Shown here: positions 1-64,000 of the stretch, in pieces
Layout: each line of letters opens with the position of its first letter
How positions within the stretch are numbered: the first letter of the stretch is position 1
NCBI GenBank assembly: GCA_040403075.1
Contig: JBBALJ010000001.1
Coordinates: 18,731 to 82,730 of the forward strand
Source: Bacteroidia bacterium
GTDB lineage: Bacteria; Bacteroidota; Bacteroidia; UKL13-3
Direction: 5' to 3'
Length of the DNA: 64,000 bases
The notes under the pieces: model-generated
The model's database searches: none
What the model was told of the DNA's origin: nothing
What the model saw: only the letters and a program-made list of their open reading frames with translations
Program-made: the position numbers and the translations under genes

Positions 1-2801
1 CGAAGTCCATCTGTAATTGGAACTCCTATAATTTCATATTGCTGACCTCTGTTATTATATACATCTTCAATTACAGGCCATGCTTGAGCTCCAACAGATT
101 CAATTTTGCGCTTGTAGTGGTCAAACAATTCATCAAATAATTTATCAGCTACTGTATCATGTTTGCCATTTAACAATTCATTTTCAGTAATAGCAGTTTC
201 ATGAGAAAATAGTCTGATTAATTCTAATGTAAATTCAGAATAACTTCTTAAATCTTGGTAAGTTGAAATCAATTCATCACAGATATCGGACATCATATTT
301 TGAATATCTAATTCCAATTTATCTCCATAAAGCGCATTACGTCTTTTCGAATAAATAACTTCTCTTTGAGAATTCATCACATCATCATACTCCAACAATC
401 TTTTACGAATTCCAAAGTTATTTTGCTCCACTTTTCGTTGAGCTCTTTCAATATTTTTAGTAATTAATGAGTGTTCAATGTTTTCGCCTTCTTTCATTCC
501 CAACTTATCCATCACACTAGCTATACGCTCACTACCAAACAATCGCATCAAATCATCTTCAAGTGACACATAAAAACGACTGCTTCCAGGATCACCTTGT
601 CTACCTGCACGTCCTCGAAGCTGTCTATCTACACGTCTTGACTCATGTCTTTCTGTACCTATAATAGCCAAACCACCAGAGTTTTTAACTCCTTCGCCAA
701 GCTTAATATCCGTACCACGACCAGCCATATTGGTAGCAATGGTTACTGTACTTTTTTGACCAGCTTCTGCTACAATATCGGCCTCTCTTTGGTTTTGTTT
801 TGCGTTTAATACGTTGTGCTTAATTTTACGTTGAGATAACATTCTGCTTAACAATTCTGAAACCTCAACAGAAGTTGTACCTACTAAAACAGGTCGACCT
901 GCTTCCGCCAATGCACTTACTTCATCAATTACAGCATTATATTTTTCTCTTCTGGTTTTATATATTACATCATTTTCATCCTTACGAGATATCTTTTGAT
1001 TTGTCGGAATTTCAATAACATCTAACTTATAAATTTCCCACAACTCACCAGCTTCGGTAATTGCAGTACCTGTCATACCAGCGAGTTTATGGTACATCCT
1101 GAAAAAATTCTGTAAGGTTATAGTAGCATACGTTTGCGTTGCGGCCTCTACTTTTACATTTTCTTTTGCCTCAATGGCTTGATGTAATCCATCAGAATAT
1201 CTTCTACCATCAAGCACACGGCCTGTCTGTTCATCTACAATTTTAATCTTGCCCTCTTGTATGATATATTCAACGTCTCTGTCAAACATACAATATGCTT
1301 TTAATAATTGATTGATGGTATGAATCCTTTCAGATTTGATAGTAAAATCAATCATCAATTGTTCTTTTGATTTGATTTTATCTTCATCTGAAATTTCTGC
1401 GCTTTCTATCTGTGCAATGGCACTTCCTACATCAGGAATAATAAAGAAATGAGGATCTTCACCTGAACTGGTAATTAGTTCAACACCTTTTTCTGATAAA
1501 TCTACAGAGTTTTGTTTTTCATCAATTACAAAATACAAGTCAGCATCCACTTTGTGCATTTCCTTCTGCTGATCTTGCAAATAGTAAGACTCTGTTTTTA
1601 ATAGTATTTGTCTAACACCTTGCTCACCTAGATATTTAATTACCGCACTATTCTTAGGTAAACCTCTATGAGCTTGTAACAATTTAAATCCGCCATTTTT
1701 TTCATCACCTGCTGCTAATAATCTTTTAGCATCAGCCAAGGCTGTATTTACAAAGGCTTTTTGTGCATTTACCAATCTTTCTATTCTTGGTTTTAAAGCA
1801 TAAAACTGCTGCTCATCTCCTTTTGGAATAGGTCCTGAAATAATCAAAGGGGTTCTGGCATCATCCACTAAAACTGAATCCACCTCATCCACCATGGCAT
1901 AATGATGTTTGCGTTGCACCAACTCTTCCAAATTGCTGCTCATGTTATCACGCAAGTAATCAAAACCAAATTCATTATTTGTTCCGTATGTAATATCGGC
2001 CAAATAGGCATTTCTTCTTTCAGCAGAGTTAGGTTGATGATAATCAATACAATCAACCCTAAGGCCATGAAATTCAAACAATGGTCCATTCCATTCACAA
2101 TCCCTTCTAGCCAAATAGTCATTCACAGTTACGATATGAACCCCTTGTCCAGCAATAGCATTTAAATAGGCTGGCAAGGTTGAAACCAATGTTTTACCCT
2201 CACCTGTTGCCATCTCCGATATTTTACCACTATGCAGTACCATGCCACCAATAAGCTGCACATCGTAGTGCACCATATTCCAATTAACAGTAGTACCTGC
2301 AGCCTCCCAACTATTTGCCCAAATGGCTTTATCACCTTGAATGGTAACTGGTTTCACAGGTTTGGTAAGGGTTGCCATTTTCTTGTCAAAATCATTGGCA
2401 GTTACTTCAATCGTTTTATTTTCAGAAAATCTTCTTGCAGTTTCTTTCACCACGGCAAATGCTTGCGGAAGCAATTCGTCTAAAACCTCTTCTAACTTAG
2501 CATCTCTATCTTTCTTAAGTTTGTCAATCTCCTTGAACAATGCTTCTTTATCAGAAAGTTTGGTTTCTTCACTTTCTGTTTGAGATTTAACTTCCGCAAT
2601 CTCTTCATCTATGCTAGCAAGTCTCTCAGCAATGATGGCTTTAAACTCAATCGTTTTAGCCCTAAGTTCATCATTACTTAAACTACTTAGTTTTCTATAC
2701 TCTGCATTTATAGCCTCAACTCTAGGGTATAAGGGTTTCAAGTCTCTTTCAGACTTACTACCAAAAATCTTTGTTAATCCTTTAAATAAACTATCTAACA
2801 T
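1..2801 (-). CDS. secA: Preprotein translocase ATPase SecA (partial; C-terminal end lies beyond the left window edge)
   Basis: Minus-strand frame is open from the window edge to an ATG at 2799-2801. It is missing from the ORF track because the stop is off-window. My translation starts [22 protein letters not shown] and contains SecA motor signatures [61 protein letters not shown] and [14 protein letters not shown]. Confidence 0.95.
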
Positions 2802-2975
2802 ATCTAATTATTTTGTCTTGAAAACGTATTAAAATCAAGGGCGGTAAAAATAAGGTTTTTGCCCAATTTACCTAAGTATTTATTGAAGATTTAGCTCAAT
2901 AAAACTTTCTCGTAGAGTCATAAATAAAGCCAAAAGCAATTTATAGACAGTTTGGCAGAAGGAGATGAATAATTA

Positions 2976-3599
2976 TTAATTTATAGGTTCAGTAGGTTTG
3001 TTAAGAAGAAATTTTATACCGAACATCAATATCTCGGGGTTTGCCAAACTAAAAAAATCAAATGATTTATAAGAAAAGTCTGGTCCTGATACTGTTGCAA
3101 ATTGAAAAGTATTTACTTTTAAATTTAATGCAATACTTGGTTTAATAAAATAGCTAGCACCACAATTTATCGAAAAACTATTGTGCGAAAAATCATACGC
3201 ATCTGTAAAACTTGAAGTAGCTGAAACATACTTATAGTTACCAGAATTAATTGAAATCTGTGGCATCAAATATAACAAGACCTTAGGGGAAATTGTAAAA
3301 TACCTTTTGAAAAATAAAGATGCTCCATACTTGCTTTGGTTTCTGGTATAATTATTAGTTATTAATGTGGAGTTATTAGCATAATTAATCCCAAGCCCAA
3401 AGCTAATATTTTGATTAAAAGAATACTCATAAGTAGGCTCTATTTTATAACCTGATTGAATAATACTCGTCATCTTATCCGAAGAGTATAAATAGGTAAA
3501 TATTCCATCAAGATTGATAATACTTGAGCCTTTGTTTATTTGGGCATTAAGCATTCTTAAGCCAAACATAAATACCAATAAAAATAATAAGCTTCTCAT
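2976..3599 (-). CDS. Small outer-membrane beta-barrel (porin-family) protein
   Basis: Track ORF 2976..3764 overlaps the proS 3' end. An internal ATG at 3597-3599 gives a signal peptide MRSLLFLLVFMFGLRMLNAQ, followed by alternating aromatic/hydrophilic strand-like segments and a C-terminal aromatic-rich end (FGIKFLL). Confidence 0.6.
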   Translation of the reverse strand: MRSLLFLLVFMFGLRMLNAQINKGSSIINLDGIFTYLYSSDKMTSIIQSGYKIEPTYEYSFNQNISFGLGINYANNSTLITNNYTRNQSKYGASLFFKRYFTISPKVLLYLMPQISINSGNYKYVSATSSFTDAYDFSHNSFSINCGASYFIKPSIALNLKVNTFQFATVSGPDFSYKSFDFFSLANPEILMFGIKFLLNKPTEPIN

Positions 3600-3615
3600 A
3601 AGTGAAACATTCCTT

Positions 3616-5097
3616 TTAGTATGCCTTAGCAAACAATACCCTTTGTTTTGAAGGGTTTCCCGTATAAACACAATTACCGTCTTCCAACGCACTATCCAAA
3701 GGTATACAACGAATGGTAGCCTTGGTTTCTTCTTTAATTTTGGTCTCAGTTTCACTCGTTCCATCCCAATGAGCCAAGATGAATCCTGGTTTATTTTCTA
3801 GAACATGTTTGAACTCGTCCCAAGAATTAACGGGCGTTATATTCTCGCTTCTGAAGTCCAATGCTTTTTGATAGATGTTTTGCTGTATTTGGGTCAACAA
3901 ATGTTCAATTTTATGTGCTAAATCCACCTCTGCCATCACTTGTTTTTCCTTGGTATCTCTTCTTGCCACTTCCACAGTTTGATTTTGAACATCTCTTGGA
4001 CCAATGGCTATTCTAACAGGCACACCTTTCAATTCATATTCTGCAAATTTAAACCCTGGAGATTGTCCTTCTCTATCATCTAACTTCACTGAAATTCCTT
4101 TTGACTTAAGTACTTTGGCATACTCTCTTGCTTTTTCAAGCACAGCAATTTTCTCTTCTTCTTTTCTAAAAATAGGCACAATTACGACTTGGATAGGCGC
4201 CAATTTAGGAGGTAACACCAACCCCTCATCATCACTATGACTCATAATTAGGGCTCCCATCAAACGAGTTGAAACGCCCCAACTTGTTGCCCACACGTAA
4301 TCTTTTTTATTCTCTTTGCTAACAAATTTCACATCAAAAGCCTTGGCAAAATTTTGCCCTAAAAAGTGAGAAGTCCCCATTTGCAAAGCCTTTCCATCCT
4401 GCATCAATCCTTCGATACAAAAGGTTTCATCTGCACCCGCAAATCTTTCATTTTCAGTTTTAACTCCTTTTATTACAGGCACGGCCATAAAATTTTCCGC
4501 AAAATCAGCATATACTTCAAGCATTTGCTTGGTTTCAGCAAGTGCTTCTTCTTTGGTGGCATGGGCTGTATGTCCCTCTTGCCAAAGAAACTCCGCAGTT
4601 CTTAAAAACAACCTGGTTCTCATTTCCCATCTTACCACATTGGCCCATTGGTTAATCAAAATTGGCAAGTCACGATAAGATTGAATCCAATCTCTATAGG
4701 TATTCCAAATAATGGCCTCACTAGTGGGTCTTACAATTAGCTCCTCTTCTAGTTTAGCCTCTGGGTCAACCATAAGTTTACCCTTATTATCAGGGTCAGT
4801 TTTCAAACGATAATGCGTAACAATAGCACATTCCTTGGCAAAGCCCTCTGCATTTTTTTCTTCGGCTTCAAACAAACTTTTTGGCACAAACAATGGGAAA
4901 TATGCATTTTGATGTCCTGTTTCTTTAAACTGTCTATCAAGCTCTGCTTGCATTTTCTCCCAAATAGCGTATCCATAAGGCTTAATAACCATGCAACCTT
5001 TTACAGCAGAATGCTCTGCCAAATCAGCTTGCTTTACCAAATTATTATACCATTCAGAATAATTTTCGCTACGTTTTACTTTTTTTACTTCGACCAT
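3616..5097 (-). CDS. proS: Proline--tRNA ligase (archaeal/eukaryote-like class II type typical of Bacteroidota)
   Basis: 493 aa. N-terminus [39 protein letters not shown] and downstream [45 protein letters not shown] are characteristic ProRS motifs. Confidence 0.95.
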
Positions 5098-5257
5098 ATC
5101 AGGCGCAAATTAATTGAATTCTTGATGAATTTAAAGCCTATTTACTATTAGTATATTTAAGTATTCGAAAAATTAAAAAATGGAACGGTATTTGTATTTT
5201 GATATACAATTAAAAATCAGTATTAATTTTTTACACCAATTATGCTGAAATATCGTT

Positions 5258-5265
5258 TATTTTTG
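5258..5265 (+). promoter_or_regulatory. Candidate Bacteroidota -7 promoter box (TAnnTTTG) for the lipoprotein gene
   Basis: TATTTTTG lies 21 nt upstream of the ATG at 5287. No convincing -33 TTTG/TTG at the expected spacing, so only half of the consensus is present. Confidence 0.2.
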
Positions 5266-5286
5266 AAAGTATAAAATTATAGCACC

Positions 5287-6531
5287 ATGAATAATTTACG
5301 AATTTTATCAATTGTATTATTTACAAGCGTTTTAGCAGCTTGCGGTACTGTGCAAAATAAATACCAATTAGAAGATGATGATGCCTATTTTTCAAGAAAA
5401 CAATCTGGCAAACAAGCTATCATTACTCCTGATGTAGATATTAATAAAATCATGCAACAATACCCTTCAAAAGTCAACGAAGGAACCTTTGACAACAGAC
5501 CGACTGATGTAAATCCAAATGCTGCGATGGCTTATGGAAAATACAGAGCAGATACAGACTCTTTGTATAAGAAAAATCCGCAATTAGCCACAAATTACAA
5601 TCCTTACAAAGCTCCTGTATTTGATGAGCGTGAAGAAGCAAGACGTTTAAGAAGATTAAATAATTTATACAATAACAATTACTCAAATTCATATTGGGGA
5701 TATAACAATTACGGCTGGAATAACTATGGATACAGCAGATGGAATAGTTACTCTCCTAGTTGGAGTTTTGGTTTTGGGTTGAGTCCATTTAACAATTTCA
5801 ACTATGGATTTGGATATAACTTAGGCTGGGGTAATAACAATTTCTGCAACCCGTTTAACAATTTTGGATGGGGGAGCTCATACTACAATAATTGGGGTTA
5901 TTGTCCATTTTATGGTTCAAATAACCCTTATTATGGTGGTTATAATCCATATTATGGCTCAAATTACCCATATTATAACCCAGTAATTATTGATAATAAA
6001 CCAAATGCACCCGCACCCATCAATCGCCCAAGGGTTATGAGTGGTTCAGACATACCACCCACAAGCAATGGAGTTGTTGGCGGTGTTAACGCAACACCCA
6101 GACCAGGACAACTATTGGAAAGAGGTTCCGTGCCTGCTACAGATGTAAATACCATGCCATCTCAATCATTTAACAATGGAGGAGCAACTTTAAAAAGGGA
6201 CGAGTCCGGCACCTACCAATATAATCCTCCAGCTAATTACAACAGAGCAACCGGTGCAACAGAAACACCAAATTACAGTAATTATTCTGGATATAGCAGA
6301 GACAATCAACCTAGCGCACCCTCATTTCGTAGTGATAATAATGTAACACCTAGTGAACAAAGGAATAATAACTACCAAAATAATCAACAACAAACCCCTA
6401 CCTATAATAGACAATACCAACAACCTGAAAATAATTTTTCTCGACCAAGTTACAGTACTCCATCATTTTCAGCTCCATCGGCACCAAGAAATGGCGGTGG
6501 AGGAGGCGGAGGTTCAAGACCTAGAATGTAA
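5287..6531 (+). CDS. Lipoprotein with extreme Asn/Tyr/Gly/Trp-rich and Pro/Ser/Asn/Gln-rich low-complexity regions
   Basis: Lipobox-like signal MNNLRILSIVLFTSVLAAC. The central block is NNNYSNSYWGYNNYGWNNYGYSRWNSY...GYNPYYGSNYPYYNP. The C-terminal half is P/S/T/N/Q-rich and ends in GGGGGGGSRPRM. Confidence 0.7.
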   Translation: MNNLRILSIVLFTSVLAACGTVQNKYQLEDDDAYFSRKQSGKQAIITPDVDINKIMQQYPSKVNEGTFDNRPTDVNPNAAMAYGKYRADTDSLYKKNPQLATNYNPYKAPVFDEREEARRLRRLNNLYNNNYSNSYWGYNNYGWNNYGYSRWNSYSPSWSFGFGLSPFNNFNYGFGYNLGWGNNNFCNPFNNFGWGSSYYNNWGYCPFYGSNNPYYGGYNPYYGSNYPYYNPVIIDNKPNAPAPINRPRVMSGSDIPPTSNGVVGGVNATPRPGQLLERGSVPATDVNTMPSQSFNNGGATLKRDESGTYQYNPPANYNRATGATETPNYSNYSGYSRDNQPSAPSFRSDNNVTPSEQRNNNYQNNQQQTPTYNRQYQQPENNFSRPSYSTPSFSAPSAPRNGGGGGGGSRPRM

Positions 6532-6545
6532 AAATTAATAATTAT

Positions 6546-8012
6546 ATGAAAAAGTTAGTAGTAGCAATCACTTTATTAATAGCTACATGGAAGGGCTTCG
6601 CCCAAAATGTAGAAGACATTGTAAGAATATCAAAAACTGATGCAATTGGCTCAGCCAGGGTACTAGGAGCTGGGGGAGCATGGGGTGCAGTAGGTGCAGA
6701 TTTATCTTCAGCATCAATCAACCCAGCAGGTCTTGGTTTTTATAGAAGAAACGAACTTTTAGGTTCGATGGCTGTTACAGCTAATTATGCAGATGCCTCT
6801 TTTTTGGGTAGCCTCAGAAATGATAGTAGAACAAATTTCAACATTCCCAATATTGGTGCTGTTTTTAGTTATGTAAATCAAGAAAGAGGTAAAGATGCCA
6901 AAACGGGTTGGATTAGCGCCTCATTTGCAGTTGGAATGAATCGACTTGCTGATTTCCAGCAAAACACTTACTATTCTGGAGTTAGCAAAAACAATTCCTA
7001 TGGAGATTACATAGCATTGCAAGCATACGGCAAGGATTCCAATAATTTAAATGATATTCAAAATTTGGCATGGAATACATACCTCATTAATAATACGCCC
7101 AATAAAAGTGATAGTTTTGATTCGTGGTTCGGAAGAAATAACGACAAAAACTATTCTGTAAATCAAATAAAATCCACTCAATTAAGAGGAAATATGAATG
7201 AATGGTATTTTGGTATGGGCAGTAATATCAGCAACTTTTTATACCTAGGTGCAAGTGTGGTTCTAAATACCACTAACATAACAACCAATTCAACATTCAC
7301 CGAGGAGGTAAAAACCAAGTCGATATCCTCAAATCCTTATGTCAATAATGTATATACAACATCAGTAAATACAACAGGTTATGGTGTTGGTGGTAGATTT
7401 GGTATTATCATAAGTCCAATTGACTATTTTAGATTTGGTTTATCATATCAAACTCCAATTAGGGTAAATTTAACCGATGTTTACAGTTCATCAAACACAA
7501 CAAATTTCAGCACAAAATCTTATTCAGCCACAACAGGAGATATTAATAGTACTTATCAAATAATTACGCCAGGCAAGTTAACCTTGAGCGGGGTAATAAT
7601 GATACCTCAGCACGGCTTTATTTCAGCTGATTATGAAATGATTGATTATAGAGATGGACAAATTAAATCAACTGAATTTCAGAATTACTTTGATCCAATT
7701 AATGCGAGTGCCAGACAAAATTTAACGCAAGCAAATAATTTAAGAATTGGAGGTGAATATCGTTGGGATAATTATAGGTTCAGAGCTGGGTACAATTTGT
7801 ATAATTCTCCATATTCAGATGACCATAAAAGCATAAAACAACAATCAATATCTGCAGGATTAGGAATGCTATGGGGCAATGGATACTTCATTGATGCAGC
7901 TTGCGTTAGATCTATGAGTACTATATACAATAGTCCATATGATAAAATTAATTATGCTCAAATTGACTTAACAAAATATACATTTATGTTATCGGGTGGA
8001 ATTAGATTCTAG
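6546..8012 (+). CDS. FadL/PorV-like outer-membrane beta-barrel protein
   Basis: Signal peptide MKKLVVAITLLIATWKGFAQ. N-terminal motif SARVLGAGGAWGAVGADLSSASINPAGLGF is typical of FadL/OMPP1/PorV-like barrels. The terminal residue is Phe (LSGGIRF). It starts 15 nt after the upstream lipoprotein gene. Confidence 0.7.
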   Translation: MKKLVVAITLLIATWKGFAQNVEDIVRISKTDAIGSARVLGAGGAWGAVGADLSSASINPAGLGFYRRNELLGSMAVTANYADASFLGSLRNDSRTNFNIPNIGAVFSYVNQERGKDAKTGWISASFAVGMNRLADFQQNTYYSGVSKNNSYGDYIALQAYGKDSNNLNDIQNLAWNTYLINNTPNKSDSFDSWFGRNNDKNYSVNQIKSTQLRGNMNEWYFGMGSNISNFLYLGASVVLNTTNITTNSTFTEEVKTKSISSNPYVNNVYTTSVNTTGYGVGGRFGIIISPIDYFRFGLSYQTPIRVNLTDVYSSSNTTNFSTKSYSATTGDINSTYQIITPGKLTLSGVIMIPQHGFISADYEMIDYRDGQIKSTEFQNYFDPINASARQNLTQANNLRIGGEYRWDNYRFRAGYNLYNSPYSDDHKSIKQQSISAGLGMLWGNGYFIDAACVRSMSTIYNSPYDKINYAQIDLTKYTFMLSGGIRF

Positions 8013-8030
8013 AAATCAAAGAAGATCCAT

Positions 8031-8061
8031 AAAAAAGCCATTCATTTTGAATGGCTTTTTT
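8031..8061. terminator. Bidirectional rho-independent terminator between convergent genes
   Basis: AAAAAAGCCATTCATTTTGAATGGCTTTTTT. The stem is GCCATTC/GAATGGC with a 5-nt loop, an A-run on one side and a T-run on the other. It sits between the stops at 8012 (+) and 8081 (-). Confidence 0.65.
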
Positions 8062-8080
8062 AATTTAATCTCTTTAATGA

Positions 8081-10057
8081 TTAAGATTGATTTGACAGCA
8101 AATTTTCAACAGTAGTTTTTGAAAGCTCAATTTTTTTGTCAAGGCTCTCGTATACTGAATTTTTGCTTTGAAATTCAGGAACAATCTCTTTCATTTTAGC
8201 AACAATTGCCATTTGATTTTGTTTGTTATAAAGTCCCAACAAGTCATTAGTAGAGTTTTGCACTTCCTGAAAATTATACAACCTTACTTTACCAATCATT
8301 ATTTTAGGGTGATGGGTAGGTAATGTATTTTCACCATCATTTAGCAACTCCTCATATATTTTTTCACCCGGACGTAAACCAGTATAAGCTATATTAATAT
8401 CCTTGCCCAATGTTAAACCTGATAGTTTAACCATTTTCTTGGCCAAGTCTATAATTTTAACAGACTTACCCATATCAAACACAAAAATCTCACCTCCTTT
8501 ACCCATATATCCTGCCTCAAGAACTAATTGGCAAGCCTCAGGTATGGTCATAAAATATCTAGTTATTTCTGGATGTGTAACCGTAATGGGTCCACCTTCA
8601 TTTATTTGTTTACGGAACTTTGGTATAACAGAGCCACTTGAGCCTAAAACATTTCCAAAACGAGTTGTAATAAATTTGGTATTTGCTTTTTGATTTAATA
8701 GTAATTCATTATTCAAAGATTGGACATAAATTTCAGCTATACGCTTAGATGCGCCCATCACATTTGTTGGATTAACTGCCTTATCAGTAGAAACCATAAC
8801 AAACTTTTCAACGCCAAAGTCAATTGATAAATCGGCTATATTTTTAGTCCCCCCTACATTTGTCTTAATAGCTTCCGAAGGATTACTTTCCATCAAAGGA
8901 ACATGTTTATAGGCAGCAGCATGATAAACTATCTCTGGTCTGAATTTCTCGAAAATATTTCGCATTCTGTTCTCGTTTCCAATATCAGCCAATATTAATT
9001 CAGTACACCTTAAAAACTCGTTTTTGTGCTTATCCAATAGCTCATGCTCCAAATCGTATAATTTTATTTCCGAGCTATCAATGGCAACCAATTTCTTTGG
9101 CCTAAAATTAAGTATTTGATTAACCAGTTCGCTACCAATTGAACCTGCGGCTCCGGTTACCATAACAACCTTTCCATCTAATTGGTTGCTAATACCCTGC
9201 TTATCCAATTCAATTGTATCACGTTCAATCAAATCTTCTATGTTAACATTTTTAATCTGATTGAAACTCAATTCTCCATTAATCCATTTCTCTACAGGCG
9301 GAACTGTTCGTACATTCACATTAAAGTTTAAGCACTTTTCTATAATTTCTTGTTTTCTATTTTTACTAAGATTGGTAGGTGTTAGGATAAGTGTATCTAA
9401 ATTGAATTTATTAATTACATTTTCAAAATCATTATCAAAATTATATATCTCAATTCCATCAATTGATTTACGAATTTTCTTTGGGTTATCATCAAAAAAA
9501 GCTGCAACCTTCGTATTTATAGCTCTATATTGATCCAATTTCTTTTTAGTTGTAATTCCAGCCTCACCAGCACCAAATATGGCATAGGTAATTTGTTCGC
9601 CTTTTGCAGATTGATAGGATATTTTCAAGAAGGCAACTTTTACAGCCATTCTAAAAGCGGCAAGTAAAAATGCACTTATAATAAAATCGAGAACAACAAT
9701 TGAAAGTGGAATATAGGCAGTTTTGTCTGGGCTAAATGACCTATAAAAGAAATCAATAGTAATTAATGCTATAGAACTTAAAAGAGTGGTATATAATATT
9801 TTGATGCCATCTTGAACACCTGTATGTCTAACTATACCTGAATACAACCTAAAATAGGTCATAAAGAGCGTTTTGACAATAATCACAACCGGTAAAACTC
9901 TGAAAACAGCCTCAACTAATCTTGAATCAAATTTAAAACTATATCTAAGTACAACAGATAAAATAAAGGCTGCTGCACAGATTCCTAAATCAAAAGCAAA
10001 TATTAGCCATCTAGGAATACTATTCGAGTGATTAAATAATAATTTTAAATACTTCAT
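8081..10057 (-). CDS. Membrane-anchored UDP-HexNAc 4,6-dehydratase (CapD/WbpM/PglF family)
   Basis: 658 aa with an N-terminal region of about 4 TM segments. Two Rossmann regions are present (AIFGAGEAG; VMVTGAAGSIGSEL), plus HAAAYKHVPLMESNP and the VSTDKAVNPTNVMGASKR catalytic region. Confidence 0.9.
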   Translation of the reverse strand: MKYLKLLFNHSNSIPRWLIFAFDLGICAAAFILSVVLRYSFKFDSRLVEAVFRVLPVVIIVKTLFMTYFRLYSGIVRHTGVQDGIKILYTTLLSSIALITIDFFYRSFSPDKTAYIPLSIVVLDFIISAFLLAAFRMAVKVAFLKISYQSAKGEQITYAIFGAGEAGITTKKKLDQYRAINTKVAAFFDDNPKKIRKSIDGIEIYNFDNDFENVINKFNLDTLILTPTNLSKNRKQEIIEKCLNFNVNVRTVPPVEKWINGELSFNQIKNVNIEDLIERDTIELDKQGISNQLDGKVVMVTGAAGSIGSELVNQILNFRPKKLVAIDSSEIKLYDLEHELLDKHKNEFLRCTELILADIGNENRMRNIFEKFRPEIVYHAAAYKHVPLMESNPSEAIKTNVGGTKNIADLSIDFGVEKFVMVSTDKAVNPTNVMGASKRIAEIYVQSLNNELLLNQKANTKFITTRFGNVLGSSGSVIPKFRKQINEGGPITVTHPEITRYFMTIPEACQLVLEAGYMGKGGEIFVFDMGKSVKIIDLAKKMVKLSGLTLGKDINIAYTGLRPGEKIYEELLNDGENTLPTHHPKIMIGKVRLYNFQEVQNSTNDLLGLYNKQNQMAIVAKMKEIVPEFQSKNSVYESLDKKIELSKTTVENLLSNQS

Positions 10058-10161
10058 AATTAAACTATGTCTGCAAAATTAATTACTTATGTATGAATTT
10101 TTCTTTTCACAATAAAATTTTACATTACAAATATAGTATTCTCTTATTCTATTTGACAATT

Positions 10162-11832
10162 TTAGTGTTTTATTAGCCGAAATCCTTGTTTTAAAGAACT
10201 TCCAATAGGAAAAATTTGTAAATGAAAATTCTCAAACAAAATTTTCTCATAACTAGAAGACATACATGGTAAATTTGTGTTCCAACAATATCTATTTTGG
10301 GTCGGATGGTAATAGAACTTATTATTCACAAGAATGCTATCAATACTTTCAAAATAATATTGATTGGACGGAAAAACAAGTCTTTCGGAAGTTAACTTAT
10401 CTATCTGTCCTAATTCTTTACTTGTATTAGTAGATAAAACATTTATACCAACCAAACCAATAAAAAACATGATGGAATAAATTCCTATCAAAAAGTTAGT
10501 TACCCAATTATTATTTTTGATGTTTTGTTTATTGAAAGCATTATAAATAAGTAGTGCTATAAAAAAAATGAATACGGGCAGGATAAATCTATATTGAGGA
10601 GCAAACAATAACCAAATAATAAAATTTAAGAAACCGAAGATTAGCATTATTGATTCGCTAATTGTTATTGTTTTTCGAATTCCCTCTCGAATAAATAAAA
10701 TCAATGAAATTAAGACTGTACCAAAGATGAATTTATTTATTAAGCCCTTTGCACCTCCCCTACTTAGTAACATTAATAATTGACTAATTATATCCTTCTG
10801 GTATTCATTTTCAACCAAAAAGGGCTTGTATTCATCAGAATAGGACCAAGATTTAATGCCATGTATAAAATAATCAAGAAGAGGTTCAGGCGTTTTCCAT
10901 TCTAATTGATTTACTGAAAAAGCTTTTATTGGATATAATGGATAGCCCGTTTGAAAAATATTTTTAGAAATATAAAGAGTGAAAATTACTAAAATAACTA
11001 AAAGTAATAAAGGACTTTCTAGTACTTTTTTTCGCTCGATAAAAAAACAATATCCGCCTAAACATAATAATAAAATAGCTGAGATTTTTATGGTGATAAC
11101 AAAGCAAGCAATTAAGATTATTCCTTTAAAATTCTCTTTACAAATAAAAAAATCCAATCCAATGGCTGTAAATACAATCACAGGAAAGTCAGGATTGGGT
11201 GCAGAAAGAAATGGCACTGATAAAAAAAGTACCAAAGAATATTGGGTTATAGAAAATAGTGTGATTGTTTTATTTGCAATTCTTGACACAATAAGAAAGG
11301 TATATATTAAAAAAACAAAACCATTCAAGTCATTGGTGTAAACGGAATCTGAAAAGATATATACCGATTGAAGAATATGCCATGCAGAGGATAGCCCTAA
11401 AGAAACATGGAGGTTTGATATACCATGCACAAATCCGTACTCTCTAACCCATTTAATGGTTTGTGTATAATACAAACCATCATCATTTATTTTAGATGAA
11501 GCGGAAGAATATATAGCTAAAACTGTAGATGCTAATAAAAGGAAAAAGGATTGTTTAAGAATCAGCTTTTCCTTAAGTGATTGAAATATTTTTTTATAAT
11601 AGGGAAATTCAAGAGCAATAAGAGAAATATTCAAGAAACAGAGTCCATAAAGGACATTAGAATAAATTGGCAAAAAAAATGCCAATGCGGTCAAAACACT
11701 TGAGTTGATTATCAAACCAACAATTACATTTTGTATTAGGTTTTGATCATTCTTAATCTGAATATTGATTGCTCTGCCCAATGGATAGTTGGTAAAAAAA
11801 ATCAATAGCCAATTAAACAATACCACTAACAT
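10162..11832 (-). CDS. Large polytopic membrane protein, GT-C / O-antigen-polymerase-like (function unassigned)
   Basis: 556 aa and hydrophobic throughout, with many TM segments by eye. It has an acidic loop motif KINDDGLYYTQTIKW after the early TM segments and a roughly 90-aa Cys-containing soluble C-terminal tail. Its start lies 5 nt after the stop of the XrtF-partner gene. Confidence 0.5.
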   Translation of the reverse strand: MLVVLFNWLLIFFTNYPLGRAINIQIKNDQNLIQNVIVGLIINSSVLTALAFFLPIYSNVLYGLCFLNISLIALEFPYYKKIFQSLKEKLILKQSFFLLLASTVLAIYSSASSKINDDGLYYTQTIKWVREYGFVHGISNLHVSLGLSSAWHILQSVYIFSDSVYTNDLNGFVFLIYTFLIVSRIANKTITLFSITQYSLVLFLSVPFLSAPNPDFPVIVFTAIGLDFFICKENFKGIILIACFVITIKISAILLLCLGGYCFFIERKKVLESPLLLLVILVIFTLYISKNIFQTGYPLYPIKAFSVNQLEWKTPEPLLDYFIHGIKSWSYSDEYKPFLVENEYQKDIISQLLMLLSRGGAKGLINKFIFGTVLISLILFIREGIRKTITISESIMLIFGFLNFIIWLLFAPQYRFILPVFIFFIALLIYNAFNKQNIKNNNWVTNFLIGIYSIMFFIGLVGINVLSTNTSKELGQIDKLTSERLVFPSNQYYFESIDSILVNNKFYYHPTQNRYCWNTNLPCMSSSYEKILFENFHLQIFPIGSSLKQGFRLIKH

Positions 11833-11836
11833 AAAA

Positions 11837-12289
11837 CTACGAATTCTGGGATTTAAAAAAGTAGGAAACTCCTAATACGAAAGGTACTATTGGATTCAAT
11901 AATATTATATTTAACTTTTGGTAGAGTTGCCTAAGAATTATTGGTTCTGAAAATGCAAAGTAGAAATAAAATGGAAAGAAAATAATTAGTACAAGCGTCT
12001 GTATCAGGATTACAGCTTTAGAAAATTTGATATCCAAAAATAACATATGGATAATTATGACGGCTGAAACATTATTTATAATGTACCTGAGCAATTTGTT
12101 TATTGCAAAATTTACTTCATTGTGATGGCTATGATTGAATTCGTAAAACCCATTCAGATTAATACAAAAACATAATACATCAAAATTCTGAAACAGAAAG
12201 GCTACGGCCAAACCTATTGAAGCTAGTGTGCCTAATGAAAATCTTAAGGAATTATTTAGTAGCATCCTCTTTAAAATTTGATGCACCAT
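11837..12289 (-). CDS. Exosortase F system-associated 4-TM membrane protein (TIGR04127-like)
   Basis: 150 aa with four hydrophobic segments. It overlaps the 3' end of the XrtF-like gene by 38 nt (14 nt if the second ATG at 12265 is used). The segment LLRYIINNVSAVIIIHMLFLD matches my recollection of this family. Assigned mainly from its position next to XrtF. Confidence 0.6.
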   Translation of the reverse strand: MVHQILKRMLLNNSLRFSLGTLASIGLAVAFLFQNFDVLCFCINLNGFYEFNHSHHNEVNFAINKLLRYIINNVSAVIIIHMLFLDIKFSKAVILIQTLVLIIFFPFYFYFAFSEPIILRQLYQKLNIILLNPIVPFVLGVSYFFKSQNS

Positions 12290-12785
12290 AATTATTTACC
12301 CAAAAAATAAATAATAGAAATACCAGTGAATAAATAAGTGCAGTAAAGGCATACTCATGGAGAAAAGAAAACCATTCGTGATGATTCAAGGCCACATAAA
12401 ATAAGGTGGAAACACGCATTACATTTAATAAAAAAACACCCAATAGTCCAATGGATAAAAATAGAACTTTTGATTTTATTGCTCCTTTAAATGATAAGAT
12501 GGATGCAAAAAAAGTAATCATGACACTTACTCCATTGCAACCTTCACTTACTGTAATATAATTTACCTTGTTTAAGTAAAACAATACTCGTGGGTGTAAA
12601 TCTGAGTATATCAGCGAAACATCATAACCAATTGAAATCAATATTCTTTGAGAAACGATAGCAACTAAATTTGATATCCCATCAATTTGATTACCCAAAT
12701 AATTTATCCAAAGTAGATAAAGTAGGTTTAAGAAAAGGTACAATCCTACAAATTTGGTGGCAAAAACTATAAGTTTCTTTTGCAT
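12252..12785 (-). CDS. xrtF: Exosortase family protein, XrtF-like (minimal exosortase)
   Basis: 177 aa and polytopic. The ordered Cys/Arg/His signature of exosortases/archaeosortases is present: VSEGCNGVSVM, LLNVMRVSTL, FLHEYAF. Size and pairing with a small partner gene fit the Flavobacteriia XrtF type. Confidence 0.75.
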   Translation of the reverse strand: MQKKLIVFATKFVGLYLFLNLLYLLWINYLGNQIDGISNLVAIVSQRILISIGYDVSLIYSDLHPRVLFYLNKVNYITVSEGCNGVSVMITFFASILSFKGAIKSKVLFLSIGLLGVFLLNVMRVSTLFYVALNHHEWFSFLHEYAFTALIYSLVFLLFIFWVNNYGASNFKEDATK

Positions 12786-12796
12786 TGTGTAAACAA

Positions 12797-13945
12797 TTAT
12801 GAAATACCTTGAGACCTAAGTCCCCCTATTAATGTCTCACAAATTTCTTTTAACAATTTTTCATTCATCTCTGTGTGAATAGGCAATGAAAAAACAGTTT
12901 GACTTGCGAGTTCAGACATAGGAAAATCATTAATACTATTAGCATCTGATGAGTATGCCAACTGATTGCATGCAACTGTCGGGTAATATACCATGGTTTG
13001 TATGCCACTTTCCAATAAATATTTTCTTAATTTATTCCTGTCAATTCTTTGCGATAATCTAATAGTATACTGATGAAAAACATGACTAGAGAAAACACTT
13101 CTAAAGGGGATTATTAAGTCTTGATATTTTCCCAAATATGTATCATAATAATGAGCTGCTGTATTTCTTTTGGATTCATAAGAATTCAAATATTTAAGCT
13201 TAACTCTTAGTATAGCAGCTTGTATACTATCAAGTCTCGAATTAACTCCTATTAGCTCATGCACATATAGCTCTCTTTGGCCATGATTTGCTATCATTCT
13301 TATTTTTAGGGCTAATTCATCATCATTTGTCATAATAGCTCCTCCATCTCCCATGCAACCTAAGTTTTTAGATGGAAAAAAAGAAGTGATGCCTATATGA
13401 CCTATCGTCCCAGTTCGCTTTTTATCACCATCAGAAAATGTATATATCGCACCCAAAGATTGAGCATTATCTTCAATAATAAATAGATTGTGCTTTTTTG
13501 CCATTTGAACAATTGACTTCATCTCAGCACTCTGACCAAATAAATGCACTGGAATGATGGCCTTAGTCTTATGTGTTATTTTCGATTCAATTTTGCTTAC
13601 ATCTAAATTGAATGATTCAATATCAATATCAACCATAATTGGATTTAAACCCAATAAAACAATAACTTCGATGGCTGCGGGATAAGTAAATGCAGGTACA
13701 ATAACTTCATCACCTTTTTCTAAACCCAACGCCATCAATGCAATTTGAATGGCATCTGTCCCATTACCACATCCTATAACATGTTTAACTCCTAAATATG
13801 CGGCCAATTCATTTTCAAAACATGCAACCTCATTCCCTTTTACAAAAACTGAACTTTCTATCACCTTTTGGATAGCATTGTCTAGTTCGGATTTTATTTT
13901 TGCATGCTGACTTTTAAGGTCAACCATTTGAATTTTCAAACTCAT
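12797..13945 (-). CDS. wbpE: DegT/DnrJ/EryC1-type PLP sugar aminotransferase, WbpE-like (3-aminotransferase of the 2,3-diacetamido-uronic acid pathway)
   Basis: 382 aa. QMVDLKSQHAKIKSELDNAI..., GNGTDAIQIALMALG and a PSKNLG region (PLP lysine). Operon context with WbpD-like and WbpB-like genes. Confidence 0.8.
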   Translation of the reverse strand: MSLKIQMVDLKSQHAKIKSELDNAIQKVIESSVFVKGNEVACFENELAAYLGVKHVIGCGNGTDAIQIALMALGLEKGDEVIVPAFTYPAAIEVIVLLGLNPIMVDIDIESFNLDVSKIESKITHKTKAIIPVHLFGQSAEMKSIVQMAKKHNLFIIEDNAQSLGAIYTFSDGDKKRTGTIGHIGITSFFPSKNLGCMGDGGAIMTNDDELALKIRMIANHGQRELYVHELIGVNSRLDSIQAAILRVKLKYLNSYESKRNTAAHYYDTYLGKYQDLIIPFRSVFSSHVFHQYTIRLSQRIDRNKLRKYLLESGIQTMVYYPTVACNQLAYSSDANSINDFPMSELASQTVFSLPIHTEMNEKLLKEICETLIGGLRSQGIS

Positions 13946-14523
13946 CTATTTAGCTTAATTACCTTTCCATCTTCTAACAAATACTTTGAAGAAGTTTCTT
14001 TGCATAAAGCAATTCCATTTTCATCAAATCGCAACTTATTACCGTATTCACTAACCCATCCTATTTGCCTTGCAGGATTGCCAATTAATAATTCAAAATC
14101 TTTAACATTTTTGGTAACAACTGCTCCTGCTCCAATCATGGCATAAGAGCCAATTTCAACTCCACAAATAATGGTTGCATTTGCCCCTATACTTGCCCCT
14201 TTTTTAATTAGAGTTCTTTTATATTCTTCTTTCCTATTAACAGTACTTCTAGGATTAATAACGTTAGTGAATACCATGGAAGGACCCAAAAACACATCGT
14301 CTTCACACTCTACACCTGTATATATTGATACGTTATTCTGAACTTTATTATTGTGACCAATTATAACACCATCGGCAATAAATACATTCTGTCCAATATT
14401 GCAATTGGAACCTATAACAGCCGAACCCATTATATGCGAAAAATGCCAGACTTTTGTTCCGGCACCTATATTACAGCCATGTTCTACTATGGCTGTATTG
14501 TGTATAAAAATTTCTAAATTCAT
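13942..14523 (-). CDS. wbpD: Left-handed beta-helix N-acetyltransferase, WbpD/WlbB-like
   Basis: 193 aa with hexapeptide repeats (IGAGTKVWHFSHIMGSAVIGSNCNIGQNVFIADGVIIG...). 4-nt ATGA overlap with the WbpE-like gene. Confidence 0.8.
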   Translation of the reverse strand: MNLEIFIHNTAIVEHGCNIGAGTKVWHFSHIMGSAVIGSNCNIGQNVFIADGVIIGHNNKVQNNVSIYTGVECEDDVFLGPSMVFTNVINPRSTVNRKEEYKRTLIKKGASIGANATIICGVEIGSYAMIGAGAVVTKNVKDFELLIGNPARQIGWVSEYGNKLRFDENGIALCKETSSKYLLEDGKVIKLNR

Positions 14524-14553
14524 TGATTACATTTTATGGAAAATTTCAATTCG

Positions 14554-15069
14554 TTAATACAATAAAATTGGCACATTCTTAAAATAAAAATCCACTCCAA
14601 TATTAATATTAATAAGTTTTTCATAATTAACTCTTGAATCGGGGTAACCAATATGACTGCTAAGAAAAAAACCAAGCCTACTAGTAAATGGTTTAATTAA
14701 TTTTATATTCATTCCAAACTGGTTAATTTTTTTTCCATCGTCTTTAGGTTGTACCTGCAATAAACTTAATCCAATTTGACTACAAAGATTTTTATTCAAT
14801 ATTCTATTTTTTTGATAACCTATTGAAAAAAAAGAAGAATATTTTCTAGTTTCACCTGGTTCAATAAAAACATCAAGATATACTTTATCATAAAATTTCA
14901 TTCCTAGGTTGATGAATGGAATTGTTGGGTAACCTGCACTAAGACCAATATTTATTCGTTGACGCCAAACTTCAAATTGATTGATTGATGAGGTATCGGC
15001 AGACTGTGCTTTTAACTTAATCGAAATTGAGCAAAGTGCGAAAATAAAACTTAAAAAAAATAATTTCAA
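14554..15069 (-). CDS. Small secreted protein, probable 8-strand-size outer-membrane beta-barrel
   Basis: 171 aa. Signal peptide MKLFFLSFIFALCSISIKLKAQ. Alternating hydrophobic strand-like pattern with aromatic girdle residues, ending ...FKNVPILLY. It sits between the WbpB-like and WbpD-like genes. Confidence 0.5.
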   Translation of the reverse strand: MKLFFLSFIFALCSISIKLKAQSADTSSINQFEVWRQRINIGLSAGYPTIPFINLGMKFYDKVYLDVFIEPGETRKYSSFFSIGYQKNRILNKNLCSQIGLSLLQVQPKDDGKKINQFGMNIKLIKPFTSRLGFFLSSHIGYPDSRVNYEKLININIGVDFYFKNVPILLY

Positions 15070-15084
15070 TTTTGAATTTCTTAA

Positions 15085-16101
15085 TTAATAAATTTCACTA
15101 TCATAAATTCTTTCAATAATCTCAACCACTTTCATTCCTTCTTCAGCAGAGGTTTTAATATCTTCAACTCCATTTAGAACATCAATAACATTTTGAATTA
15201 CATATTGATGATTAGCTGCACTCCCTTTATAATTTCCATAATCATTGGCAGCATTCGTTTCAGATAACATAGGCATAACATAATTTTTGATATCACAATG
15301 CAGCACTTTGTCCATGTACTGACCCCCAACTTTTACAGAACCCTTCTCCCCTATCACAGTTATACTACTTTCTAAATTCTTATTCCAAACACTTGTACTA
15401 TAACTAATTGTTCCAGACCCGCCTTTTACTAAATCAAAATTAATTAAACCAGTATCTTCAAACTCAATTGAATCATTGTGATTATAGTTATAGAATCGAG
15501 TTCGTACATTTTTTATGTCACCAAAAATCCAATACAAAGTATCTACAAAATGACTGAACTGAGTAAACAATGTACCACCATCCAATTGCTTTTTGCCCTT
15601 CCACGAAGTATTTAAATAATAATGATTATCTCTATTCCAAAAACAATTGATTTGAACATGATAAATGGCACCTAACAAATCAGTTTCAACAATCGATTTT
15701 AGCCAAGATGAAGGAGGCGAATAACGATTTTGCATAACGCAAAATACATTTCTATTATTACTTTTTGCTGTATCAATAACCAATTGGCACTCTTGACTAG
15801 TCAAGCCCATTGGTTTTTCAATTACTACATGAATTCCTTGATTCAAAAAAAATGTTGCCTGTTCACAATGCAAATAATTGGGTGTGGCAATACAAACAAC
15901 ATCTATTGAATCTTGATGTTTTACTAAATCATGAATGTCTGAATAAATTGGACAACTATAGGCATTCTTTAAACTCGAATGCAAATCATGATTAATTTCA
16001 ACCATCGCTACTATTTTTGCATCCTCTCTAACTTGAATTAAATCAGCATAGCGTTTACCAATATGTCCTAAGCCAACAATTGCAAATGTAATTTTGCTCA
16101 A
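15085..16101 (-). CDS. wbpB: Gfo/Idh/MocA NAD-dependent oxidoreductase, WbpB-like (UDP-GlcNAcA 3-dehydrogenase type)
   Basis: 338 aa. N-terminal Rossmann FAIVGLGHIGKRY and the EKPM motif (VVIEKPMGLT). Context with the WbpE/WbpD-like genes. Confidence 0.8.
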   Translation of the reverse strand: MSKITFAIVGLGHIGKRYADLIQVREDAKIVAMVEINHDLHSSLKNAYSCPIYSDIHDLVKHQDSIDVVCIATPNYLHCEQATFFLNQGIHVVIEKPMGLTSQECQLVIDTAKSNNRNVFCVMQNRYSPPSSWLKSIVETDLLGAIYHVQINCFWNRDNHYYLNTSWKGKKQLDGGTLFTQFSHFVDTLYWIFGDIKNVRTRFYNYNHNDSIEFEDTGLINFDLVKGGSGTISYSTSVWNKNLESSITVIGEKGSVKVGGQYMDKVLHCDIKNYVMPMLSETNAANDYGNYKGSAANHQYVIQNVIDVLNGVEDIKTSAEEGMKVVEIIERIYDSEIY

Positions 16102-16110
16102 ACCTAATAT

Positions 16111-17247
16111 CTATTTTTGATTTAAGACTTCAAGAATTATAGAAACTACAAGCTCCAAATCGGAGGTTGAAAGATTAGATCCTGAAGGCAAACAAAGACC
16201 ATTATCAAAAAGTTTGGCCGAGGTTCCATCACCATAAAATGGATACTTTTCGAATATGGGTTGCAAGTGCATTGGTTTCCACAATGGTCGGGACTCAATA
16301 TTCTTTTTATCTAAAGCTAACCTGATATCTTCACGCGTCACTCCATTGGTTTCGCTTGGATTAACTATTATACAAGTCAACCATCTGTTACTAAAAGAGC
16401 CTTCAGATTCATTATGAAAACTGACTCCCTTTATGTTTGACAATTTGGATTTATAAAACTCAAAATTTGATCTTCTTTGCGCAACCCTATCATTTAATAC
16501 AGTCATTTGGCCACGGCCAATTCCGGCACAAACATTACTCATTCTATAATTATATCCTATATGTGAATGTTGATAATGTGGAGCATTATCCCTTGCTTGT
16601 GTTGCTAGAAAACGTGCCTTATTAATATGAGCCTCATTGTTTGAAATCAAGGCTCCACCACCAGAAGTGGTAATTATTTTATTTCCATTAAATGACAATA
16701 CACCCAATTCTCCAAATGTACCACAAGCTTGTCCATTTAATGTGGATCCTAAACCTTCAGCTGCATCTTCAATTATTGGAATTTCATATTCATTAGCAAT
16801 GGCTACTATTTCATCCATCTTTGCTGGCATTCCATAGAGATGAACTGGTATTATTGCTTTTGGTTTCTTGCCATTCTTAATTCTATCTTCGATAGCTAAG
16901 CGAAGATGTTTTGGGCACATATTCCAAGTGTCTTCTTCCGAATCAATAAAAATAGGAATAGCTCCTTGATAAGCTATTGGATTCGCAGAAGCAGAGAATG
17001 TGAAACTTTGACACAATACTTCATCACCAGCAACCACACCCAACATTATTAAAGCCAAATGAATAGCAGATGTACCTGAACTTAAAGCAGCAGCGTATCC
17101 AGATTTTGTATATGTTACTAAATCTTTTTCAAAACCATCTACATGTGGACCTAGAGGGGCAATCCAATTCGTATCGAAAGCTACTTTTACATTTTCAAAT
17201 TCTTTACCACACATATGTGGCGATGAAAGCCAAATTTTATTGTTCAT
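16111..17247 (-). CDS. DegT-family PLP aminotransferase, PglE/EpsN-like (4-aminotransferase for 4-keto-6-deoxy-HexNAc)
   Basis: 378 aa. IWLSSPHMCGKEFENVKVAFDTNWIAPLGPHVDGFE, SGTSAIHLAL and SFNGNKIITTSGGG (PLP lysine region). Confidence 0.85.
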   Translation of the reverse strand: MNNKIWLSSPHMCGKEFENVKVAFDTNWIAPLGPHVDGFEKDLVTYTKSGYAAALSSGTSAIHLALIMLGVVAGDEVLCQSFTFSASANPIAYQGAIPIFIDSEEDTWNMCPKHLRLAIEDRIKNGKKPKAIIPVHLYGMPAKMDEIVAIANEYEIPIIEDAAEGLGSTLNGQACGTFGELGVLSFNGNKIITTSGGGALISNNEAHINKARFLATQARDNAPHYQHSHIGYNYRMSNVCAGIGRGQMTVLNDRVAQRRSNFEFYKSKLSNIKGVSFHNESEGSFSNRWLTCIIVNPSETNGVTREDIRLALDKKNIESRPLWKPMHLQPIFEKYPFYGDGTSAKLFDNGLCLPSGSNLSTSDLELVVSIILEVLNQK

Positions 17248-17250
17248 TGA

Positions 17251-17763
17251 TTATTTTTGTTTTGATATAGTTTTAAATTTATCGGATAAACTTTTATTGA
17301 AAATGAAAATCAGGAATGGCATTGAAGGGAAAAACAACAAAAAGTTGTAAACGTGCGAAGCACGAGTCATAATATTTGTCCCAATCCATATCATGATGTT
17401 ATCGTCACTTAAACAAAATAATTTTCCTATGTGTTTTAGGAAAAAAATTAAAATCAATGCAGTAAGCAGCAATTTTAAACTAGAATCCCCATTAAGGAAT
17501 AAAGATATTCTGCACTGGATTAGTAAGCAGATTAAAAAAACATGGAAATTTAAACTGAATATAAAATAATTGACTTTTGTTTTCAAAACATCAAACTGGA
17601 ATAATACCTCATTTCCATTTTTTTTAAAGTCTGACTTTTCTCTAATAAAAGCCAAATTGTTGTCTATAAAATCAAATTTGTAAACATAGCCAAGATAATT
17701 TACTAATGCATAAAGCAACACCAATATTATAATAAATAGTTTATTTTTCGGAGTCATTTTCAT
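17251..17763 (-). CDS. Small 4-TM membrane protein, partner of the second exosortase-like gene
   Basis: 170 aa with four hydrophobic segments and a loop of about 35 aa after TM1. This is the same architecture as the XrtF partner at 11837..12289. 23-nt overlap with the upstream exosortase-like ORF. Confidence 0.5.
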   Translation of the reverse strand: MKMTPKNKLFIIILVLLYALVNYLGYVYKFDFIDNNLAFIREKSDFKKNGNEVLFQFDVLKTKVNYFIFSLNFHVFLICLLIQCRISLFLNGDSSLKLLLTALILIFFLKHIGKLFCLSDDNIMIWIGTNIMTRASHVYNFLLFFPSMPFLIFIFNKSLSDKFKTISKQK

Positions 17764-18316
17764 TTGAAGGAGCTTGAATTATTGTCCATCTATGCCAAAG
17801 CCATATAATATATCCATATACTATAAACATAAAGGTATAATGATGGTGAAAATCTGCATATTCTCTACTAAACATTGATATCCATGCAATTATGAATATT
17901 CTAATGTTATTGAGAAGGAAAATACTTAAAAGCCCAAATATAAGAAACTCGAAAAATCGTTTTCTGCCCCCAAAGGCTATCAAAAAACCAAAAAACATGG
18001 CAAATAGTTCTAAACCATTGCAAGCTGTAGCAATTCCTATAATTGGCTTACCATTTACTAAAATATATTGCTTTGTACGTATTGCTTTATCTTCTCCTTC
18101 AATATTTCGGTATTTAGTTACAAAATTATCCGACAATCTCACATCATAACCCATCCATACAAACACTTGAGCTGTTATTTTAGCCTCAATAAGCGTAATA
18201 GGATCATTTATCTCTTCCTCTTTAAATACTACTTTGTATAAAAGAGTCCAAATCAACCAAATTGCGATGGCTTTTAATAGAAAAAAAAATAGAGGATGTT
18301 TAATATTTAGTAACAT
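17741..18316 (-). CDS. Divergent minimal exosortase/archaeosortase-family protein
   Basis: 191 aa and polytopic. Ordered signature IGIATACNGLELF (Cys), LLNNIRIFII (Arg), DFHHHYTF (His), with spacing like the XrtF-like ORF at 12252..12785. Confidence 0.65.
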   Translation of the reverse strand: MLLNIKHPLFFFLLKAIAIWLIWTLLYKVVFKEEEINDPITLIEAKITAQVFVWMGYDVRLSDNFVTKYRNIEGEDKAIRTKQYILVNGKPIIGIATACNGLELFAMFFGFLIAFGGRKRFFEFLIFGLLSIFLLNNIRIFIIAWISMFSREYADFHHHYTFMFIVYGYIIWLWHRWTIIQAPSNENDSEK

Positions 18317-18322
18317 ATAATT

Positions 18323-18916
18323 TTATATTTTTTCTTTAGCAGGAACTCCTAAACATGTTTTGCCGTCATTAATATCCTTTGTCACAACTGCACCTGCGCC
18401 TACTGTGCACCATTTGCCAATTTTGATGTTTTGTAACACCACTGCTCCACTGCCGATAAAACTCCCTTCACCAACATGCACATTACCTGAAAGATGAACT
18501 CCTGACATAATTGATACATAATCTTCGATAATCGTATCATGTCCAATAGTACTATTTGAATTTATGATAACATGGTTACCTATTTTAATATCAACGGATA
18601 TTACAACTCCTTTTGAAATAATATTTCCAACGCCAATTATATTGCTTTTATGAAAACTCAATTTATGGTGTAAAACATTCACAAAATTTAATGATTCATT
18701 TAGTGAGATTTTCTTTCTAGTTTTAGAATCAGCTATTGCAATTACGCAACTTACTTCATTTCCAATGGTATTAATAACTGGCTTATCATGCAACCTATTT
18801 AATGTTTTATAATCATCAATAAAACCAATGACATTATTATACATTGAATCTTCTATAAGCCAAAGTGTTTCTTTGCCCATGCCACCTGCACCATATATCC
18901 ATAATGGTTCTTGCAT
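18323..18916 (-). CDS. NeuD/PglD-family sugar N-acetyltransferase
   Basis: 197 aa. N-terminal Rossmann-like IYGAGGMGKE followed by hexapeptide repeats (IGNHVIINSNSTIGHDTIIEDYVSIMSGVHLSGNVHVGEGSFIGSGAVV). Confidence 0.85.
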   Translation of the reverse strand: MQEPLWIYGAGGMGKETLWLIEDSMYNNVIGFIDDYKTLNRLHDKPVINTIGNEVSCVIAIADSKTRKKISLNESLNFVNVLHHKLSFHKSNIIGVGNIISKGVVISVDIKIGNHVIINSNSTIGHDTIIEDYVSIMSGVHLSGNVHVGEGSFIGSGAVVLQNIKIGKWCTVGAGAVVTKDINDGKTCLGVPAKEKI

Positions 18917-18921
18917 TTTAT

Positions 18922-19980
18922 TTATTTTAAAAGTTCACTCTCCTTCATCAAAATTGGCAGCGAATCAACATCTCTTAGGAATATTAAATCTTTTTCGAAT
19001 TCGTACATTTTATAGCTTTTGTCAAAGTTCAAATCCTCATCAAGTAATCTTATGGTATCAGAAGCAAAATTGGCTCCACCAGCTGCAAAACACTGGGTGA
19101 AGGCAACATGTCTAACATTTATTTCCGTAATATATGGTTTACCGTTTTCATCTTCTTTGAAGTCAACTGTATAAAATCCATGTTTAGTAGATTTGCTATT
19201 TTCAAATAAAAATTCTAGAGAATTTATAGCCAATTTAACCAATTCGGGTTCATTAATCAACCTACCAAATGATGTATTTCCAGTGATACCTGAAGGTGCC
19301 ACTTTTGACATAATGTAATTAACCCTTTCGCCACAAGCTGATCTAATTATGTTTCCTTCGAAATATAATAATTTACACGCCAAATTACGACCAGAAAGAA
19401 ACTTACTAGCTAAAAAGGTTTTAACATTTGGATTTATTTGAATCCAGTTTTGAAGTGATTCCATTGAATCAATCCTAAGTGAGCCCAATCCACTAGTTCC
19501 GCTGCTACTTCTTACCCAAAAATCACTTCCAAGCTTTTCAAAAACACCTCCAAGATTGGTTTCATTTCGACTAAATTCAACTGAGGGAGGAACAACACCC
19601 AAAGGATTTAACAATTCTGTCATTTGCGCCTTATCCACTAAAAGTTCAGCCATCTTTGATGATGGGAGCAAAGCTTTACAGGGCAATTCACCTTTTTCAC
19701 TCTTTTTACTCCATTCCATCACTTCCAATTCTGGCAAAATAACGGCATAATCAATATTATTCTCTAAAACAATTTTGCTTATCACTTCCCAATAATTTGC
19801 ATCAGTACATCTTGGTATTACATAAGATTTACTGAATAACTCGCTCTGATATAGTCCAATTGAAAGTGGATTAATATCAGTGGCAATAAGTTCAAATCTT
19901 TTGTAAAAGCTGTACTTTTTGAGTGCAATTGCAAAACTTCTTGGTGTAGGTCCACCTACTCCTGTAATTAATATTTTCAT
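18922..19980 (-). CDS. ATP-grasp domain ligase (carbamoyl-phosphate-synthase-like fold)
   Basis: The track ORF extends to 20022, but the ATG at 19978-19980 (MKILITGVGGPTPRS...) removes the overlap with the upstream gene. ATP-grasp-like core with YITEINVRH near the C-terminus. Confidence 0.65.
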   Translation of the reverse strand: MKILITGVGGPTPRSFAIALKKYSFYKRFELIATDINPLSIGLYQSELFSKSYVIPRCTDANYWEVISKIVLENNIDYAVILPELEVMEWSKKSEKGELPCKALLPSSKMAELLVDKAQMTELLNPLGVVPPSVEFSRNETNLGGVFEKLGSDFWVRSSSGTSGLGSLRIDSMESLQNWIQINPNVKTFLASKFLSGRNLACKLLYFEGNIIRSACGERVNYIMSKVAPSGITGNTSFGRLINEPELVKLAINSLEFLFENSKSTKHGFYTVDFKEDENGKPYITEINVRHVAFTQCFAAGGANFASDTIRLLDEDLNFDKSYKMYEFEKDLIFLRDVDSLPILMKESELLK

Positions 19981-19984
19981 ATTC

Positions 19985-20590
19985 TTAATTCTTTCCGTTA
20001 AATGGTAACATTGGCCTATCAATACTTTGATTTACTCCCTCAGACATAATAACCTTTAAAAAGGTAAGCCACAGTATTTTAATATCAAGCCACATACTAA
20101 GATTTTCAACATAATACACATCCAGATTAAATTTTTCTGTCCAACTAATGCTATTACGCCCGTTAACTTGGGCCCAACCTGTAATACCAGGTTTTGCAAG
20201 ATGTCGTTTTTTTTGTTCTTCAGAGTATAAAGGTATGTATTTAAATAAAAGTGGGCGAGGGCCAACCAAGCTCATATCACCCTTTAATACATTAATGAGT
20301 TGAGGCAGTTCATCAATTGAGGTTTTTCTAATAAATCGGCCTATGGGGGTTAAACGAATATTATCGGGCATCAGCATACCATTTTTATCTTTATTATTGT
20401 TCATAGAGCGAAATTTAATCACTTTGAATGGTCGCTCTTTAAAACCTGGTCTTTCCTGTAGGAAAAATGGTTCTCCTTTATTAATAAAAGATAGAATAAT
20501 CGTAAAAAGAAAAAGAATTGGACTTACAATTAGCAAAATTACAATACTAAAAAATAAGTCAATTAATCGTTTCAAAAATATTCTATACAT
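19985..20590 (-). CDS. Initiating undecaprenyl-phosphate sugar-phosphate transferase (small PglC/WecP-type bacterial sugar transferase)
   Basis: 201 aa. One N-terminal TM, then FLQERPGFKERPFKVIKFRSM, DELPQLINVLKGDMSLVGPRP and KPGITGWAQVNGR. Confidence 0.9.
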   Translation of the reverse strand: MYRIFLKRLIDLFFSIVILLIVSPILFLFTIILSFINKGEPFFLQERPGFKERPFKVIKFRSMNNNKDKNGMLMPDNIRLTPIGRFIRKTSIDELPQLINVLKGDMSLVGPRPLLFKYIPLYSEEQKKRHLAKPGITGWAQVNGRNSISWTEKFNLDVYYVENLSMWLDIKILWLTFLKVIMSEGVNQSIDRPMLPFNGKN

Positions 20591-20591
20591 C

Positions 20592-21593
20592 TTATCTTAA
20601 TAAGTTCTTTAAACCTCGATTAATAGGTAACTGCCATAATAATTTGCACCAATCGTGATTTCCTTCAATCAACCCTGGTCCCTTTTCTGTAATTACAACA
20701 TCCCATCCTATTGAGCGATTTGAGGTATTATATAACGCGGCCTTTTTAACCAATTCAATTGTTTCATTCCACATTGGCACCTTAAATCCAGTGATTCTTA
20801 CACCTGTGACAGGATGAATTTCCGAAGCCTCTTTTGTAATATCACTATAGACTGCTGCCCTAATTGCAATACCCGATTTTTCATCCAATTCTACAGCCAT
20901 GTTGCCCGCTGCCAAATTATCAACTGGAGAATTCACTGAAATTCGCAACCTACAACCCAAAATTTCAACTTGGTTATCATTTGTCAATTGAGTAAAAATC
21001 CTAACTGTATTTACTGCAGAAGGTGATAATCTGTTAATGTCTGGATGTTGGATGATAAACTCTTCAACCAAATCAAATCCATCATTTTCTATTTCGTTTA
21101 AAAATGTTTTATCAGATATATTTTTAGTTTCTATGATTTTAACCCCTTTACCACACTTACCATCTGCAGTTTTTAAAACTAATTTCCCAGATGGGCTATC
21201 CAACAATTGTTTTAATAATTCAGGATTAGACATTAACTCAACCAAATCTGCGACCTTATGAACAAAAAAAGGATGATATGCTTTGTAAAACTTAGTTTTG
21301 TCATCCAATACATCTCTATTTCCTTTGGGATTCATTCGAAGTTGATATTCGTACATATGTCCTGTGCCAGCCCATTCCAACTTCTGTAATTTTGTTTTCT
21401 CAAAGAATCTAAATTGAAAATATTCTAAAATACTTATGTTATACTTTAAACTGTTAAAGATTATTTTAAACAATAAAGAAATTCTATTATCTCCGCTGAA
21501 ACTTATCAAATAATTAGAAAATTTCATAAAGAGCACTTTATCTAAATTGTTAAAGTAATAGCCCAAATATATTATACGATTTAAATATCTCAT
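20592..21593 (-). CDS. Sugar-transfer-associated ATP-grasp protein (ATPgrasp_ST-like)
   Basis: 333 aa. It lies immediately upstream of the phosphoglycosyltransferase gene (1-nt gap). Features include KLVLKTADGKCGKGV, IEGNHDW and an N-terminal helical region typical of this family as I recall it. Confidence 0.6.
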   Translation of the reverse strand: MRYLNRIIYLGYYFNNLDKVLFMKFSNYLISFSGDNRISLLFKIIFNSLKYNISILEYFQFRFFEKTKLQKLEWAGTGHMYEYQLRMNPKGNRDVLDDKTKFYKAYHPFFVHKVADLVELMSNPELLKQLLDSPSGKLVLKTADGKCGKGVKIIETKNISDKTFLNEIENDGFDLVEEFIIQHPDINRLSPSAVNTVRIFTQLTNDNQVEILGCRLRISVNSPVDNLAAGNMAVELDEKSGIAIRAAVYSDITKEASEIHPVTGVRITGFKVPMWNETIELVKKAALYNTSNRSIGWDVVITEKGPGLIEGNHDWCKLLWQLPINRGLKNLLR

Positions 21594-22717
21594 TTTTCTT
21601 TGCTAATAATATCAATTAAATCAGAAGCTGAAATAAATTCAACCTCTGGCCATTTCATAACTATTTTAGTTAGTAGTATTTTTAAATTGCTCAACCCAAT
21701 TTTTCTATTTTCCTCACTAATAAATCCACTAAAGTTTATTCTATGTGAGCTAATATTAGCGACACGATTCAGATTAAAAGCTATTTCTATTTGATTCATA
21801 GCAAGATTCACAGGATCATAGCTAGTTTTCTCTGATGGCTCAAAAACCACATTTCTAACAATATTGAAAATATTATTTCTTTTGTTAAATTTGGTTGTCG
21901 TAAAACTTTTTTCAAATTTTCCGTTACCCAAATGCACCTTAGCATAAAATGGTTTATCAATGGCCTTTAAACCATATTTAAATAAGTTCGCCTCCAAGAA
22001 AGGAGGAAATTGTTGAGATGGGGGCGTGAAAACAAAAGCTTTTTTATGAAAAACTTTTTCAAATTCTTCTAGTCCGGTTGAAATTACACTATCAAATTCT
22101 GATGTTTCTATAAAATCATTAAAGGAGAATGCGGCTGTGTATATTCTATTACCATTTAATTCAGGCAAAAATGAATATGTTCTATTTTCAAATAATAACT
22201 TTAGGAGTTTGAAATTATTGTTACGTTGATACTTAAATTCCTCTATGTTTACATGTTCTCTGCCGTGAAATTCTGGAGATAATAATTTCATTTTTATACC
22301 CTCTTGCCATAAGTTCCATGTATTTTGATAATAATTAGGGTAAAGTTGTGCAAGTTTTTCAAAAGTTACAGGCAATTGCTCATAAGAATATTCTTCAAAA
22401 TTACTTTTTAAAATCGCTTCATAATTTAAATTACATGGAAGAGCATAACAAGTAAAAATAGGATAATTGCCGAATTTATCCTTTACAGATGTTAATGCTT
22501 CATAAAGCATGGATAAATCTTCAGTAGTTTCTAAACTGTCATACATATCAAATCTAGAATTGATACCAATACCTAATTTCTCAATTTGATTAATTATTTC
22601 TTTAGAACCAATCCTTAAATTTCCATAATCGTCAATTGAAAGAACAATAAGTTTTCTATTTGTTTTCCAACCATTAATATTCTTTAAATTATCAATTATT
22701 TTGGTTTTTATACTCAT
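21590..22717 (-). CDS. CE4/NodB-like polysaccharide deacetylase-fold protein (paralog A)
   Basis: 375 aa. LIVLSIDDYG (Asp-Asp), FHGREHVN (H-x3-H) and SSHRINF. Clear paralog of 32963..34078 along its full length. Confidence 0.5.
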   Translation of the reverse strand: MSIKTKIIDNLKNINGWKTNRKLIVLSIDDYGNLRIGSKEIINQIEKLGIGINSRFDMYDSLETTEDLSMLYEALTSVKDKFGNYPIFTCYALPCNLNYEAILKSNFEEYSYEQLPVTFEKLAQLYPNYYQNTWNLWQEGIKMKLLSPEFHGREHVNIEEFKYQRNNNFKLLKLLFENRTYSFLPELNGNRIYTAAFSFNDFIETSEFDSVISTGLEEFEKVFHKKAFVFTPPSQQFPPFLEANLFKYGLKAIDKPFYAKVHLGNGKFEKSFTTTKFNKRNNIFNIVRNVVFEPSEKTSYDPVNLAMNQIEIAFNLNRVANISSHRINFSGFISEENRKIGLSNLKILLTKIVMKWPEVEFISASDLIDIISKEK

Positions 22718-23912
22718 CGTTACTATTTAACACTTTAATAATTATTGCATAGGCAATTTGAGGGGTTAGATGCTTTTCAAAATAAAGTCTACCATTCGCA
22801 CCAATTTGCTTTCTTGATGTGGCATTTTGGTACAATTTATCAAAGTTGTTTTTATACGCTTCATGATCGCCAGCATAGCTCCAATAGCCCGCTTTTGCTT
22901 GATCTAAAATTTCATTATAATCTGTAGATTTATCAATAGATGCCAAAACAGGTATACCAACATTGAAATAGTCTAAGGTTTTACTTGGTATATTGGGTAT
23001 TGTAAAACTTTCGTGCAAACTAATAAGTCCAACATCACAAATTCTAATTAAATCTTGATATTCTTCTTTAGGAATGGTTTTTTGAATTTGAATATTTGTT
23101 ATTCCAAGTCTTAAAATGTCTTGTTCTAGTTTATTCATATGAACACCTTCTCCTAAAAGCAAAAAAACAACATCTTTATAAATTTGGCAAGACTTGGCTA
23201 GTACTAAAACATTTTCTAATTGTTGTGCTTTACCCATGTTGCCACCAAATACTACAACAAACTTGTCCTCTAATTGATATTTTCTGCGAAGTTCAAAATT
23301 GGCCTTTTTCTCTATATCATAGAGTATTTGGTAATTACTCAATACATGTAGTTTCTTGTGGTCTAAAAATGGATTATGATCCTCAATGTATTTAATATTT
23401 CCCACTGACATACATCCAATGTAATCGGCTGTATTATAAAGCAAAATTTCCTTTTTCTTAAAATAATTATAAAGAAATCCATCCTTCTTCATAAAACCTA
23501 AATCAACCGCATTTTGAGGAAAAATATCTCTTAAAATTAAATAGAACTTAGAATTGTATTTCAGCTTTAATTTTTTTGTTACATCTACTAGGGTGATAGG
23601 TGGTGTAGGCGATATGATTAAATCGAATTTTATGTTCGGATAGAACTTATTCAAGGCATTGTTATATTGATAAGGTAAAAGCAAATTGGCAAATCCTTTC
23701 AAGACATTTGGAACGTTTTTAATTGGAAGCGTTTTAACACGTAAAATATCGATACCGGCCTCATTACTAATGAAAGTTCTTTCGTTTTTATTATCAGGTG
23801 CCAATACAAAAACTTCATGACCGTTTTCATGAAATTGTTGAACAATGGTTGTAAACATATTGAACGACTTATTAAGGTCTGGAAAGGCAAACATTAAAAA
23901 AAGTACTTTCAT
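22692..23912 (-). CDS. GT4 glycosyltransferase, WbuB-like (L-FucNAc/FucNAm transferase type)
   Basis: 406 aa with a two-Rossmann GT-B layout. The N-terminus MKVLFLMFAFPDLNKSFNMFTTIVQQFHENGHEV resembles the WbuB subgroup. It is adjacent to the WbuXYZ-like genes. Confidence 0.7.
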   Translation of the reverse strand: MKVLFLMFAFPDLNKSFNMFTTIVQQFHENGHEVFVLAPDNKNERTFISNEAGIDILRVKTLPIKNVPNVLKGFANLLLPYQYNNALNKFYPNIKFDLIISPTPPITLVDVTKKLKLKYNSKFYLILRDIFPQNAVDLGFMKKDGFLYNYFKKKEILLYNTADYIGCMSVGNIKYIEDHNPFLDHKKLHVLSNYQILYDIEKKANFELRRKYQLEDKFVVVFGGNMGKAQQLENVLVLAKSCQIYKDVVFLLLGEGVHMNKLEQDILRLGITNIQIQKTIPKEEYQDLIRICDVGLISLHESFTIPNIPSKTLDYFNVGIPVLASIDKSTDYNEILDQAKAGYWSYAGDHEAYKNNFDKLYQNATSRKQIGANGRLYFEKHLTPQIAYAIIIKVLNSNDEYKNQNN

Positions 23913-23913
23913 T

Positions 23914-24693
23914 TTACTGTTGAGGAAAATTAAGCCTTATCAAATCATCCTTCACATCTGGATTTGGATAGTTAATTAATACAGCTTTGTAAACCCCTTT
24001 GAATACAAACAAACTTCCAGCAGATGCCCCAATTATGCCAAATTTATTAATCAATTTTCCAATATCATCTATAGAGCCAGCACCACCTATAACAGTTAGT
24101 GGCAAAGTAATTTCTTTTCTAATTTTTTCAACTAAATCAAAGTCAAAACCTTTCATTACTCCATCTTGGTCGATAGAATTAATTACTATTTCACCTGCTC
24201 CCATTTCTTGAAATAATCGTGCCATCTCAAAAGGATTTTTTCCTGTTCCTTTTTTACCATTATGGGTATATATTTCATATCCACCCAACAATTTCTTCTT
24301 AACATCCAAAACCACAACAGCACTCTGAGTGCCAACTCTTTCGGCAATCTTACTAACCAATTCAGGATTTTCTATGGCTGCAGAACTTAATGCAACTTTT
24401 TCAACACCAAGCGAGAAAATTCTTTGTGCTTGCTCTACATTTTTAATCCCTCCACCATAGCATAATGGCATTCTGCATTCAGAAGCTAATTTTTCGATTA
24501 TTTGATAGTCTGGCTCCGTATTATTAACGCTAGCGTCTATATCAAGAACCATTAATTCATCAGATTCTTTCTCATTAAATATCCTTACTGCATTAATAGG
24601 ATCTCCAACATACTTATGGTTCTTAAAATTTACTGTTTTTACCAATCCTTTTTCATGAATCAGTAAACAGGGTATAATTCGAGGTCTTAACAT
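23914..24693 (-). CDS. wbuZ: HisF-like cyclase subunit of acetamidino-sugar synthesis (WbuZ/AglZ-HisF2 type)
   Basis: 259 aa. MLRPRIIPCLLI...GLVKTV.F, CYGGGI, GAGEIVINSIDQDG and IGGAGS are (beta/alpha)8 HisF motifs. Confidence 0.85.
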   Translation of the reverse strand: MLRPRIIPCLLIHEKGLVKTVNFKNHKYVGDPINAVRIFNEKESDELMVLDIDASVNNTEPDYQIIEKLASECRMPLCYGGGIKNVEQAQRIFSLGVEKVALSSAAIENPELVSKIAERVGTQSAVVVLDVKKKLLGGYEIYTHNGKKGTGKNPFEMARLFQEMGAGEIVINSIDQDGVMKGFDFDLVEKIRKEITLPLTVIGGAGSIDDIGKLINKFGIIGASAGSLFVFKGVYKAVLINYPNPDVKDDLIRLNFPQQ

Positions 24694-24694
24694 T

Positions 24695-25309
24695 TTAAAT
24701 TTTTGAAAAATTTTCTAGAAGTTGAATACCAAAACGGTGGCTTTTCTCTGGATGAAATTGAACTCCATACACATTATCATTATTAACGGCACAAGTAAAT
24801 TTGATTCCATATTCAGAAGTAGCAATCGTATCTTGAGCATTATTACATAAAAAATAATATGAATGAAGAAAATAAAATTTCGGACTACCGCTAAAGTCTT
24901 TCAAAATTGAATTTGGTCTTTCAATATGGATATCATTCCAACCCATATGAGGCAAGTGTGTCGCAAAAGTAATTTTAGATTCATCAAAACGCTTTACATC
25001 ACCATCAATCCAACCAAGACCTTTTAATTTACCTTCATCACTTGAGTGGGCAAGCATTTGCATTCCCACACAAATTCCAAGCACAGGTACTTTTCTATTC
25101 AATACCATATCTTCAGCCACTTCTCTCATTCCTGATGTATTGAAAGTATTCATTGCATGATCAAAAGCACCTACACCAGGTAAAATCAATTTAGAAATAC
25201 CTTCAAAATCTTCCGATTCCTTCAAAATTCTAACTCGAATATGTAGCTTTCTATAAATATTTTCGAAAGCTTTGATATTACCCAATCCATAGTCAATTAT
25301 TCCTATCAT
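24695..25309 (-). CDS. wbuY: HisH-like glutamine amidotransferase subunit (WbuY type)
   Basis: 204 aa. IGIIDYGLGNI, LILPGVGAF, GICVGMQML (catalytic Cys) and FHPEKS. Confidence 0.9.
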   Translation of the reverse strand: MIGIIDYGLGNIKAFENIYRKLHIRVRILKESEDFEGISKLILPGVGAFDHAMNTFNTSGMREVAEDMVLNRKVPVLGICVGMQMLAHSSDEGKLKGLGWIDGDVKRFDESKITFATHLPHMGWNDIHIERPNSILKDFSGSPKFYFLHSYYFLCNNAQDTIATSEYGIKFTCAVNNDNVYGVQFHPEKSHRFGIQLLENFSKI

Positions 25310-26457
25310 CTCATTAATCTATTTTCCAGTCCTAATGCAGTTAATACTTTTGTTCCAAGGCTAATTATGTGCCTTTTATTTTTATAGTCTTTAAAAGTTT
25401 TATTTACTCCTTCAAACAACTTTTGAAGTTCAGCCACCGTTAAGTCTAACTTATGAGCAACGTATTCAAATTCATTCTTTAATGTTTGCTCATCAAGTTC
25501 TGGTCTGGAAATTCTATCTAAAGCCTCTTCTCTTGTCATCTGACCTGTTAAAATTAAGCTTGAGAAATGCGCTCTTCTTTTTTCAAAACCAAATTTCCTT
25601 GGAAGCCAATAATCTTCATAAAATCTAGTAAATCTAGATTCATGATGTTTATGTTGGAATTTTTGCCATCCAAATTTTTTTTCTAATAATTCTTCAGCAT
25701 CCTTCTTAATGAATGGTACGTTATTCAAAGGTTTGAAGACCGTCATTCCCAATAATTTTTGATAATAAACCTTATAAGTCAAAATATCTACAATTGGAAA
25801 AGTTTTCAATTCTCTCTTTCCAAATTTTTTGTGAATATCTAAAACCATAATTTTATCAATTCCTGGATAAGCGCCCCATTCCTGAGGTTCCCTGCAACAC
25901 TCAGTTGAGTAATTTGAACCAGTTAACACATACTTAATTCTATTTTTTCTGGCAAATTTGTAAAGAGCTGAAAAAAAGGCAATATCCTGAGGGGCATCCT
26001 GCCCAGGAATTTGCGCTTTTAAATATGCTACCTGCAAATCCTTCATTTCCTCCCAGTTAATTACCTCTGTAAACAACTCAAGTCCTAGACCATTGCAGAG
26101 TTTCTCAATGTTACTAACAGCCTGTTCTGTATTCCATCCTGCATCAACATGAAATAAAAGGGGTCTTAAACCTAAGATTTCTTTCGCAATGTAAGTAGTG
26201 TAGGAACTATCTAACCCCCCACTTAAACCAATTATACAATCAAAGTCCTTTCCCACTCCTTCCATTTTTATTTTATCAGCAATTGCCCTAATTTCATTTA
26301 ATCCACTTTCATCTGGATGCCAATTAGGAAGTATACTTTTATGAAAATTGTGATAATAATCACTTATTCCATCTTCATCAAAAACAATGTTCGGATCACT
26401 AGTATCCATAATTGTTTTGGTACAAATTTGATATTTCATTTTGTAATTATTTTTCAT
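25306..26457 (-). CDS. wbuX: N-acetyl sugar amidotransferase (WbuX/WbpG/PseA-like PP-loop ATPase)
   Basis: 383 aa. CTKTIMDTSDPNIVFDEDG, then the PP-loop IIGLSGGLDSS. Operon order X-Y-Z matches acetamidino modules. Confidence 0.85.
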   Translation of the reverse strand: MKNNYKMKYQICTKTIMDTSDPNIVFDEDGISDYYHNFHKSILPNWHPDESGLNEIRAIADKIKMEGVGKDFDCIIGLSGGLDSSYTTYIAKEILGLRPLLFHVDAGWNTEQAVSNIEKLCNGLGLELFTEVINWEEMKDLQVAYLKAQIPGQDAPQDIAFFSALYKFARKNRIKYVLTGSNYSTECCREPQEWGAYPGIDKIMVLDIHKKFGKRELKTFPIVDILTYKVYYQKLLGMTVFKPLNNVPFIKKDAEELLEKKFGWQKFQHKHHESRFTRFYEDYWLPRKFGFEKRRAHFSSLILTGQMTREEALDRISRPELDEQTLKNEFEYVAHKLDLTVAELQKLFEGVNKTFKDYKNKRHIISLGTKVLTALGLENRLMR

Positions 26458-27670
26458 TTAGTGCTGATAAATTTTGATACAATTTTATGTATTCTAGACA
26501 CTGAATGTCCTTGTTGAAAAATTTAATAGCTGTATTTCTGCAAATTAATGAATATGTTTCCTTTCCTGCGTCAAGAATAACATTAATTTTTTTTAAAATT
26601 TCAGATAATTGCCCTGCATCAACTACAAATCCGCAACCTTCTTTAACTAACTCAGGTGTAGCAGTTGAATTATATGCTACTATTGGAGTCCCACAAGCTA
26701 GGGATTCGGCTGTTACTAAACCAAAAGATTCAGCCAATGATGTGCTAACAAATACATCTGCAAGTGAATAATAGTGTGACAAATCAATTTGATTTTCCGT
26801 GCGTTGAATTCCAATAATATTAGGAGGTAAATTTGCTATTTGACTTTTATCTAAACCAATCAAAATTATTATTTCATTGTTACTTATCAATTTAGATAAC
26901 TTATGGAAATCATTCAATCCTTTAATATCGCTCCATATATTGGCCACCCCAAGAATTACTTTTTTACTTCCTATTTTATGCTTTAGCCTTAAATCATTGC
27001 TTTCACGATTTCGGAAAATATCCAAATCAACTCCATTGTAAATGACATTTCTGTTTGTTTCTTTTAAAAATGATTCAGAGACCAATCTATCCATCCAATT
27101 AGAAACAGAAACAATTGTTAAATTTTTTCCAAGCGATGAGAAGAATTCTTTTTTCTTAAGAAAATTATTTTTCGAATTATCCACAGCTATACTTTTAGGA
27201 TAATAATTGATTAAAGGACAATGATTACATTCTGTTTTCCATTTTACACAATTCACTCTTACAAAGTAACAACAATGACCTGTGAAAGCCCAACAATCAT
27301 GAAAAGTCCAAACAACTTTTTTATTTGACTGAGCGAGGTAAGTAAAAAACAATTCGTAATTTAAATAATAGCCATGTATCTGATGCAGATGGATAATATC
27401 TGGGTTTATTTTTTCAATTTTTTTAATTAGTGACTTAGTGGCTAGTTTTGAGCCAAGGCCTTGTTGGTCAAGCAATCTAGATTTAGCTACATGTAAAAAG
27501 TAACTAAATAAGCCTCCAATTTTGAAAAATTTAGAATTCCCTAATTTATCTCCTCTACCAAATGCTATAAAACTTTCAAATTTATTTCTATTTAATGTTA
27601 ATCCTATCTCCTGCACTATTTTACCAGTACTTCCTTTTTTTAAAGTTACATTTACCTGTAAAATCTTCAT
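26447..27670 (-). CDS. GT4 glycosyltransferase with Cys-rich insert (tandem paralog 1)
   Basis: 407 aa. HLHQIHGYY, HDCWAFTGHCCYFVRVNCVKWKTECNHCP, and a C-terminal ESFGLVTAESLACGTP E-x7-E region. Confidence 0.85.
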   Translation of the reverse strand: MKILQVNVTLKKGSTGKIVQEIGLTLNRNKFESFIAFGRGDKLGNSKFFKIGGLFSYFLHVAKSRLLDQQGLGSKLATKSLIKKIEKINPDIIHLHQIHGYYLNYELFFTYLAQSNKKVVWTFHDCWAFTGHCCYFVRVNCVKWKTECNHCPLINYYPKSIAVDNSKNNFLKKKEFFSSLGKNLTIVSVSNWMDRLVSESFLKETNRNVIYNGVDLDIFRNRESNDLRLKHKIGSKKVILGVANIWSDIKGLNDFHKLSKLISNNEIIILIGLDKSQIANLPPNIIGIQRTENQIDLSHYYSLADVFVSTSLAESFGLVTAESLACGTPIVAYNSTATPELVKEGCGFVVDAGQLSEILKKINVILDAGKETYSLICRNTAIKFFNKDIQCLEYIKLYQNLSALNEK

Positions 27671-28884
27671 GTTTTATTTCCCTCCTTATAAAGAGTAATA
27701 TACTTTGTTACTTGAGTTTGGAAATTATAGTTTTCAGTCACATTATTAACACAATCTTTACTGTATTTATTTTTTCCAGTTTCAATTACTAATTTAGTTT
27801 TTTCAAAAAGTTCGTTAATGTCATTTGATTCAACAATAAACCCGGTATTCTCTTTAACTAATTCTGGGGAAGCTGTATTATTGAACACAATTACGGGCGT
27901 TCCACATGCCTGGGCTTCCAATGTAACCAATCCAAACGATTCGGCAATTGAAGGATTTACAAATACATCAGCAATAGTGTAAAAATAAACTAATTCTTCT
28001 TCATTTTCCGTTCTCTTTATACCTACAATATTTTTAGGTAACAATTTTATTTGCCTTTCATTTAAACCAATCAAAACAATTTTATAATTTTCTGGAATTA
28101 ACTTAGAAAGTTCAAAAAAAACTGCCAATCCTTTTAAATCACTCCAAATATTAGCAACCCCTAAAATTATTTTTTTATCTTGAAGTTGGTATTTTAATAA
28201 AATGTCACTAAAATTTTTTTCTACTTTTCTAAAAACATCAACATTAATTCCGTTGTGGATGGTTACTATAGATTTGTTTTTAAAAAAAGAATCCTGAGTC
28301 ATCTTCATCATCCAATCGGAAACTGGAACTATTGTTAATTTTTTTAGGTTAGTAAATAATTCTTTCTTTAACCTAAAGTTTCTTTTCGAATTATCTATAA
28401 AAAGTGATTTGGGATAATATTTAGTCAATTCACAATCATAACACTCAGTTTTCCATTTTTTGCAATTCACACGCTCAAAATGACAGCAATGACCTGTAAA
28501 TGGCCAGCAATCATGAAAAGTCCATACAATTGGCTTATTTAACTTTTCTAAATATGTAAATAGAACTTCTAGATTAATGTAATAACCATGAATTTGATGT
28601 AAATGAATAACATCTGGATTTAATCCTTCAATATACTTTATTAATTTGTTCGTTGCACTTTTGGATCCATATCCATGCAAATCGAATATTCTTGTAAGTA
28701 TTAGATGATAAAGTTGTTCAAACCTATTTCCAATTTTAAATACTTTAGATTCGCTTTTTCTGAAATTCCTTCCGAAAGCAATATAACTTTCAAAATTATT
28801 TTTAATAAGTTCCTTTCCTATTCCCTCAGCTATTTTACCTGTACTTCCAGTATTGACAGAAATATCTATTTGTAAAACTCTCAT
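27667..28884 (-). CDS. GT4 glycosyltransferase with Cys-rich insert (tandem paralog 2)
   Basis: 405 aa and collinear with 26447..27670. HDCWPFTGHCCHFERVNCKKWKTECYDCE and ESFGLVTLEAQACGTP. Confidence 0.85.
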   Translation of the reverse strand: MRVLQIDISVNTGSTGKIAEGIGKELIKNNFESYIAFGRNFRKSESKVFKIGNRFEQLYHLILTRIFDLHGYGSKSATNKLIKYIEGLNPDVIHLHQIHGYYINLEVLFTYLEKLNKPIVWTFHDCWPFTGHCCHFERVNCKKWKTECYDCELTKYYPKSLFIDNSKRNFRLKKELFTNLKKLTIVPVSDWMMKMTQDSFFKNKSIVTIHNGINVDVFRKVEKNFSDILLKYQLQDKKIILGVANIWSDLKGLAVFFELSKLIPENYKIVLIGLNERQIKLLPKNIVGIKRTENEEELVYFYTIADVFVNPSIAESFGLVTLEAQACGTPVIVFNNTASPELVKENTGFIVESNDINELFEKTKLVIETGKNKYSKDCVNNVTENYNFQTQVTKYITLYKEGNKT

Positions 28885-29136
28885 ATTTAAATAAATAAAC
28901 TTAAACCTTTCTTTGCCAATTTTTCAATATTAAAACTAATTCTTGGGATATTCAACTTTAATTCTAATACAACAAATCGATTTATTTGTTTGTAAGTTCG
29001 AATTTGTTTTTTTCTAATCAAATTGCAAAATTTAATTTCTAAACAGATTTAGCATTTTGTATGTACTCCCATTGCAATTATCATTAAAAAATCAACTCTT
29101 ACTTTTAACATATAGGCACAATTAATTCTAATCGAT

Positions 29137-30210
29137 TTATTGTAATCCCTTTTCAAATACGAAATATTCAAAATCTTTATAACTTCTTTCTAAGGTATAT
29201 TTTTCTCTGATTTTAAAAGCCTCTGTTTTTATTTTGGTTCTTAATTCTTCATTTTCTATAAGCTCATTTAAGCATTGAACCAATTCCTCAACATTTCCAG
29301 GCTGAAAAAGCAATCCATTTATTTTATGTTCAATTATTTCGCGTGGTCCTGCCACACAATCACTGCTTATACAAGGTATTGGAACTGACATGGCTTCGAT
29401 TAATGCATTAGGGAATCCCTCATAAAAAGAAGGAAGCACAAACACCGATGCTGATGCCAAATGTGATCTAAAATCAAGCAAATGTCCTAAAAAACTAACA
29501 TCCTTTTCAATACACAGGTTTTTGGATTGTTCAATTAAATTATCTAGCTCTAGTCCATCACCTATAATTATTAATTTCCATCCTTTTTTCTCTTTAATTC
29601 TGGAGAATGCTTCTATTAATATTTTATGGCCTTTTTCTCTTGAAAGCCTGCCGATAGAAATAATTTGTTTTTGGGGATTCAATTCCGCTATGTCGATAGG
29701 ATTCAGTATGTTTGGAATAACTTCTATATTTTTTATTCTAAACCTATTACTCAACAAGCTTTTTGCCCTTTCAGTTTGAACAATCAATCCATCAGCCAGA
29801 GGGTATGTTAATTTATTAAAAAAGTTTAGAAATAATCCATACCCTAACTCAGGCCCCATTCTGTTTGTTATGAATACTCTCACCTTTAATAGAAGGGTAG
29901 CTACAACAGTATAAGAGTTATACCAATCCCCAAAAGAAATAACAACTTCAGCTTTAATATCCTTTACTTCTCTTCTGATAAATGGAATTAATTTTAAAGC
30001 GTATATATATTTACTATTTTTTTCTCTATCTACATTGGGCCAAATTATTACTATACTTTTATCTAAAGTAAAAAAAACATCTGTTTTAAATAAACAAATA
30101 ATTACTACCTCATAACCATTCCTTGCAAATTCATTTGCATAATTTGTTAATGCCCTTTCCTGACCACCTCCTGAAAGTCCACCTGAAACAAAGCAAATTT
30201 TTTTAGTCAT
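29137..30210 (-). CDS. GT4 glycosyltransferase
   Basis: 357 aa. KICFVSGGLSGGGQERA at the N-terminus, and SFYEGFPNALIEAMSVPIPCISSD as the E-x7-E region. Confidence 0.85.
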   Translation of the reverse strand: MTKKICFVSGGLSGGGQERALTNYANEFARNGYEVVIICLFKTDVFFTLDKSIVIIWPNVDREKNSKYIYALKLIPFIRREVKDIKAEVVISFGDWYNSYTVVATLLLKVRVFITNRMGPELGYGLFLNFFNKLTYPLADGLIVQTERAKSLLSNRFRIKNIEVIPNILNPIDIAELNPQKQIISIGRLSREKGHKILIEAFSRIKEKKGWKLIIIGDGLELDNLIEQSKNLCIEKDVSFLGHLLDFRSHLASASVFVLPSFYEGFPNALIEAMSVPIPCISSDCVAGPREIIEHKINGLLFQPGNVEELVQCLNELIENEELRTKIKTEAFKIREKYTLERSYKDFEYFVFEKGLQ

Positions 30211-31132
30211 TCTTCAAGTTTATTAGCTCGCCATATTTATAATCGAAATGAATGGGTTTTATTTGATCAAATCCCCCACCGTGGTGTTGGGTAATTTCGC
30301 CAAAATAAATTTTACCATCTACATCGTAAAAATCTATTCTTACATATGGAAATAATTTCCCGATTTCTTCGGCTATTTCAATCATTTTATCCATAGTATA
30401 TGGCTTTTCTATTTCATCCCCCCTCAACTCTTGAGTATTTTTATTTTTATTAGCCCAAGTAAAATATAATGGTTCCCAATTTCTATTATAAATATTTCTT
30501 TTGTTGGCATTTTCTCTATCAACAGAAACATAAATGAATTCAGTTTTCCCATTGATAACGTTTATTTTGTAGTCAAAAGGAATAATACCAGCCTTTGTTA
30601 TTAACAACTTTTCAACGATTATTCGAGGTTTAATATTTTTATATTGCCACTCTCTATCAAACCAATAATAATTATTGCTCATCCACCAACGACAGTCTAG
30701 TCGTAATTTATTCCAATCTACCTTGTTTTTATCTTTAACTATCAAATAACTACCTGAGTCATGATTTGCCTTGATAATAAAAGGAAAGTCAGGCATATTT
30801 TCAGGTTTCACATCGTAATAATTCGTAGTTGTGTATACCAGTGGCACCAAATATTCTTCTCCAATTTTTTCTTTAATGAATTCCCGAATAGCATATTTAT
30901 CAGCTAATTGTGTATGAAATTCAGCCCTATTATGAATTTTCAACCACTGGATTTTTTCGTTTAAAGTTTTTGGTTCGTTTAAATTTAATTTATATCCTTG
31001 TCGTTTAAAAAATAATTCACTCAAGTATTTTTCATCAGATTTGTGGTCGTATTTTAAATACCTACCTACTTTATAAATAATTTTATAAATAATAAATCCT
31101 AATTCGCCTCTATACTTTAAATTGTTAAGCAT
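30203..31132 (-). CDS. TupA-like ATP-grasp amidoligase
   Basis: 309 aa. NLNEPKTLNEKIQWLKIHN, LADKYAIREFIKEKIGEEYLVPL, FIIKANHDSG and FGEITQHHGGGF are hallmarks of the ATPgrasp_TupA family as I recall it. Confidence 0.75.
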   Translation of the reverse strand: MLNNLKYRGELGFIIYKIIYKVGRYLKYDHKSDEKYLSELFFKRQGYKLNLNEPKTLNEKIQWLKIHNRAEFHTQLADKYAIREFIKEKIGEEYLVPLVYTTTNYYDVKPENMPDFPFIIKANHDSGSYLIVKDKNKVDWNKLRLDCRWWMSNNYYWFDREWQYKNIKPRIIVEKLLITKAGIIPFDYKINVINGKTEFIYVSVDRENANKRNIYNRNWEPLYFTWANKNKNTQELRGDEIEKPYTMDKMIEIAEEIGKLFPYVRIDFYDVDGKIYFGEITQHHGGGFDQIKPIHFDYKYGELINLKND

Positions 31133-31811
31133 TTCTATTAATTATTAATTCGTTAAAGTTATGTTGTTTAACCCAGTTTTGACTTTTATTATATGAAATT
31201 ACAAATCTTTCTTTTGCCCAATTAAATAATGGTAAATCAGTAATGCTATCTGAGTATACAATTGTATTTTCAAAATCTAATTTCTCATCCAATATTAACT
31301 TATTCAGCAGTAATACCTTTTGTTCAAACATACAGTCTTTTCCATCTAGAAATCCTGAGGCTTTATTATCCATAATTTTTATTTTACTACTCAAGAGATA
31401 ATTGATTCCAAATTCTTCACAAAACAACTTTAGGTAAAAATCATACCCCCCAGAAATAATCAACACAATATTTTTCTTTTTAATATCTTGTTGAAGTCTT
31501 TCTAAAATGAGGCTGTTGAAATTTGGTTTTATTAAACCTTCATAGTACTTGACAGCCAGCCCATTTAATTGCAATTCACTTACATTTCTTATTTTTAGGA
31601 GGTTTATTTTTTTTGACAAATTTAATTTAGGGTTTATCAAATTAATTATGGCAAAAAATCTAGATTTAATCAAAATTTTTTCTAGTGAGGATATAAAACT
31701 ATTAGGGTTTATGCTATCTGAACAATAGTTAATAAATCTGTCGGCAGTTTGAATTGAAACAATTGTTTCACAAAAATCATAAATTACCAAATTAGGCTTT
31801 GTATTATTCAT
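31125..31811 (-). CDS. HAD-superfamily (subfamily IB-like) phosphatase
   Basis: 228 aa. N-terminal LVIYDFCETI (DxC/DxD-like nucleophile motif), ISGGYD, and YSDSITDLPL (terminal acidic motif). Confidence 0.65.
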   Translation of the reverse strand: MNNTKPNLVIYDFCETIVSIQTADRFINYCSDSINPNSFISSLEKILIKSRFFAIINLINPKLNLSKKINLLKIRNVSELQLNGLAVKYYEGLIKPNFNSLILERLQQDIKKKNIVLIISGGYDFYLKLFCEEFGINYLLSSKIKIMDNKASGFLDGKDCMFEQKVLLLNKLILDEKLDFENTIVYSDSITDLPLFNWAKERFVISYNKSQNWVKQHNFNELIINRNA

Positions 31812-32970
31812 ATATACTTTTCAACGCCTCTAAAATGATAATATTCTCTTCAAACGAACGAGAAGCAATACGCAAAAACTGACCTTCTAAGCCTATTTTA
31901 TCAGAACATTCTCTAACATAAACTCCATACGAGTATAATAATTTAATCATTACTTCTGTGGCATTGGAACCATCTGTCAACTCAACTAATGCGAAATTAG
32001 CCCTTGATGGGTATACTTTAATGTTTGGTATTCTATTTAATTCATTTAGAAACATCAATGTATTCATGATGTATTTTTTACGAACTACATCATACTTTTT
32101 TTGAAAATCAGGTCTAGAATACAATTTAAAAAAATAATCAGTTAAACCAGAAACATTCCATAAATAACCTGTATCTAAAAGTTGTTTTACTTTATTACTA
32201 TCCATTATTCCATATCCAGCCCTAATACCCGCTATACCAAAATCTTTAGCCATGCTTTTCACAATAATTAGGTTTGGATATTCTTTTAACCAATTATAGG
32301 TATCAATCATTGATAAATCAAGATTTTCATAAGCAAAGTGAATAAAGCTTTCATCAAGAATTATATTATTCACAAAACTTAATTCTTTTAATAAACGATT
32401 GATGCTATCTTTATTAATATAATCCCCATTTGGATTATTTGGATTAATAAGAACTATGGTATCCGGTTTCTCTTGTTTTACAAAATCAATATAATTATCA
32501 ATATCTAGGACATAATTGTTTTCCTTTTTTAATTGATAAAAAATAATGTCTTCTTTATTTTTTACATATTCATAATAAGAAGAAAAAGTGGGAATATTCA
32601 CAATTATTTTGCCATTTAAAAAATTGTGAAGGATGGCTTGGATGATTTCTATGGCTCCATTTCCAATAAAAATATTTTCATCAGGAATATTTATATTTTG
32701 GGATAAGTATAATGCTATTTCCTTATTTTGAGGAGGATAGGCTTCGATTATATGATGCAATTTTTTAGTTGAAACCAGTTCTTTTTCAAAAAAATCTATA
32801 AAAACTTGTGTAGCATATGGATTTGATAAAAAACAAGCATCAACTTTTATCCCAGTACCTCCTATTTCTTCCATCAATGAAATGATACTAGGGGAGTGGC
32901 TTCCGCTTTTTGATTTTAGTTCTTTAAATTTATTATAAAAAACTGCTTCTTCTTTATTTAATCTAATCAT
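31804..32970 (-). CDS. Class I/II PLP enzyme, HisC/CobD-like aminotransferase or phospho-amino-acid decarboxylase
   Basis: 388 aa. LINPNNPNG, LDESFIHF and KSMAKDFGIAGIRAGY (PLP lysine context). Confidence 0.8.
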   Translation of the reverse strand: MIRLNKEEAVFYNKFKELKSKSGSHSPSIISLMEEIGGTGIKVDACFLSNPYATQVFIDFFEKELVSTKKLHHIIEAYPPQNKEIALYLSQNINIPDENIFIGNGAIEIIQAILHNFLNGKIIVNIPTFSSYYEYVKNKEDIIFYQLKKENNYVLDIDNYIDFVKQEKPDTIVLINPNNPNGDYINKDSINRLLKELSFVNNIILDESFIHFAYENLDLSMIDTYNWLKEYPNLIIVKSMAKDFGIAGIRAGYGIMDSNKVKQLLDTGYLWNVSGLTDYFFKLYSRPDFQKKYDVVRKKYIMNTLMFLNELNRIPNIKVYPSRANFALVELTDGSNATEVMIKLLYSYGVYVRECSDKIGLEGQFLRIASRSFEENIIILEALKSIYE

Positions 32971-34078
32971 TATTATTTAATTTAATTATTTTTCCAATAT
33001 TATCGGATGTAGTAAACTCAACTTCAGGCCATTTTATTAAAATTCTTTTTATTAGATTTTCAAGTCCTTTTAAATTTATTGTTCTATTATCCTCTAGGAG
33101 TTCTCCAATAAAATTAATACGGTGTGAACTTATTATGGCTGGCTTGTTCCATAAGAAGGCATTATTGATTTCGTGCAGGGTTTTATAATAATCTGTTTTG
33201 TCAATTGATGGTTCAAAACTGCAATTTCGAATTAAATAATATTGATCCAAATTATTTTTTATCCCTAAATGGTGTCTAATTAATTTTCTCTTATTGTTGT
33301 CCGTTTTAGGTAATATTTGATATTTCATACCTTGTAAAAATTCTATACCATTTGAGGACAAAGTATAATTTAGTGTTGAATTCCAAATAAAATTATTAGC
33401 AATGAAAGATTTAGATCTATATCCAAAAAGTTTTTCAAATAATTTTAAACCATCAACAATATTATTTGATAACAATTCATCATTTAATGAGTCAAAAGTT
33501 GCCTGAATACTCTTTGATAAATTTGGAAAAACGTCATTGCTCAAACCCCAAAGATTATTTTCAAACGCTATTTGAAAATGATTGTTAGTTTTAAGTAAAT
33601 CAAGCCACATTTCAATATTTACATGTTCACGACCATGAAACTGTGGATAAAATATTTTTTCTTTAATTCCTTGTTGGTAATACTCAAATACCTTATCATG
33701 GTTTGGATAATGCTTTAAAGTTTCGGTAAATGGTTCAAAATGGTATTCATTGAATTTAGATTCCTTTATTTTTTCAAAATTCGGATTTGCTACCACTGTA
33801 TTTGCCGTTATTACTGGGTGATTTCCATTTTGATCTTTATATTTTAATAAAACTTCAAAAAGCAACTCTAAATCTTTATTCGATTCTAAAGAATCAAATT
33901 TACAATATGCACTTTTTTCAACGGGAATACCTGCATCTTTAAGTCTATTGAATACTGTTAATGATGGCATTCTAATACTTCCCCAATCATCAGATTCAAA
34001 AACCACTATTTTTCTATTGGTATTAAAACCTTTGTAATTAATTAAACTGTTACTTATAAATTGTTTAAACGAATTCAC
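32963..34078 (-). CDS. CE4/NodB-like polysaccharide deacetylase-fold protein (paralog B)
   Basis: 371 aa. IVVFESDDWG, FHGREHVN, SSHRINF and C-terminal KWPEVEF. Same motif order as paralog A. Confidence 0.5.
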   Translation of the reverse strand: MNSFKQFISNSLINYKGFNTNRKIVVFESDDWGSIRMPSLTVFNRLKDAGIPVEKSAYCKFDSLESNKDLELLFEVLLKYKDQNGNHPVITANTVVANPNFEKIKESKFNEYHFEPFTETLKHYPNHDKVFEYYQQGIKEKIFYPQFHGREHVNIEMWLDLLKTNNHFQIAFENNLWGLSNDVFPNLSKSIQATFDSLNDELLSNNIVDGLKLFEKLFGYRSKSFIANNFIWNSTLNYTLSSNGIEFLQGMKYQILPKTDNNKRKLIRHHLGIKNNLDQYYLIRNCSFEPSIDKTDYYKTLHEINNAFLWNKPAIISSHRINFIGELLEDNRTINLKGLENLIKRILIKWPEVEFTTSDNIGKIIKLNNND

Positions 34079-35237
34079 TCCAAACTACTCTTTTAATATA
34101 ATCAGTATAACTAATAATAATACGTACCATTTTATCAGAAACATTTGGCATACTGTAATCATTTATAGGTCTAAATTTGCGTTGTTCTGACTTGCTATCA
34201 AACTCCAATTGCAAAAGGCCTTGCATAATTCTTTCTGTATTCAAACCCACCATCATAACAGCTGTTTCCTCCATAGCTTCTGGTCTTTCATGTGCTTCTC
34301 TAATATTTAAAGCAGGGAAATTAAGTATAGATGATTCTTCAGAAATTGTTCCACTATCAGATAAAACTGCAAACGAATGCATTTGCAAAGCATTGTAATC
34401 GCTAAAACCCATTGGTTTTAAAAATTGCACTTCTGATCTCACTTCAATCGATTTACTTTCAATCATTTTTCGAGTACGAGGGTGCGTGCTCACAATGATT
34501 GGGTAATGGTATTTATCTGCAATGGCATTTAAAGTATTAATTAAACCTAAAAAGTTCTTTTCACTATTTATGTTCTCTTCTCTATGTGATGAAACCACAA
34601 AGTACTTCTTTTCTTTTAGCCCTAATTTTGAAAGTATATCAGAAGCTTCAATTTTTTCTTTATAAAAATTCAAAACCTCAAACATTGGAGAACCTGTTTT
34701 AATAATTCTATCGGCAGGCAAACCTTCCCTTAGTAAATACTCTCTAGCAATATCGCTATAAGTCAAATTAATATCAGCAATATGATCTACTATTTTTCTA
34801 TTTGTTTCCTCAGGCACCCTTTGGTCAAAACACCTATTTCCTGCTTCCATGTGAAAAATGGGTATGTGTCGTTTTTTGGCTGGAATGGCACACAAACATG
34901 AGTTTGTATCTCCCAAAACCATAAATGCATCAGGATTAATTTCACCTAATAATGCATCAATTTTTATTAAAATCTGTCCAACCGTTTCAGTAGCTGTTTT
35001 ACCTGCTGCATTCAGAAAATGATCTGGCTTCCTAATTCCCATATCATCAAAAAATATTTGATTCAATTCATAATCATAATTTTGTCCAGTATGAACTATT
35101 ATATGATCGATTGAAGGAGATTCATCTAATTTGGCCATTACCCTAGAAAGTCTAATTATTTCTGGTCTAGTGCCAACCACAGTCATTACTTTTAGTTTGG
35201 TTACGGGTATTTGGTGATTGGTGATTGGTGTATTCAT
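34065..35237 (-). CDS. fnlC: UDP-N-acetylglucosamine 2-epimerase, non-hydrolysing (FnlC/CapG/WbjD type)
   Basis: 390 aa. MTVVGTRPEIIRLS, HTGQNYD, LVLGDTNS, HMEAGNRCFD and SDSGTISEE. Confidence 0.9.
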   Translation of the reverse strand: MNTPITNHQIPVTKLKVMTVVGTRPEIIRLSRVMAKLDESPSIDHIIVHTGQNYDYELNQIFFDDMGIRKPDHFLNAAGKTATETVGQILIKIDALLGEINPDAFMVLGDTNSCLCAIPAKKRHIPIFHMEAGNRCFDQRVPEETNRKIVDHIADINLTYSDIAREYLLREGLPADRIIKTGSPMFEVLNFYKEKIEASDILSKLGLKEKKYFVVSSHREENINSEKNFLGLINTLNAIADKYHYPIIVSTHPRTRKMIESKSIEVRSEVQFLKPMGFSDYNALQMHSFAVLSDSGTISEESSILNFPALNIREAHERPEAMEETAVMMVGLNTERIMQGLLQLEFDSKSEQRKFRPINDYSMPNVSDKMVRIIISYTDYIKRVVWSEFV

Positions 35238-35373
35238 TGTGTTTTATTTTTTTGTGATTATGGCTTACAGCTTTCAATTAGTGGTTTAAAATCAAATGTA
35301 TTGCTAAAATATTTATTCAATTTTAATACTCTTTTATTAAACTAATTGCCGAAAGCTAGCGGCCGATAATCTA

Positions 35374-36504
35374 TTAAACATTCTCAAAAAAAGTATCTGG
35401 ATCTGCAGGATCGTAAAATTCATTTATCCAAAATATGGTATATAATTCTTCTTCTCCATTGTTTTTAATATTGTGTGTGTACCATATCGGCATATCTACA
35501 TAGGCTGGCTCTTGTCCATCTAAATAAAAATCCAAAACTTCATCAGTCCCAATTTGCCTTAATTGAATTAATGCCTTTCCCTTAATAACAGCAAATCTCT
35601 CAATCTTACGGGTGTGAAAATGATTTCCTCGCGTGATTTGCGGCAGAGTTGTTGAAAATGAAACCTGACCCCCCACATTTAGCCTTATTATTTCAGTAAA
35701 AGCACCTCTTGGATCTTTATGACTTACAAACTTAACAGGGAAATGGGTTTTTAAAGGCATATAGCACCTAAAAGTATTGAACAACAAATAATCTAAACTT
35801 GATTTCAATTCAGGAATAATTCCACTTTTTTGATACTCGTTATAAAAAATACTAATCTTATCTAATAATTCAAGTACAGTGATTTCGTGGTTATGCTTAA
35901 CAAAATAAGTATTGGCAAAACTGCTCTTACTGGTAGCTTCATCAATATGCTTAATAAATTCGGTAACAAGTTCTCCTACATAAATTAAATTGATATTTCC
36001 ATTTGAATCAACTTTTGGTGTTTCACCATGAGATATTTGATGACAAAAAGTGGCCACCACAGAATTGTAATAAGGGTGTCCAAAAGGCCCAAAAACATTT
36101 GGTATGACTAAACCTGTAAATTGAGCATCATTTTTTTTAGCCCAATTAACAAATAATTCTCTTCCTTCCTTTTTGGATTTACCGTAAAGATTGTCTCTTT
36201 CTTCCTGAGTAGATGATGAGAACAACACATGTGCTTTCGAAGAAGTTCTTTCAAGTGATGCAATAAGTTTAGTGACCAAGTCAACATTGGTATCATAAAT
36301 AACATTTGCATCATTATGTCTGTTCATAGCAGCCAAATGAATTATTACATCACAGTTTTCAACAAAAGAATCCATTTTTGAGTCATCATCAAAAAATGAT
36401 TTTTCAAAAGGTATTCTTTCGTACTTATCTGCAAAAAGTCCTAGTGTGTTATAGATATGTTTACCAACAAAACCTGCTTGTCCTGTTATTCCAATTTTTA
36501 TCAT
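35374..36504 (-). CDS. fnlB: CapF/FnlB/WbjC-type bifunctional reductase (SDR domain + C-terminal cupin)
   Basis: 376 aa. N-terminal IGITGQAGFVGKH Rossmann and a C-terminal cupin segment (GNHFHTRKIERFAVIKGKA...). This is the domain pair characteristic of CapF. Confidence 0.85.
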   Translation of the reverse strand: MIKIGITGQAGFVGKHIYNTLGLFADKYERIPFEKSFFDDDSKMDSFVENCDVIIHLAAMNRHNDANVIYDTNVDLVTKLIASLERTSSKAHVLFSSSTQEERDNLYGKSKKEGRELFVNWAKKNDAQFTGLVIPNVFGPFGHPYYNSVVATFCHQISHGETPKVDSNGNINLIYVGELVTEFIKHIDEATSKSSFANTYFVKHNHEITVLELLDKISIFYNEYQKSGIIPELKSSLDYLLFNTFRCYMPLKTHFPVKFVSHKDPRGAFTEIIRLNVGGQVSFSTTLPQITRGNHFHTRKIERFAVIKGKALIQLRQIGTDEVLDFYLDGQEPAYVDMPIWYTHNIKNNGEEELYTIFWINEFYDPADPDTFFENV

Positions 36505-36545
36505 ATGTTTTAAATTATATACCTATCATCATTAGCCAATTGGTT

Positions 36546-36965
36546 TTATAACGCCCAAGTATTTATATCAAATTTAATATTATCAGTAGCTGCTTTTTCA
36601 ATATCAAAATCCGAAAAAACCAACAATTTAGATTCTTTTTCTAATGAAACGATACCATTGGCATATCCAGGAGGTATATGCAAAATTTCACTTTTAGATT
36701 CGAATAATGTCAAAGTTTCTACTTTTAATTGTTTGGATGGATTCTCCCAATTATCAGGCTGAACCAAACCAACAGCGAAACTACCTTTCAAACAATAGAA
36801 CCATTTGGATTCGAATTGATGTCCTTGCCAAGCTCTCTTTGGGTTTTCTTCAGAGTTCTCTATCACATAAAACCTCCTAACCTTATCCATGTCAAAATCA
36901 TTTACATGAAAAAGGCTCCCCCTATTTTCTGTAAAAATCCCACCTATAATGATTGAGTAAGTCAT
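36546..36965 (-). CDS. WxcM/FdtA-like cupin (sugar ketoisomerase-like) protein
   Basis: 139 aa. ENRGSLFHVNDFD, RFYVI, AWQGHQFE and LHIPPGYANG. It lies between the FnlA-like and FnlB-like genes. Confidence 0.65.
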   Translation of the reverse strand: MTYSIIIGGIFTENRGSLFHVNDFDMDKVRRFYVIENSEENPKRAWQGHQFESKWFYCLKGSFAVGLVQPDNWENPSKQLKVETLTLFESKSEILHIPPGYANGIVSLEKESKLLVFSDFDIEKAATDNIKFDINTWAL

Positions 36966-36976
36966 AATAAATTGGC

Positions 36977-38017
36977 TTATTCTGCAAGATGACCAATCGA
37001 CATATCGCCTAAAACTTCTCGTTTGATAAAAGGCAATTTTAAGAGTAATTTTTTCATCCCTTCTACACCTTGCTGGGTGGTATTATGCGAATGATAATCC
37101 TCTACTTTAGAAATATCCTGCTCTCCTTCAGAGAAATATTGGGCATAATTTAAATCCCTATTATCAGCGGGAATTCTGTAAAAATCGCCCATATCTTCCG
37201 CTTTCATCATCTCTTCTCTGGTGCATAAAGTCTCATATAATTTTTCACCATGTCTGGTACCAATAATCTTGATTTCATTATCAACATTACATAATTCTTT
37301 CATGGCTTGTGCAAGGTCTCGAATAGTTCCCGCAGGTGCTTTATTCACAAATAAATCACCTGAATTACCATGTTCAAAAGCAAACAAAACTAGTTCTACG
37401 GCCTCTTCTAATGACATCAGGAAACGGGTCATATTGGGATCAGTTATAGTAAGTGGCTCACCTTTTTTTATCTGCTTTAAAAACAAGGGTATAACAGAAC
37501 CTCTTGAAGCCATAACATTACCATATCGCGTTAAACAAACCGTAGTTTCTGATAAATTTCTGGCAGCAGCAATGGCTACTTTTTCCATAAGGGCTTTCGA
37601 TATTCCCATGGCATTAATGGGATATGCAGCTTTATCAGTGCTTAAGCATATTACTTTCTTTACTTTGTTAGCTGCAGCAGCATCAATTACATTTTGTGTA
37701 CCTAAAACATTTGTTTTAGTTGCTTCTAATGGAAAAAATTCACAAGATGGAACTTGTTTTAAAGCAGCAGCATGAAATACATAATCGACATCACGCATAG
37801 CGCGTTCTATACTTGAATAGTCTCTTACATCACCAATATAATATTTTATCTTATCATTTTTTAATTGGTTGCGCATGTCATCTTGTTTTTTTTCATCACG
37901 TGAAAAAATTCGAATTTCGCTAAAGTAGTCAGTAGGTAAAAAATGATTTAAAACCGCATTGCCAAATGATCCTGTACCTCCAGTTATTAGTAAAGTTTTT
38001 CTAGTAATATTGCTCAT
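36977..38017 (-). CDS. fnlA: UDP-GlcNAc 4,6-dehydratase/5-epimerase (CapE/FnlA/WbjB type)
   Basis: 346 aa. LLITGGTGSFGNAV, IRIFSRDEKKQ, FHAAALKQVPSCEFFP and LSTDKAAYPINAMGISKA. Confidence 0.9.
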   Translation of the reverse strand: MSNITRKTLLITGGTGSFGNAVLNHFLPTDYFSEIRIFSRDEKKQDDMRNQLKNDKIKYYIGDVRDYSSIERAMRDVDYVFHAAALKQVPSCEFFPLEATKTNVLGTQNVIDAAAANKVKKVICLSTDKAAYPINAMGISKALMEKVAIAAARNLSETTVCLTRYGNVMASRGSVIPLFLKQIKKGEPLTITDPNMTRFLMSLEEAVELVLFAFEHGNSGDLFVNKAPAGTIRDLAQAMKELCNVDNEIKIIGTRHGEKLYETLCTREEMMKAEDMGDFYRIPADNRDLNYAQYFSEGEQDISKVEDYHSHNTTQQGVEGMKKLLLKLPFIKREVLGDMSIGHLAE

Positions 38018-38022
38018 ACTTT

Positions 38023-39267
38023 TTATTTAATCAAGTTTAGAATAGATATGTTATTTTCTATAAACAATGGTGTTCCGACAAAAGGTAAAAATAAATTAAC
38101 GCTCATGTAAGGGATACCGTATCTTACTTGCACAATTGCTAATGTCATCAGAGCACCAAACCCCAATAATGTTGTAAAATGAGTACGCTTCATTTTATAA
38201 TAGCTAAAAAGTTGAATCAAAGTTAAACAAGCTGCCACTTGATACAAAAGCAAGAATCTTGAATTAAATGAATGTATATCACTACCTAAATTGGTAATAG
38301 ACAAAACAAAAATTGAAAATAAAAATATGTTGTTTAGCTTTTCGGTATTGATGTATTTTTTATAGTCAAGAAAAATAAGCACAAATAATAGAATATACTT
38401 ACATATCTTTTGGTATTGAAGAAGAATAAATAAGCCAGTTTCCGTTTCCTCTTTAATTAAGTCTTTATAATAATCATCAGAATAGGTTAAAGCCCTCTGT
38501 TGCACAGAACCGCTTAGCGAATCACCATAAGCATTGATATATTGAGAAAGGACACCTTCGATTATAAACGAAGCTATGAGTATGGAATAATAAACCTTTT
38601 TGTTCTTGGGTAAATAATGAAACAGCAATATTAAAGCTATAAAAATAAAGAAGCTAAAATGAATTAGACCTGAGAAAATGCAAATAAATAGGTATTTTCT
38701 CTCTCCCTTAATCAGCAATCCAAACATCCCTAAAATAAATGTCATAAAGGCCACATACCATCTAAAATGATTAATGTCAAATATTGGTATTAAAAGGGCT
38801 ACATAAAACAAATATATTCTGGAATTGATATTTGGAAATTCATTAAAAATATTTATTAAGAATTTAAAAATTAACACGATATAGGTGCTAAAAATTAGAG
38901 AAAAAACAACAAACAAAAAATCTTTGTTATCAGTAAATCTAGATAGAATAAAATATAGAGTGGGTAAAAACAAATCTGCGGCATCATCATTCCCTTCAGT
39001 TTCTTTGACGAAAATTGCCATGATATAGTTTATGAAATCACCAAAGTCTCTTTTATGCATTTGTTGAAACATTTCTATATATGAATTGGCGTCAGCAAAT
39101 TCATCGGGGACAATAAAAGAGTAACCAAAAAGCATCGAAAATAAAATTACGATTAGTCTTGCGCCTTTATTTTCAATATTTGAGTATGCCTTGGATAATC
39201 CAAAAACTGGCCAAAATACAAAGAGAACTAAATTTTCTTTAAAATCGTAATTTTTTTTTAAATTCAA
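38023..39267 (-). CDS. wzy: O-antigen/capsule repeat-unit polymerase (Wzy, EpsG-like)
   Basis: 414 aa with more than 10 hydrophobic segments and no soluble domain. It lies near wzx, separated only by the putative transferase gene 39264..40289. Confidence 0.65.
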   Translation of the reverse strand: MNLKKNYDFKENLVLFVFWPVFGLSKAYSNIENKGARLIVILFSMLFGYSFIVPDEFADANSYIEMFQQMHKRDFGDFINYIMAIFVKETEGNDDAADLFLPTLYFILSRFTDNKDFLFVVFSLIFSTYIVLIFKFLINIFNEFPNINSRIYLFYVALLIPIFDINHFRWYVAFMTFILGMFGLLIKGERKYLFICIFSGLIHFSFFIFIALILLFHYLPKNKKVYYSILIASFIIEGVLSQYINAYGDSLSGSVQQRALTYSDDYYKDLIKEETETGLFILLQYQKICKYILLFVLIFLDYKKYINTEKLNNIFLFSIFVLSITNLGSDIHSFNSRFLLLYQVAACLTLIQLFSYYKMKRTHFTTLLGFGALMTLAIVQVRYGIPYMSVNLFLPFVGTPLFIENNISILNLIK

Positions 39268-40289
39268 AATATTATTTGATTAATTGATGTAATGGTTTTT
39301 ATGTGTTGGGTTGGATTATACGGATTTAATTGTTTAATAGCAAAATTCCATGGCATTAAATTCATGGTATAGTAAAATTTACAATCCAAATTGTTATTTA
39401 ATAATGCAGTAGACCAAGCGCTCAATACAATGCTTTTCTTTAGCTGCAAAATATAAAGTTCAGCAGGTATCATGTTTTCAATTATTTCAGCATTTAATTC
39501 TCGAACAAAGCTATTTTTCACATCAATATTGGCAAGCGGGTGTATTTTTATATACATCTTACAATTTTCACCCATTTTAATCCTCAAATCTTTTAAAAGA
39601 TTCATTTCCTCAACTTTAAATTCATCGTATGGCAAAGCTTGGTGCACATAAAAAATAACATTGGAAGTATAACCTAATGCCTTTTCAGAATTTAATTTAA
39701 ATATATTAAAAAGTTCAATCTTAGTATTTTCATTACTTAAAACGGGAATAGTTTTGATAAATTTGTTAAATTTATTCTCGAACGATTCAGGATTGGTTAA
39801 CCATATTTCAGTAATTTGTTTGCTTGATGCATATTTATATATTTCGAACAAATACAAGGAATTTAACATCAATCCAAACTTAAACAATGATTTATATCCA
39901 CTTATTGTATTTCTAATGGTTGATATAAATTCATGTTTTTTATTTACTTTGGTATAAGGCTTAAGTCCATCTTGCACCAAGGCAATTTTCGTTTTTTTGA
40001 GTTTTACCATTAAATATACCATCAATGGTTCATCTTCATTGAAAATAAAAACTTTTTCTACTCCTACATTTATCGTTTTATTTACAATATCAACTAATTC
40101 TGCAGAGTCCATTTTGACAGAAATTATTTCACAATTATTTGATTGGTAATTACAATCGAAATTCAACCTTTTCTCAGAAGCAATTGCGTATATTTTTATC
40201 AAGTCATACTGCTTGGCTATTTCCTTTTGGATAATATAGGAAGTGAGCAAATGATATTCGGTGTATGTAAAAAAAACTGCTTTTTTCAT
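39264..40289 (-). CDS. Candidate nonulosonic-acid (legionaminic/sialic-type) transferase
   Basis: 341 aa and soluble. Ordered motifs resemble bacterial sialyltransferase D/E-D/E-G, HP and S-S/T motifs: LVQDGLKPY, YIKIHPLAN, SAWSTALL. It lies between wzy and wzx, next to the CMP-nonulosonate genes. Confidence 0.4.
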   Translation of the reverse strand: MKKAVFFTYTEYHLLTSYIIQKEIAKQYDLIKIYAIASEKRLNFDCNYQSNNCEIISVKMDSAELVDIVNKTINVGVEKVFIFNEDEPLMVYLMVKLKKTKIALVQDGLKPYTKVNKKHEFISTIRNTISGYKSLFKFGLMLNSLYLFEIYKYASSKQITEIWLTNPESFENKFNKFIKTIPVLSNENTKIELFNIFKLNSEKALGYTSNVIFYVHQALPYDEFKVEEMNLLKDLRIKMGENCKMYIKIHPLANIDVKNSFVRELNAEIIENMIPAELYILQLKKSIVLSAWSTALLNNNLDCKFYYTMNLMPWNFAIKQLNPYNPTQHIKTITSINQIIF

Positions 40290-41572
40290 TACGTTTTGAA
40301 AATTACTTTTCTAATAAAAATTAAATTCAACCAGAATAATACAAATTGACTTAAAACAAAACCTGCAGCAACATTAGATAGTAAATCAAACACATTTAAA
40401 TAAATAAATAAAACTGGTAAACCATAGGAAAGAATAAGTTCGATTGCAATGTAAGCATATGCAATTTTATAAGACTTTAAACTGTAAATTACTGTATGTG
40501 ATACCAAAGTTCCTGAAAATAAAAAAGCGCATGAAAAAAATTTAATAGCAAGCACAGAATTAGTATAATTAGGGAAATAGGAGAAAATTAAATCATAAGC
40601 AACTAAATTAATAATCAAAACAATAGGAATACCAAGTAATAATAAAGAGAAGTTGATTTTCAAAACAGATGGCCATAATACTTTTGGATTATTATTTTTC
40701 CCTAATTCATAATTAAATTTAGGAAATAAAAAATTACCCAAAACACCAGGTACAATATTGATGAGTGTGTTTACCGACTGAACAGGTGTAAATAACCCAA
40801 CCGAAATTACACCCCCATATTTTAGTAATATTATTCGATTAAAAGATTGAAGGATACCTCGCAGGTAATTAATAATAAATATAGGAAGACCCGTTTTTAT
40901 TAATTCTTTAAATAAAATGATATTAAATAGGGGTTTGTTTAAAATAGGCCTATTCACATGCATGATTAATGTTAATAATAACATACAAAATATCGTATAC
41001 AGCAACAAACCATAATAATTAAAAAAATACACCAATGGAAATAATACAACTTGAATTAAACAGTAGTATAAATAAACTTTAGAAAGATTAATAAATGATT
41101 GATTTGACCTAAATGTTACCATCAGGTATCTTTGATAAGCATTTATTGATAATAAAATACCAACAGAAAAAACCCCAGCAATCGTATTTATTTCATAAGA
41201 CAATAGTTGCAATGTTATAACAGCAAACACGGTAAAAATAAAAAATAATACAGCCACAGCAATCATAAAGTACTGTGAAGTTTGTGCCAATGCATTGGCT
41301 CTGTTTATGTTATTTTTTCCATATTCATATGGTAATTCCCTATTCAATCCATTGGGGATGCCCATTTCTAATATGGGAACATATAATTGAATAATAGATA
41401 TACTTTGCCACAAACCTAGTTCAGATGGTTTAATCCATTTTATCATCATTATGCCTACAATCATTGTAATGAATGAGGATATTGTGGTTGAAGAACCGTA
41501 ATAGAAAGCCACCTTATGTTTTCTTACATCTGGAAGAAAACTTAAAATTTTTGTAATTATTTGTATTTTCAA
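40289..41572 (-). CDS. wzx: Wzx-type oligosaccharide flippase (MOP superfamily)
   Basis: 427 aa with about 12 hydrophobic segments. Typical polysaccharide-locus position. Confidence 0.8.
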   Translation of the reverse strand: MKIQIITKILSFLPDVRKHKVAFYYGSSTTISSFITMIVGIMMIKWIKPSELGLWQSISIIQLYVPILEMGIPNGLNRELPYEYGKNNINRANALAQTSQYFMIAVAVLFFIFTVFAVITLQLLSYEINTIAGVFSVGILLSINAYQRYLMVTFRSNQSFINLSKVYLYYCLIQVVLFPLVYFFNYYGLLLYTIFCMLLLTLIMHVNRPILNKPLFNIILFKELIKTGLPIFIINYLRGILQSFNRIILLKYGGVISVGLFTPVQSVNTLINIVPGVLGNFLFPKFNYELGKNNNPKVLWPSVLKINFSLLLLGIPIVLIINLVAYDLIFSYFPNYTNSVLAIKFFSCAFLFSGTLVSHTVIYSLKSYKIAYAYIAIELILSYGLPVLFIYLNVFDLLSNVAAGFVLSQFVLFWLNLIFIRKVIFKT

Positions 41573-41576
41573 TTAT

Positions 41577-42254
41577 TTAGTTTTTAAGCAGAGTTTCTGC
41601 TAATTTCCAATCTAAATCATTATCAATATCAAGTGAGCTAGTTTCATCCATCTCATATTTCTTTATCTTCATAAAATCGGAAATAGGGCTATTCTTTAGT
41701 GATTCAACATTAATTATGTAAATGGCGCCATTAAACTCCCACACCCTAGGACAGTCTTGCCTTCTAGTAAACGCTGATTCTTTTGATTTTTTCAAATAAC
41801 CCATTTCGTTTTCTTCATATAGCAGGTAATATGGATTTGATTTGGTTTCCTTTACGGAAACTAACATATCTAATGATATATCATATAGACTTAAAGCTTC
41901 GTTAATTTGCTCACTCCTTCTAAAGGGAGAAGTGGGTTGTAAAAGAATGATTGTATTAGCTAAGTACCCTTTTGCTTCGTAAAATGAAACTGCATGCAAT
42001 AATACTTCTCTTGTTCCTGAGTGGTCTGTTGCCAATTCAGCTGGTCTGATAAAAGGAATATTTAATCCTGTTTGTTCAGCAATACTTTTTATTTCAAAAT
42101 CATCGGTTGATACACAAATAATATCATTTGAAAATAAATTTTGAGCAGCCTCAATTGTATAATGAATTAAAGGTTTACCATTTAATAACTTAATATTTTT
42201 TCTTGGAACACCTTTACTTCCTCCTCTGGCTGGAATTACTATTAGTGGCTTCAT
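41577..42254 (-). CDS. legF: CMP-nonulosonic acid synthetase (NeuA/LegF cytidylyltransferase family)
   Basis: 225 aa. IVIPARGGSKGVPRKNIKLLNGKPLIHYTIEAA and LQPTSPFR. Confidence 0.85.
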   Translation of the reverse strand: MKPLIVIPARGGSKGVPRKNIKLLNGKPLIHYTIEAAQNLFSNDIICVSTDDFEIKSIAEQTGLNIPFIRPAELATDHSGTREVLLHAVSFYEAKGYLANTIILLQPTSPFRRSEQINEALSLYDISLDMLVSVKETKSNPYYLLYEENEMGYLKKSKESAFTRRQDCPRVWEFNGAIYIINVESLKNSPISDFMKIKKYEMDETSSLDIDNDLDWKLAETLLKN

Positions 42255-43306
42255 TAAAACTTTAGTTGTTTAATATCTAGTTGCGCTTTTTCAAAGTCTT
42301 CGTGTTTGCCAATATCTAACCAATATCCAACTAGGGGATAAGCAACCACTTTCTTCCCTTCTTGGATTAACTGTTCCATTAAATCAGTGGCATTAAATGG
42401 AAGATTTTTAGGAACTGTATTAATCACTTCTTTTTTCATTAAATATATACCAGCATTGGAATAATGGGTATAAGTTGGTTTTTCTTTAAAACCAGTTACC
42501 ACCTTATCTTGAGTTTCCATAACAGCATAGGGCACATTTACTTGATAAGGAATACAAGCCACTGCAAAATCAGCTTCCTGTTCTTCAAAGAATAAAAATA
42601 AATCTTCAAAATCTATATTGGTAAGCAAATCAGAGTTCATTAATAAAACATGATCATGTATAAAACCATCAACCAATGCCAATGCCCCTGCAGTACCTAG
42701 AGCATTTTCCTCCCAAACATAATTAATACGTAAAGCCTTTTCACTGCCATCTTTGAAATATTCTACTAATTGGTTACCCAAATATCGAAGTGAAATCCAT
42801 ATATCATCAATACCATAAGTATTTAATCGATCTATATTATATTCAATGATGGGTTTATCTCCAACCTTTAATAAAGGTTTAGGTGTAGTATCAGTTAACG
42901 GTTTTAAGCGCTCACCTCTGCCGCCTGCCATAATTAAAGCATCTATTGGTAAATACGACTTTTGATGTCTGAAATTCACTACATTGATTACTTGCATTTC
43001 AGCATTAACAACTGGGAATATTGTAAAGAATTTTTCGCGTAATCCAATTATTTCTTTAAGGTTATATTTTCCTTGTTGTATAAATTTTGGATTGGGTTGA
43101 ATAAACTGATTTAAATGTTCATCAAACCCCAAACCTTTAATGAATCCTCGTCTCAAATCTCCATCGGTTAAGGAACCTAATAATTTATTTTCATCATCTA
43201 CTAAAAATAATATGGCATCAGATGCCAAATTATCAAGTATTTGAAGTGCTTGGCGCACAGTAGCATTGATGTGGGTTATATGTTTATTGAATGGATGCAT
43301 ATTCAT
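42254..43306 (-). CDS. ptmE: CBS-domain nucleotidyltransferase, PtmE-like (GlcN-1-P guanylyltransferase type)
   Basis: 350 aa. N-terminal CBS pair (LLGSLTDGDLRRGF...) followed by the NTP-transferase core IMAGGRGERLKPLTDTTPKPLL. Confidence 0.75.
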   Translation of the reverse strand: MNMHPFNKHITHINATVRQALQILDNLASDAILFLVDDENKLLGSLTDGDLRRGFIKGLGFDEHLNQFIQPNPKFIQQGKYNLKEIIGLREKFFTIFPVVNAEMQVINVVNFRHQKSYLPIDALIMAGGRGERLKPLTDTTPKPLLKVGDKPIIEYNIDRLNTYGIDDIWISLRYLGNQLVEYFKDGSEKALRINYVWEENALGTAGALALVDGFIHDHVLLMNSDLLTNIDFEDLFLFFEEQEADFAVACIPYQVNVPYAVMETQDKVVTGFKEKPTYTHYSNAGIYLMKKEVINTVPKNLPFNATDLMEQLIQEGKKVVAYPLVGYWLDIGKHEDFEKAQLDIKQLKF

Positions 43307-44405
43307 TTTTTAAGACCTCAATTATTGCTTTGGAAGGATTTGGTTTAAAATAGAGATTCTCCCCTAAATATTCTTTTTGAATATAATCGTTAACTTTTTG
43401 AATAATCACTTTTGAATCAAAAGAAATGTGAATTACATTTTCTCCACTTAGTCGTCCTTTCTGCCTATCCCCTAAATTCAAAACATATTTTTTGAATGTT
43501 GCTGCTTCAACTATACCACTTGATGTGTTACCTATCATCAATTTGGAATATTTCATGCAGGTAAAATAAGATTGTGTGCCAAAATTTTCAATAATCTTAA
43601 TATTAGTTTTTTTGCTAGCAAGATTTAAAAAAGACTCTCTGAATAGAATTCCTGCGGTATCTGCATTTGGCATAGTAATAATTATCTGATAGTTATTCGA
43701 TAAGTTATCTAACGCTTGGTTTATTTCTTCACAATAAACGGAATTCAACTTATATTCAACTGTTTCAGGATGAACAGTAACTAATATGGAAGGTATATTG
43801 AGGTCAATTTGCCACTTATCAAAAAATTCTTCTTTACTTAACAAGCGAAGGTTTTGTAAATTTTCCAAACTTAACGAACCTATATGGTACACATTTGTAA
43901 AATTGTCTAATAACTGTTTTAATCTATCTGAAAAAGCTTGTGCCGAAACAAAATGTAATGAGCTTGCTAAGCTAATGTTATGTCTATAAATATTATCTAT
44001 TGCACCTAAAGTGGTTTCTCCTCCATGTAGATGCCCAATTTTGATTCCAAATGGAATACTAGCAGCAACAGCTGCTGCCATTTCAAAACGGTCACCTAAG
44101 GCTAAAATAAAATCAAAATTATCATGCTCTTGTTCCCAATAATCTGCAAATTTTTGAACTGTTAATGCGTATGATGTGGCTATTGCATTGGGTGTATCAC
44201 CAATAAGAAGCGATTCTATTTTTTTAGTAATTTTAAAACCATCATTTTCAATTTGATTCACAGTATATCCGTGAAATTTTGAAAGATGTGTTCCAAAAAC
44301 AATTACTTTTAATTGAAAACTGTTATCTTCATTCAAAGCTTTAAGTAAAGGAAGATAAATCCCATAATCAGCTCTAGAACTTGTTAAAACACCAATTCTA
44401 ATCAT
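43284..44405 (-). CDS. legG: Hydrolysing NDP-HexNAc 2-epimerase (NeuC/LegG family)
   Basis: 373 aa. IGVLTSSRADYGIYLPLLKAL, LGDRFEMAAAVAA and GHLHGGE. Confidence 0.85.
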   Translation of the reverse strand: MIRIGVLTSSRADYGIYLPLLKALNEDNSFQLKVIVFGTHLSKFHGYTVNQIENDGFKITKKIESLLIGDTPNAIATSYALTVQKFADYWEQEHDNFDFILALGDRFEMAAAVAASIPFGIKIGHLHGGETTLGAIDNIYRHNISLASSLHFVSAQAFSDRLKQLLDNFTNVYHIGSLSLENLQNLRLLSKEEFFDKWQIDLNIPSILVTVHPETVEYKLNSVYCEEINQALDNLSNNYQIIITMPNADTAGILFRESFLNLASKKTNIKIIENFGTQSYFTCMKYSKLMIGNTSSGIVEAATFKKYVLNLGDRQKGRLSGENVIHISFDSKVIIQKVNDYIQKEYLGENLYFKPNPSKAIIEVLKNEYASIQ

Positions 44406-45427
44406 GCAAAATCATTTATATGAATTTTATGTCCTTTAGGTAAATCACTATGAATCTTTTTACCTATAATATCATCAATTAGCATAGGGGTAATACCATC
44501 ACCTGGTCTTAATGCAATCAAATCATCGCTTTTTAATATATGTTCTTTTTTTAAATCTTTTTTTACATGCAAACTTTTTCGCGCTATATCAATATTTTTT
44601 TTCTCACTATTACTAGGTTCTTTAACACCACTTCCTGAAATAGCTTCTTCAATATTTCTGATTGCCTGAACCATAGCTGTTAACTCATTTGGTTCTAGTG
44701 ATGCCGCGTGATCAGGTCCGGGTAATGTTCTATCTAAAGTAAAATGCTTTTCAATAACACAAGCACCTAATGCAACAGCAGCTATTGGAACTTCGATGCC
44801 TAAAGTATGGTCCGAATAGCCAACTTTAACCTTTAACTCATTTGCTATTTGATTCATGGCTAAAAGATTTACATCTTTCAAAGGTGTAGGATATTCAGTA
44901 TTACAATGTAAGACTGTAATTCTGTTTCTGTCAATTCCCTCGTTCTCAATTATTTCAATAGCGTCTTTTACCTCGTCTAAATAAGCCATTCCAGTAGATA
45001 AAATGATATCTCTCCCTTTAGATGCAATATGTTGCAAATAAGGTTTATTAGTTATTTCTCCTGATGGAATTTTATAGAATGGAAAATCTAACTTATTTAA
45101 AAAATCTATGCTATCCAAATCAAACCCTGTTGAAAGAAAATTAATTCCTTTTTCTTTACATCTTTTTATTAATCCATCGTACCAATCATCTCCCATCTCA
45201 AGCTTTTTAAGCATTTCAAACTGTGTGTCACTTTCACCAGCCATATTGTTGATTTGATAATCAGCTTTTTTTGCTGTAGGATTTACAATTTTTTCGGCCT
45301 TAAAAGTTTGAAATTTAACATAATCTGCGCCCGCAGTAGCAGCTGCATCAATAAGTTCTATTGCTTTTTGGTATTCACCATTGTGATTCACTCCAGCCTC
45401 TGCAATTATTACAACTTTATTTTTCAT
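44402..45427 (-). CDS. legI: Nonulosonic acid synthase (NeuB/LegI family)
   Basis: 341 aa. IIAEAGVNHNGEYQKAIELIDAAATAGADYVKFQTF, YKIPSGEITN and a C-terminal SAF/antifreeze-like domain. Confidence 0.9.
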   Translation of the reverse strand: MKNKVVIIAEAGVNHNGEYQKAIELIDAAATAGADYVKFQTFKAEKIVNPTAKKADYQINNMAGESDTQFEMLKKLEMGDDWYDGLIKRCKEKGINFLSTGFDLDSIDFLNKLDFPFYKIPSGEITNKPYLQHIASKGRDIILSTGMAYLDEVKDAIEIIENEGIDRNRITVLHCNTEYPTPLKDVNLLAMNQIANELKVKVGYSDHTLGIEVPIAAVALGACVIEKHFTLDRTLPGPDHAASLEPNELTAMVQAIRNIEEAISGSGVKEPSNSEKKNIDIARKSLHVKKDLKKEHILKSDDLIALRPGDGITPMLIDDIIGKKIHSDLPKGHKIHINDFA

Positions 45428-46047
45428 AACTCCCTCCCAGGATTTCCTACAATTTTTAAATTATCATCAATATCTTTTACAATTACACTTCCTGCACCAA
45501 CTATAACATTGTTTCCAATCTTTATACCTTGTCTTATAACTGAATTAGCACCTATAAATGAGTTTTCTCCAACACTTACATTTCCAGCTAATACAGCACC
45601 AGGCGCTATGTGAGAAGCTCTCCCGATTTTACACTCATGTTCAATAATACAACCTGTATTGAGAATTACATAGTCACTAATTTCCGTTAAAACATTAACA
45701 CAAACTTTTTTAGAAATAAATACACCATTACCAATAATTGCTATTTTAGAAATGCTTGCAGTATTGTCAATTACATTAATTAATTTTTGATTTTTTGAAA
45801 TAACTAGGTCACCAATTTTTTTTCTTAACTTATTATCTCCAATACCAAGCGTAAATTCAAAACCTTTATCCCAGCCAATAAACTTTTCATCACCTTCAAA
45901 ACCTAAATAAATTAAATCAAAAGGATTATATCTTGATTCTGTAATTTCAGTATAATGGATTAAATTCAAACCACTATTTATTGCCGCATCAGCTACAACA
46001 AAACCATGTCCCGAATATCCAATAATAACAACTTCTTTACCTAACAC
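45424..46047 (-). CDS. legH: NeuD/PglD/LegH-family N-acetyltransferase
   Basis: 207 aa. VIIGYSGHGFVVADAA N-terminal domain plus hexapeptide repeats. Confidence 0.8.
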   Translation of the reverse strand: MLGKEVVIIGYSGHGFVVADAAINSGLNLIHYTEITESRYNPFDLIYLGFEGDEKFIGWDKGFEFTLGIGDNKLRKKIGDLVISKNQKLINVIDNTASISKIAIIGNGVFISKKVCVNVLTEISDYVILNTGCIIEHECKIGRASHIAPGAVLAGNVSVGENSFIGANSVIRQGIKIGNNVIVGAGSVIVKDIDDNLKIVGNPGREL

Positions 46048-47173
46048 TGCTTGGAATATTTACAATTCTTTCTTCTAAAAATATAGCATTTTTTTGGTCA
46101 TCTCTAAAACAATGCTGATACATTGGTAAACGATACATTAATTGCCAAATTGGCCTTGTCATAGTTTTTCCATTATTAGTTTCTTTTAAAAATGCATTTC
46201 GTTCCTCAAGGTTTTGTAATTCAACGCACATCAACCAATAATTTACTTTTGTATGTTCATTTTCTTTTCTGAATTTTATACCAATTCCGTCAAAAAATGA
46301 TGAATATTCATTTGCAAGTGCTCTTTTGTTTTCAAGAAATTTATCTAGTTGTTCAAGTTGGGCGCAAACCAAAGCCGCATTTAAGTTTGGCATTCTAAAA
46401 TTATAACCTATTTGGTCGTGAACGTATTCATAAGGATGAGGCACTTTAGCTGTTGTTGTTAAATATTTTCCTTTAATACCAAGTTCAGTATCATCGGTAA
46501 CAATCATGCCTCCTCCGCCACACGTTACTATTTTATTACCGTTAAACGAAAAAATACCTAATTTACCAAACGAACCTGTGTGTTTACCTTTATAATAACT
46601 GCCGAGTGATTCGGCAGCATCTTCAACAATAGGAATATTCCATTCTTGACAAATTGAAACTAATTCATCTAAATGAACAGGAAATCCAAAAGTATGCATT
46701 GGAACGCAAGCTGAAATTCTTTTTCCAGTTTTTTTATTATAAGTACCTTCTGTCCTTTGTTCACCATATTCAGTTAAGAATTTAGCTACTGCTATAGGAG
46801 ATAGACCCATTGTATCATAATCAACATCTAAAAAGACAGGTTCAGCACCTGTATAACTAATTGCATTTGCAGTTGCTACAAAGGTTAGTGCTTGTGTAAG
46901 TACTTCATCCCCTTTTTGAACTCCAGCTAATTGCATTGCTATCTGTAAAGCAGAAGTTCCATTCACAACTGCAACAGCTTTTTGTGTTCCACTTATCTCA
47001 GATATTAATTTTTCAGATAAATCAACATATGCTCCAACAGAAGATACAAAAGTTGATTCTAATGTATCCATTACATACTTTCGCTCATTTCCTAAAAAAA
47101 CAGGAGCGTGCAAAGGTATAAACTCTTTGGTTTTGAATTTATCCCTAATAAAATCAATTACATTGTTATACAT
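46037..47173 (-). CDS. legC: LegC-type DegT-family aminotransferase
   Basis: 378 aa. FIPLHAPVFLGNERKYVMDTLESTFVSSVGAYV, NGTSALQIAM and SFNGNKIVTCGGGG. Confidence 0.85.
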   Translation of the reverse strand: MYNNVIDFIRDKFKTKEFIPLHAPVFLGNERKYVMDTLESTFVSSVGAYVDLSEKLISEISGTQKAVAVVNGTSALQIAMQLAGVQKGDEVLTQALTFVATANAISYTGAEPVFLDVDYDTMGLSPIAVAKFLTEYGEQRTEGTYNKKTGKRISACVPMHTFGFPVHLDELVSICQEWNIPIVEDAAESLGSYYKGKHTGSFGKLGIFSFNGNKIVTCGGGGMIVTDDTELGIKGKYLTTTAKVPHPYEYVHDQIGYNFRMPNLNAALVCAQLEQLDKFLENKRALANEYSSFFDGIGIKFRKENEHTKVNYWLMCVELQNLEERNAFLKETNNGKTMTRPIWQLMYRLPMYQHCFRDDQKNAIFLEERIVNIPSSVR

Positions 47174-48171
47174 TAGTAGTTAATTTGATAGTTTCCGTAT
47201 TTATTTTTATTTTTTAAAGAGTCACTATAAACACCTATTTTAAAAGCATTTATTAACTCTTCAATTCCATTTTTCACAGTGTATTTAGGCACAAATCCTA
47301 AAGTTTCTTTCACCTTTTTAAAGGAAACTTTATAATTTCTAGGATCAGTTCCATTTGCACCATATTTGATTTTTGCATCAGGAATGTATGAGGCAATAGT
47401 ATCTACAATCATTTTTTTTGTAAAGTTATTGACCTCACCTCCAGCGTTAAATACTTCAAAATTAACTTTTTCACTGTCTGCATCAATAACTAATTCAATA
47501 AGTCTTGCAAAATCTCTTACATGACAATAAGGTCTCCAAGTATGTTCATCAAAAACTACTAATTCTTCACCAAAATATAAATCACGAACGAATTCGCTCA
47601 CGCTTAAATCAAATCTCATTCTTGGCGATAAACCAAATGCGGTTGCAAATCTTAACACTGTTCCTGTATAAGAAACTTTCCCTTTTTTAGACATTAAGTG
47701 CAATTCCGCTGCAACTTTTGCCTTTGCATATAATGAGAGGGGGTTAAGCTCAAAATTTTCATCAGCAAGTTCATTTTCTTTTATCAAACCATAATTTGAA
47801 CATGTTGATATTAAGATTAATTTATTTAATTTTTTATCATCAAAAAAGTCAATACAATTTTGAACTCCTATATCGTTAATTGCATTTGATGCTTCTGGGT
47901 AACTTTTTGTAATAGGGTCACCAACTAAACCACCCAAAATTACTACATTTTCAATCCCTTCTGCTGCTCTTGCAAGTGTGTTAGTATCACCTAGGTCACC
48001 AGAAACAAATTCATAATTTTCATCACCTAAATAGGCTTGAATTGCTTCCTGATTATCATAAACAAAATTATCTAGAGCCCTTACCTTGAAACCCAATTTT
48101 AAAAAGTGAGAGGTAATAACGGTGCCTACATATCCAGCACCTCCAATTAATAATACATTCTTTGTTTTCAT
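47173..48171 (-). CDS. legB: NAD-dependent NDP-HexNAc 4,6-dehydratase (LegB-like SDR)
   Basis: 332 aa. LLIGGAGYVGTV Rossmann and YAKAKVAAE (YxxxK). First gene of the Leg-type block. Confidence 0.75.
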   Translation of the reverse strand: MKTKNVLLIGGAGYVGTVITSHFLKLGFKVRALDNFVYDNQEAIQAYLGDENYEFVSGDLGDTNTLARAAEGIENVVILGGLVGDPITKSYPEASNAINDIGVQNCIDFFDDKKLNKLILISTCSNYGLIKENELADENFELNPLSLYAKAKVAAELHLMSKKGKVSYTGTVLRFATAFGLSPRMRFDLSVSEFVRDLYFGEELVVFDEHTWRPYCHVRDFARLIELVIDADSEKVNFEVFNAGGEVNNFTKKMIVDTIASYIPDAKIKYGANGTDPRNYKVSFKKVKETLGFVPKYTVKNGIEELINAFKIGVYSDSLKNKNKYGNYQINY

Positions 48172-48179
48172 TTTTTTAT

Positions 48180-49367
48180 TTAAATATAATTTTCAATAAT
48201 ATAATCTGCAATAGATAAAGAAGCAGTGGCGCCAGGTGATGGGGCATTTAATACATGGATTTGATTTTGATGTTTATAAATTTTAAAGTCCATAATTAAA
48301 TTACCACTGTTATCCATAGCCTGAGCTCTAACACCTGCAGTTCCTGATTTTAGCATATAATCTTCAACATCAGGAATTAACTTTTTGGCTTTTTTTACAA
48401 ATGAACTTTTAAATATTGAACTGGCAAATTCGTTAACTGCAAATCCGAAATTTTTGTATAAAAATTTATAAAAACCTTTGTAAGTAAAGGTGTCAATACT
48501 ATCTGCTAATGATATTTGTGTATTTTTATAACCTTCCCTTTTTAAAGCTAAAACGGCATTGGGTCCTACTTCTCTTCCTCCATTAATCATTCTAGTAAAA
48601 TGAACTCCTAAAAATGGATATTGTGGATCGGGAACAGGATATATAAGATGATTAACTAGTGTTTTATATTCATGTTTTATTTCCATATATTCACCTCTAA
48701 AAGGTATTATACGTAAAGGTCTTATATTTTTTGTTAGCTTTCTATAGGTTAAGTCTGAGTGAAGCCCTGTACAATTAATTATTAAATCAAATTTCGCACT
48801 AAAAGATTTAGTTTCAACTATTATTCCATCGTTTTTCTCCGAAATTTTTAGTATTTCGTCATTAAAATGAAAGTTACCGTCATTACCTTTTATTAAGTCT
48901 GCCATTTTATTCATGACCATATGATAATCAACAATTCCTTCCTCTGGAACTAGTAATGATTTTTCAGCTCTAACATTTGGTTCTCTTTCATTTAATTGTT
49001 GTTTGGTTAAAATTTTTAGTCCTTTTAAACCATTTAATTCTCCTCTTTTCGCAAGAGAATCTAACAAAGTTATTTCTCTTGTATTGCTAGCTACTACTAT
49101 TTTACCACAAACATCATGTTCAATTTTATTGTCTTGGCAAAAGGAAATCATTTGCCTTATCCCATCAACAGCTAATTTAGCTTTCAACGAGCCAGGTTCA
49201 TAGTATAATCCACAATGTAATACACCACTATTATTACCAGATTGATGTTTTCCTAATTTATCCTCTTTTTCAATTAATGTAATTTCATTATTTTTAATTT
49301 TTGATAATTTATAACCTACAGCAAGGCCTAAAATTCCTCCTCCAACAACTAGTATTTTTTTACTCAT
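48180..49367 (-). CDS. lhgO: L-2-hydroxyglutarate oxidase-family FAD oxidoreductase
   Basis: 395 aa. VVGGGILGLAVG, HQSGNNSGVLHCGLYYEPGSLKA, PFRGEY, NHLIYPVPDPQYPFLGVHFTRMINGGREVGPNAVLALKREGY, GVRAQA and NAPSPGATAS track E. coli LhgO closely, from memory. Confidence 0.85.
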   Translation of the reverse strand: MSKKILVVGGGILGLAVGYKLSKIKNNEITLIEKEDKLGKHQSGNNSGVLHCGLYYEPGSLKAKLAVDGIRQMISFCQDNKIEHDVCGKIVVASNTREITLLDSLAKRGELNGLKGLKILTKQQLNEREPNVRAEKSLLVPEEGIVDYHMVMNKMADLIKGNDGNFHFNDEILKISEKNDGIIVETKSFSAKFDLIINCTGLHSDLTYRKLTKNIRPLRIIPFRGEYMEIKHEYKTLVNHLIYPVPDPQYPFLGVHFTRMINGGREVGPNAVLALKREGYKNTQISLADSIDTFTYKGFYKFLYKNFGFAVNEFASSIFKSSFVKKAKKLIPDVEDYMLKSGTAGVRAQAMDNSGNLIMDFKIYKHQNQIHVLNAPSPGATASLSIADYIIENYI

Positions 49368-49375
49368 TTGTTATT

Positions 49376-49819
49376 TTAATTATAGGTTTTATTAGTATTA
49401 AATATATTTACATTAATCATTCTCATTAATGTAAAAGGATCTTTTTCTGAACGAACATGTTTTAATGCCGATAAATTTAGAACATAGTCATATCTTCCGT
49501 CTGACTCAATAAATGCGTCATACTCGTTTGATCCAATATCTAACGCAAAAGTCTGAAAATCACCTTCAATGTAACCATATGTGCTTCTAATATCTCTTAC
49601 CAATTCAACCATGTTATTTTCAGAGATATCAACAACATGGAGCTTTTTGGGATTGCGTTTGAAAATTTCTTTTGTAACTGCTTGCCCAATAGATCCAGCT
49701 CCACCTATTACCAAAAACGAAGATGTATTAACAACTTCTTGAAGTTTTATTTCATTTAACTTAATATCTTCAGTAAATAAGAAATTATTCCTTCCAATTA
49801 AATTTAATGTATCCATCAT
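49376..49819 (-). pseudogene. Truncated CapD/Polysacc_synt_2-like dehydratase (N-terminal Rossmann part only)
   Basis: 147 aa. LVIGGAGSIGQAVTKEIFKRNPKKLHVVDISENN and LSALKHVRSEKDP align with the first part of the catalytic domain of 8081..10057. The ORF stops before the catalytic S/T...YxxxK region, and the next gene starts 9 nt later. Confidence 0.5.
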
Positions 49820-49827
49820 ATATTAAA

Positions 49828-50967
49828 TTACTCAAAAAAATTGTACGTTTTATATCCTTCATCACGAAGGAATTTATCTTTTTGCATAAGTCTAAAATCA
49901 CTTTTCACCATGTCTTCAACCAAAGATTTTAGGTCATACTTGGGTTTCCAACCTAGTTGTGACATCGATTTTGTAGGGTCACCTACCAATAAATCTACCT
50001 CGGTTGGTCTGTAATATCTTGGGTCAACTGCAATAATATCGTCACCTATTTTTAGTTTACAAACTTCAGATAGTTTCAATTGATCCATTTTATTTTTATC
50101 AAAACCAATTATATATCCAATTTCATTTTCATCACTGCCTTTGAAATCTAGCATGACTCCCAATTCATTAAATGCCATGCGTACAAATTCTCTAACATGT
50201 GTAGTAATGCCTGTTGCAATAACAAAATCTTCCGCTTTTTCTTGCTGCAAAATCAACCACATTGCTTCAACATAATCTTTTGCATGTCCCCAATCTCTTT
50301 GGGCATTTAGATTACCTAGGAATACTTTGTCTTGCAGACCTAATGCTATTTTAGCAGCAGCTCTTGTAATTTTTCTAGTAACAAATGTTTCTCCTCTAAT
50401 TGGACTTTCGTGATTAAAGAGGATTCCATTTGAAGCAAACATATTATAGGCTTCTCTATAGTTTACTGTAATCCAATATGCATATAATTTAGCCACTGCA
50501 TATGGAGATCTAGGGTAAAAAGGTGTGGTTTCAGATTGAGGTACAGCTTGAACCAAACCATAAAGCTCAGAAGTGGAAGCTTGGTAAATCTTGGTTTTAT
50601 GAGTCAACCCACATATTCTTATGGCTTCTAATATTCTTAGTGTGCCAATACCGTCTGCATTGGCTGTATATTCAGGCATCTCGAAACTTACATGCACATG
50701 ACTCATGGCAGCTAAATTGTAAATTTCATCTGGCTGCGTTTCTTGTATAATTCTAATGAGATTACTACTATCCGTTAAATCACCATAGTGTAGTTTAAGG
50801 TTCACATTTTTCTCATGTGGATCTTGGTAAAGATGGTCAATTCTATCCGTATTAAACGAAGAACTTCTTCTTTTTAATCCATGCACCATGTAGCCTTTTT
50901 TCAATAAAAACTCAGCTAAATAGGCTCCATCTTGACCTGTAATACCAGTGATTAAAGCTACTTTCAT
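49828..50967 (-). CDS. gmd: GDP-mannose 4,6-dehydratase
   Basis: 379 aa. [56 protein letters not shown] and [17 protein letters not shown]. Confidence 0.95.
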
Positions 50968-51022
50968 TTTCTACTATTTGTCACCTTCAATTTGTGGAAG
51001 GGATTTATTTTTTATTTTGTTT

Positions 51023-51050
51023 GTCACCCTGAGCCTGTCGAATGGGTGAA
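51023..51050 (+). repeat. Hairpin-forming intergenic repeat, forward copy (left arm flanking the GIY-YIG gene)
   Basis: GTCACCCTGAGCCTGTCGAATGGGTGAA with internal stem CACCC/GGGTG. It is the inverted partner of 51386..51413 (1 mismatch in 28 nt). A degenerate copy is also visible at about 50979-51003. Confidence 0.8.
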
Positions 51051-51060
51051 CCAGTTAAAA

Positions 51061-51348
51061 TTAATTCTTACTTTTAGACAAGTTTTTCAATTTAACTATA
51101 TCATTATTTACAAGAGCTTCTTTTTTTACTCTCGACCATTTTTTCAATTGTTTCTCTCTTTCAATAGCTTGTTTAACATCAATAAACTCTTCAAAATAAA
51201 CTAAATTTAATGGTCTCTTTTTAAATGTATATGATCCTGAATAAAAACCATTTTGATGCTGTAATACCCTTTCCTCAAGATTATTAGTAACACCAATGTA
51301 ATACGAATTATCAGAACATAATAAGATATAAATATAATAAGTATTCAT
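51061..51348 (-). CDS. GIY-YIG nuclease-family protein (UPF0213-like, about 95 aa)
   Basis: YYIYILLCSDNSYYIGVTNNLEERVLQHQNG...KQAIEREKQLKKWSR. GIY/YIG, R, and E...K-W elements are in canonical order. Confidence 0.85.
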   Translation of the reverse strand: MNTYYIYILLCSDNSYYIGVTNNLEERVLQHQNGFYSGSYTFKKRPLNLVYFEEFIDVKQAIEREKQLKKWSRVKKEALVNNDIVKLKNLSKSKN

Positions 51349-51385
51349 TTCAGAATGACCTTGTCAAACCAAACGTTCATGCACA

Positions 51386-51413
51386 TTCACCCATTCGGCA
51401 GGCTCAGGGTGAC
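51386..51413 (-). repeat. Hairpin-forming intergenic repeat, reverse copy (right arm flanking the GIY-YIG gene)
   Basis: TTCACCCATTCGGCAGGCTCAGGGTGAC is the reverse complement of the 51023 copy except for one base. It is preceded by a degenerate forward half-copy at about 51351-51371 (TGACCTTGTCAAAC). Confidence 0.8.
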
Positions 51414-51471
51414 AACAATATTGTTTCATAATTAGCAACTGTATTTACTGTAATAGTGAGACTTTCTAATT

Positions 51472-51565
51472 GTCATGGTGAGCCTTTCATCATTGTCATG
51501 ATGAGCTTGTCGAATCCATATCCAGTTAATCTTTAGTTCACCCATTCGGCAGGCTCAGGATGACA
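51472..51565. repeat. Further copies of the same repeat: two forward copies and one reverse copy
   Basis: The copies are GTCATGGTGAGCCTTTCATC (51472-), GTCATGATGAGCTTGTCGAATCCATA (51495-51520) and TTCACCCATTCGGCAGGCTCAGGATGAC (51538-51565, reverse orientation). The forward copies at 51023 and 51495 are both followed by CCAGTTAA. Confidence 0.75.
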
Positions 51566-51570
51566 AGGCT

Positions 51571-52524
51571 TTAAATCTTCACCTCTTTTACCTTATCTAC
51601 ATTTTCAAGAAACCAACTATAGGTTTGTTCAATCCCATCAGCTAATTCAATCTCATGCCTCCAACCTAGATTATGAAGTTTTGAAATATCCATTAATTTT
51701 CGTGGAGTGCCATCAGGTTTAGATGAATCCCAAAGAATATTACCATTATGACCCACTACTTTTTGAATGGTCTCAGCTAGATGTTTAATAGTCAAATCAA
51801 GGCCAGTTCCCACATTATATAAATGCTCTGGGAGAACATTTTCTAGCGCGTGAACCACTGCTGTAGCCAAATCATCTACATGCAAAAATTCGCGCATAGG
51901 AGAACCACTGCCCCATAGAAGTACATCCTGATTATTATTTAATTTAGCCTCATGAAATTTTCTAATCATGGCAGGTAGTACATGAGAAGTTTCTAAATCA
52001 AAATTATCAAACGGGCCATAAAGATTGGTTGGCATTAAACTAACAAAATCTTTATTGTATTGTGCTCTTATAGCTTCACAAGCTTTCACACCAGCTATTT
52101 TAGCGATGGCATACCATTCATTTGTAGGCTCTAAACTTGCTGTTAATAAATACTCTTCACGGAGCGGTTGTTCGGCAAATTTTGGGTAAATACATGAACT
52201 GCCAAGGAAAATAAACTTCTTCACATCATTTTCATGCGAAGCACTAATTAAGCTGTTTTGAATCTGTAAATTATCCATCAAGAATTGGTATGGATAGTTT
52301 TTATTTGCCATAATACCTCCTACCCTAGCTGCAGCATCAATAACAATATCAAAATTATTTTGCTTAAAATAAGAATACACTGACTCTTGGTATCTCAAAT
52401 CCAGTTCTTTACTGGTCTTAAAAAACAAATTATTGTATTCTTTAGATTTTAGCGCTCGACAGATGGCTGATCCAACCATTCCTTTGTGTCCAGCAATAAA
52501 TATTTTGGAATTTTTATCTATCAA
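51571..52524 (-). CDS. fcl: GDP-L-fucose synthase (GDP-4-keto-6-deoxymannose 3,5-epimerase/4-reductase)
   Basis: 317 aa. IFIAGHKGMVGSAI, AAARVGGIMAN, FLGSSCIYPK, YAIAKIAG and NLYGPFDNF. Confidence 0.95.
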   Translation of the reverse strand: MIDKNSKIFIAGHKGMVGSAICRALKSKEYNNLFFKTSKELDLRYQESVYSYFKQNNFDIVIDAAARVGGIMANKNYPYQFLMDNLQIQNSLISASHENDVKKFIFLGSSCIYPKFAEQPLREEYLLTASLEPTNEWYAIAKIAGVKACEAIRAQYNKDFVSLMPTNLYGPFDNFDLETSHVLPAMIRKFHEAKLNNNQDVLLWGSGSPMREFLHVDDLATAVVHALENVLPEHLYNVGTGLDLTIKHLAETIQKVVGHNGNILWDSSKPDGTPRKLMDISKLHNLGWRHEIELADGIEQTYSWFLENVDKVKEVKI

Positions 52525-52527
52525 AAA

Positions 52528-53547
52528 TTATTTAGATTTATACCAATCGAAAACAATTTCGAGGCCTTTGTTAAATCTGTATTGAGGGGTATAGCCCAAT
52601 AAATTGCTTATTTTTTCTATGCTTGCTTTTGAATGCTTAACATCTCCTTTTCTTTCGGGTCCATATATTGGCTTCAAATTATTGCCACTTAGTTTGCATA
52701 AAATTTCTATCATTTCATTCAAACTGACTTGATCACCACAAGCCATATTCATTACTTCATGCTTATTTAAATCATCCAACAACATGGCTCTAATATTAGC
52801 CTGTACCGCATTCTCAACAAATGTAAAGTCTCTACTTGTTAGCCCATCACCATTTATGGTAGGAGCTGTATTTTCAATAAATGCCTTACAAAATATGGGT
52901 ATCACAGCCGCATACGGATTATTAGGGTTTTGTTTAGGACCAAACACATTGAAATACCTTAGTCCTATTGTATGGGCGCCATAAACCTTACTAAAAACAT
53001 CTGCATAAACCTCATTTACCAATTTCGTTACAGCATAAGGTGATAATGGATTTCCTTCATTTCCCTCCACTTTTGGTAAGTCAGGGCTATCACCATACGT
53101 AGAAGATGACGCAGCATAAACCATTCTTTTTACGGAAGGATTATCCTTAACTACACAAAGCATATTAAGAAATCCACCTACATTCACACTATTTGAGGTA
53201 ATCGGATCGGCTATTGAGCGAGGAACGGAGCCTAAAGCTGCTTGATGACTAACGAAGTCAATTCCAGCCACGGCTTTAGAACAAGTATCAAAATCACGAA
53301 TATCTCCTAATACAAACTCAAAGTTGGGTAAACCCATGAAATCCTTAATATTTTCAAAATACCCATTAGATAAATTGTCTAGGACTCTTACATGTCCAGC
53401 ATTATACTTTAGTAAATACTCAACAATGTTACTTCCTATAAATCCTGCCCCACCTGTCACCAAAAATTTATAGTTTGATAAATCTTTTTTATGGTAAGGT
53501 ATATTATATAAATTTAGATTAAACATTTTTACGTTTGAAGGTTGCAT
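52528..53547 (-). CDS. SDR UDP-HexNAc(A) 4-epimerase, WbpP/TviC-like
   Basis: 339 aa. FLVTGGAGFIGSN, YAASSSTYG, YAVTKLVNE and RYFNVFGP. Paired with the upstream sugar dehydrogenase, as in Vi/WbpOP systems. Confidence 0.8.
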   Translation of the reverse strand: MQPSNVKMFNLNLYNIPYHKKDLSNYKFLVTGGAGFIGSNIVEYLLKYNAGHVRVLDNLSNGYFENIKDFMGLPNFEFVLGDIRDFDTCSKAVAGIDFVSHQAALGSVPRSIADPITSNSVNVGGFLNMLCVVKDNPSVKRMVYAASSSTYGDSPDLPKVEGNEGNPLSPYAVTKLVNEVYADVFSKVYGAHTIGLRYFNVFGPKQNPNNPYAAVIPIFCKAFIENTAPTINGDGLTSRDFTFVENAVQANIRAMLLDDLNKHEVMNMACGDQVSLNEMIEILCKLSGNNLKPIYGPERKGDVKHSKASIEKISNLLGYTPQYRFNKGLEIVFDWYKSK

Positions 53548-53587
53548 TACTCCAAGAAATTAATTCATTTTGTTATGATAAACCAGT

Positions 53588-53674
53588 GTCATGGTGAGCT
53601 TGTCAAATATGCTCAATTGACATGGTGAGCTTGTCGAATCAACTCCAATGTCATGGTGAGCTTGTCGAATCCAT
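53588..53674 (+). repeat. Three tandem copies of the intergenic repeat with exact 31-bp period
   Basis: Copies start at 53588, 53619 and 53650: GTCATGGTGAGCTTGTCAAAT, GACATGGTGAGCTTGTCGAATC, GTCATGGTGAGCTTGTCGAATCCAT. Each has a roughly 22-nt conserved core followed by about 9 variable nt. Confidence 0.8.
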
Positions 53675-53753
53675 AAATGTTATCCTAAATTGAACCCTAT
53701 AGCAAACACGCATTGCGATCTTTAGCAGGTTGATAAGAATGCACTAATACTAA

Positions 53754-55019
53754 TTACAAATTCCCATCAACAATACTTCTATCCAACAACCCTTTTACAT
53801 CAAAAATGACGTGGTTAGTATTTAAGTATTCAAGAACATTGATTGGTTTAAATTCGTTATGAGCAACTGCTAATACAAGAGCATCATACTTTGCATTGCT
53901 AGGGATTTCTTTTACTGTATGTAAATTATATTCATGATGCACTTCTTTAGGCTCTGCCCAAGGGTCAACAACAGTTAGGTTAACATTGTATGTATTAAGT
54001 TCATTAATTATATCAATTACCTTTGTATTTCTAACATCTGGACAGTTTTCCTTAAAAGTAAAACCTAATACCAAAATATTAGCATTCTTTACTTTAATAT
54101 CTTTCTTAATCATTAACTTAATAGTTTCGGTAGCCACATAGGCCCCCATACTATCGTTAAGTCTTCTTCCGGCTAAAATAATTTCAGGATGGTAGCCAAC
54201 CTCTTGGGCTTTTTGAGCCAAATAGTATGGATCAACTCCAATACAATGACCGCCAACCAAACCTGGTTTGAATTTCAAAAAATTCCATTTTGTACCAGCT
54301 GCTTCCAAAACATCATGGGTATTGATACCCATCAAATTGAAGATTTTAGCCAATTCGTTCACAAAAGCTATGTTAATGTCGCGTTGAGAATTCTCGATAA
54401 CTTTAGCAGCCTCTGCAACCTTAATTGATGAAGCTTTGTGTGTGCCTGCAACAATTATACTTCTATATAATGAATCAACCTTATCAGCTACTTCAGGAGT
54501 AGAGCCAGATGTGACTTTAAGAATTTTTGTAACCGTATGTTCCTTATCCCCTGGATTAATTCTTTCAGGAGAGTATCCGCAATAAAAATCTACGTTGAAT
54601 TTTAAACCGGAAACTCTTTCCAAAACAGGTACACACTCATCTTCTGTAACTCCCGGATAAACAGTAGATTCGTAAATTACTATGTCGCCCTTCTTAAGCA
54701 CCTTTCCCACCGTTTCACTAGCCTTGTATAAAGGAGTTAAATCTGGTCGGTTATTTTTATCTGTAGGCGTGGGCACAGTAACAATGAAATAATTACATTG
54801 TTCAATTTCTTCAATTTTTGAAGTATAGGTAATTAACGAAGATAACTTCATGTTTTCATCACTTACTTCCAAGGTTCTATCGTGCCCCGATTTTAACTCT
54901 TCAATTCTACTTTGGTTGATATCAAAACCTACTGTCTTGATTTTTTTTCCAAACTCAACAGCAAGGGGTAGACCAACATAACCTAAACCTATTACGGCAA
55001 TGTACTGATTTGTGTTCAT
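53754..55019 (-). CDS. UDP-HexNAc 6-dehydrogenase (WbpO/TviB/WbpA-type nucleotide-sugar dehydrogenase)
   Basis: [40 protein letters not shown] and [14 protein letters not shown]. The track ORF extends to 55088, but the ATG at 55017-55019 ([16 protein letters not shown]) gives the usual N-terminus. Confidence 0.9.
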
Positions 55020-55182
55020 ATTTTGAATAAATTTATAGGGTGTAGAATCACTAATAATTGATGTAACATGCTGATTATCATCCAACATTGATATATAGCT
55101 TCGCTAGGTGAGTCCCATTGGGCCAAAAATCTATAAATATTTTATATAAAAAAACTTAGCGAAAAATCACTTGGATGGTAAT

Positions 55183-57672
55183 TTATAATCCAAGTATTCG
55201 TTTCCACAATGGTTTCTTACTTACATCCAAATTATCACCATATCCATACTGATTACCGTAGCCATAGCCATAACCATAACCGTAGCCGTAGCCATAACCA
55301 TAGCCGTAACCATAACCGTAGCCATACGCTCCATAACCATATCCATAAACAGCTGCAAAATTGATATCATTAAATACCAAACCAATCTTCTGTTCTGAAG
55401 AGTTTTTGTATAGTTCGTTTACAATATTTAAGTAATTGTTTTTACTTACTTTCTGACGTACCACGTATAGAAACAGATCTGAATATTTCATGATATCTAG
55501 AGCATCGGCTACCAACCCTATTGGTGGCGTATCCAGTATAATGTAATCATACTTATCTTTTAAAGACGTCAATAATTCTGAGAATTTTTCTGACATAATC
55601 AACTCGGAAGGATTAGGAGGAGTTGGACCAGCAGTAATAATATCTAAGTTAGTTAATAAACTATGCTGAATAATTTCATCTTCATTTAATTTTCCAATAA
55701 GATAATTTGTTAAGCCATAAGAGTTATCCAATTTAAAATCTTGGAAAATTTTAGGCTTACGTAAATCGAGACCTATAAGCAATGTCCTATATCCACCAAT
55801 GGCAAGAACAGAACTTAAGTTCATAGACACAAAAGTCTTACCCTCACCGCTGACAGTAGAACTTACAATAATAATTTTGTTGGGTTTATCTGTAATAAAG
55901 TAATTCAAATTACTCCTTAAATTTCTAAATGACTCGGCAATGGCCGATTTAGGGTGATCGGCAATAACAAGCGAAGAAGATTTGTCATTATGAGTAATGT
56001 TCCCTACTAATGGAATGGTCGTTAATGACAATAATTGACTATGGTTATTTATAGAATTACTAAAAAAATCCATAATGAAGATAACAATAATTGGAAACAT
56101 CAAACCAATTGATAATGCAACCAAAAAATTGGCTGAAGTATTCGGATATGTTTGATTAATCAAAACAGCCTCATCAACAATTTTATTATCTGAAATATTT
56201 GAAGCCCCTGCAATTCCTGCCTCAGCCCTCTTTTCCAAAAGATAGTTATATAGCTTGTCACTTAGCTTATACTTTCTTTCGATATTTAATAACTGTTGCT
56301 CCGTTTTAGGCAGTTTACTCAGTTCTTTTTCAATTTCATTAATCCTTTCACTAATGTCTCTAACAACAATGTTCGAACTTTCTTTGATGTTCCTGACATT
56401 CTCAACCAAGGTTCTCTTTAAAGTTTGTATATTATTATCTATCTCAATAAGTAATGGATTTTTATCTTTTAATGAAAGCTCAAGAACTGATTTTTTTCCA
56501 TACAAATCAGCCAACTTTAAAATCAAGGTATTTAACAATGGATCTGCTATACCAATGGTACTTGGTGCAATGATTTCATTAAATTTCTTATTTTTATCAA
56601 TATATTCTTGTAGATAAGAATAATACTTAAATTTTAATTCTTCTTGAGCCTTGGTATTTTCTAAACCATTTAAGTTAATAACAATGCTTCTACCTTCGTC
56701 ACTTAAATTGAAAATTCTGTTTTCCCTTCTAAAATCTTGTCTATTTGATTCATAAAAAGTCAAAGAATCGCTTATGCCTACTAACTGTTCATCAATAAAA
56801 TTGATTGTATTTTTAGTAACAATATTTTTATCCTCTAAACCACTATTCACGTATGTACGCATCAACTCGTTTAGAAATTTCATATCCTTTTTAGGGGAAT
56901 TTCCTTCCTTAGTTATTTCAACAATACTTGACTGTTTATTAATTGCTTTAATATTGTACATATTAACATACCTCTTAAACAATTTCTCGTTAGAATTTAA
57001 TATGAAAGAGTATATGTTATTCTTATCTATAGCATTTACATCCAAAATTTGAACTTTAAATTTAAAGAATTCAGTTTCGATGTAATCGTCAATTTTAAAT
57101 GCTAATTTTTCTATTTTCTTTGTTCTTACGTTATACGCCTCCTCGGTGGCAGGAAGTCTTACTGAAATACCTTTATTATCAGTTATACTTAAGATAATCG
57201 ATGTATCATCCTTAAATTGAATATGAAATTCAGTATCATAGCTTTGCAAATGAGTGCTATCAATAACCACAATAAATGGTGACATTCCATATAAATCATT
57301 TCTTTTTACAGAACCGATTTCAAAATAATCAATCTTAAAATCAAGATATGCCAAGGTTTTTTTTACCATGTTTTTTGACTTCAAGATTCCAATTTCATTT
57401 TCCAAATTTTTCGAAGTATTTAATAGAGACATACCAGAAAGGAAATTATCAGCTCCATCAAAACTCTTAGCACCACCTTTCTCTTTTATCAAAATGGTTG
57501 ACCTCACCAAATAACGCGCAGTTGAGTATCTGTTAACCAAAAACGCAATAAATAAGCTTAGTAAAAGACAAACTAGAACATAGGGTAAAAAAGCTAATAA
57601 TTTACCTATGATAATTTTAAAACTAAGCTGAGAATTTAATGTTTCTGTAATTTTATTAGTTGATTCGCTCAT
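55183..57672 (-). CDS. wzc: Wzc-like chain-length determinant / BY-kinase (polysaccharide co-polymerase + tyrosine autokinase)
   Basis: 829 aa. TM, a long coiled periplasmic domain, a second TM (FLVALSIGLMFPIIVIFIM), Walker A VSSTVSGEGKTFV, Walker A'/B regions (ILDTPP), and a C-terminal Tyr cluster. Confidence 0.9.
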   Translation of the reverse strand: MSESTNKITETLNSQLSFKIIIGKLLAFLPYVLVCLLLSLFIAFLVNRYSTARYLVRSTILIKEKGGAKSFDGADNFLSGMSLLNTSKNLENEIGILKSKNMVKKTLAYLDFKIDYFEIGSVKRNDLYGMSPFIVVIDSTHLQSYDTEFHIQFKDDTSIILSITDNKGISVRLPATEEAYNVRTKKIEKLAFKIDDYIETEFFKFKVQILDVNAIDKNNIYSFILNSNEKLFKRYVNMYNIKAINKQSSIVEITKEGNSPKKDMKFLNELMRTYVNSGLEDKNIVTKNTINFIDEQLVGISDSLTFYESNRQDFRRENRIFNLSDEGRSIVINLNGLENTKAQEELKFKYYSYLQEYIDKNKKFNEIIAPSTIGIADPLLNTLILKLADLYGKKSVLELSLKDKNPLLIEIDNNIQTLKRTLVENVRNIKESSNIVVRDISERINEIEKELSKLPKTEQQLLNIERKYKLSDKLYNYLLEKRAEAGIAGASNISDNKIVDEAVLINQTYPNTSANFLVALSIGLMFPIIVIFIMDFFSNSINNHSQLLSLTTIPLVGNITHNDKSSSLVIADHPKSAIAESFRNLRSNLNYFITDKPNKIIIVSSTVSGEGKTFVSMNLSSVLAIGGYRTLLIGLDLRKPKIFQDFKLDNSYGLTNYLIGKLNEDEIIQHSLLTNLDIITAGPTPPNPSELIMSEKFSELLTSLKDKYDYIILDTPPIGLVADALDIMKYSDLFLYVVRQKVSKNNYLNIVNELYKNSSEQKIGLVFNDINFAAVYGYGYGAYGYGYGYGYGYGYGYGYGYGYGYGNQYGYGDNLDVSKKPLWKRILGL
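55237..55347 (-). repeat. Coding (Tyr-Gly)n repeat at the Wzc C-terminus
   Basis: 17 YG dipeptides arranged 3 + 12 + 2 (VYGYGYGAYG(YG)11NQYGYGDN). They are encoded by mixed synonymous codons (TAT/TAC; GGT/GGC/GGA). Confidence 0.9.
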
Positions 57673-57675
57673 AAT

Positions 57676-58485
57676 TTACTTTGATCCAAAAATAATGTAA
57701 GTACTAAGTACAAAAAATAAAGTATTGGCAATAGTAGCTATTGTGGTTAAGGTGCTGGTGGCTGAACTCAGGTTACCCAATTCACGCATCCTTAGAGGTT
57801 CCACGTAAATTACGTCATTTGGTTTTAAATAAAAATAAGGTGATTCTAATAAATGAACGTCCAATATATTGACTTGGTGAATTTTTATACCTTCAGGATA
57901 TTGTCTAACAATACTTATTTTAGATCTATTGGCTAATGGAGTTAAATCCCCAACATAAGCTAGGGCTTCTAAAATATTAACTTGGCCCTGCATAAATGCA
58001 TATTTCCCTGGTCTATTTACCTCACCTAAAACACTGTACCTGAATTCAGCAAATTGGACGCTTAAATGATAATTTTTAAAATATTTATTTAATTCTGTTC
58101 TTATAGATAAACTAGCTTCTTGAATTGTTTTTCCCAACAAATTAACTTTACCAATTATAGGTAGCATAATATTACCAGAATCATTTATACTATAGCCAGT
58201 ATAATATAGCATTCCCCCAGCACCACCACTGGTCATTGACATGGTTGCCCCAGTTGATGGGGCAGAGTTAAATATTTTCGTAATTGATTCATCTTCAGAT
58301 GCGATATTTATTGCTAAGATATCATTAACTTGTAACCTATAATTTGGTTTATTAATTTTTATATAATCAGTTGAACTATCAACTTTGTGATTGCTATTCT
58401 GAAGATATACGTATTTTCGATTGCTAATGCAAGAGGACAAATACAATATTCCGATACCTAAAAACAATAATAATTTCGATTTCAT
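57676..58485 (-). CDS. wza: Wza-like polysaccharide export outer-membrane lipoprotein (short Bacteroidota type)
   Basis: 269 aa. Lipobox LYLSSC, Poly_export-like YRLQVNDILAINI, an SLBB-like segment (GEVNRPGKY...ILEALAYVGD) and a C-terminal hydrophobic helix. Confidence 0.8.
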   Translation of the reverse strand: MKSKLLLFLGIGILYLSSCISNRKYVYLQNSNHKVDSSTDYIKINKPNYRLQVNDILAINIASEDESITKIFNSAPSTGATMSMTSGGAGGMLYYTGYSINDSGNIMLPIIGKVNLLGKTIQEASLSIRTELNKYFKNYHLSVQFAEFRYSVLGEVNRPGKYAFMQGQVNILEALAYVGDLTPLANRSKISIVRQYPEGIKIHQVNILDVHLLESPYFYLKPNDVIYVEPLRMRELGNLSSATSTLTTIATIANTLFFVLSTYIIFGSK

Positions 58486-58497
58486 TTTTTTACACTA

Positions 58498-59016
58498 TCA
58501 ATTTAACAATTTTAAACTATTCAATGGTAAATTTACAATCACATTCTGCTTAATACTGTTAAAATTAACCATAACTTGTTTAACACTTCTATATTCAACT
58601 ATTTGCCCTTTAATTCCAATCATGGGACCAGAAATAATTTCAACATTATCACCAACAGCTACATCCTCAAAAAGCACATTTAATTCAAAATTAGAACCTA
58701 GCATTTTCCTTATAAAAGCTATATCCTTTTCACTTACAACCACAGGTGACTTTTCAAAGTTTACAAATTTAACAATTCCATTCACATTTAATATGTCATA
58801 ATAATAACTTATACTAGTGTTAATGAATAAATAACTTTTAAACAAGGGCTCCTCAACCCATTTTTTCCTATCACTCCATTGTTTCAATGTTCTATTCAAT
58901 GGCAAATACGTCTCAAAACCAAGTAATTGAAGTTCGGCATCAACCTTTTTCTCGTATCGAGGCTTGGTATACAATAAGTACCATTTTTTGTTTTTATCTT
59001 TTATGTTAATAAACAA
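58498..59016 (-). CDS. UpxY-family (NusG/RfaH-like) transcription antiterminator, first gene of the locus
   Basis: 172 aa. KWYLLYTKPRYEKKV NGN-domain start and a C-terminal KOW-like GDNVEIISGPMIGIKGQIVE. The annotated start is TTG (59014-59016), an in-frame TGA lies two codons upstream, and there is no in-frame ATG before the KWY motif. Confidence 0.8.
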   Translation of the reverse strand: MFINIKDKNKKWYLLYTKPRYEKKVDAELQLLGFETYLPLNRTLKQWSDRKKWVEEPLFKSYLFINTSISYYYDILNVNGIVKFVNFEKSPVVVSEKDIAFIRKMLGSNFELNVLFEDVAVGDNVEIISGPMIGIKGQIVEYRSVKQVMVNFNSIKQNVIVNLPLNSLKLLN

Positions 59017-59046
59017 CTTTCAGAAAACTAATTGAGCACCTACTTT

Positions 59047-59054
59047 CAAATTTA
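59047..59054 (-). promoter_or_regulatory. Candidate -7 promoter box (TAAATTTG = TAnnTTTG) for the polysaccharide locus
   Basis: The plus strand reads CAAATTTA 31-38 nt upstream of the TTG start. TTG triplets (plus-strand CAA at 59068-59073) lie only 13-16 nt further upstream, which is shorter than the usual spacing. Confidence 0.2.
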
Positions 59055-59263
59055 AATATCTACAAATCAACAACTAATAACATTACATTTTATACTAAAG
59101 TAATAAATTTAAAGTTAAAAAATTTTTAATCTCGTTCGCGAATATGAACAAATAATATCATCTCTGCAAATTTGATTTTTCAATATATTAAATGTAAACC
59201 GCTGTAAAATTAGGGTGAATATATAAAAAATCAATTTAAAACCTACTATCAAAACCTTAGCTA

Positions 59264-60895
59264 TCAGAGATTTTCTTTCAATATATTATTTAACCATTTC
59301 AACAAGATAAACATTACAAAAGCAGCAAAACAAAGTAAAACAAAGTTAACTAGAAAAAAGTTTGCTTTGTTCTCATAACCATCCCACAAGGTTGCCAAAA
59401 TACCCGAAAGTTTATTACCTATCGAAGTTGAAAGGAACCAGCCACCCATCATTAATGCTGTCAATCGCTTTGGACTTAACTTAGAAACCAAAGAAAGGCC
59501 CATTGGGCTCAAAAACAATTCACCAATTGTAACGACACCATAGCAACTAATCAGCCATAATGGAGAGGCCTTTTCAGCACCATTATCACAATAATATACA
59601 GCAGCCACCATGACTAATGTACTCAACGAAGAGACGAGCAATCCAAATGCAATTTTCGTTGCGGTACTTGGCTCAACTTTTCGTTTTTTTAACAATGCGA
59701 AAAAAGAAACAACAACTGGAGTCAAAATTATGACCCACAGAGGATTAATAGATTGAAATAACTCCGTATTAAACAAAAAAACTTCAGAATTTTCAGGCGG
59801 AACTAAGTCTGCTTGCAAGTTTCTAAAATATACGGGTCTATCCCATACCTTTTTTGCTTTGCCGTTTTCCTTAATTAGAGAAAATTTATCTGTATAGGCC
59901 TCGACAGAATCAACACGATATACAAGCTTCTCTGCTTGGTAAAGATTTTCTGCTACTGGTTTTATAGTTGTTGGTACTTCTCTATCGGTGTAATATTGAG
60001 CCCAAGTTGTGAGTGCTGTTCCATTTTGTTTGAATACAGCCCAAAACATAACAGAAACTAGCATGATTGCCAAAAGTGCAGCTAAAGGTTTTTTGTCTGA
60101 AGTATTAGCCTTTACATACAATCCAACATAAAAAATAATGATAGGAATAGTTGCAAAAATAAAGGCATCTGTACTATCACTTCCAAAGATATTTCCAGGT
60201 ATTGTCCAAGCGCCTATACCAACCACAATAGCTGGTAAAAACACAGTGGCAAATATTTTTGATAAAGGCATATCTTCCTTCTGAACGGGCTTTAAAACAT
60301 CAGCATGTTTATAATGACGAAGACCTATAAAATAAACAATTAGTCCAACAAACATTCCTATACCGGCAGTAGCAAATGCATAACTCCAACCATATTTATT
60401 TCGCATGAATGCTGCGATAAATGTGCAACTTGCCGCACCAATATTTATCCCTGAATAGAAAATATTATATCCAGAATCTTTTAATTGTTTATACTTTTCA
60501 TCATTATATAAATTGCCAAGTAAAGTGGATATATTTGGTTTAAAAAAACCATTTCCCAATACAATAAGAAATAATGATAAATAAAAATAACTAGTTCCAG
60601 GAATAGCCAATCCAAGATAACCAATTCCCATTAATGCTCCACCGATAAATATCGATTTGCTATATCCTAAAATTCGGTCAGCCAAAAGACCGCCTAGAAA
60701 TGGAGTTAAAAATACAAATGCAATAAAAGTTCCATAAATATCCGCTGCATCTTTTCTATCCATTCCAAGACCTCCCTTCTCAACTGAGGTGGTTAGATAT
60801 AATTGAAAAATACCAATCATTAAATAGTAGCCAAAACGCTCCCACATTTCGGTGAAAAATAGGAATGGCAGTCCTAGAGGGTGTTTGTTTTTCAT
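59264..60895 (-). CDS. POT/PTR2-family di-/tripeptide:proton symporter
   Basis: 543 aa. HPLGLPFLFFTEMWERFGYYLM and GNGFFKPNISTLLG (PTR2 signatures), with a large central loop. Confidence 0.9.
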   Translation of the reverse strand: MKNKHPLGLPFLFFTEMWERFGYYLMIGIFQLYLTTSVEKGGLGMDRKDAADIYGTFIAFVFLTPFLGGLLADRILGYSKSIFIGGALMGIGYLGLAIPGTSYFYLSLFLIVLGNGFFKPNISTLLGNLYNDEKYKQLKDSGYNIFYSGINIGAASCTFIAAFMRNKYGWSYAFATAGIGMFVGLIVYFIGLRHYKHADVLKPVQKEDMPLSKIFATVFLPAIVVGIGAWTIPGNIFGSDSTDAFIFATIPIIIFYVGLYVKANTSDKKPLAALLAIMLVSVMFWAVFKQNGTALTTWAQYYTDREVPTTIKPVAENLYQAEKLVYRVDSVEAYTDKFSLIKENGKAKKVWDRPVYFRNLQADLVPPENSEVFLFNTELFQSINPLWVIILTPVVVSFFALLKKRKVEPSTATKIAFGLLVSSLSTLVMVAAVYYCDNGAEKASPLWLISCYGVVTIGELFLSPMGLSLVSKLSPKRLTALMMGGWFLSTSIGNKLSGILATLWDGYENKANFFLVNFVLLCFAAFVMFILLKWLNNILKENL

Positions 60896-60913
60896 AAATT
60901 TTAAGGGTTATTA

Positions 60914-60947
60914 AACAAAAAATAAGTCTTGCCAAGACAAGACTTAT
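60914..60947 (-). terminator. Rho-independent terminator after the upstream POT gene
   Basis: 11-bp perfect stem AATAAGTCTTG/CAAGACTTATT (60920-60930 / 60937-60947) with a 6-nt loop. On the minus strand it is followed by a T-run (plus-strand CAAAAAA at 60914-60920). Confidence 0.7.
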
Positions 60948-60973
60948 TTTAATTATTTTGTTAAGGAAGATGG

Positions 60974-62497
60974 TTAAACACCATGCATCATTTTTTGTAA
61001 GGTCTTAGTTAATCCAAATAAAATTACTGAAGCAATACCAGACAATACCACAAAAATCATGAAGAATTCAAACAAACCTGTGATTTCGAATCCCATAAAT
61101 GATGGATGCATTGCCAAGGTTGGATCAGGGTACAATCCGCTTAAAGTACCAGCAAATTTATTAGCTGCAGCGGTTGATAAAAACCAAACGCCCATAAGTA
61201 GAGATGCAAACTTAGCTGGAGCCAATTTTACTACCATAGCTAAACCAATTGGTGATAAACATAATTCACCGATGGTATGAAGCAGGTACAAACTGAAAAG
61301 CCACATGATACTAACTTTGATATTAGGGTCTAATCCCTTTACTCCAAAGGCAATTACTAAGTAACCTATCGATAAAAACATCAAGCCAAATGCTTGCTTA
61401 GTAGGAGATGCAGGTTCCATATTTTTGTTCCCCAAAAAGGTCCAAAACATAGCAAATAAAGGAGCCAGAATTACAATTAGCACAGCATTGATTGATTGGA
61501 AGAAACTTGCAGGTACCTCTGTACCTAATATATTTCTATCAGTTTGTTCTTCAGCAAAGAAGGTTAAAGATGCCCCAGCTTGCTCAAATGCTGCCCAGAA
61601 GAAAATAACAAAAAAAGCTAGAATATAAATCACCCAAATTCTTTGCTTTTCAATTGGAGTAATGGTTTTATCAGTAATAATAGCCGCTGGACCTATAATC
61701 GTAATTGAGAATATAGCTGAACCAATTAATCCCAAATCCATAACATTAAAGAATAATACAAATAAGCCAATTGAAGCTCCAGCCCAAATAAACATTTGAG
61801 ATATTGGCATCTTTGGGGCTTTCTTTTCATGGGCTTCCACTACTTTTTTCTTAGGAACCATACCAATACCATGGCCTTCAGGAGTTACTATATACTTATT
61901 TTTAAGTAATTCAAATGAAATCATACTTACCACCATACCAATACAAGCTGCAAGAAATCCCCATTTAAAGTCAGCTGCGTTTCCAGTATCACCAAATCCA
62001 CCACAAACCAAAGGAGCAATAAAAGCACCTAAATTGATACCCATGTAAAATATGGTAAAAGCTGAATCTACTCTTTTATCGCCCTCAGGATATAATTGAC
62101 CAACCATTGTAGAAATATTTGGTTTGAAAAATCCATTTCCGAAAATCAAGAAGCCGAGACCTAGAAACAACATTGGTTGAGCAAAACCAATATTTGTATA
62201 GTTTGAAGCAGAAATAAACATACATAATTGGCCAAGGGCCATCAAAACCCCACCAAACAAAATTGATTTTCTATTACCCCAGTATCTATCGGCTACATAG
62301 CCTCCAATAAGTGGTGTTAAGTATACCAAACCAGTATAACTACCATATACTTCTGAGGTAAATGCTTTATCAAATAATAATGCTTTTACCATGTATAAAG
62401 TAAAAATAGCGCGCATGCCATAGTAGCTGAAACGTTCCCACATTTCAGTAAAAAACAAAAGGTATAAACCCTTAGGATGTTTTTGTTGTGTACTCAT
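60974..62497 (-). CDS. POT/PTR2-family di-/tripeptide:proton symporter (paralog)
   Basis: 507 aa. HPKGLYLLFFTEMWERFSYYGMRAIF and GNGFFKPNISTMVGQLY. Confidence 0.9.
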   Translation of the reverse strand: MSTQQKHPKGLYLLFFTEMWERFSYYGMRAIFTLYMVKALLFDKAFTSEVYGSYTGLVYLTPLIGGYVADRYWGNRKSILFGGVLMALGQLCMFISASNYTNIGFAQPMLFLGLGFLIFGNGFFKPNISTMVGQLYPEGDKRVDSAFTIFYMGINLGAFIAPLVCGGFGDTGNAADFKWGFLAACIGMVVSMISFELLKNKYIVTPEGHGIGMVPKKKVVEAHEKKAPKMPISQMFIWAGASIGLFVLFFNVMDLGLIGSAIFSITIIGPAAIITDKTITPIEKQRIWVIYILAFFVIFFWAAFEQAGASLTFFAEEQTDRNILGTEVPASFFQSINAVLIVILAPLFAMFWTFLGNKNMEPASPTKQAFGLMFLSIGYLVIAFGVKGLDPNIKVSIMWLFSLYLLHTIGELCLSPIGLAMVVKLAPAKFASLLMGVWFLSTAAANKFAGTLSGLYPDPTLAMHPSFMGFEITGLFEFFMIFVVLSGIASVILFGLTKTLQKMMHGV

Positions 62498-62593
62498 ATT
62501 ATCAAGTAAATTTTTATAATGTTTGATTGCAATATAAAAGTTGACATTGCAAATACAAGGTTTTGTAAAAACATTTTATTAAGATTGCCCTAA

Positions 62594-63370
62594 ATGAAGA
62601 AATTAATTTTATCAGCCTGCACCATTGGAATACTTTCAATACTAAGTGGATGTGACTCTTTACAGCAGTTATCTCAGCAAAATGGATTACCGAAATTCCC
62701 AAATACTACTAGTATTCCTGGTTTAAATTTACCTTTAAGCAATGAAGAAGTAATTAAAGGACTTAAAAGTGCTCTAAGCGTTGGTACCGATACATCAATC
62801 TCGATACTAGGGAGAACAAATGGCTACTTTAGTGATGCATTAATTAAATTAGCATTACCGCCCGAGGCACAGCCCATTGTTAATAATATCACTAAAATCC
62901 CAGGTGGTCAAAAACTATTAAATGATGCCATACTTGCTATTAACAGAGCAGCTGAAGATGCCGCACCTCAAGCAAAAACCATTTTTGTAAATGCTATTAC
63001 AGGAATAAGCATTGCTGATGGATTCAATATTCTAAATGGAGGTAATAATGCTGCTACTACTTATTTAAAAAACCAAACTTATAACCAACTTACGGATGCT
63101 TTTGCCCCAAGAATCAGAACATCTTTAAGCAAACCTTTGGTTTTAGGTATTTCTGCAGAGTCAGCCTATAAAACATTAATTGATGGATATAATACTGCCT
63201 CTATGAATGGACTATTATTCCAACAAGTAAAGCAAAATTCATTGGCAACTTATACCACCCAAAAAGCTTTGGATGGTTTGTTTTTAAAGGTTGCAAATGA
63301 AGAGACAAAAATTCGTCAAGATGTTTCTCATAGAATTAATGACATCTTGAAGAGGGTATTTGGTAAGTAA
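62594..63370 (+). CDS. DUF4197-like lipoprotein
   Basis: 258 aa. Lipobox ILSGC. EEVIKGLKSALSVGTDTSISILGRTNGYFSDALIKLALPPEA resembles the DUF4197 N-terminal pattern as I recall it. Confidence 0.6.
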   Translation: MKKLILSACTIGILSILSGCDSLQQLSQQNGLPKFPNTTSIPGLNLPLSNEEVIKGLKSALSVGTDTSISILGRTNGYFSDALIKLALPPEAQPIVNNITKIPGGQKLLNDAILAINRAAEDAAPQAKTIFVNAITGISIADGFNILNGGNNAATTYLKNQTYNQLTDAFAPRIRTSLSKPLVLGISAESAYKTLIDGYNTASMNGLLFQQVKQNSLATYTTQKALDGLFLKVANEETKIRQDVSHRINDILKRVFGK

Positions 63371-63372
63371 CC

Positions 63373-64000
63373 TTATAGTTTTTCTAAAATAAATCGGGTC
63401 ATTCTTTCATAAAGGTGCAATCTGGTTTTACTTCCTCCAATGCCATGGTTCTTGTTTGGATAAAACTCTGAATCATATTTTACACTTTTCTTAATCATGG
63501 CATCTAACATTTCTAAGGTATTTTGAAAATGCACATTATCATCTGCTGTACCATGAATGATTAAGTAATTTCCTTTTATTTTCTCAACATGGTTAATGGG
63601 TGAGTTGCTATCATAACTTTCACCATTCTCTTGAGGTGTGCGCATATAACGTTCGGTATAAATATTATCATAATACCTCCAATTGGTAACGGGTGCTACG
63701 GAAATGGCCGATTTAAACACCTCCGCACCTTTGCTGATGGCCAATCCAGCCATGTATCCTCCAAAGCTCCAACCCCAAAATCCTATGCGACTTGCATCCA
63801 CATATTGCATTTTAGCCAATTCTTTCGCAACATAAATTTGATCTTCAATCTCAAATTTACCCAATTGTTTGTAGGTACATTTCTTAAATTCTTCGCCTTT
63901 GAAACCAGTACCTCTTCCATCTACACAAACTACTATATATCCCTTTTGAGCCAACATCTGATACCAGAAATAATTGCTTCCCATCCAACGGTCAACAGCC
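63373..64000 (-). CDS. S9-family serine peptidase, dipeptidyl-peptidase IV-like (C-terminal catalytic domain; N-terminus off the right edge)
   Basis: GFWGWSFGGYMAG (GxSxGG nucleophile elbow), HGTADDNVHFQN (Asp) and NHGIGG (His). The frame stays open upstream of the track Met (…AVDRW-MGSNYF…) to the window edge. Confidence 0.85.
   Translation of the reverse strand, partial: AVDRWMGSNYFWYQMLAQKGYIVVCVDGRGTGFKGEEFKKCTYKQLGKFEIEDQIYVAKELAKMQYVDASRIGFWGWSFGGYMAGLAISKGAEVFKSAISVAPVTNWRYYDNIYTERYMRTPQENGESYDSNSPINHVEKIKGNYLIIHGTADDNVHFQNTLEMLDAMIKKSVKYDSEFYPNKNHGIGGSKTRLHLYERMTRFILEKL

Follow-up and report, generated by a model that had tools for sequence, protein, structure and literature searches.

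A second L-2-hydroxyglutarate oxidase gene in a Bacteroidia surface-glycan operon probably recycles the by-product of a neighboring Cj1427-like dehydrogenase

Cj1427 of C. jejuni is described in three reports as an enzyme with tightly bound NADH that is reoxidized by 2-oxoglutarate, yielding L-2-hydroxyglutarate (L-2-HG) (PMC10680097, PMC9978623, PMC7949155). In P. aeruginosa, WbpB converts 2-oxoglutarate to D-2-hydroxyglutarate (D-2-HG), and deletion of the D-2-HG dehydrogenase lowers O-antigen (PMC8651671). Enzymes of the LhgO family oxidize L-2-HG (PMC10726252). Our literature search for LhgO in polysaccharide clusters found nothing relevant. Here we describe a nonulosonic-acid operon in which an lhgO gene directly adjoins a gene encoding a Cj1427-like extended SDR. 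The features of the window (the whole 64-kb stretch of DNA analyzed) that bear on this pairing are as follows.

41577..46047, minus strand: remaining nonulosonic-acid cassette (NeuD/LegH-like acetyltransferase, NeuB/LegI-like synthase, NeuC-like hydrolyzing 2-epimerase, PtmE-like nucleotidyltransferase, CMP-sugar synthetase)
46037..47173, minus strand: LegC-family PLP aminotransferase (TIGR04181, 529 bits; cut-off, 420)
47173..48171, minus strand: Cj1427-like extended SDR, 332 aa (SDR332); predicted nucleotide-sugar C4-dehydrogenase with 2-oxoglutarate as oxidant (PDB match, motifs)
48180..49367, minus strand: lhgO paralog (FAD-dependent L-2-hydroxyglutarate oxidase/dehydrogenase, 395 aa), from NF008726 and ligand residues
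49368..49375, minus strand: 8-nt spacer AATAACAA marking the recombination junction between the stop of the remnant and the start of lhgO, identical in the window and in locus L019
49376..49819, minus strand: 147-aa ORF, apparent 5' remnant (residues 1 to ~145) of a ~395-aa Polysacc_synt_2 4,6-dehydratase gene, without the catalytic STDKA region
49828..50967, minus strand: gmd (GDP-mannose 4,6-dehydratase; TIGR01472, 590 bits), the left flank of the junction, outside the module

The ORF positions, sizes, and 8-nt gaps given in the first-pass annotation of this DNA were exact. The AT-rich spacers lie between gmd and the 147-aa ORF (49820-49827), between that ORF and lhgO (49368-49375), and between lhgO and the SDR gene (48172-48179). 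The cassette gene order of the window is repeated in L020, L021, L024, and L057, and a DegT gene follows the SDR gene in nearly all related loci.

The 395-aa protein scored 482.3 bits against the NCBIfam model NF008726, “L-2-hydroxyglutarate oxidase,” over model positions 2 to 388 of 389; the curated equivalog cut-off is 299 bits, and the score bears out the LhgO identity proposed earlier. Its top PDB match was Drosophila L2HGDH (8W75; E 3e-87). Comparison with L2HGDH showed that all six 2-oxoglutarate/L-2-HG-binding residues are retained, with Ser88, His92, Tyr289, Leu299, His302, and Arg393 of the fly enzyme corresponding to S47, H51, Y243, L253, H256, and R347 of the window LhgO, and these residues are unchanged across 24 members of the LhgO clade (alignment A1). 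The same genome encodes a housekeeping LhgO (on G000:C12), flanked by a peptidase gene on one side and gyrA on the other, which is 46% identical to the window copy and scores 545 bits against NF008726. Judging from these sequence features, the 395-aa protein is a true L-2-HG oxidase/dehydrogenase and a dedicated, operon-encoded second copy, and it presumably catalyzes the same reaction as E. coli LhgO and L2HGDH.

The divergence of the window copy from its housekeeping counterpart, both in identity and in bit score, could alternatively reflect a shift toward another 2-hydroxy acid or a sugar-linked hydroxy-acyl group (lactyl, glyceryl, or hydroxybutyryl) that decorates an amino sugar or the nonulosonic acid. 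Hydroxy-acyl N-substituents are frequent on nonulosonic acids, and elsewhere the clade also adjoins enzymes not known for L-2-HG production. We regard such a shift as improbable, because the clade shows no variation at the six positions through which L2HGDH contacts 2-oxoglutarate (at its C1 carboxylate, C2 oxygen, and C5 carboxylate), including the Arg responsible for C5 dicarboxylate selection, and because the score is well over the equivalog cut-off.

The neighboring 332-aa protein had been named LegB-like, which proved to be wrong. Against the LegB model TIGR04180, SDR332 scored 53 bits, far under the cut-off of 475, and the model ranked the Gmd (101 bits) and TviC-like epimerase (131 bits) of the window above it; identity as LegB (GDP-GlcNAc 4,6-dehydratase) was therefore rejected. 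The best PDB match was 6VO6/6VO8 (E 2.9e-50, 174 bits, residues 3 to 312), the next match scoring 76 bits, and identity to 6VO6 was 37%. C. jejuni genomes encode sequences 96% identical to 6VO6, which confirms the species of the structure, and the depositor's molecule name suggests that it is Cj1427 itself. Both proteins contain the stretch FG(L/I)SPRMR(F/L)DL, and in both the dehydratase Glu is replaced by Ser (STCSNYG in SDR332, NTNSGYG in Cj1427), whereas the window Gmd retains Glu (STSELYG). SDR332 has the Ser/Thr-Tyr-Lys triad, with YAKAK where Cj1427 has YGIDK, but not the acid/base pair of 4,6-dehydratases (Asp/Glu after the Thr). Among the relatives of SDR332, the STCSNYG motif is invariant (alignment A3), and all have Ser at the dehydratase-Glu position. 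Homology to Cj1427 and the adjacent LhgO suggest that SDR332 depends on 2-oxoglutarate and produces L-2-HG. The annotation should accordingly be changed from “LegB-like dehydratase” to “Cj1427-like C4-dehydrogenase,” and the predicted sugar changes with it. Counting against the assignment, the enzyme for which 2-oxoglutarate dependence is known is Cj1427, and its identity to SDR332 is no more than 37%.

The pairing of the two genes recurs. A 74 to 94% identical SDR gene and a DegT gene lie directly downstream of lhgO in L019 (an independent ENA metagenome contig), a JGI contig, L021 to L025, and L057, while in L027 an 84%-identical SDR gene lies ~2.3 kb downstream of lhgO with two genes intervening. 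Upstream of the pair, the genes vary among lineages (gmd plus the 147-aa ORF, rmlC, and others). A LhgO-family gene was directly adjacent in 8 of 80 sampled SDR-family loci from many phyla and was not adjacent in the other 72, making adjacency the minority state; a Caldisericaceae Cj1427 ortholog (68% identity) also has LhgO upstream. We extracted and aligned seven adjacent LhgOs, from Chlorobium, Melioribacteraceae, Deinococcales, Gaiellaceae, Actinomycetes, Clostridiaceae, and Nomurabacteria, and all seven of these distant proteins retain the six ligand residues; two distant SDR-adjacent LhgO-like proteins score under the NF008726 cut-off. Phylogeny placed the window LhgO in a 42-row clade (support, 100) that is distinct from the housekeeping clade of its own family. 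Sugar aminotransferase or SDR genes adjoin 32 of these 42 rows, and a minimum of 7 changes along the LhgO tree is needed to account for SDR adjacency. A search for related loci with the LhgO protein alone returned one distant, uninformative locus.

This recurrence bears on whether lhgO came in as a passenger when recombination disrupted the dehydratase gene, with no part in glycan synthesis. A clear recombination scar does adjoin lhgO, and in genome G047 (99% complete) a 69%-identical SDR gene heads the same cassette with no LhgO anywhere in the genome; LhgO is therefore accessory, not required. However, the lhgO-SDR pair stays together behind differing upstream genes in several lineages, the direct adjacency with Cj1427-like SDRs is found again in at least eight phyla, where the LhgO sequences differ widely, Ka/Ks of lhgO between the window and L019 is 0.077, and the genome already has a housekeeping copy. 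A mere passenger is thus very unlikely, and the first-pass annotation was right to treat LhgO as a functional part of the glycan locus.

The particular role that it proposed fares differently. In that proposal, a 4-amino sugar would be acylated by the locus with an (S)-2-hydroxyglutaryl group, the donor of which LhgO would supply, balance, or proofread. The precedent that the annotation invoked is in the literature, since Flexibacter (Tenacibaculum) maritimus carries (S)-2-hydroxyglutaric acid in its O-antigen (PMC4052302), and a Cj1427-like enzyme would yield exactly the (S)/L enantiomer. But LhgO-family enzymes oxidize L-2-HG, so the donor would be destroyed, not supplied (PMC10726252), and the conserved LhgO neighbor across phyla is the Cj1427-like SDR, not a ligase. 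The window has no acyl-ligase gene beside lhgO, and in the minimal modules, nucleotidyltransferase-LhgO-SDR-DegT (L154 and L179) and LhgO-SDR (L170), no ligase-like gene was called between the module genes. The substituent role is thus unsupported, and we give it very little credence.

In 16 of 37 loci, the clade LhgO adjoins a WlbA-like GFO dehydrogenase instead of an SDR. The best PDB matches of these neighbors are 3Q2I/3Q2K, not the P. aeruginosa or T. thermophilus structures, and we presume 3Q2I and 3Q2K to be enzymes from B. pertussis and C. violaceum. WlbA of the B. pertussis/C. violaceum type uses a sequential mechanism without 2-oxoglutarate (PMC10622841). The GFO context was therefore rejected as a second line of support for 2-oxoglutarate coupling.

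On the other side of lhgO, the 147-aa ORF (hereafter, the stub) aligns residue for residue with positions 1 to 145 of 393- to 400-aa proteins, is 80% identical over 139 residues to L034:8248-9435, and matches only positions 2 to 111 of 293 in Pfam Polysacc_synt_2. Because the alignment with full-length homologs ends at ~145 of 395 residues, and the STDKA motif lies at ~residue 160, past the stub's stop, the truncation that had been proposed for this dehydratase gene is corroborated. A search for the missing part found no 3' remnant in the 64-kb window and no intact copy elsewhere in the assembly. The junction (KTYN, stop, AATAACAA, ATG) is the same in the window and in L019, whose proteins are 80 to 94% identical to their window counterparts, and we therefore rejected an assembly artifact. 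When metagenome contigs were scanned for exact copies of the 23-nt junction, the one match, L105, was due to chance and had no homology to any gene of the locus. L057 has the dehydratase cut at another point, residue 257, and another locus has the intact gene order gmd-dehydratase-DegT-NeuB-NeuC; together with the junction in L019, these loci support the recombination that had been offered as an alternative. Relative to L019, Ks is 2.5 for gmd and 0.7 to 0.9 for the stub, LhgO, and SDR (0.94 for the stub), which places a recombination boundary at gmd/stub.

Could the stub be a retained small NAD-binding protein, such as a subunit or regulator, rather than a dead remnant? The ORF is intact, of equal length, and ends in the same junction in two lineages at a Ks of 0.94. 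Its Ka/Ks of 0.13 (~39 nonsynonymous versus 54 synonymous differences) is unexpected for a dead remnant and counts against that reading. A breakpoint inside the stub was rejected as the cause of the low Ka/Ks, since sliding-window identity showed that the stub co-diverged with lhgO along its length, only its first ~90 nt and gmd being more divergent; nor is the low ratio due to recent exchange, as the nucleotide divergence of the stub matches that of lhgO. Nevertheless, roughly half of the Rossmann fold and the entire catalytic region are missing from the stub, in L019 the dinucleotide-binding GGAGSIG is changed to DGAGSIG, and in the third carrier, the JGI contig, the gmd-LhgO interval is equally long with only a 48-aa ORF called. 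A stand-alone ~150-aa family was also rejected: many of the named short homologs are labeled partial at source, most of the short homologs lie on short contigs, where they are truncated by the contig end, and the three that we inspected in long contigs proved to be fragments of full genes split by frameshifts in noisy assemblies. Complete short homologs were not found in contigs of unrelated organisms, in agreement with the original view of the stub as a fragment, and besides the window only L019 has the genuine short form, ending in the same junction. A retained protein is therefore unlikely.

To judge from these alignments, recombination left the stub behind as the scar of a dehydratase gene that an lhgO-SDR-led cassette replaced. 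The stub would represent the 5' third of a canonical 395-aa 4,6-dehydratase gene, formerly the first gene of the nonulosonic-acid cassette, and the recombination that imported the new cassette would have replaced the 3' two-thirds. The truncated gene would thus show nonulosonic-acid cassettes being swapped by recombination within their highly conserved first gene.

We think it probable that the operon LhgO recycles the L-2-HG of the SDR to 2-oxoglutarate and that the stub is what recombination left of the dehydratase gene. LhgO most likely turns L-2-HG back into 2-oxoglutarate because this second copy adjoins an SDR whose closest studied relative releases L-2-HG. By analogy with Cj1427, SDR332 would keep its NADH tightly bound and transfer the hydride to 2-oxoglutarate, forming L-2-HG; it would then oxidize C4 of a nucleotide sugar, probably GDP-GlcNAc made via the PtmE-like enzyme. 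Amination of the resulting 4-keto sugar would fall to the LegC-like aminotransferase, with glutamate turned into 2-oxoglutarate, and LhgO would reoxidize L-2-HG to 2-oxoglutarate, with electrons passing from FAD to a respiratory acceptor (quinone or O2). Its benefit may be that the cosubstrate is regenerated, a product inhibitor and toxic metabolite is cleared, and an unfavorable alcohol oxidation is pulled forward. If this is true, it explains why a “metabolite-repair” flavoenzyme recurs in surface-glycan loci, and it suggests the rule that lhgO adjoining an SDR or GFO gene marks 2-oxoglutarate-dependent sugar oxidation.

More tentatively, we speculate that lhgO and the Cj1427-like SDR form a portable 2-oxoglutarate/L-2-HG shuttle and that the pair replaces the 4,6-dehydratase step of the legionaminic pathway, which we hold to be possible though not likely. 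Such a shuttle would link C4 oxidation of nucleotide sugars with the respiratory chain, and cassettes in many phyla would have acquired it repeatedly. An SDR that oxidizes C4 only would keep the C6 hydroxyl, and hence the 9-hydroxyl would be retained in the end product. The product would then be a 5,7-diacetamido-3,5,7-trideoxy-nonulosonic acid with a 9-hydroxyl (a 7-amino analog of sialic acid), not 9-deoxy legionaminic acid. We found no report of a natural 3,5,7-trideoxy nonulosonic acid of that kind in the literature searched.

Four known systems frame these proposals. The window LhgO shares family, fold, and the six ligand residues with E. coli LhgO (YgaF) and eukaryotic L2HGDH, but those are stand-alone housekeeping or catabolic genes for metabolite repair, whereas the window gene is a second copy in a surface-glycan operon and its clade is almost confined to such operons. 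Relative to the CMP-legionaminic acid pathway of C. jejuni (LegB/C/H/G/I/F and PtmE), one window operon encodes homologs of LegC, LegH/NeuD, LegI/NeuB, LegG/NeuC, PtmE, and the CMP-synthetase; in place of a LegB-type 4,6-dehydratase it has the Cj1427-like SDR and LhgO, and the Polysacc_synt_2 dehydratase, an alternative to LegB, is truncated.

Cj1427 is the nearest solved relative of SDR332, matching over its full length (E 3e-50) with a shared Thr/Tyr/Lys triad; both occur in GDP-sugar type contexts, and the Cj1427 by-product, L-2-HG, is the substrate of LhgO. They differ in that the Asn of Cj1427 corresponds to a Cys that does not vary within the SDR332 family (STCSNYG), and in the fate of the 4-keto product, which in C. 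jejuni is handed on to epimerases and a reductase but in the window would reach the aminotransferase of the nonulosonic-acid cassette. The sampled Campylobacter/Helicobacter Cj1427 loci have no LhgO within 6-kb flanks. The logic that we propose is that of WbpB and the D-2-HG dehydrogenase of P. aeruginosa, with tightly bound NADH, 2-oxoglutarate as the oxidant, and recycling by an FAD-dependent 2-HG dehydrogenase. In P. aeruginosa the enantiomer is D, the dehydrogenase is of the GFO family, and the D2HGDH is a nonhomologous, unlinked housekeeping enzyme, whereas the window would use the L enantiomer, by analogy with Cj1427, with an SDR-family dehydrogenase and a dedicated LhgO encoded in the operon. 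If the recycling role is true, the P. aeruginosa case, the one experimentally shown, is extended to the L enantiomer, the SDR family, and a gene in the same operon.

A long operon runs along the minus strand of the window; in it, the two genes singled out by the first-pass annotation lie exactly at the positions claimed. AT-rich 8-nt spacers occur at three borders: gmd/stub, stub/lhgO, and lhgO/next gene.

47173-48171, minus strand: SDR, 332 aa
48180-49367, minus strand: lhgO, 395 aa
49376-49819, minus strand: stub, a 147-aa ORF
49828-50967, minus strand: gmd, the upstream flank

The 395-aa protein scored 482 bits on the NCBIfam equivalog NF008726 (cut-off, 299) and covered the whole model, which bears out its earlier naming as LhgO. 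The genome has two NF008726 members. The second (545 bits) is encoded on another contig, flanked by gyrA and an M1 peptidase gene, clusters in the tree with LhgOs that are the only copy in related genomes, and is 46% identical to the window LhgO, which is a real, dedicated copy. In fly L-2-hydroxyglutarate (L-2-HG) dehydrogenase, 2-oxoglutarate is bound by Ser88, His92, Tyr289, Leu299, His302, and Arg393 (PMC10726252). HMMER alignment to the fly structure gave S47, H51, Y243, L253, H256, and R347 as the window equivalents, invariant in 24 of 24 clade members. With these residues conserved and a Ka/Ks of 0.077 against the closest relative, a changed substrate is unlikely. In a complete genome of the same family (G013), the sole LhgO (L017/L033; 62% identical) belongs to the glycan clade, and no housekeeping-type LhgO was found. 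Its gene lies directly upstream of AsnB-like amidotransferase and Wza/Wzc export genes; neither an SDR nor a DegT gene was found nearby.

The SDR, which begins 8 nt downstream of lhgO, had been called LegB-like. We ruled this identity out, as the protein reached no more than 53 bits against TIGR04180, the LegB model (cut-off, 475), below the scores of the window's own Gmd and TviC-like epimerase. Among all solved structures, its best matches were 6VO6/6VO8 (E, 2.9e-50; 174 bits), the second best reaching 76 bits. The 6VO6 sequence finds a 96% identical match in Campylobacter jejuni genomes, and we take it, from the depositor's molecule name, to be Cj1427, which is 37% identical to the SDR. The aligned motif reads STCSNYG in the SDR and all its relatives, STSELYG in Gmd, and NTNSGYG in Cj1427, so that the dehydratase Glu is Ser in both the SDR and Cj1427; these two also have in common the Tyr-x3-Lys motif and FG(L/I)SPRMR(F/L)DL. 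The SDR is thus best read, from its sequence, as a putative C4-dehydrogenase rather than a 4,6-dehydratase. Cj1427 copurifies with tightly bound NADH, and adding NAD+ does not make it active; the bound NADH is reoxidized by 2-oxoglutarate, which becomes L-2-HG, after which C4 of the GDP-sugar is oxidized in a ping-pong mechanism (PMC10680097; see also PMC9978623 and PMC7949155). By analogy, the expected by-product of the SDR would be the exact substrate of LhgO, the enzyme encoded next door. Family members as little as 40% identical all share Cys124 of the SDR (in STCSNYG), a position that is Asn in Cj1427; since Cys is the acid/base in some SDR epimerases, the protein might also epimerize the 4-keto sugar.

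An independent ENA metagenome contig (L019) encodes gmd, a 146-aa stub, LhgO (89% identity), SDR (94%), and a DegT gene. A JGI contig matches it in gene order, but the interval between gmd and LhgO, though of equal length, has only a 48-aa ORF called. More distant LhgOs (64 to 70% identity) immediately precede a 76 to 82% identical SDR, an aminotransferase, and nonulosonic acid genes, and their upstream genes differ (e.g., rmlC). We compared 80 LhgO-centered loci from named genomes, 37 with LhgO at least 53% identical and 43 with LhgO at most 50% identical.

Genes within 6 kb of LhgO (at least 53% identical versus at most 50% identical)
DegT aminotransferase: 26/37 versus 2/43
WlbA-like GFO dehydrogenase: 16/37 versus 0/43
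Cj1427-like SDR: 6/37 versus 1/43 (L075, 42%)

In the closer group, the SDRs were 74 to 84% identical in L025, L027, and L057 and about 40% in L051 and L056; the match in L046 is partial, cut by the locus end. Metagenome contigs add four further LhgO loci with a Cj1427-like SDR. The LhgO tree places these loci together in a clade of 42 rows (support, 100), and the housekeeping copies of the window's own family form another (support, 99).

The LhgO clade is also housed in WbpA/WbpD/WlbA/WbpE-like diacetamido-uronic acid modules (16 of 37 loci, including L049, L036, L039, L043, L044, L058, L059, L028, and L034), usually ordered UDP-sugar dehydrogenase, acetyltransferase, GFO dehydrogenase, WbpP-like epimerase, LhgO, DegT, AsnB. 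[quoted passage not shown] We dropped this context as support for L-2-HG recycling because of that resemblance: these two enzymes follow a sequential mechanism that does not use 2-oxoglutarate (PMC10622841). The LhgO-GFO association would fit L-2-HG recycling only if the Bacteroidota enzymes act otherwise.

In the reverse direction, the SDR family had at least 569 matches across many phyla in the genome collection, usually preceded by a gene for a ~230-aa sugar-1-phosphate nucleotidyltransferase and followed by a DegT gene. This three-gene module (L106 to L185), with an STCSNYG SDR, occurs in Bacteroidota, Alphaproteobacteria, Actinomycetota, Chloroflexota, candidate phyla, and archaea and is apparently an uncharacterized route to 4-amino-4-deoxy sugars without 6-deoxygenation. 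An LhgO-family gene was immediately adjacent in 8 of the 80 SDR loci sampled; most had none. Seven of the eight proteins were aligned (Chlorobium, Melioribacteraceae, Deinococcales, Gaiellaceae, another actinomycete, Clostridiaceae, and Nomurabacteria), and the six ligand residues are conserved in every one. Among 20 Cj1427 orthologues, one from Caldisericaceae (68% identical to Cj1427) has an LhgO gene immediately before it. When this Caldisericaceae LhgO and five from the SDR sample were scanned, four of the six passed the NF008726 cut-off and two missed it (245 and 256 bits). Adjacency to the SDR requires at least seven changes on the LhgO tree; chance would place two single-copy genes side by side in <0.1% of ~3,000-gene genomes, a rough figure that ignores phylogeny. 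In a 99% complete genome of the same family (G047), a 69% identical SDR heads the same cassette and a genome-wide search found no LhgO, which makes LhgO an optional helper.

Upstream, the Pfam Polysacc_synt_2 match of the stub is limited to model positions 2 to 111 of 293. In an exhaustive search, the stub matched, position by position, the N-terminal ~145 residues of 393- to 400-aa proteins, with 80% identity up to residue 139 of one full-length homologue (L034:8248-9435). The catalytic CVSTDKA region lies beyond that point and is absent from the stub. Neither a 3' remnant in the window nor an intact copy in the assembly was found, and the proposed truncation before the catalytic region is therefore confirmed. 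Nor are standalone homologues of this length common: many of the named short ones in a large protein database are labeled partial at source, most lie on short contigs, and the ones inspected on long contigs proved to be fragments of frameshifted genes. Error-rich assemblies such as L206, L207, and L208, where the genes around the match are mostly fragmented, inflate the count of apparent short homologues. The stub's Ka/Ks of 0.13 (Ks, 0.94, versus L019) is an oddity: it is low although L019 lacks one glycine of the dinucleotide-binding motif and the JGI copy is broken. A retained function is improbable.

The first-pass annotation had offered, as an alternative, that lhgO arrived in a recombination event that destroyed the dehydratase gene, and this proved right. 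The junction (...AAA ACC TAT AAT TAA-AATAACAA-ATG) is the same in the window and L019, indicating a single event behind both. Ks between the two is 2.5 for gmd and 0.7 to 0.9 for the stub, LhgO, and SDR, and nucleotide identity steps from 52 to 70% in the gmd 3' third and first 90 nt of the stub (49820-50200, minus strand) to 78 to 97% over the remaining stub, lhgO, and SDR. The locus is therefore a mosaic with its boundary near the gmd/stub border. A Phaeodactylibacter MAG (L057) shows an alternative state, with the dehydratase cut at residue 257.

Gene order in L057:2793-7146
cut dehydratase; N-terminal ~190-aa LhgO fragment; sulfotransferase gene (PF00685); 600-bp gap; intact lhgO-SDR-LegC cassette

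These serial scars suggest repeated cassette replacement at one site. The intact order in L207 (gmd, full dehydratase, DegT, NeuB, NeuC) is likely ancestral.

We found no report of LhgO as a glycan operon member in the literature searched. What is new in the window is that the lhgO-SDR pair heads a legionaminic-type cassette, replacing either known dehydratase, which predicts a non-9-deoxy 5,7-diamino nonulosonic acid or an unrecognized dehydratase activity. Between wzy-like and wzx-like genes, a 341-aa protein (39264-40289, minus strand) matches the Pfam alpha-2,8-polysialyltransferase family PF07388 (E, 1e-11) and may be a nonulosonic acid transferase.

We propose that a PtmE-like enzyme would make a GDP-amino sugar; the NADH-holding SDR would reduce 2-oxoglutarate to L-2-HG and then oxidize the sugar at C4; and an aminotransferase of the LegC family (TIGR04181, 529 bits) would convert the ketone to an amine, taking in glutamate and releasing 2-oxoglutarate. 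LhgO would return L-2-HG to 2-oxoglutarate, passing electrons to the respiratory chain. The earlier suggestion that LhgO serves a 2-hydroxyglutaryl substituent is unsupported, though the chemistry it invoked is real, and it is notable that a Cj1427-like enzyme would make the same (S) enantiomer. Experimental precedent for the proposed recycling comes from Pseudomonas aeruginosa, in which WbpB makes D-2-HG and is inhibited by it, and O-antigen falls when D-2-HG dehydrogenase is lost (PMC8651671). The logic is the same, but the enantiomer is the other one, both enzyme families differ from those of the window, and D-2-HG dehydrogenase in P. aeruginosa is encoded by an unlinked housekeeping gene.
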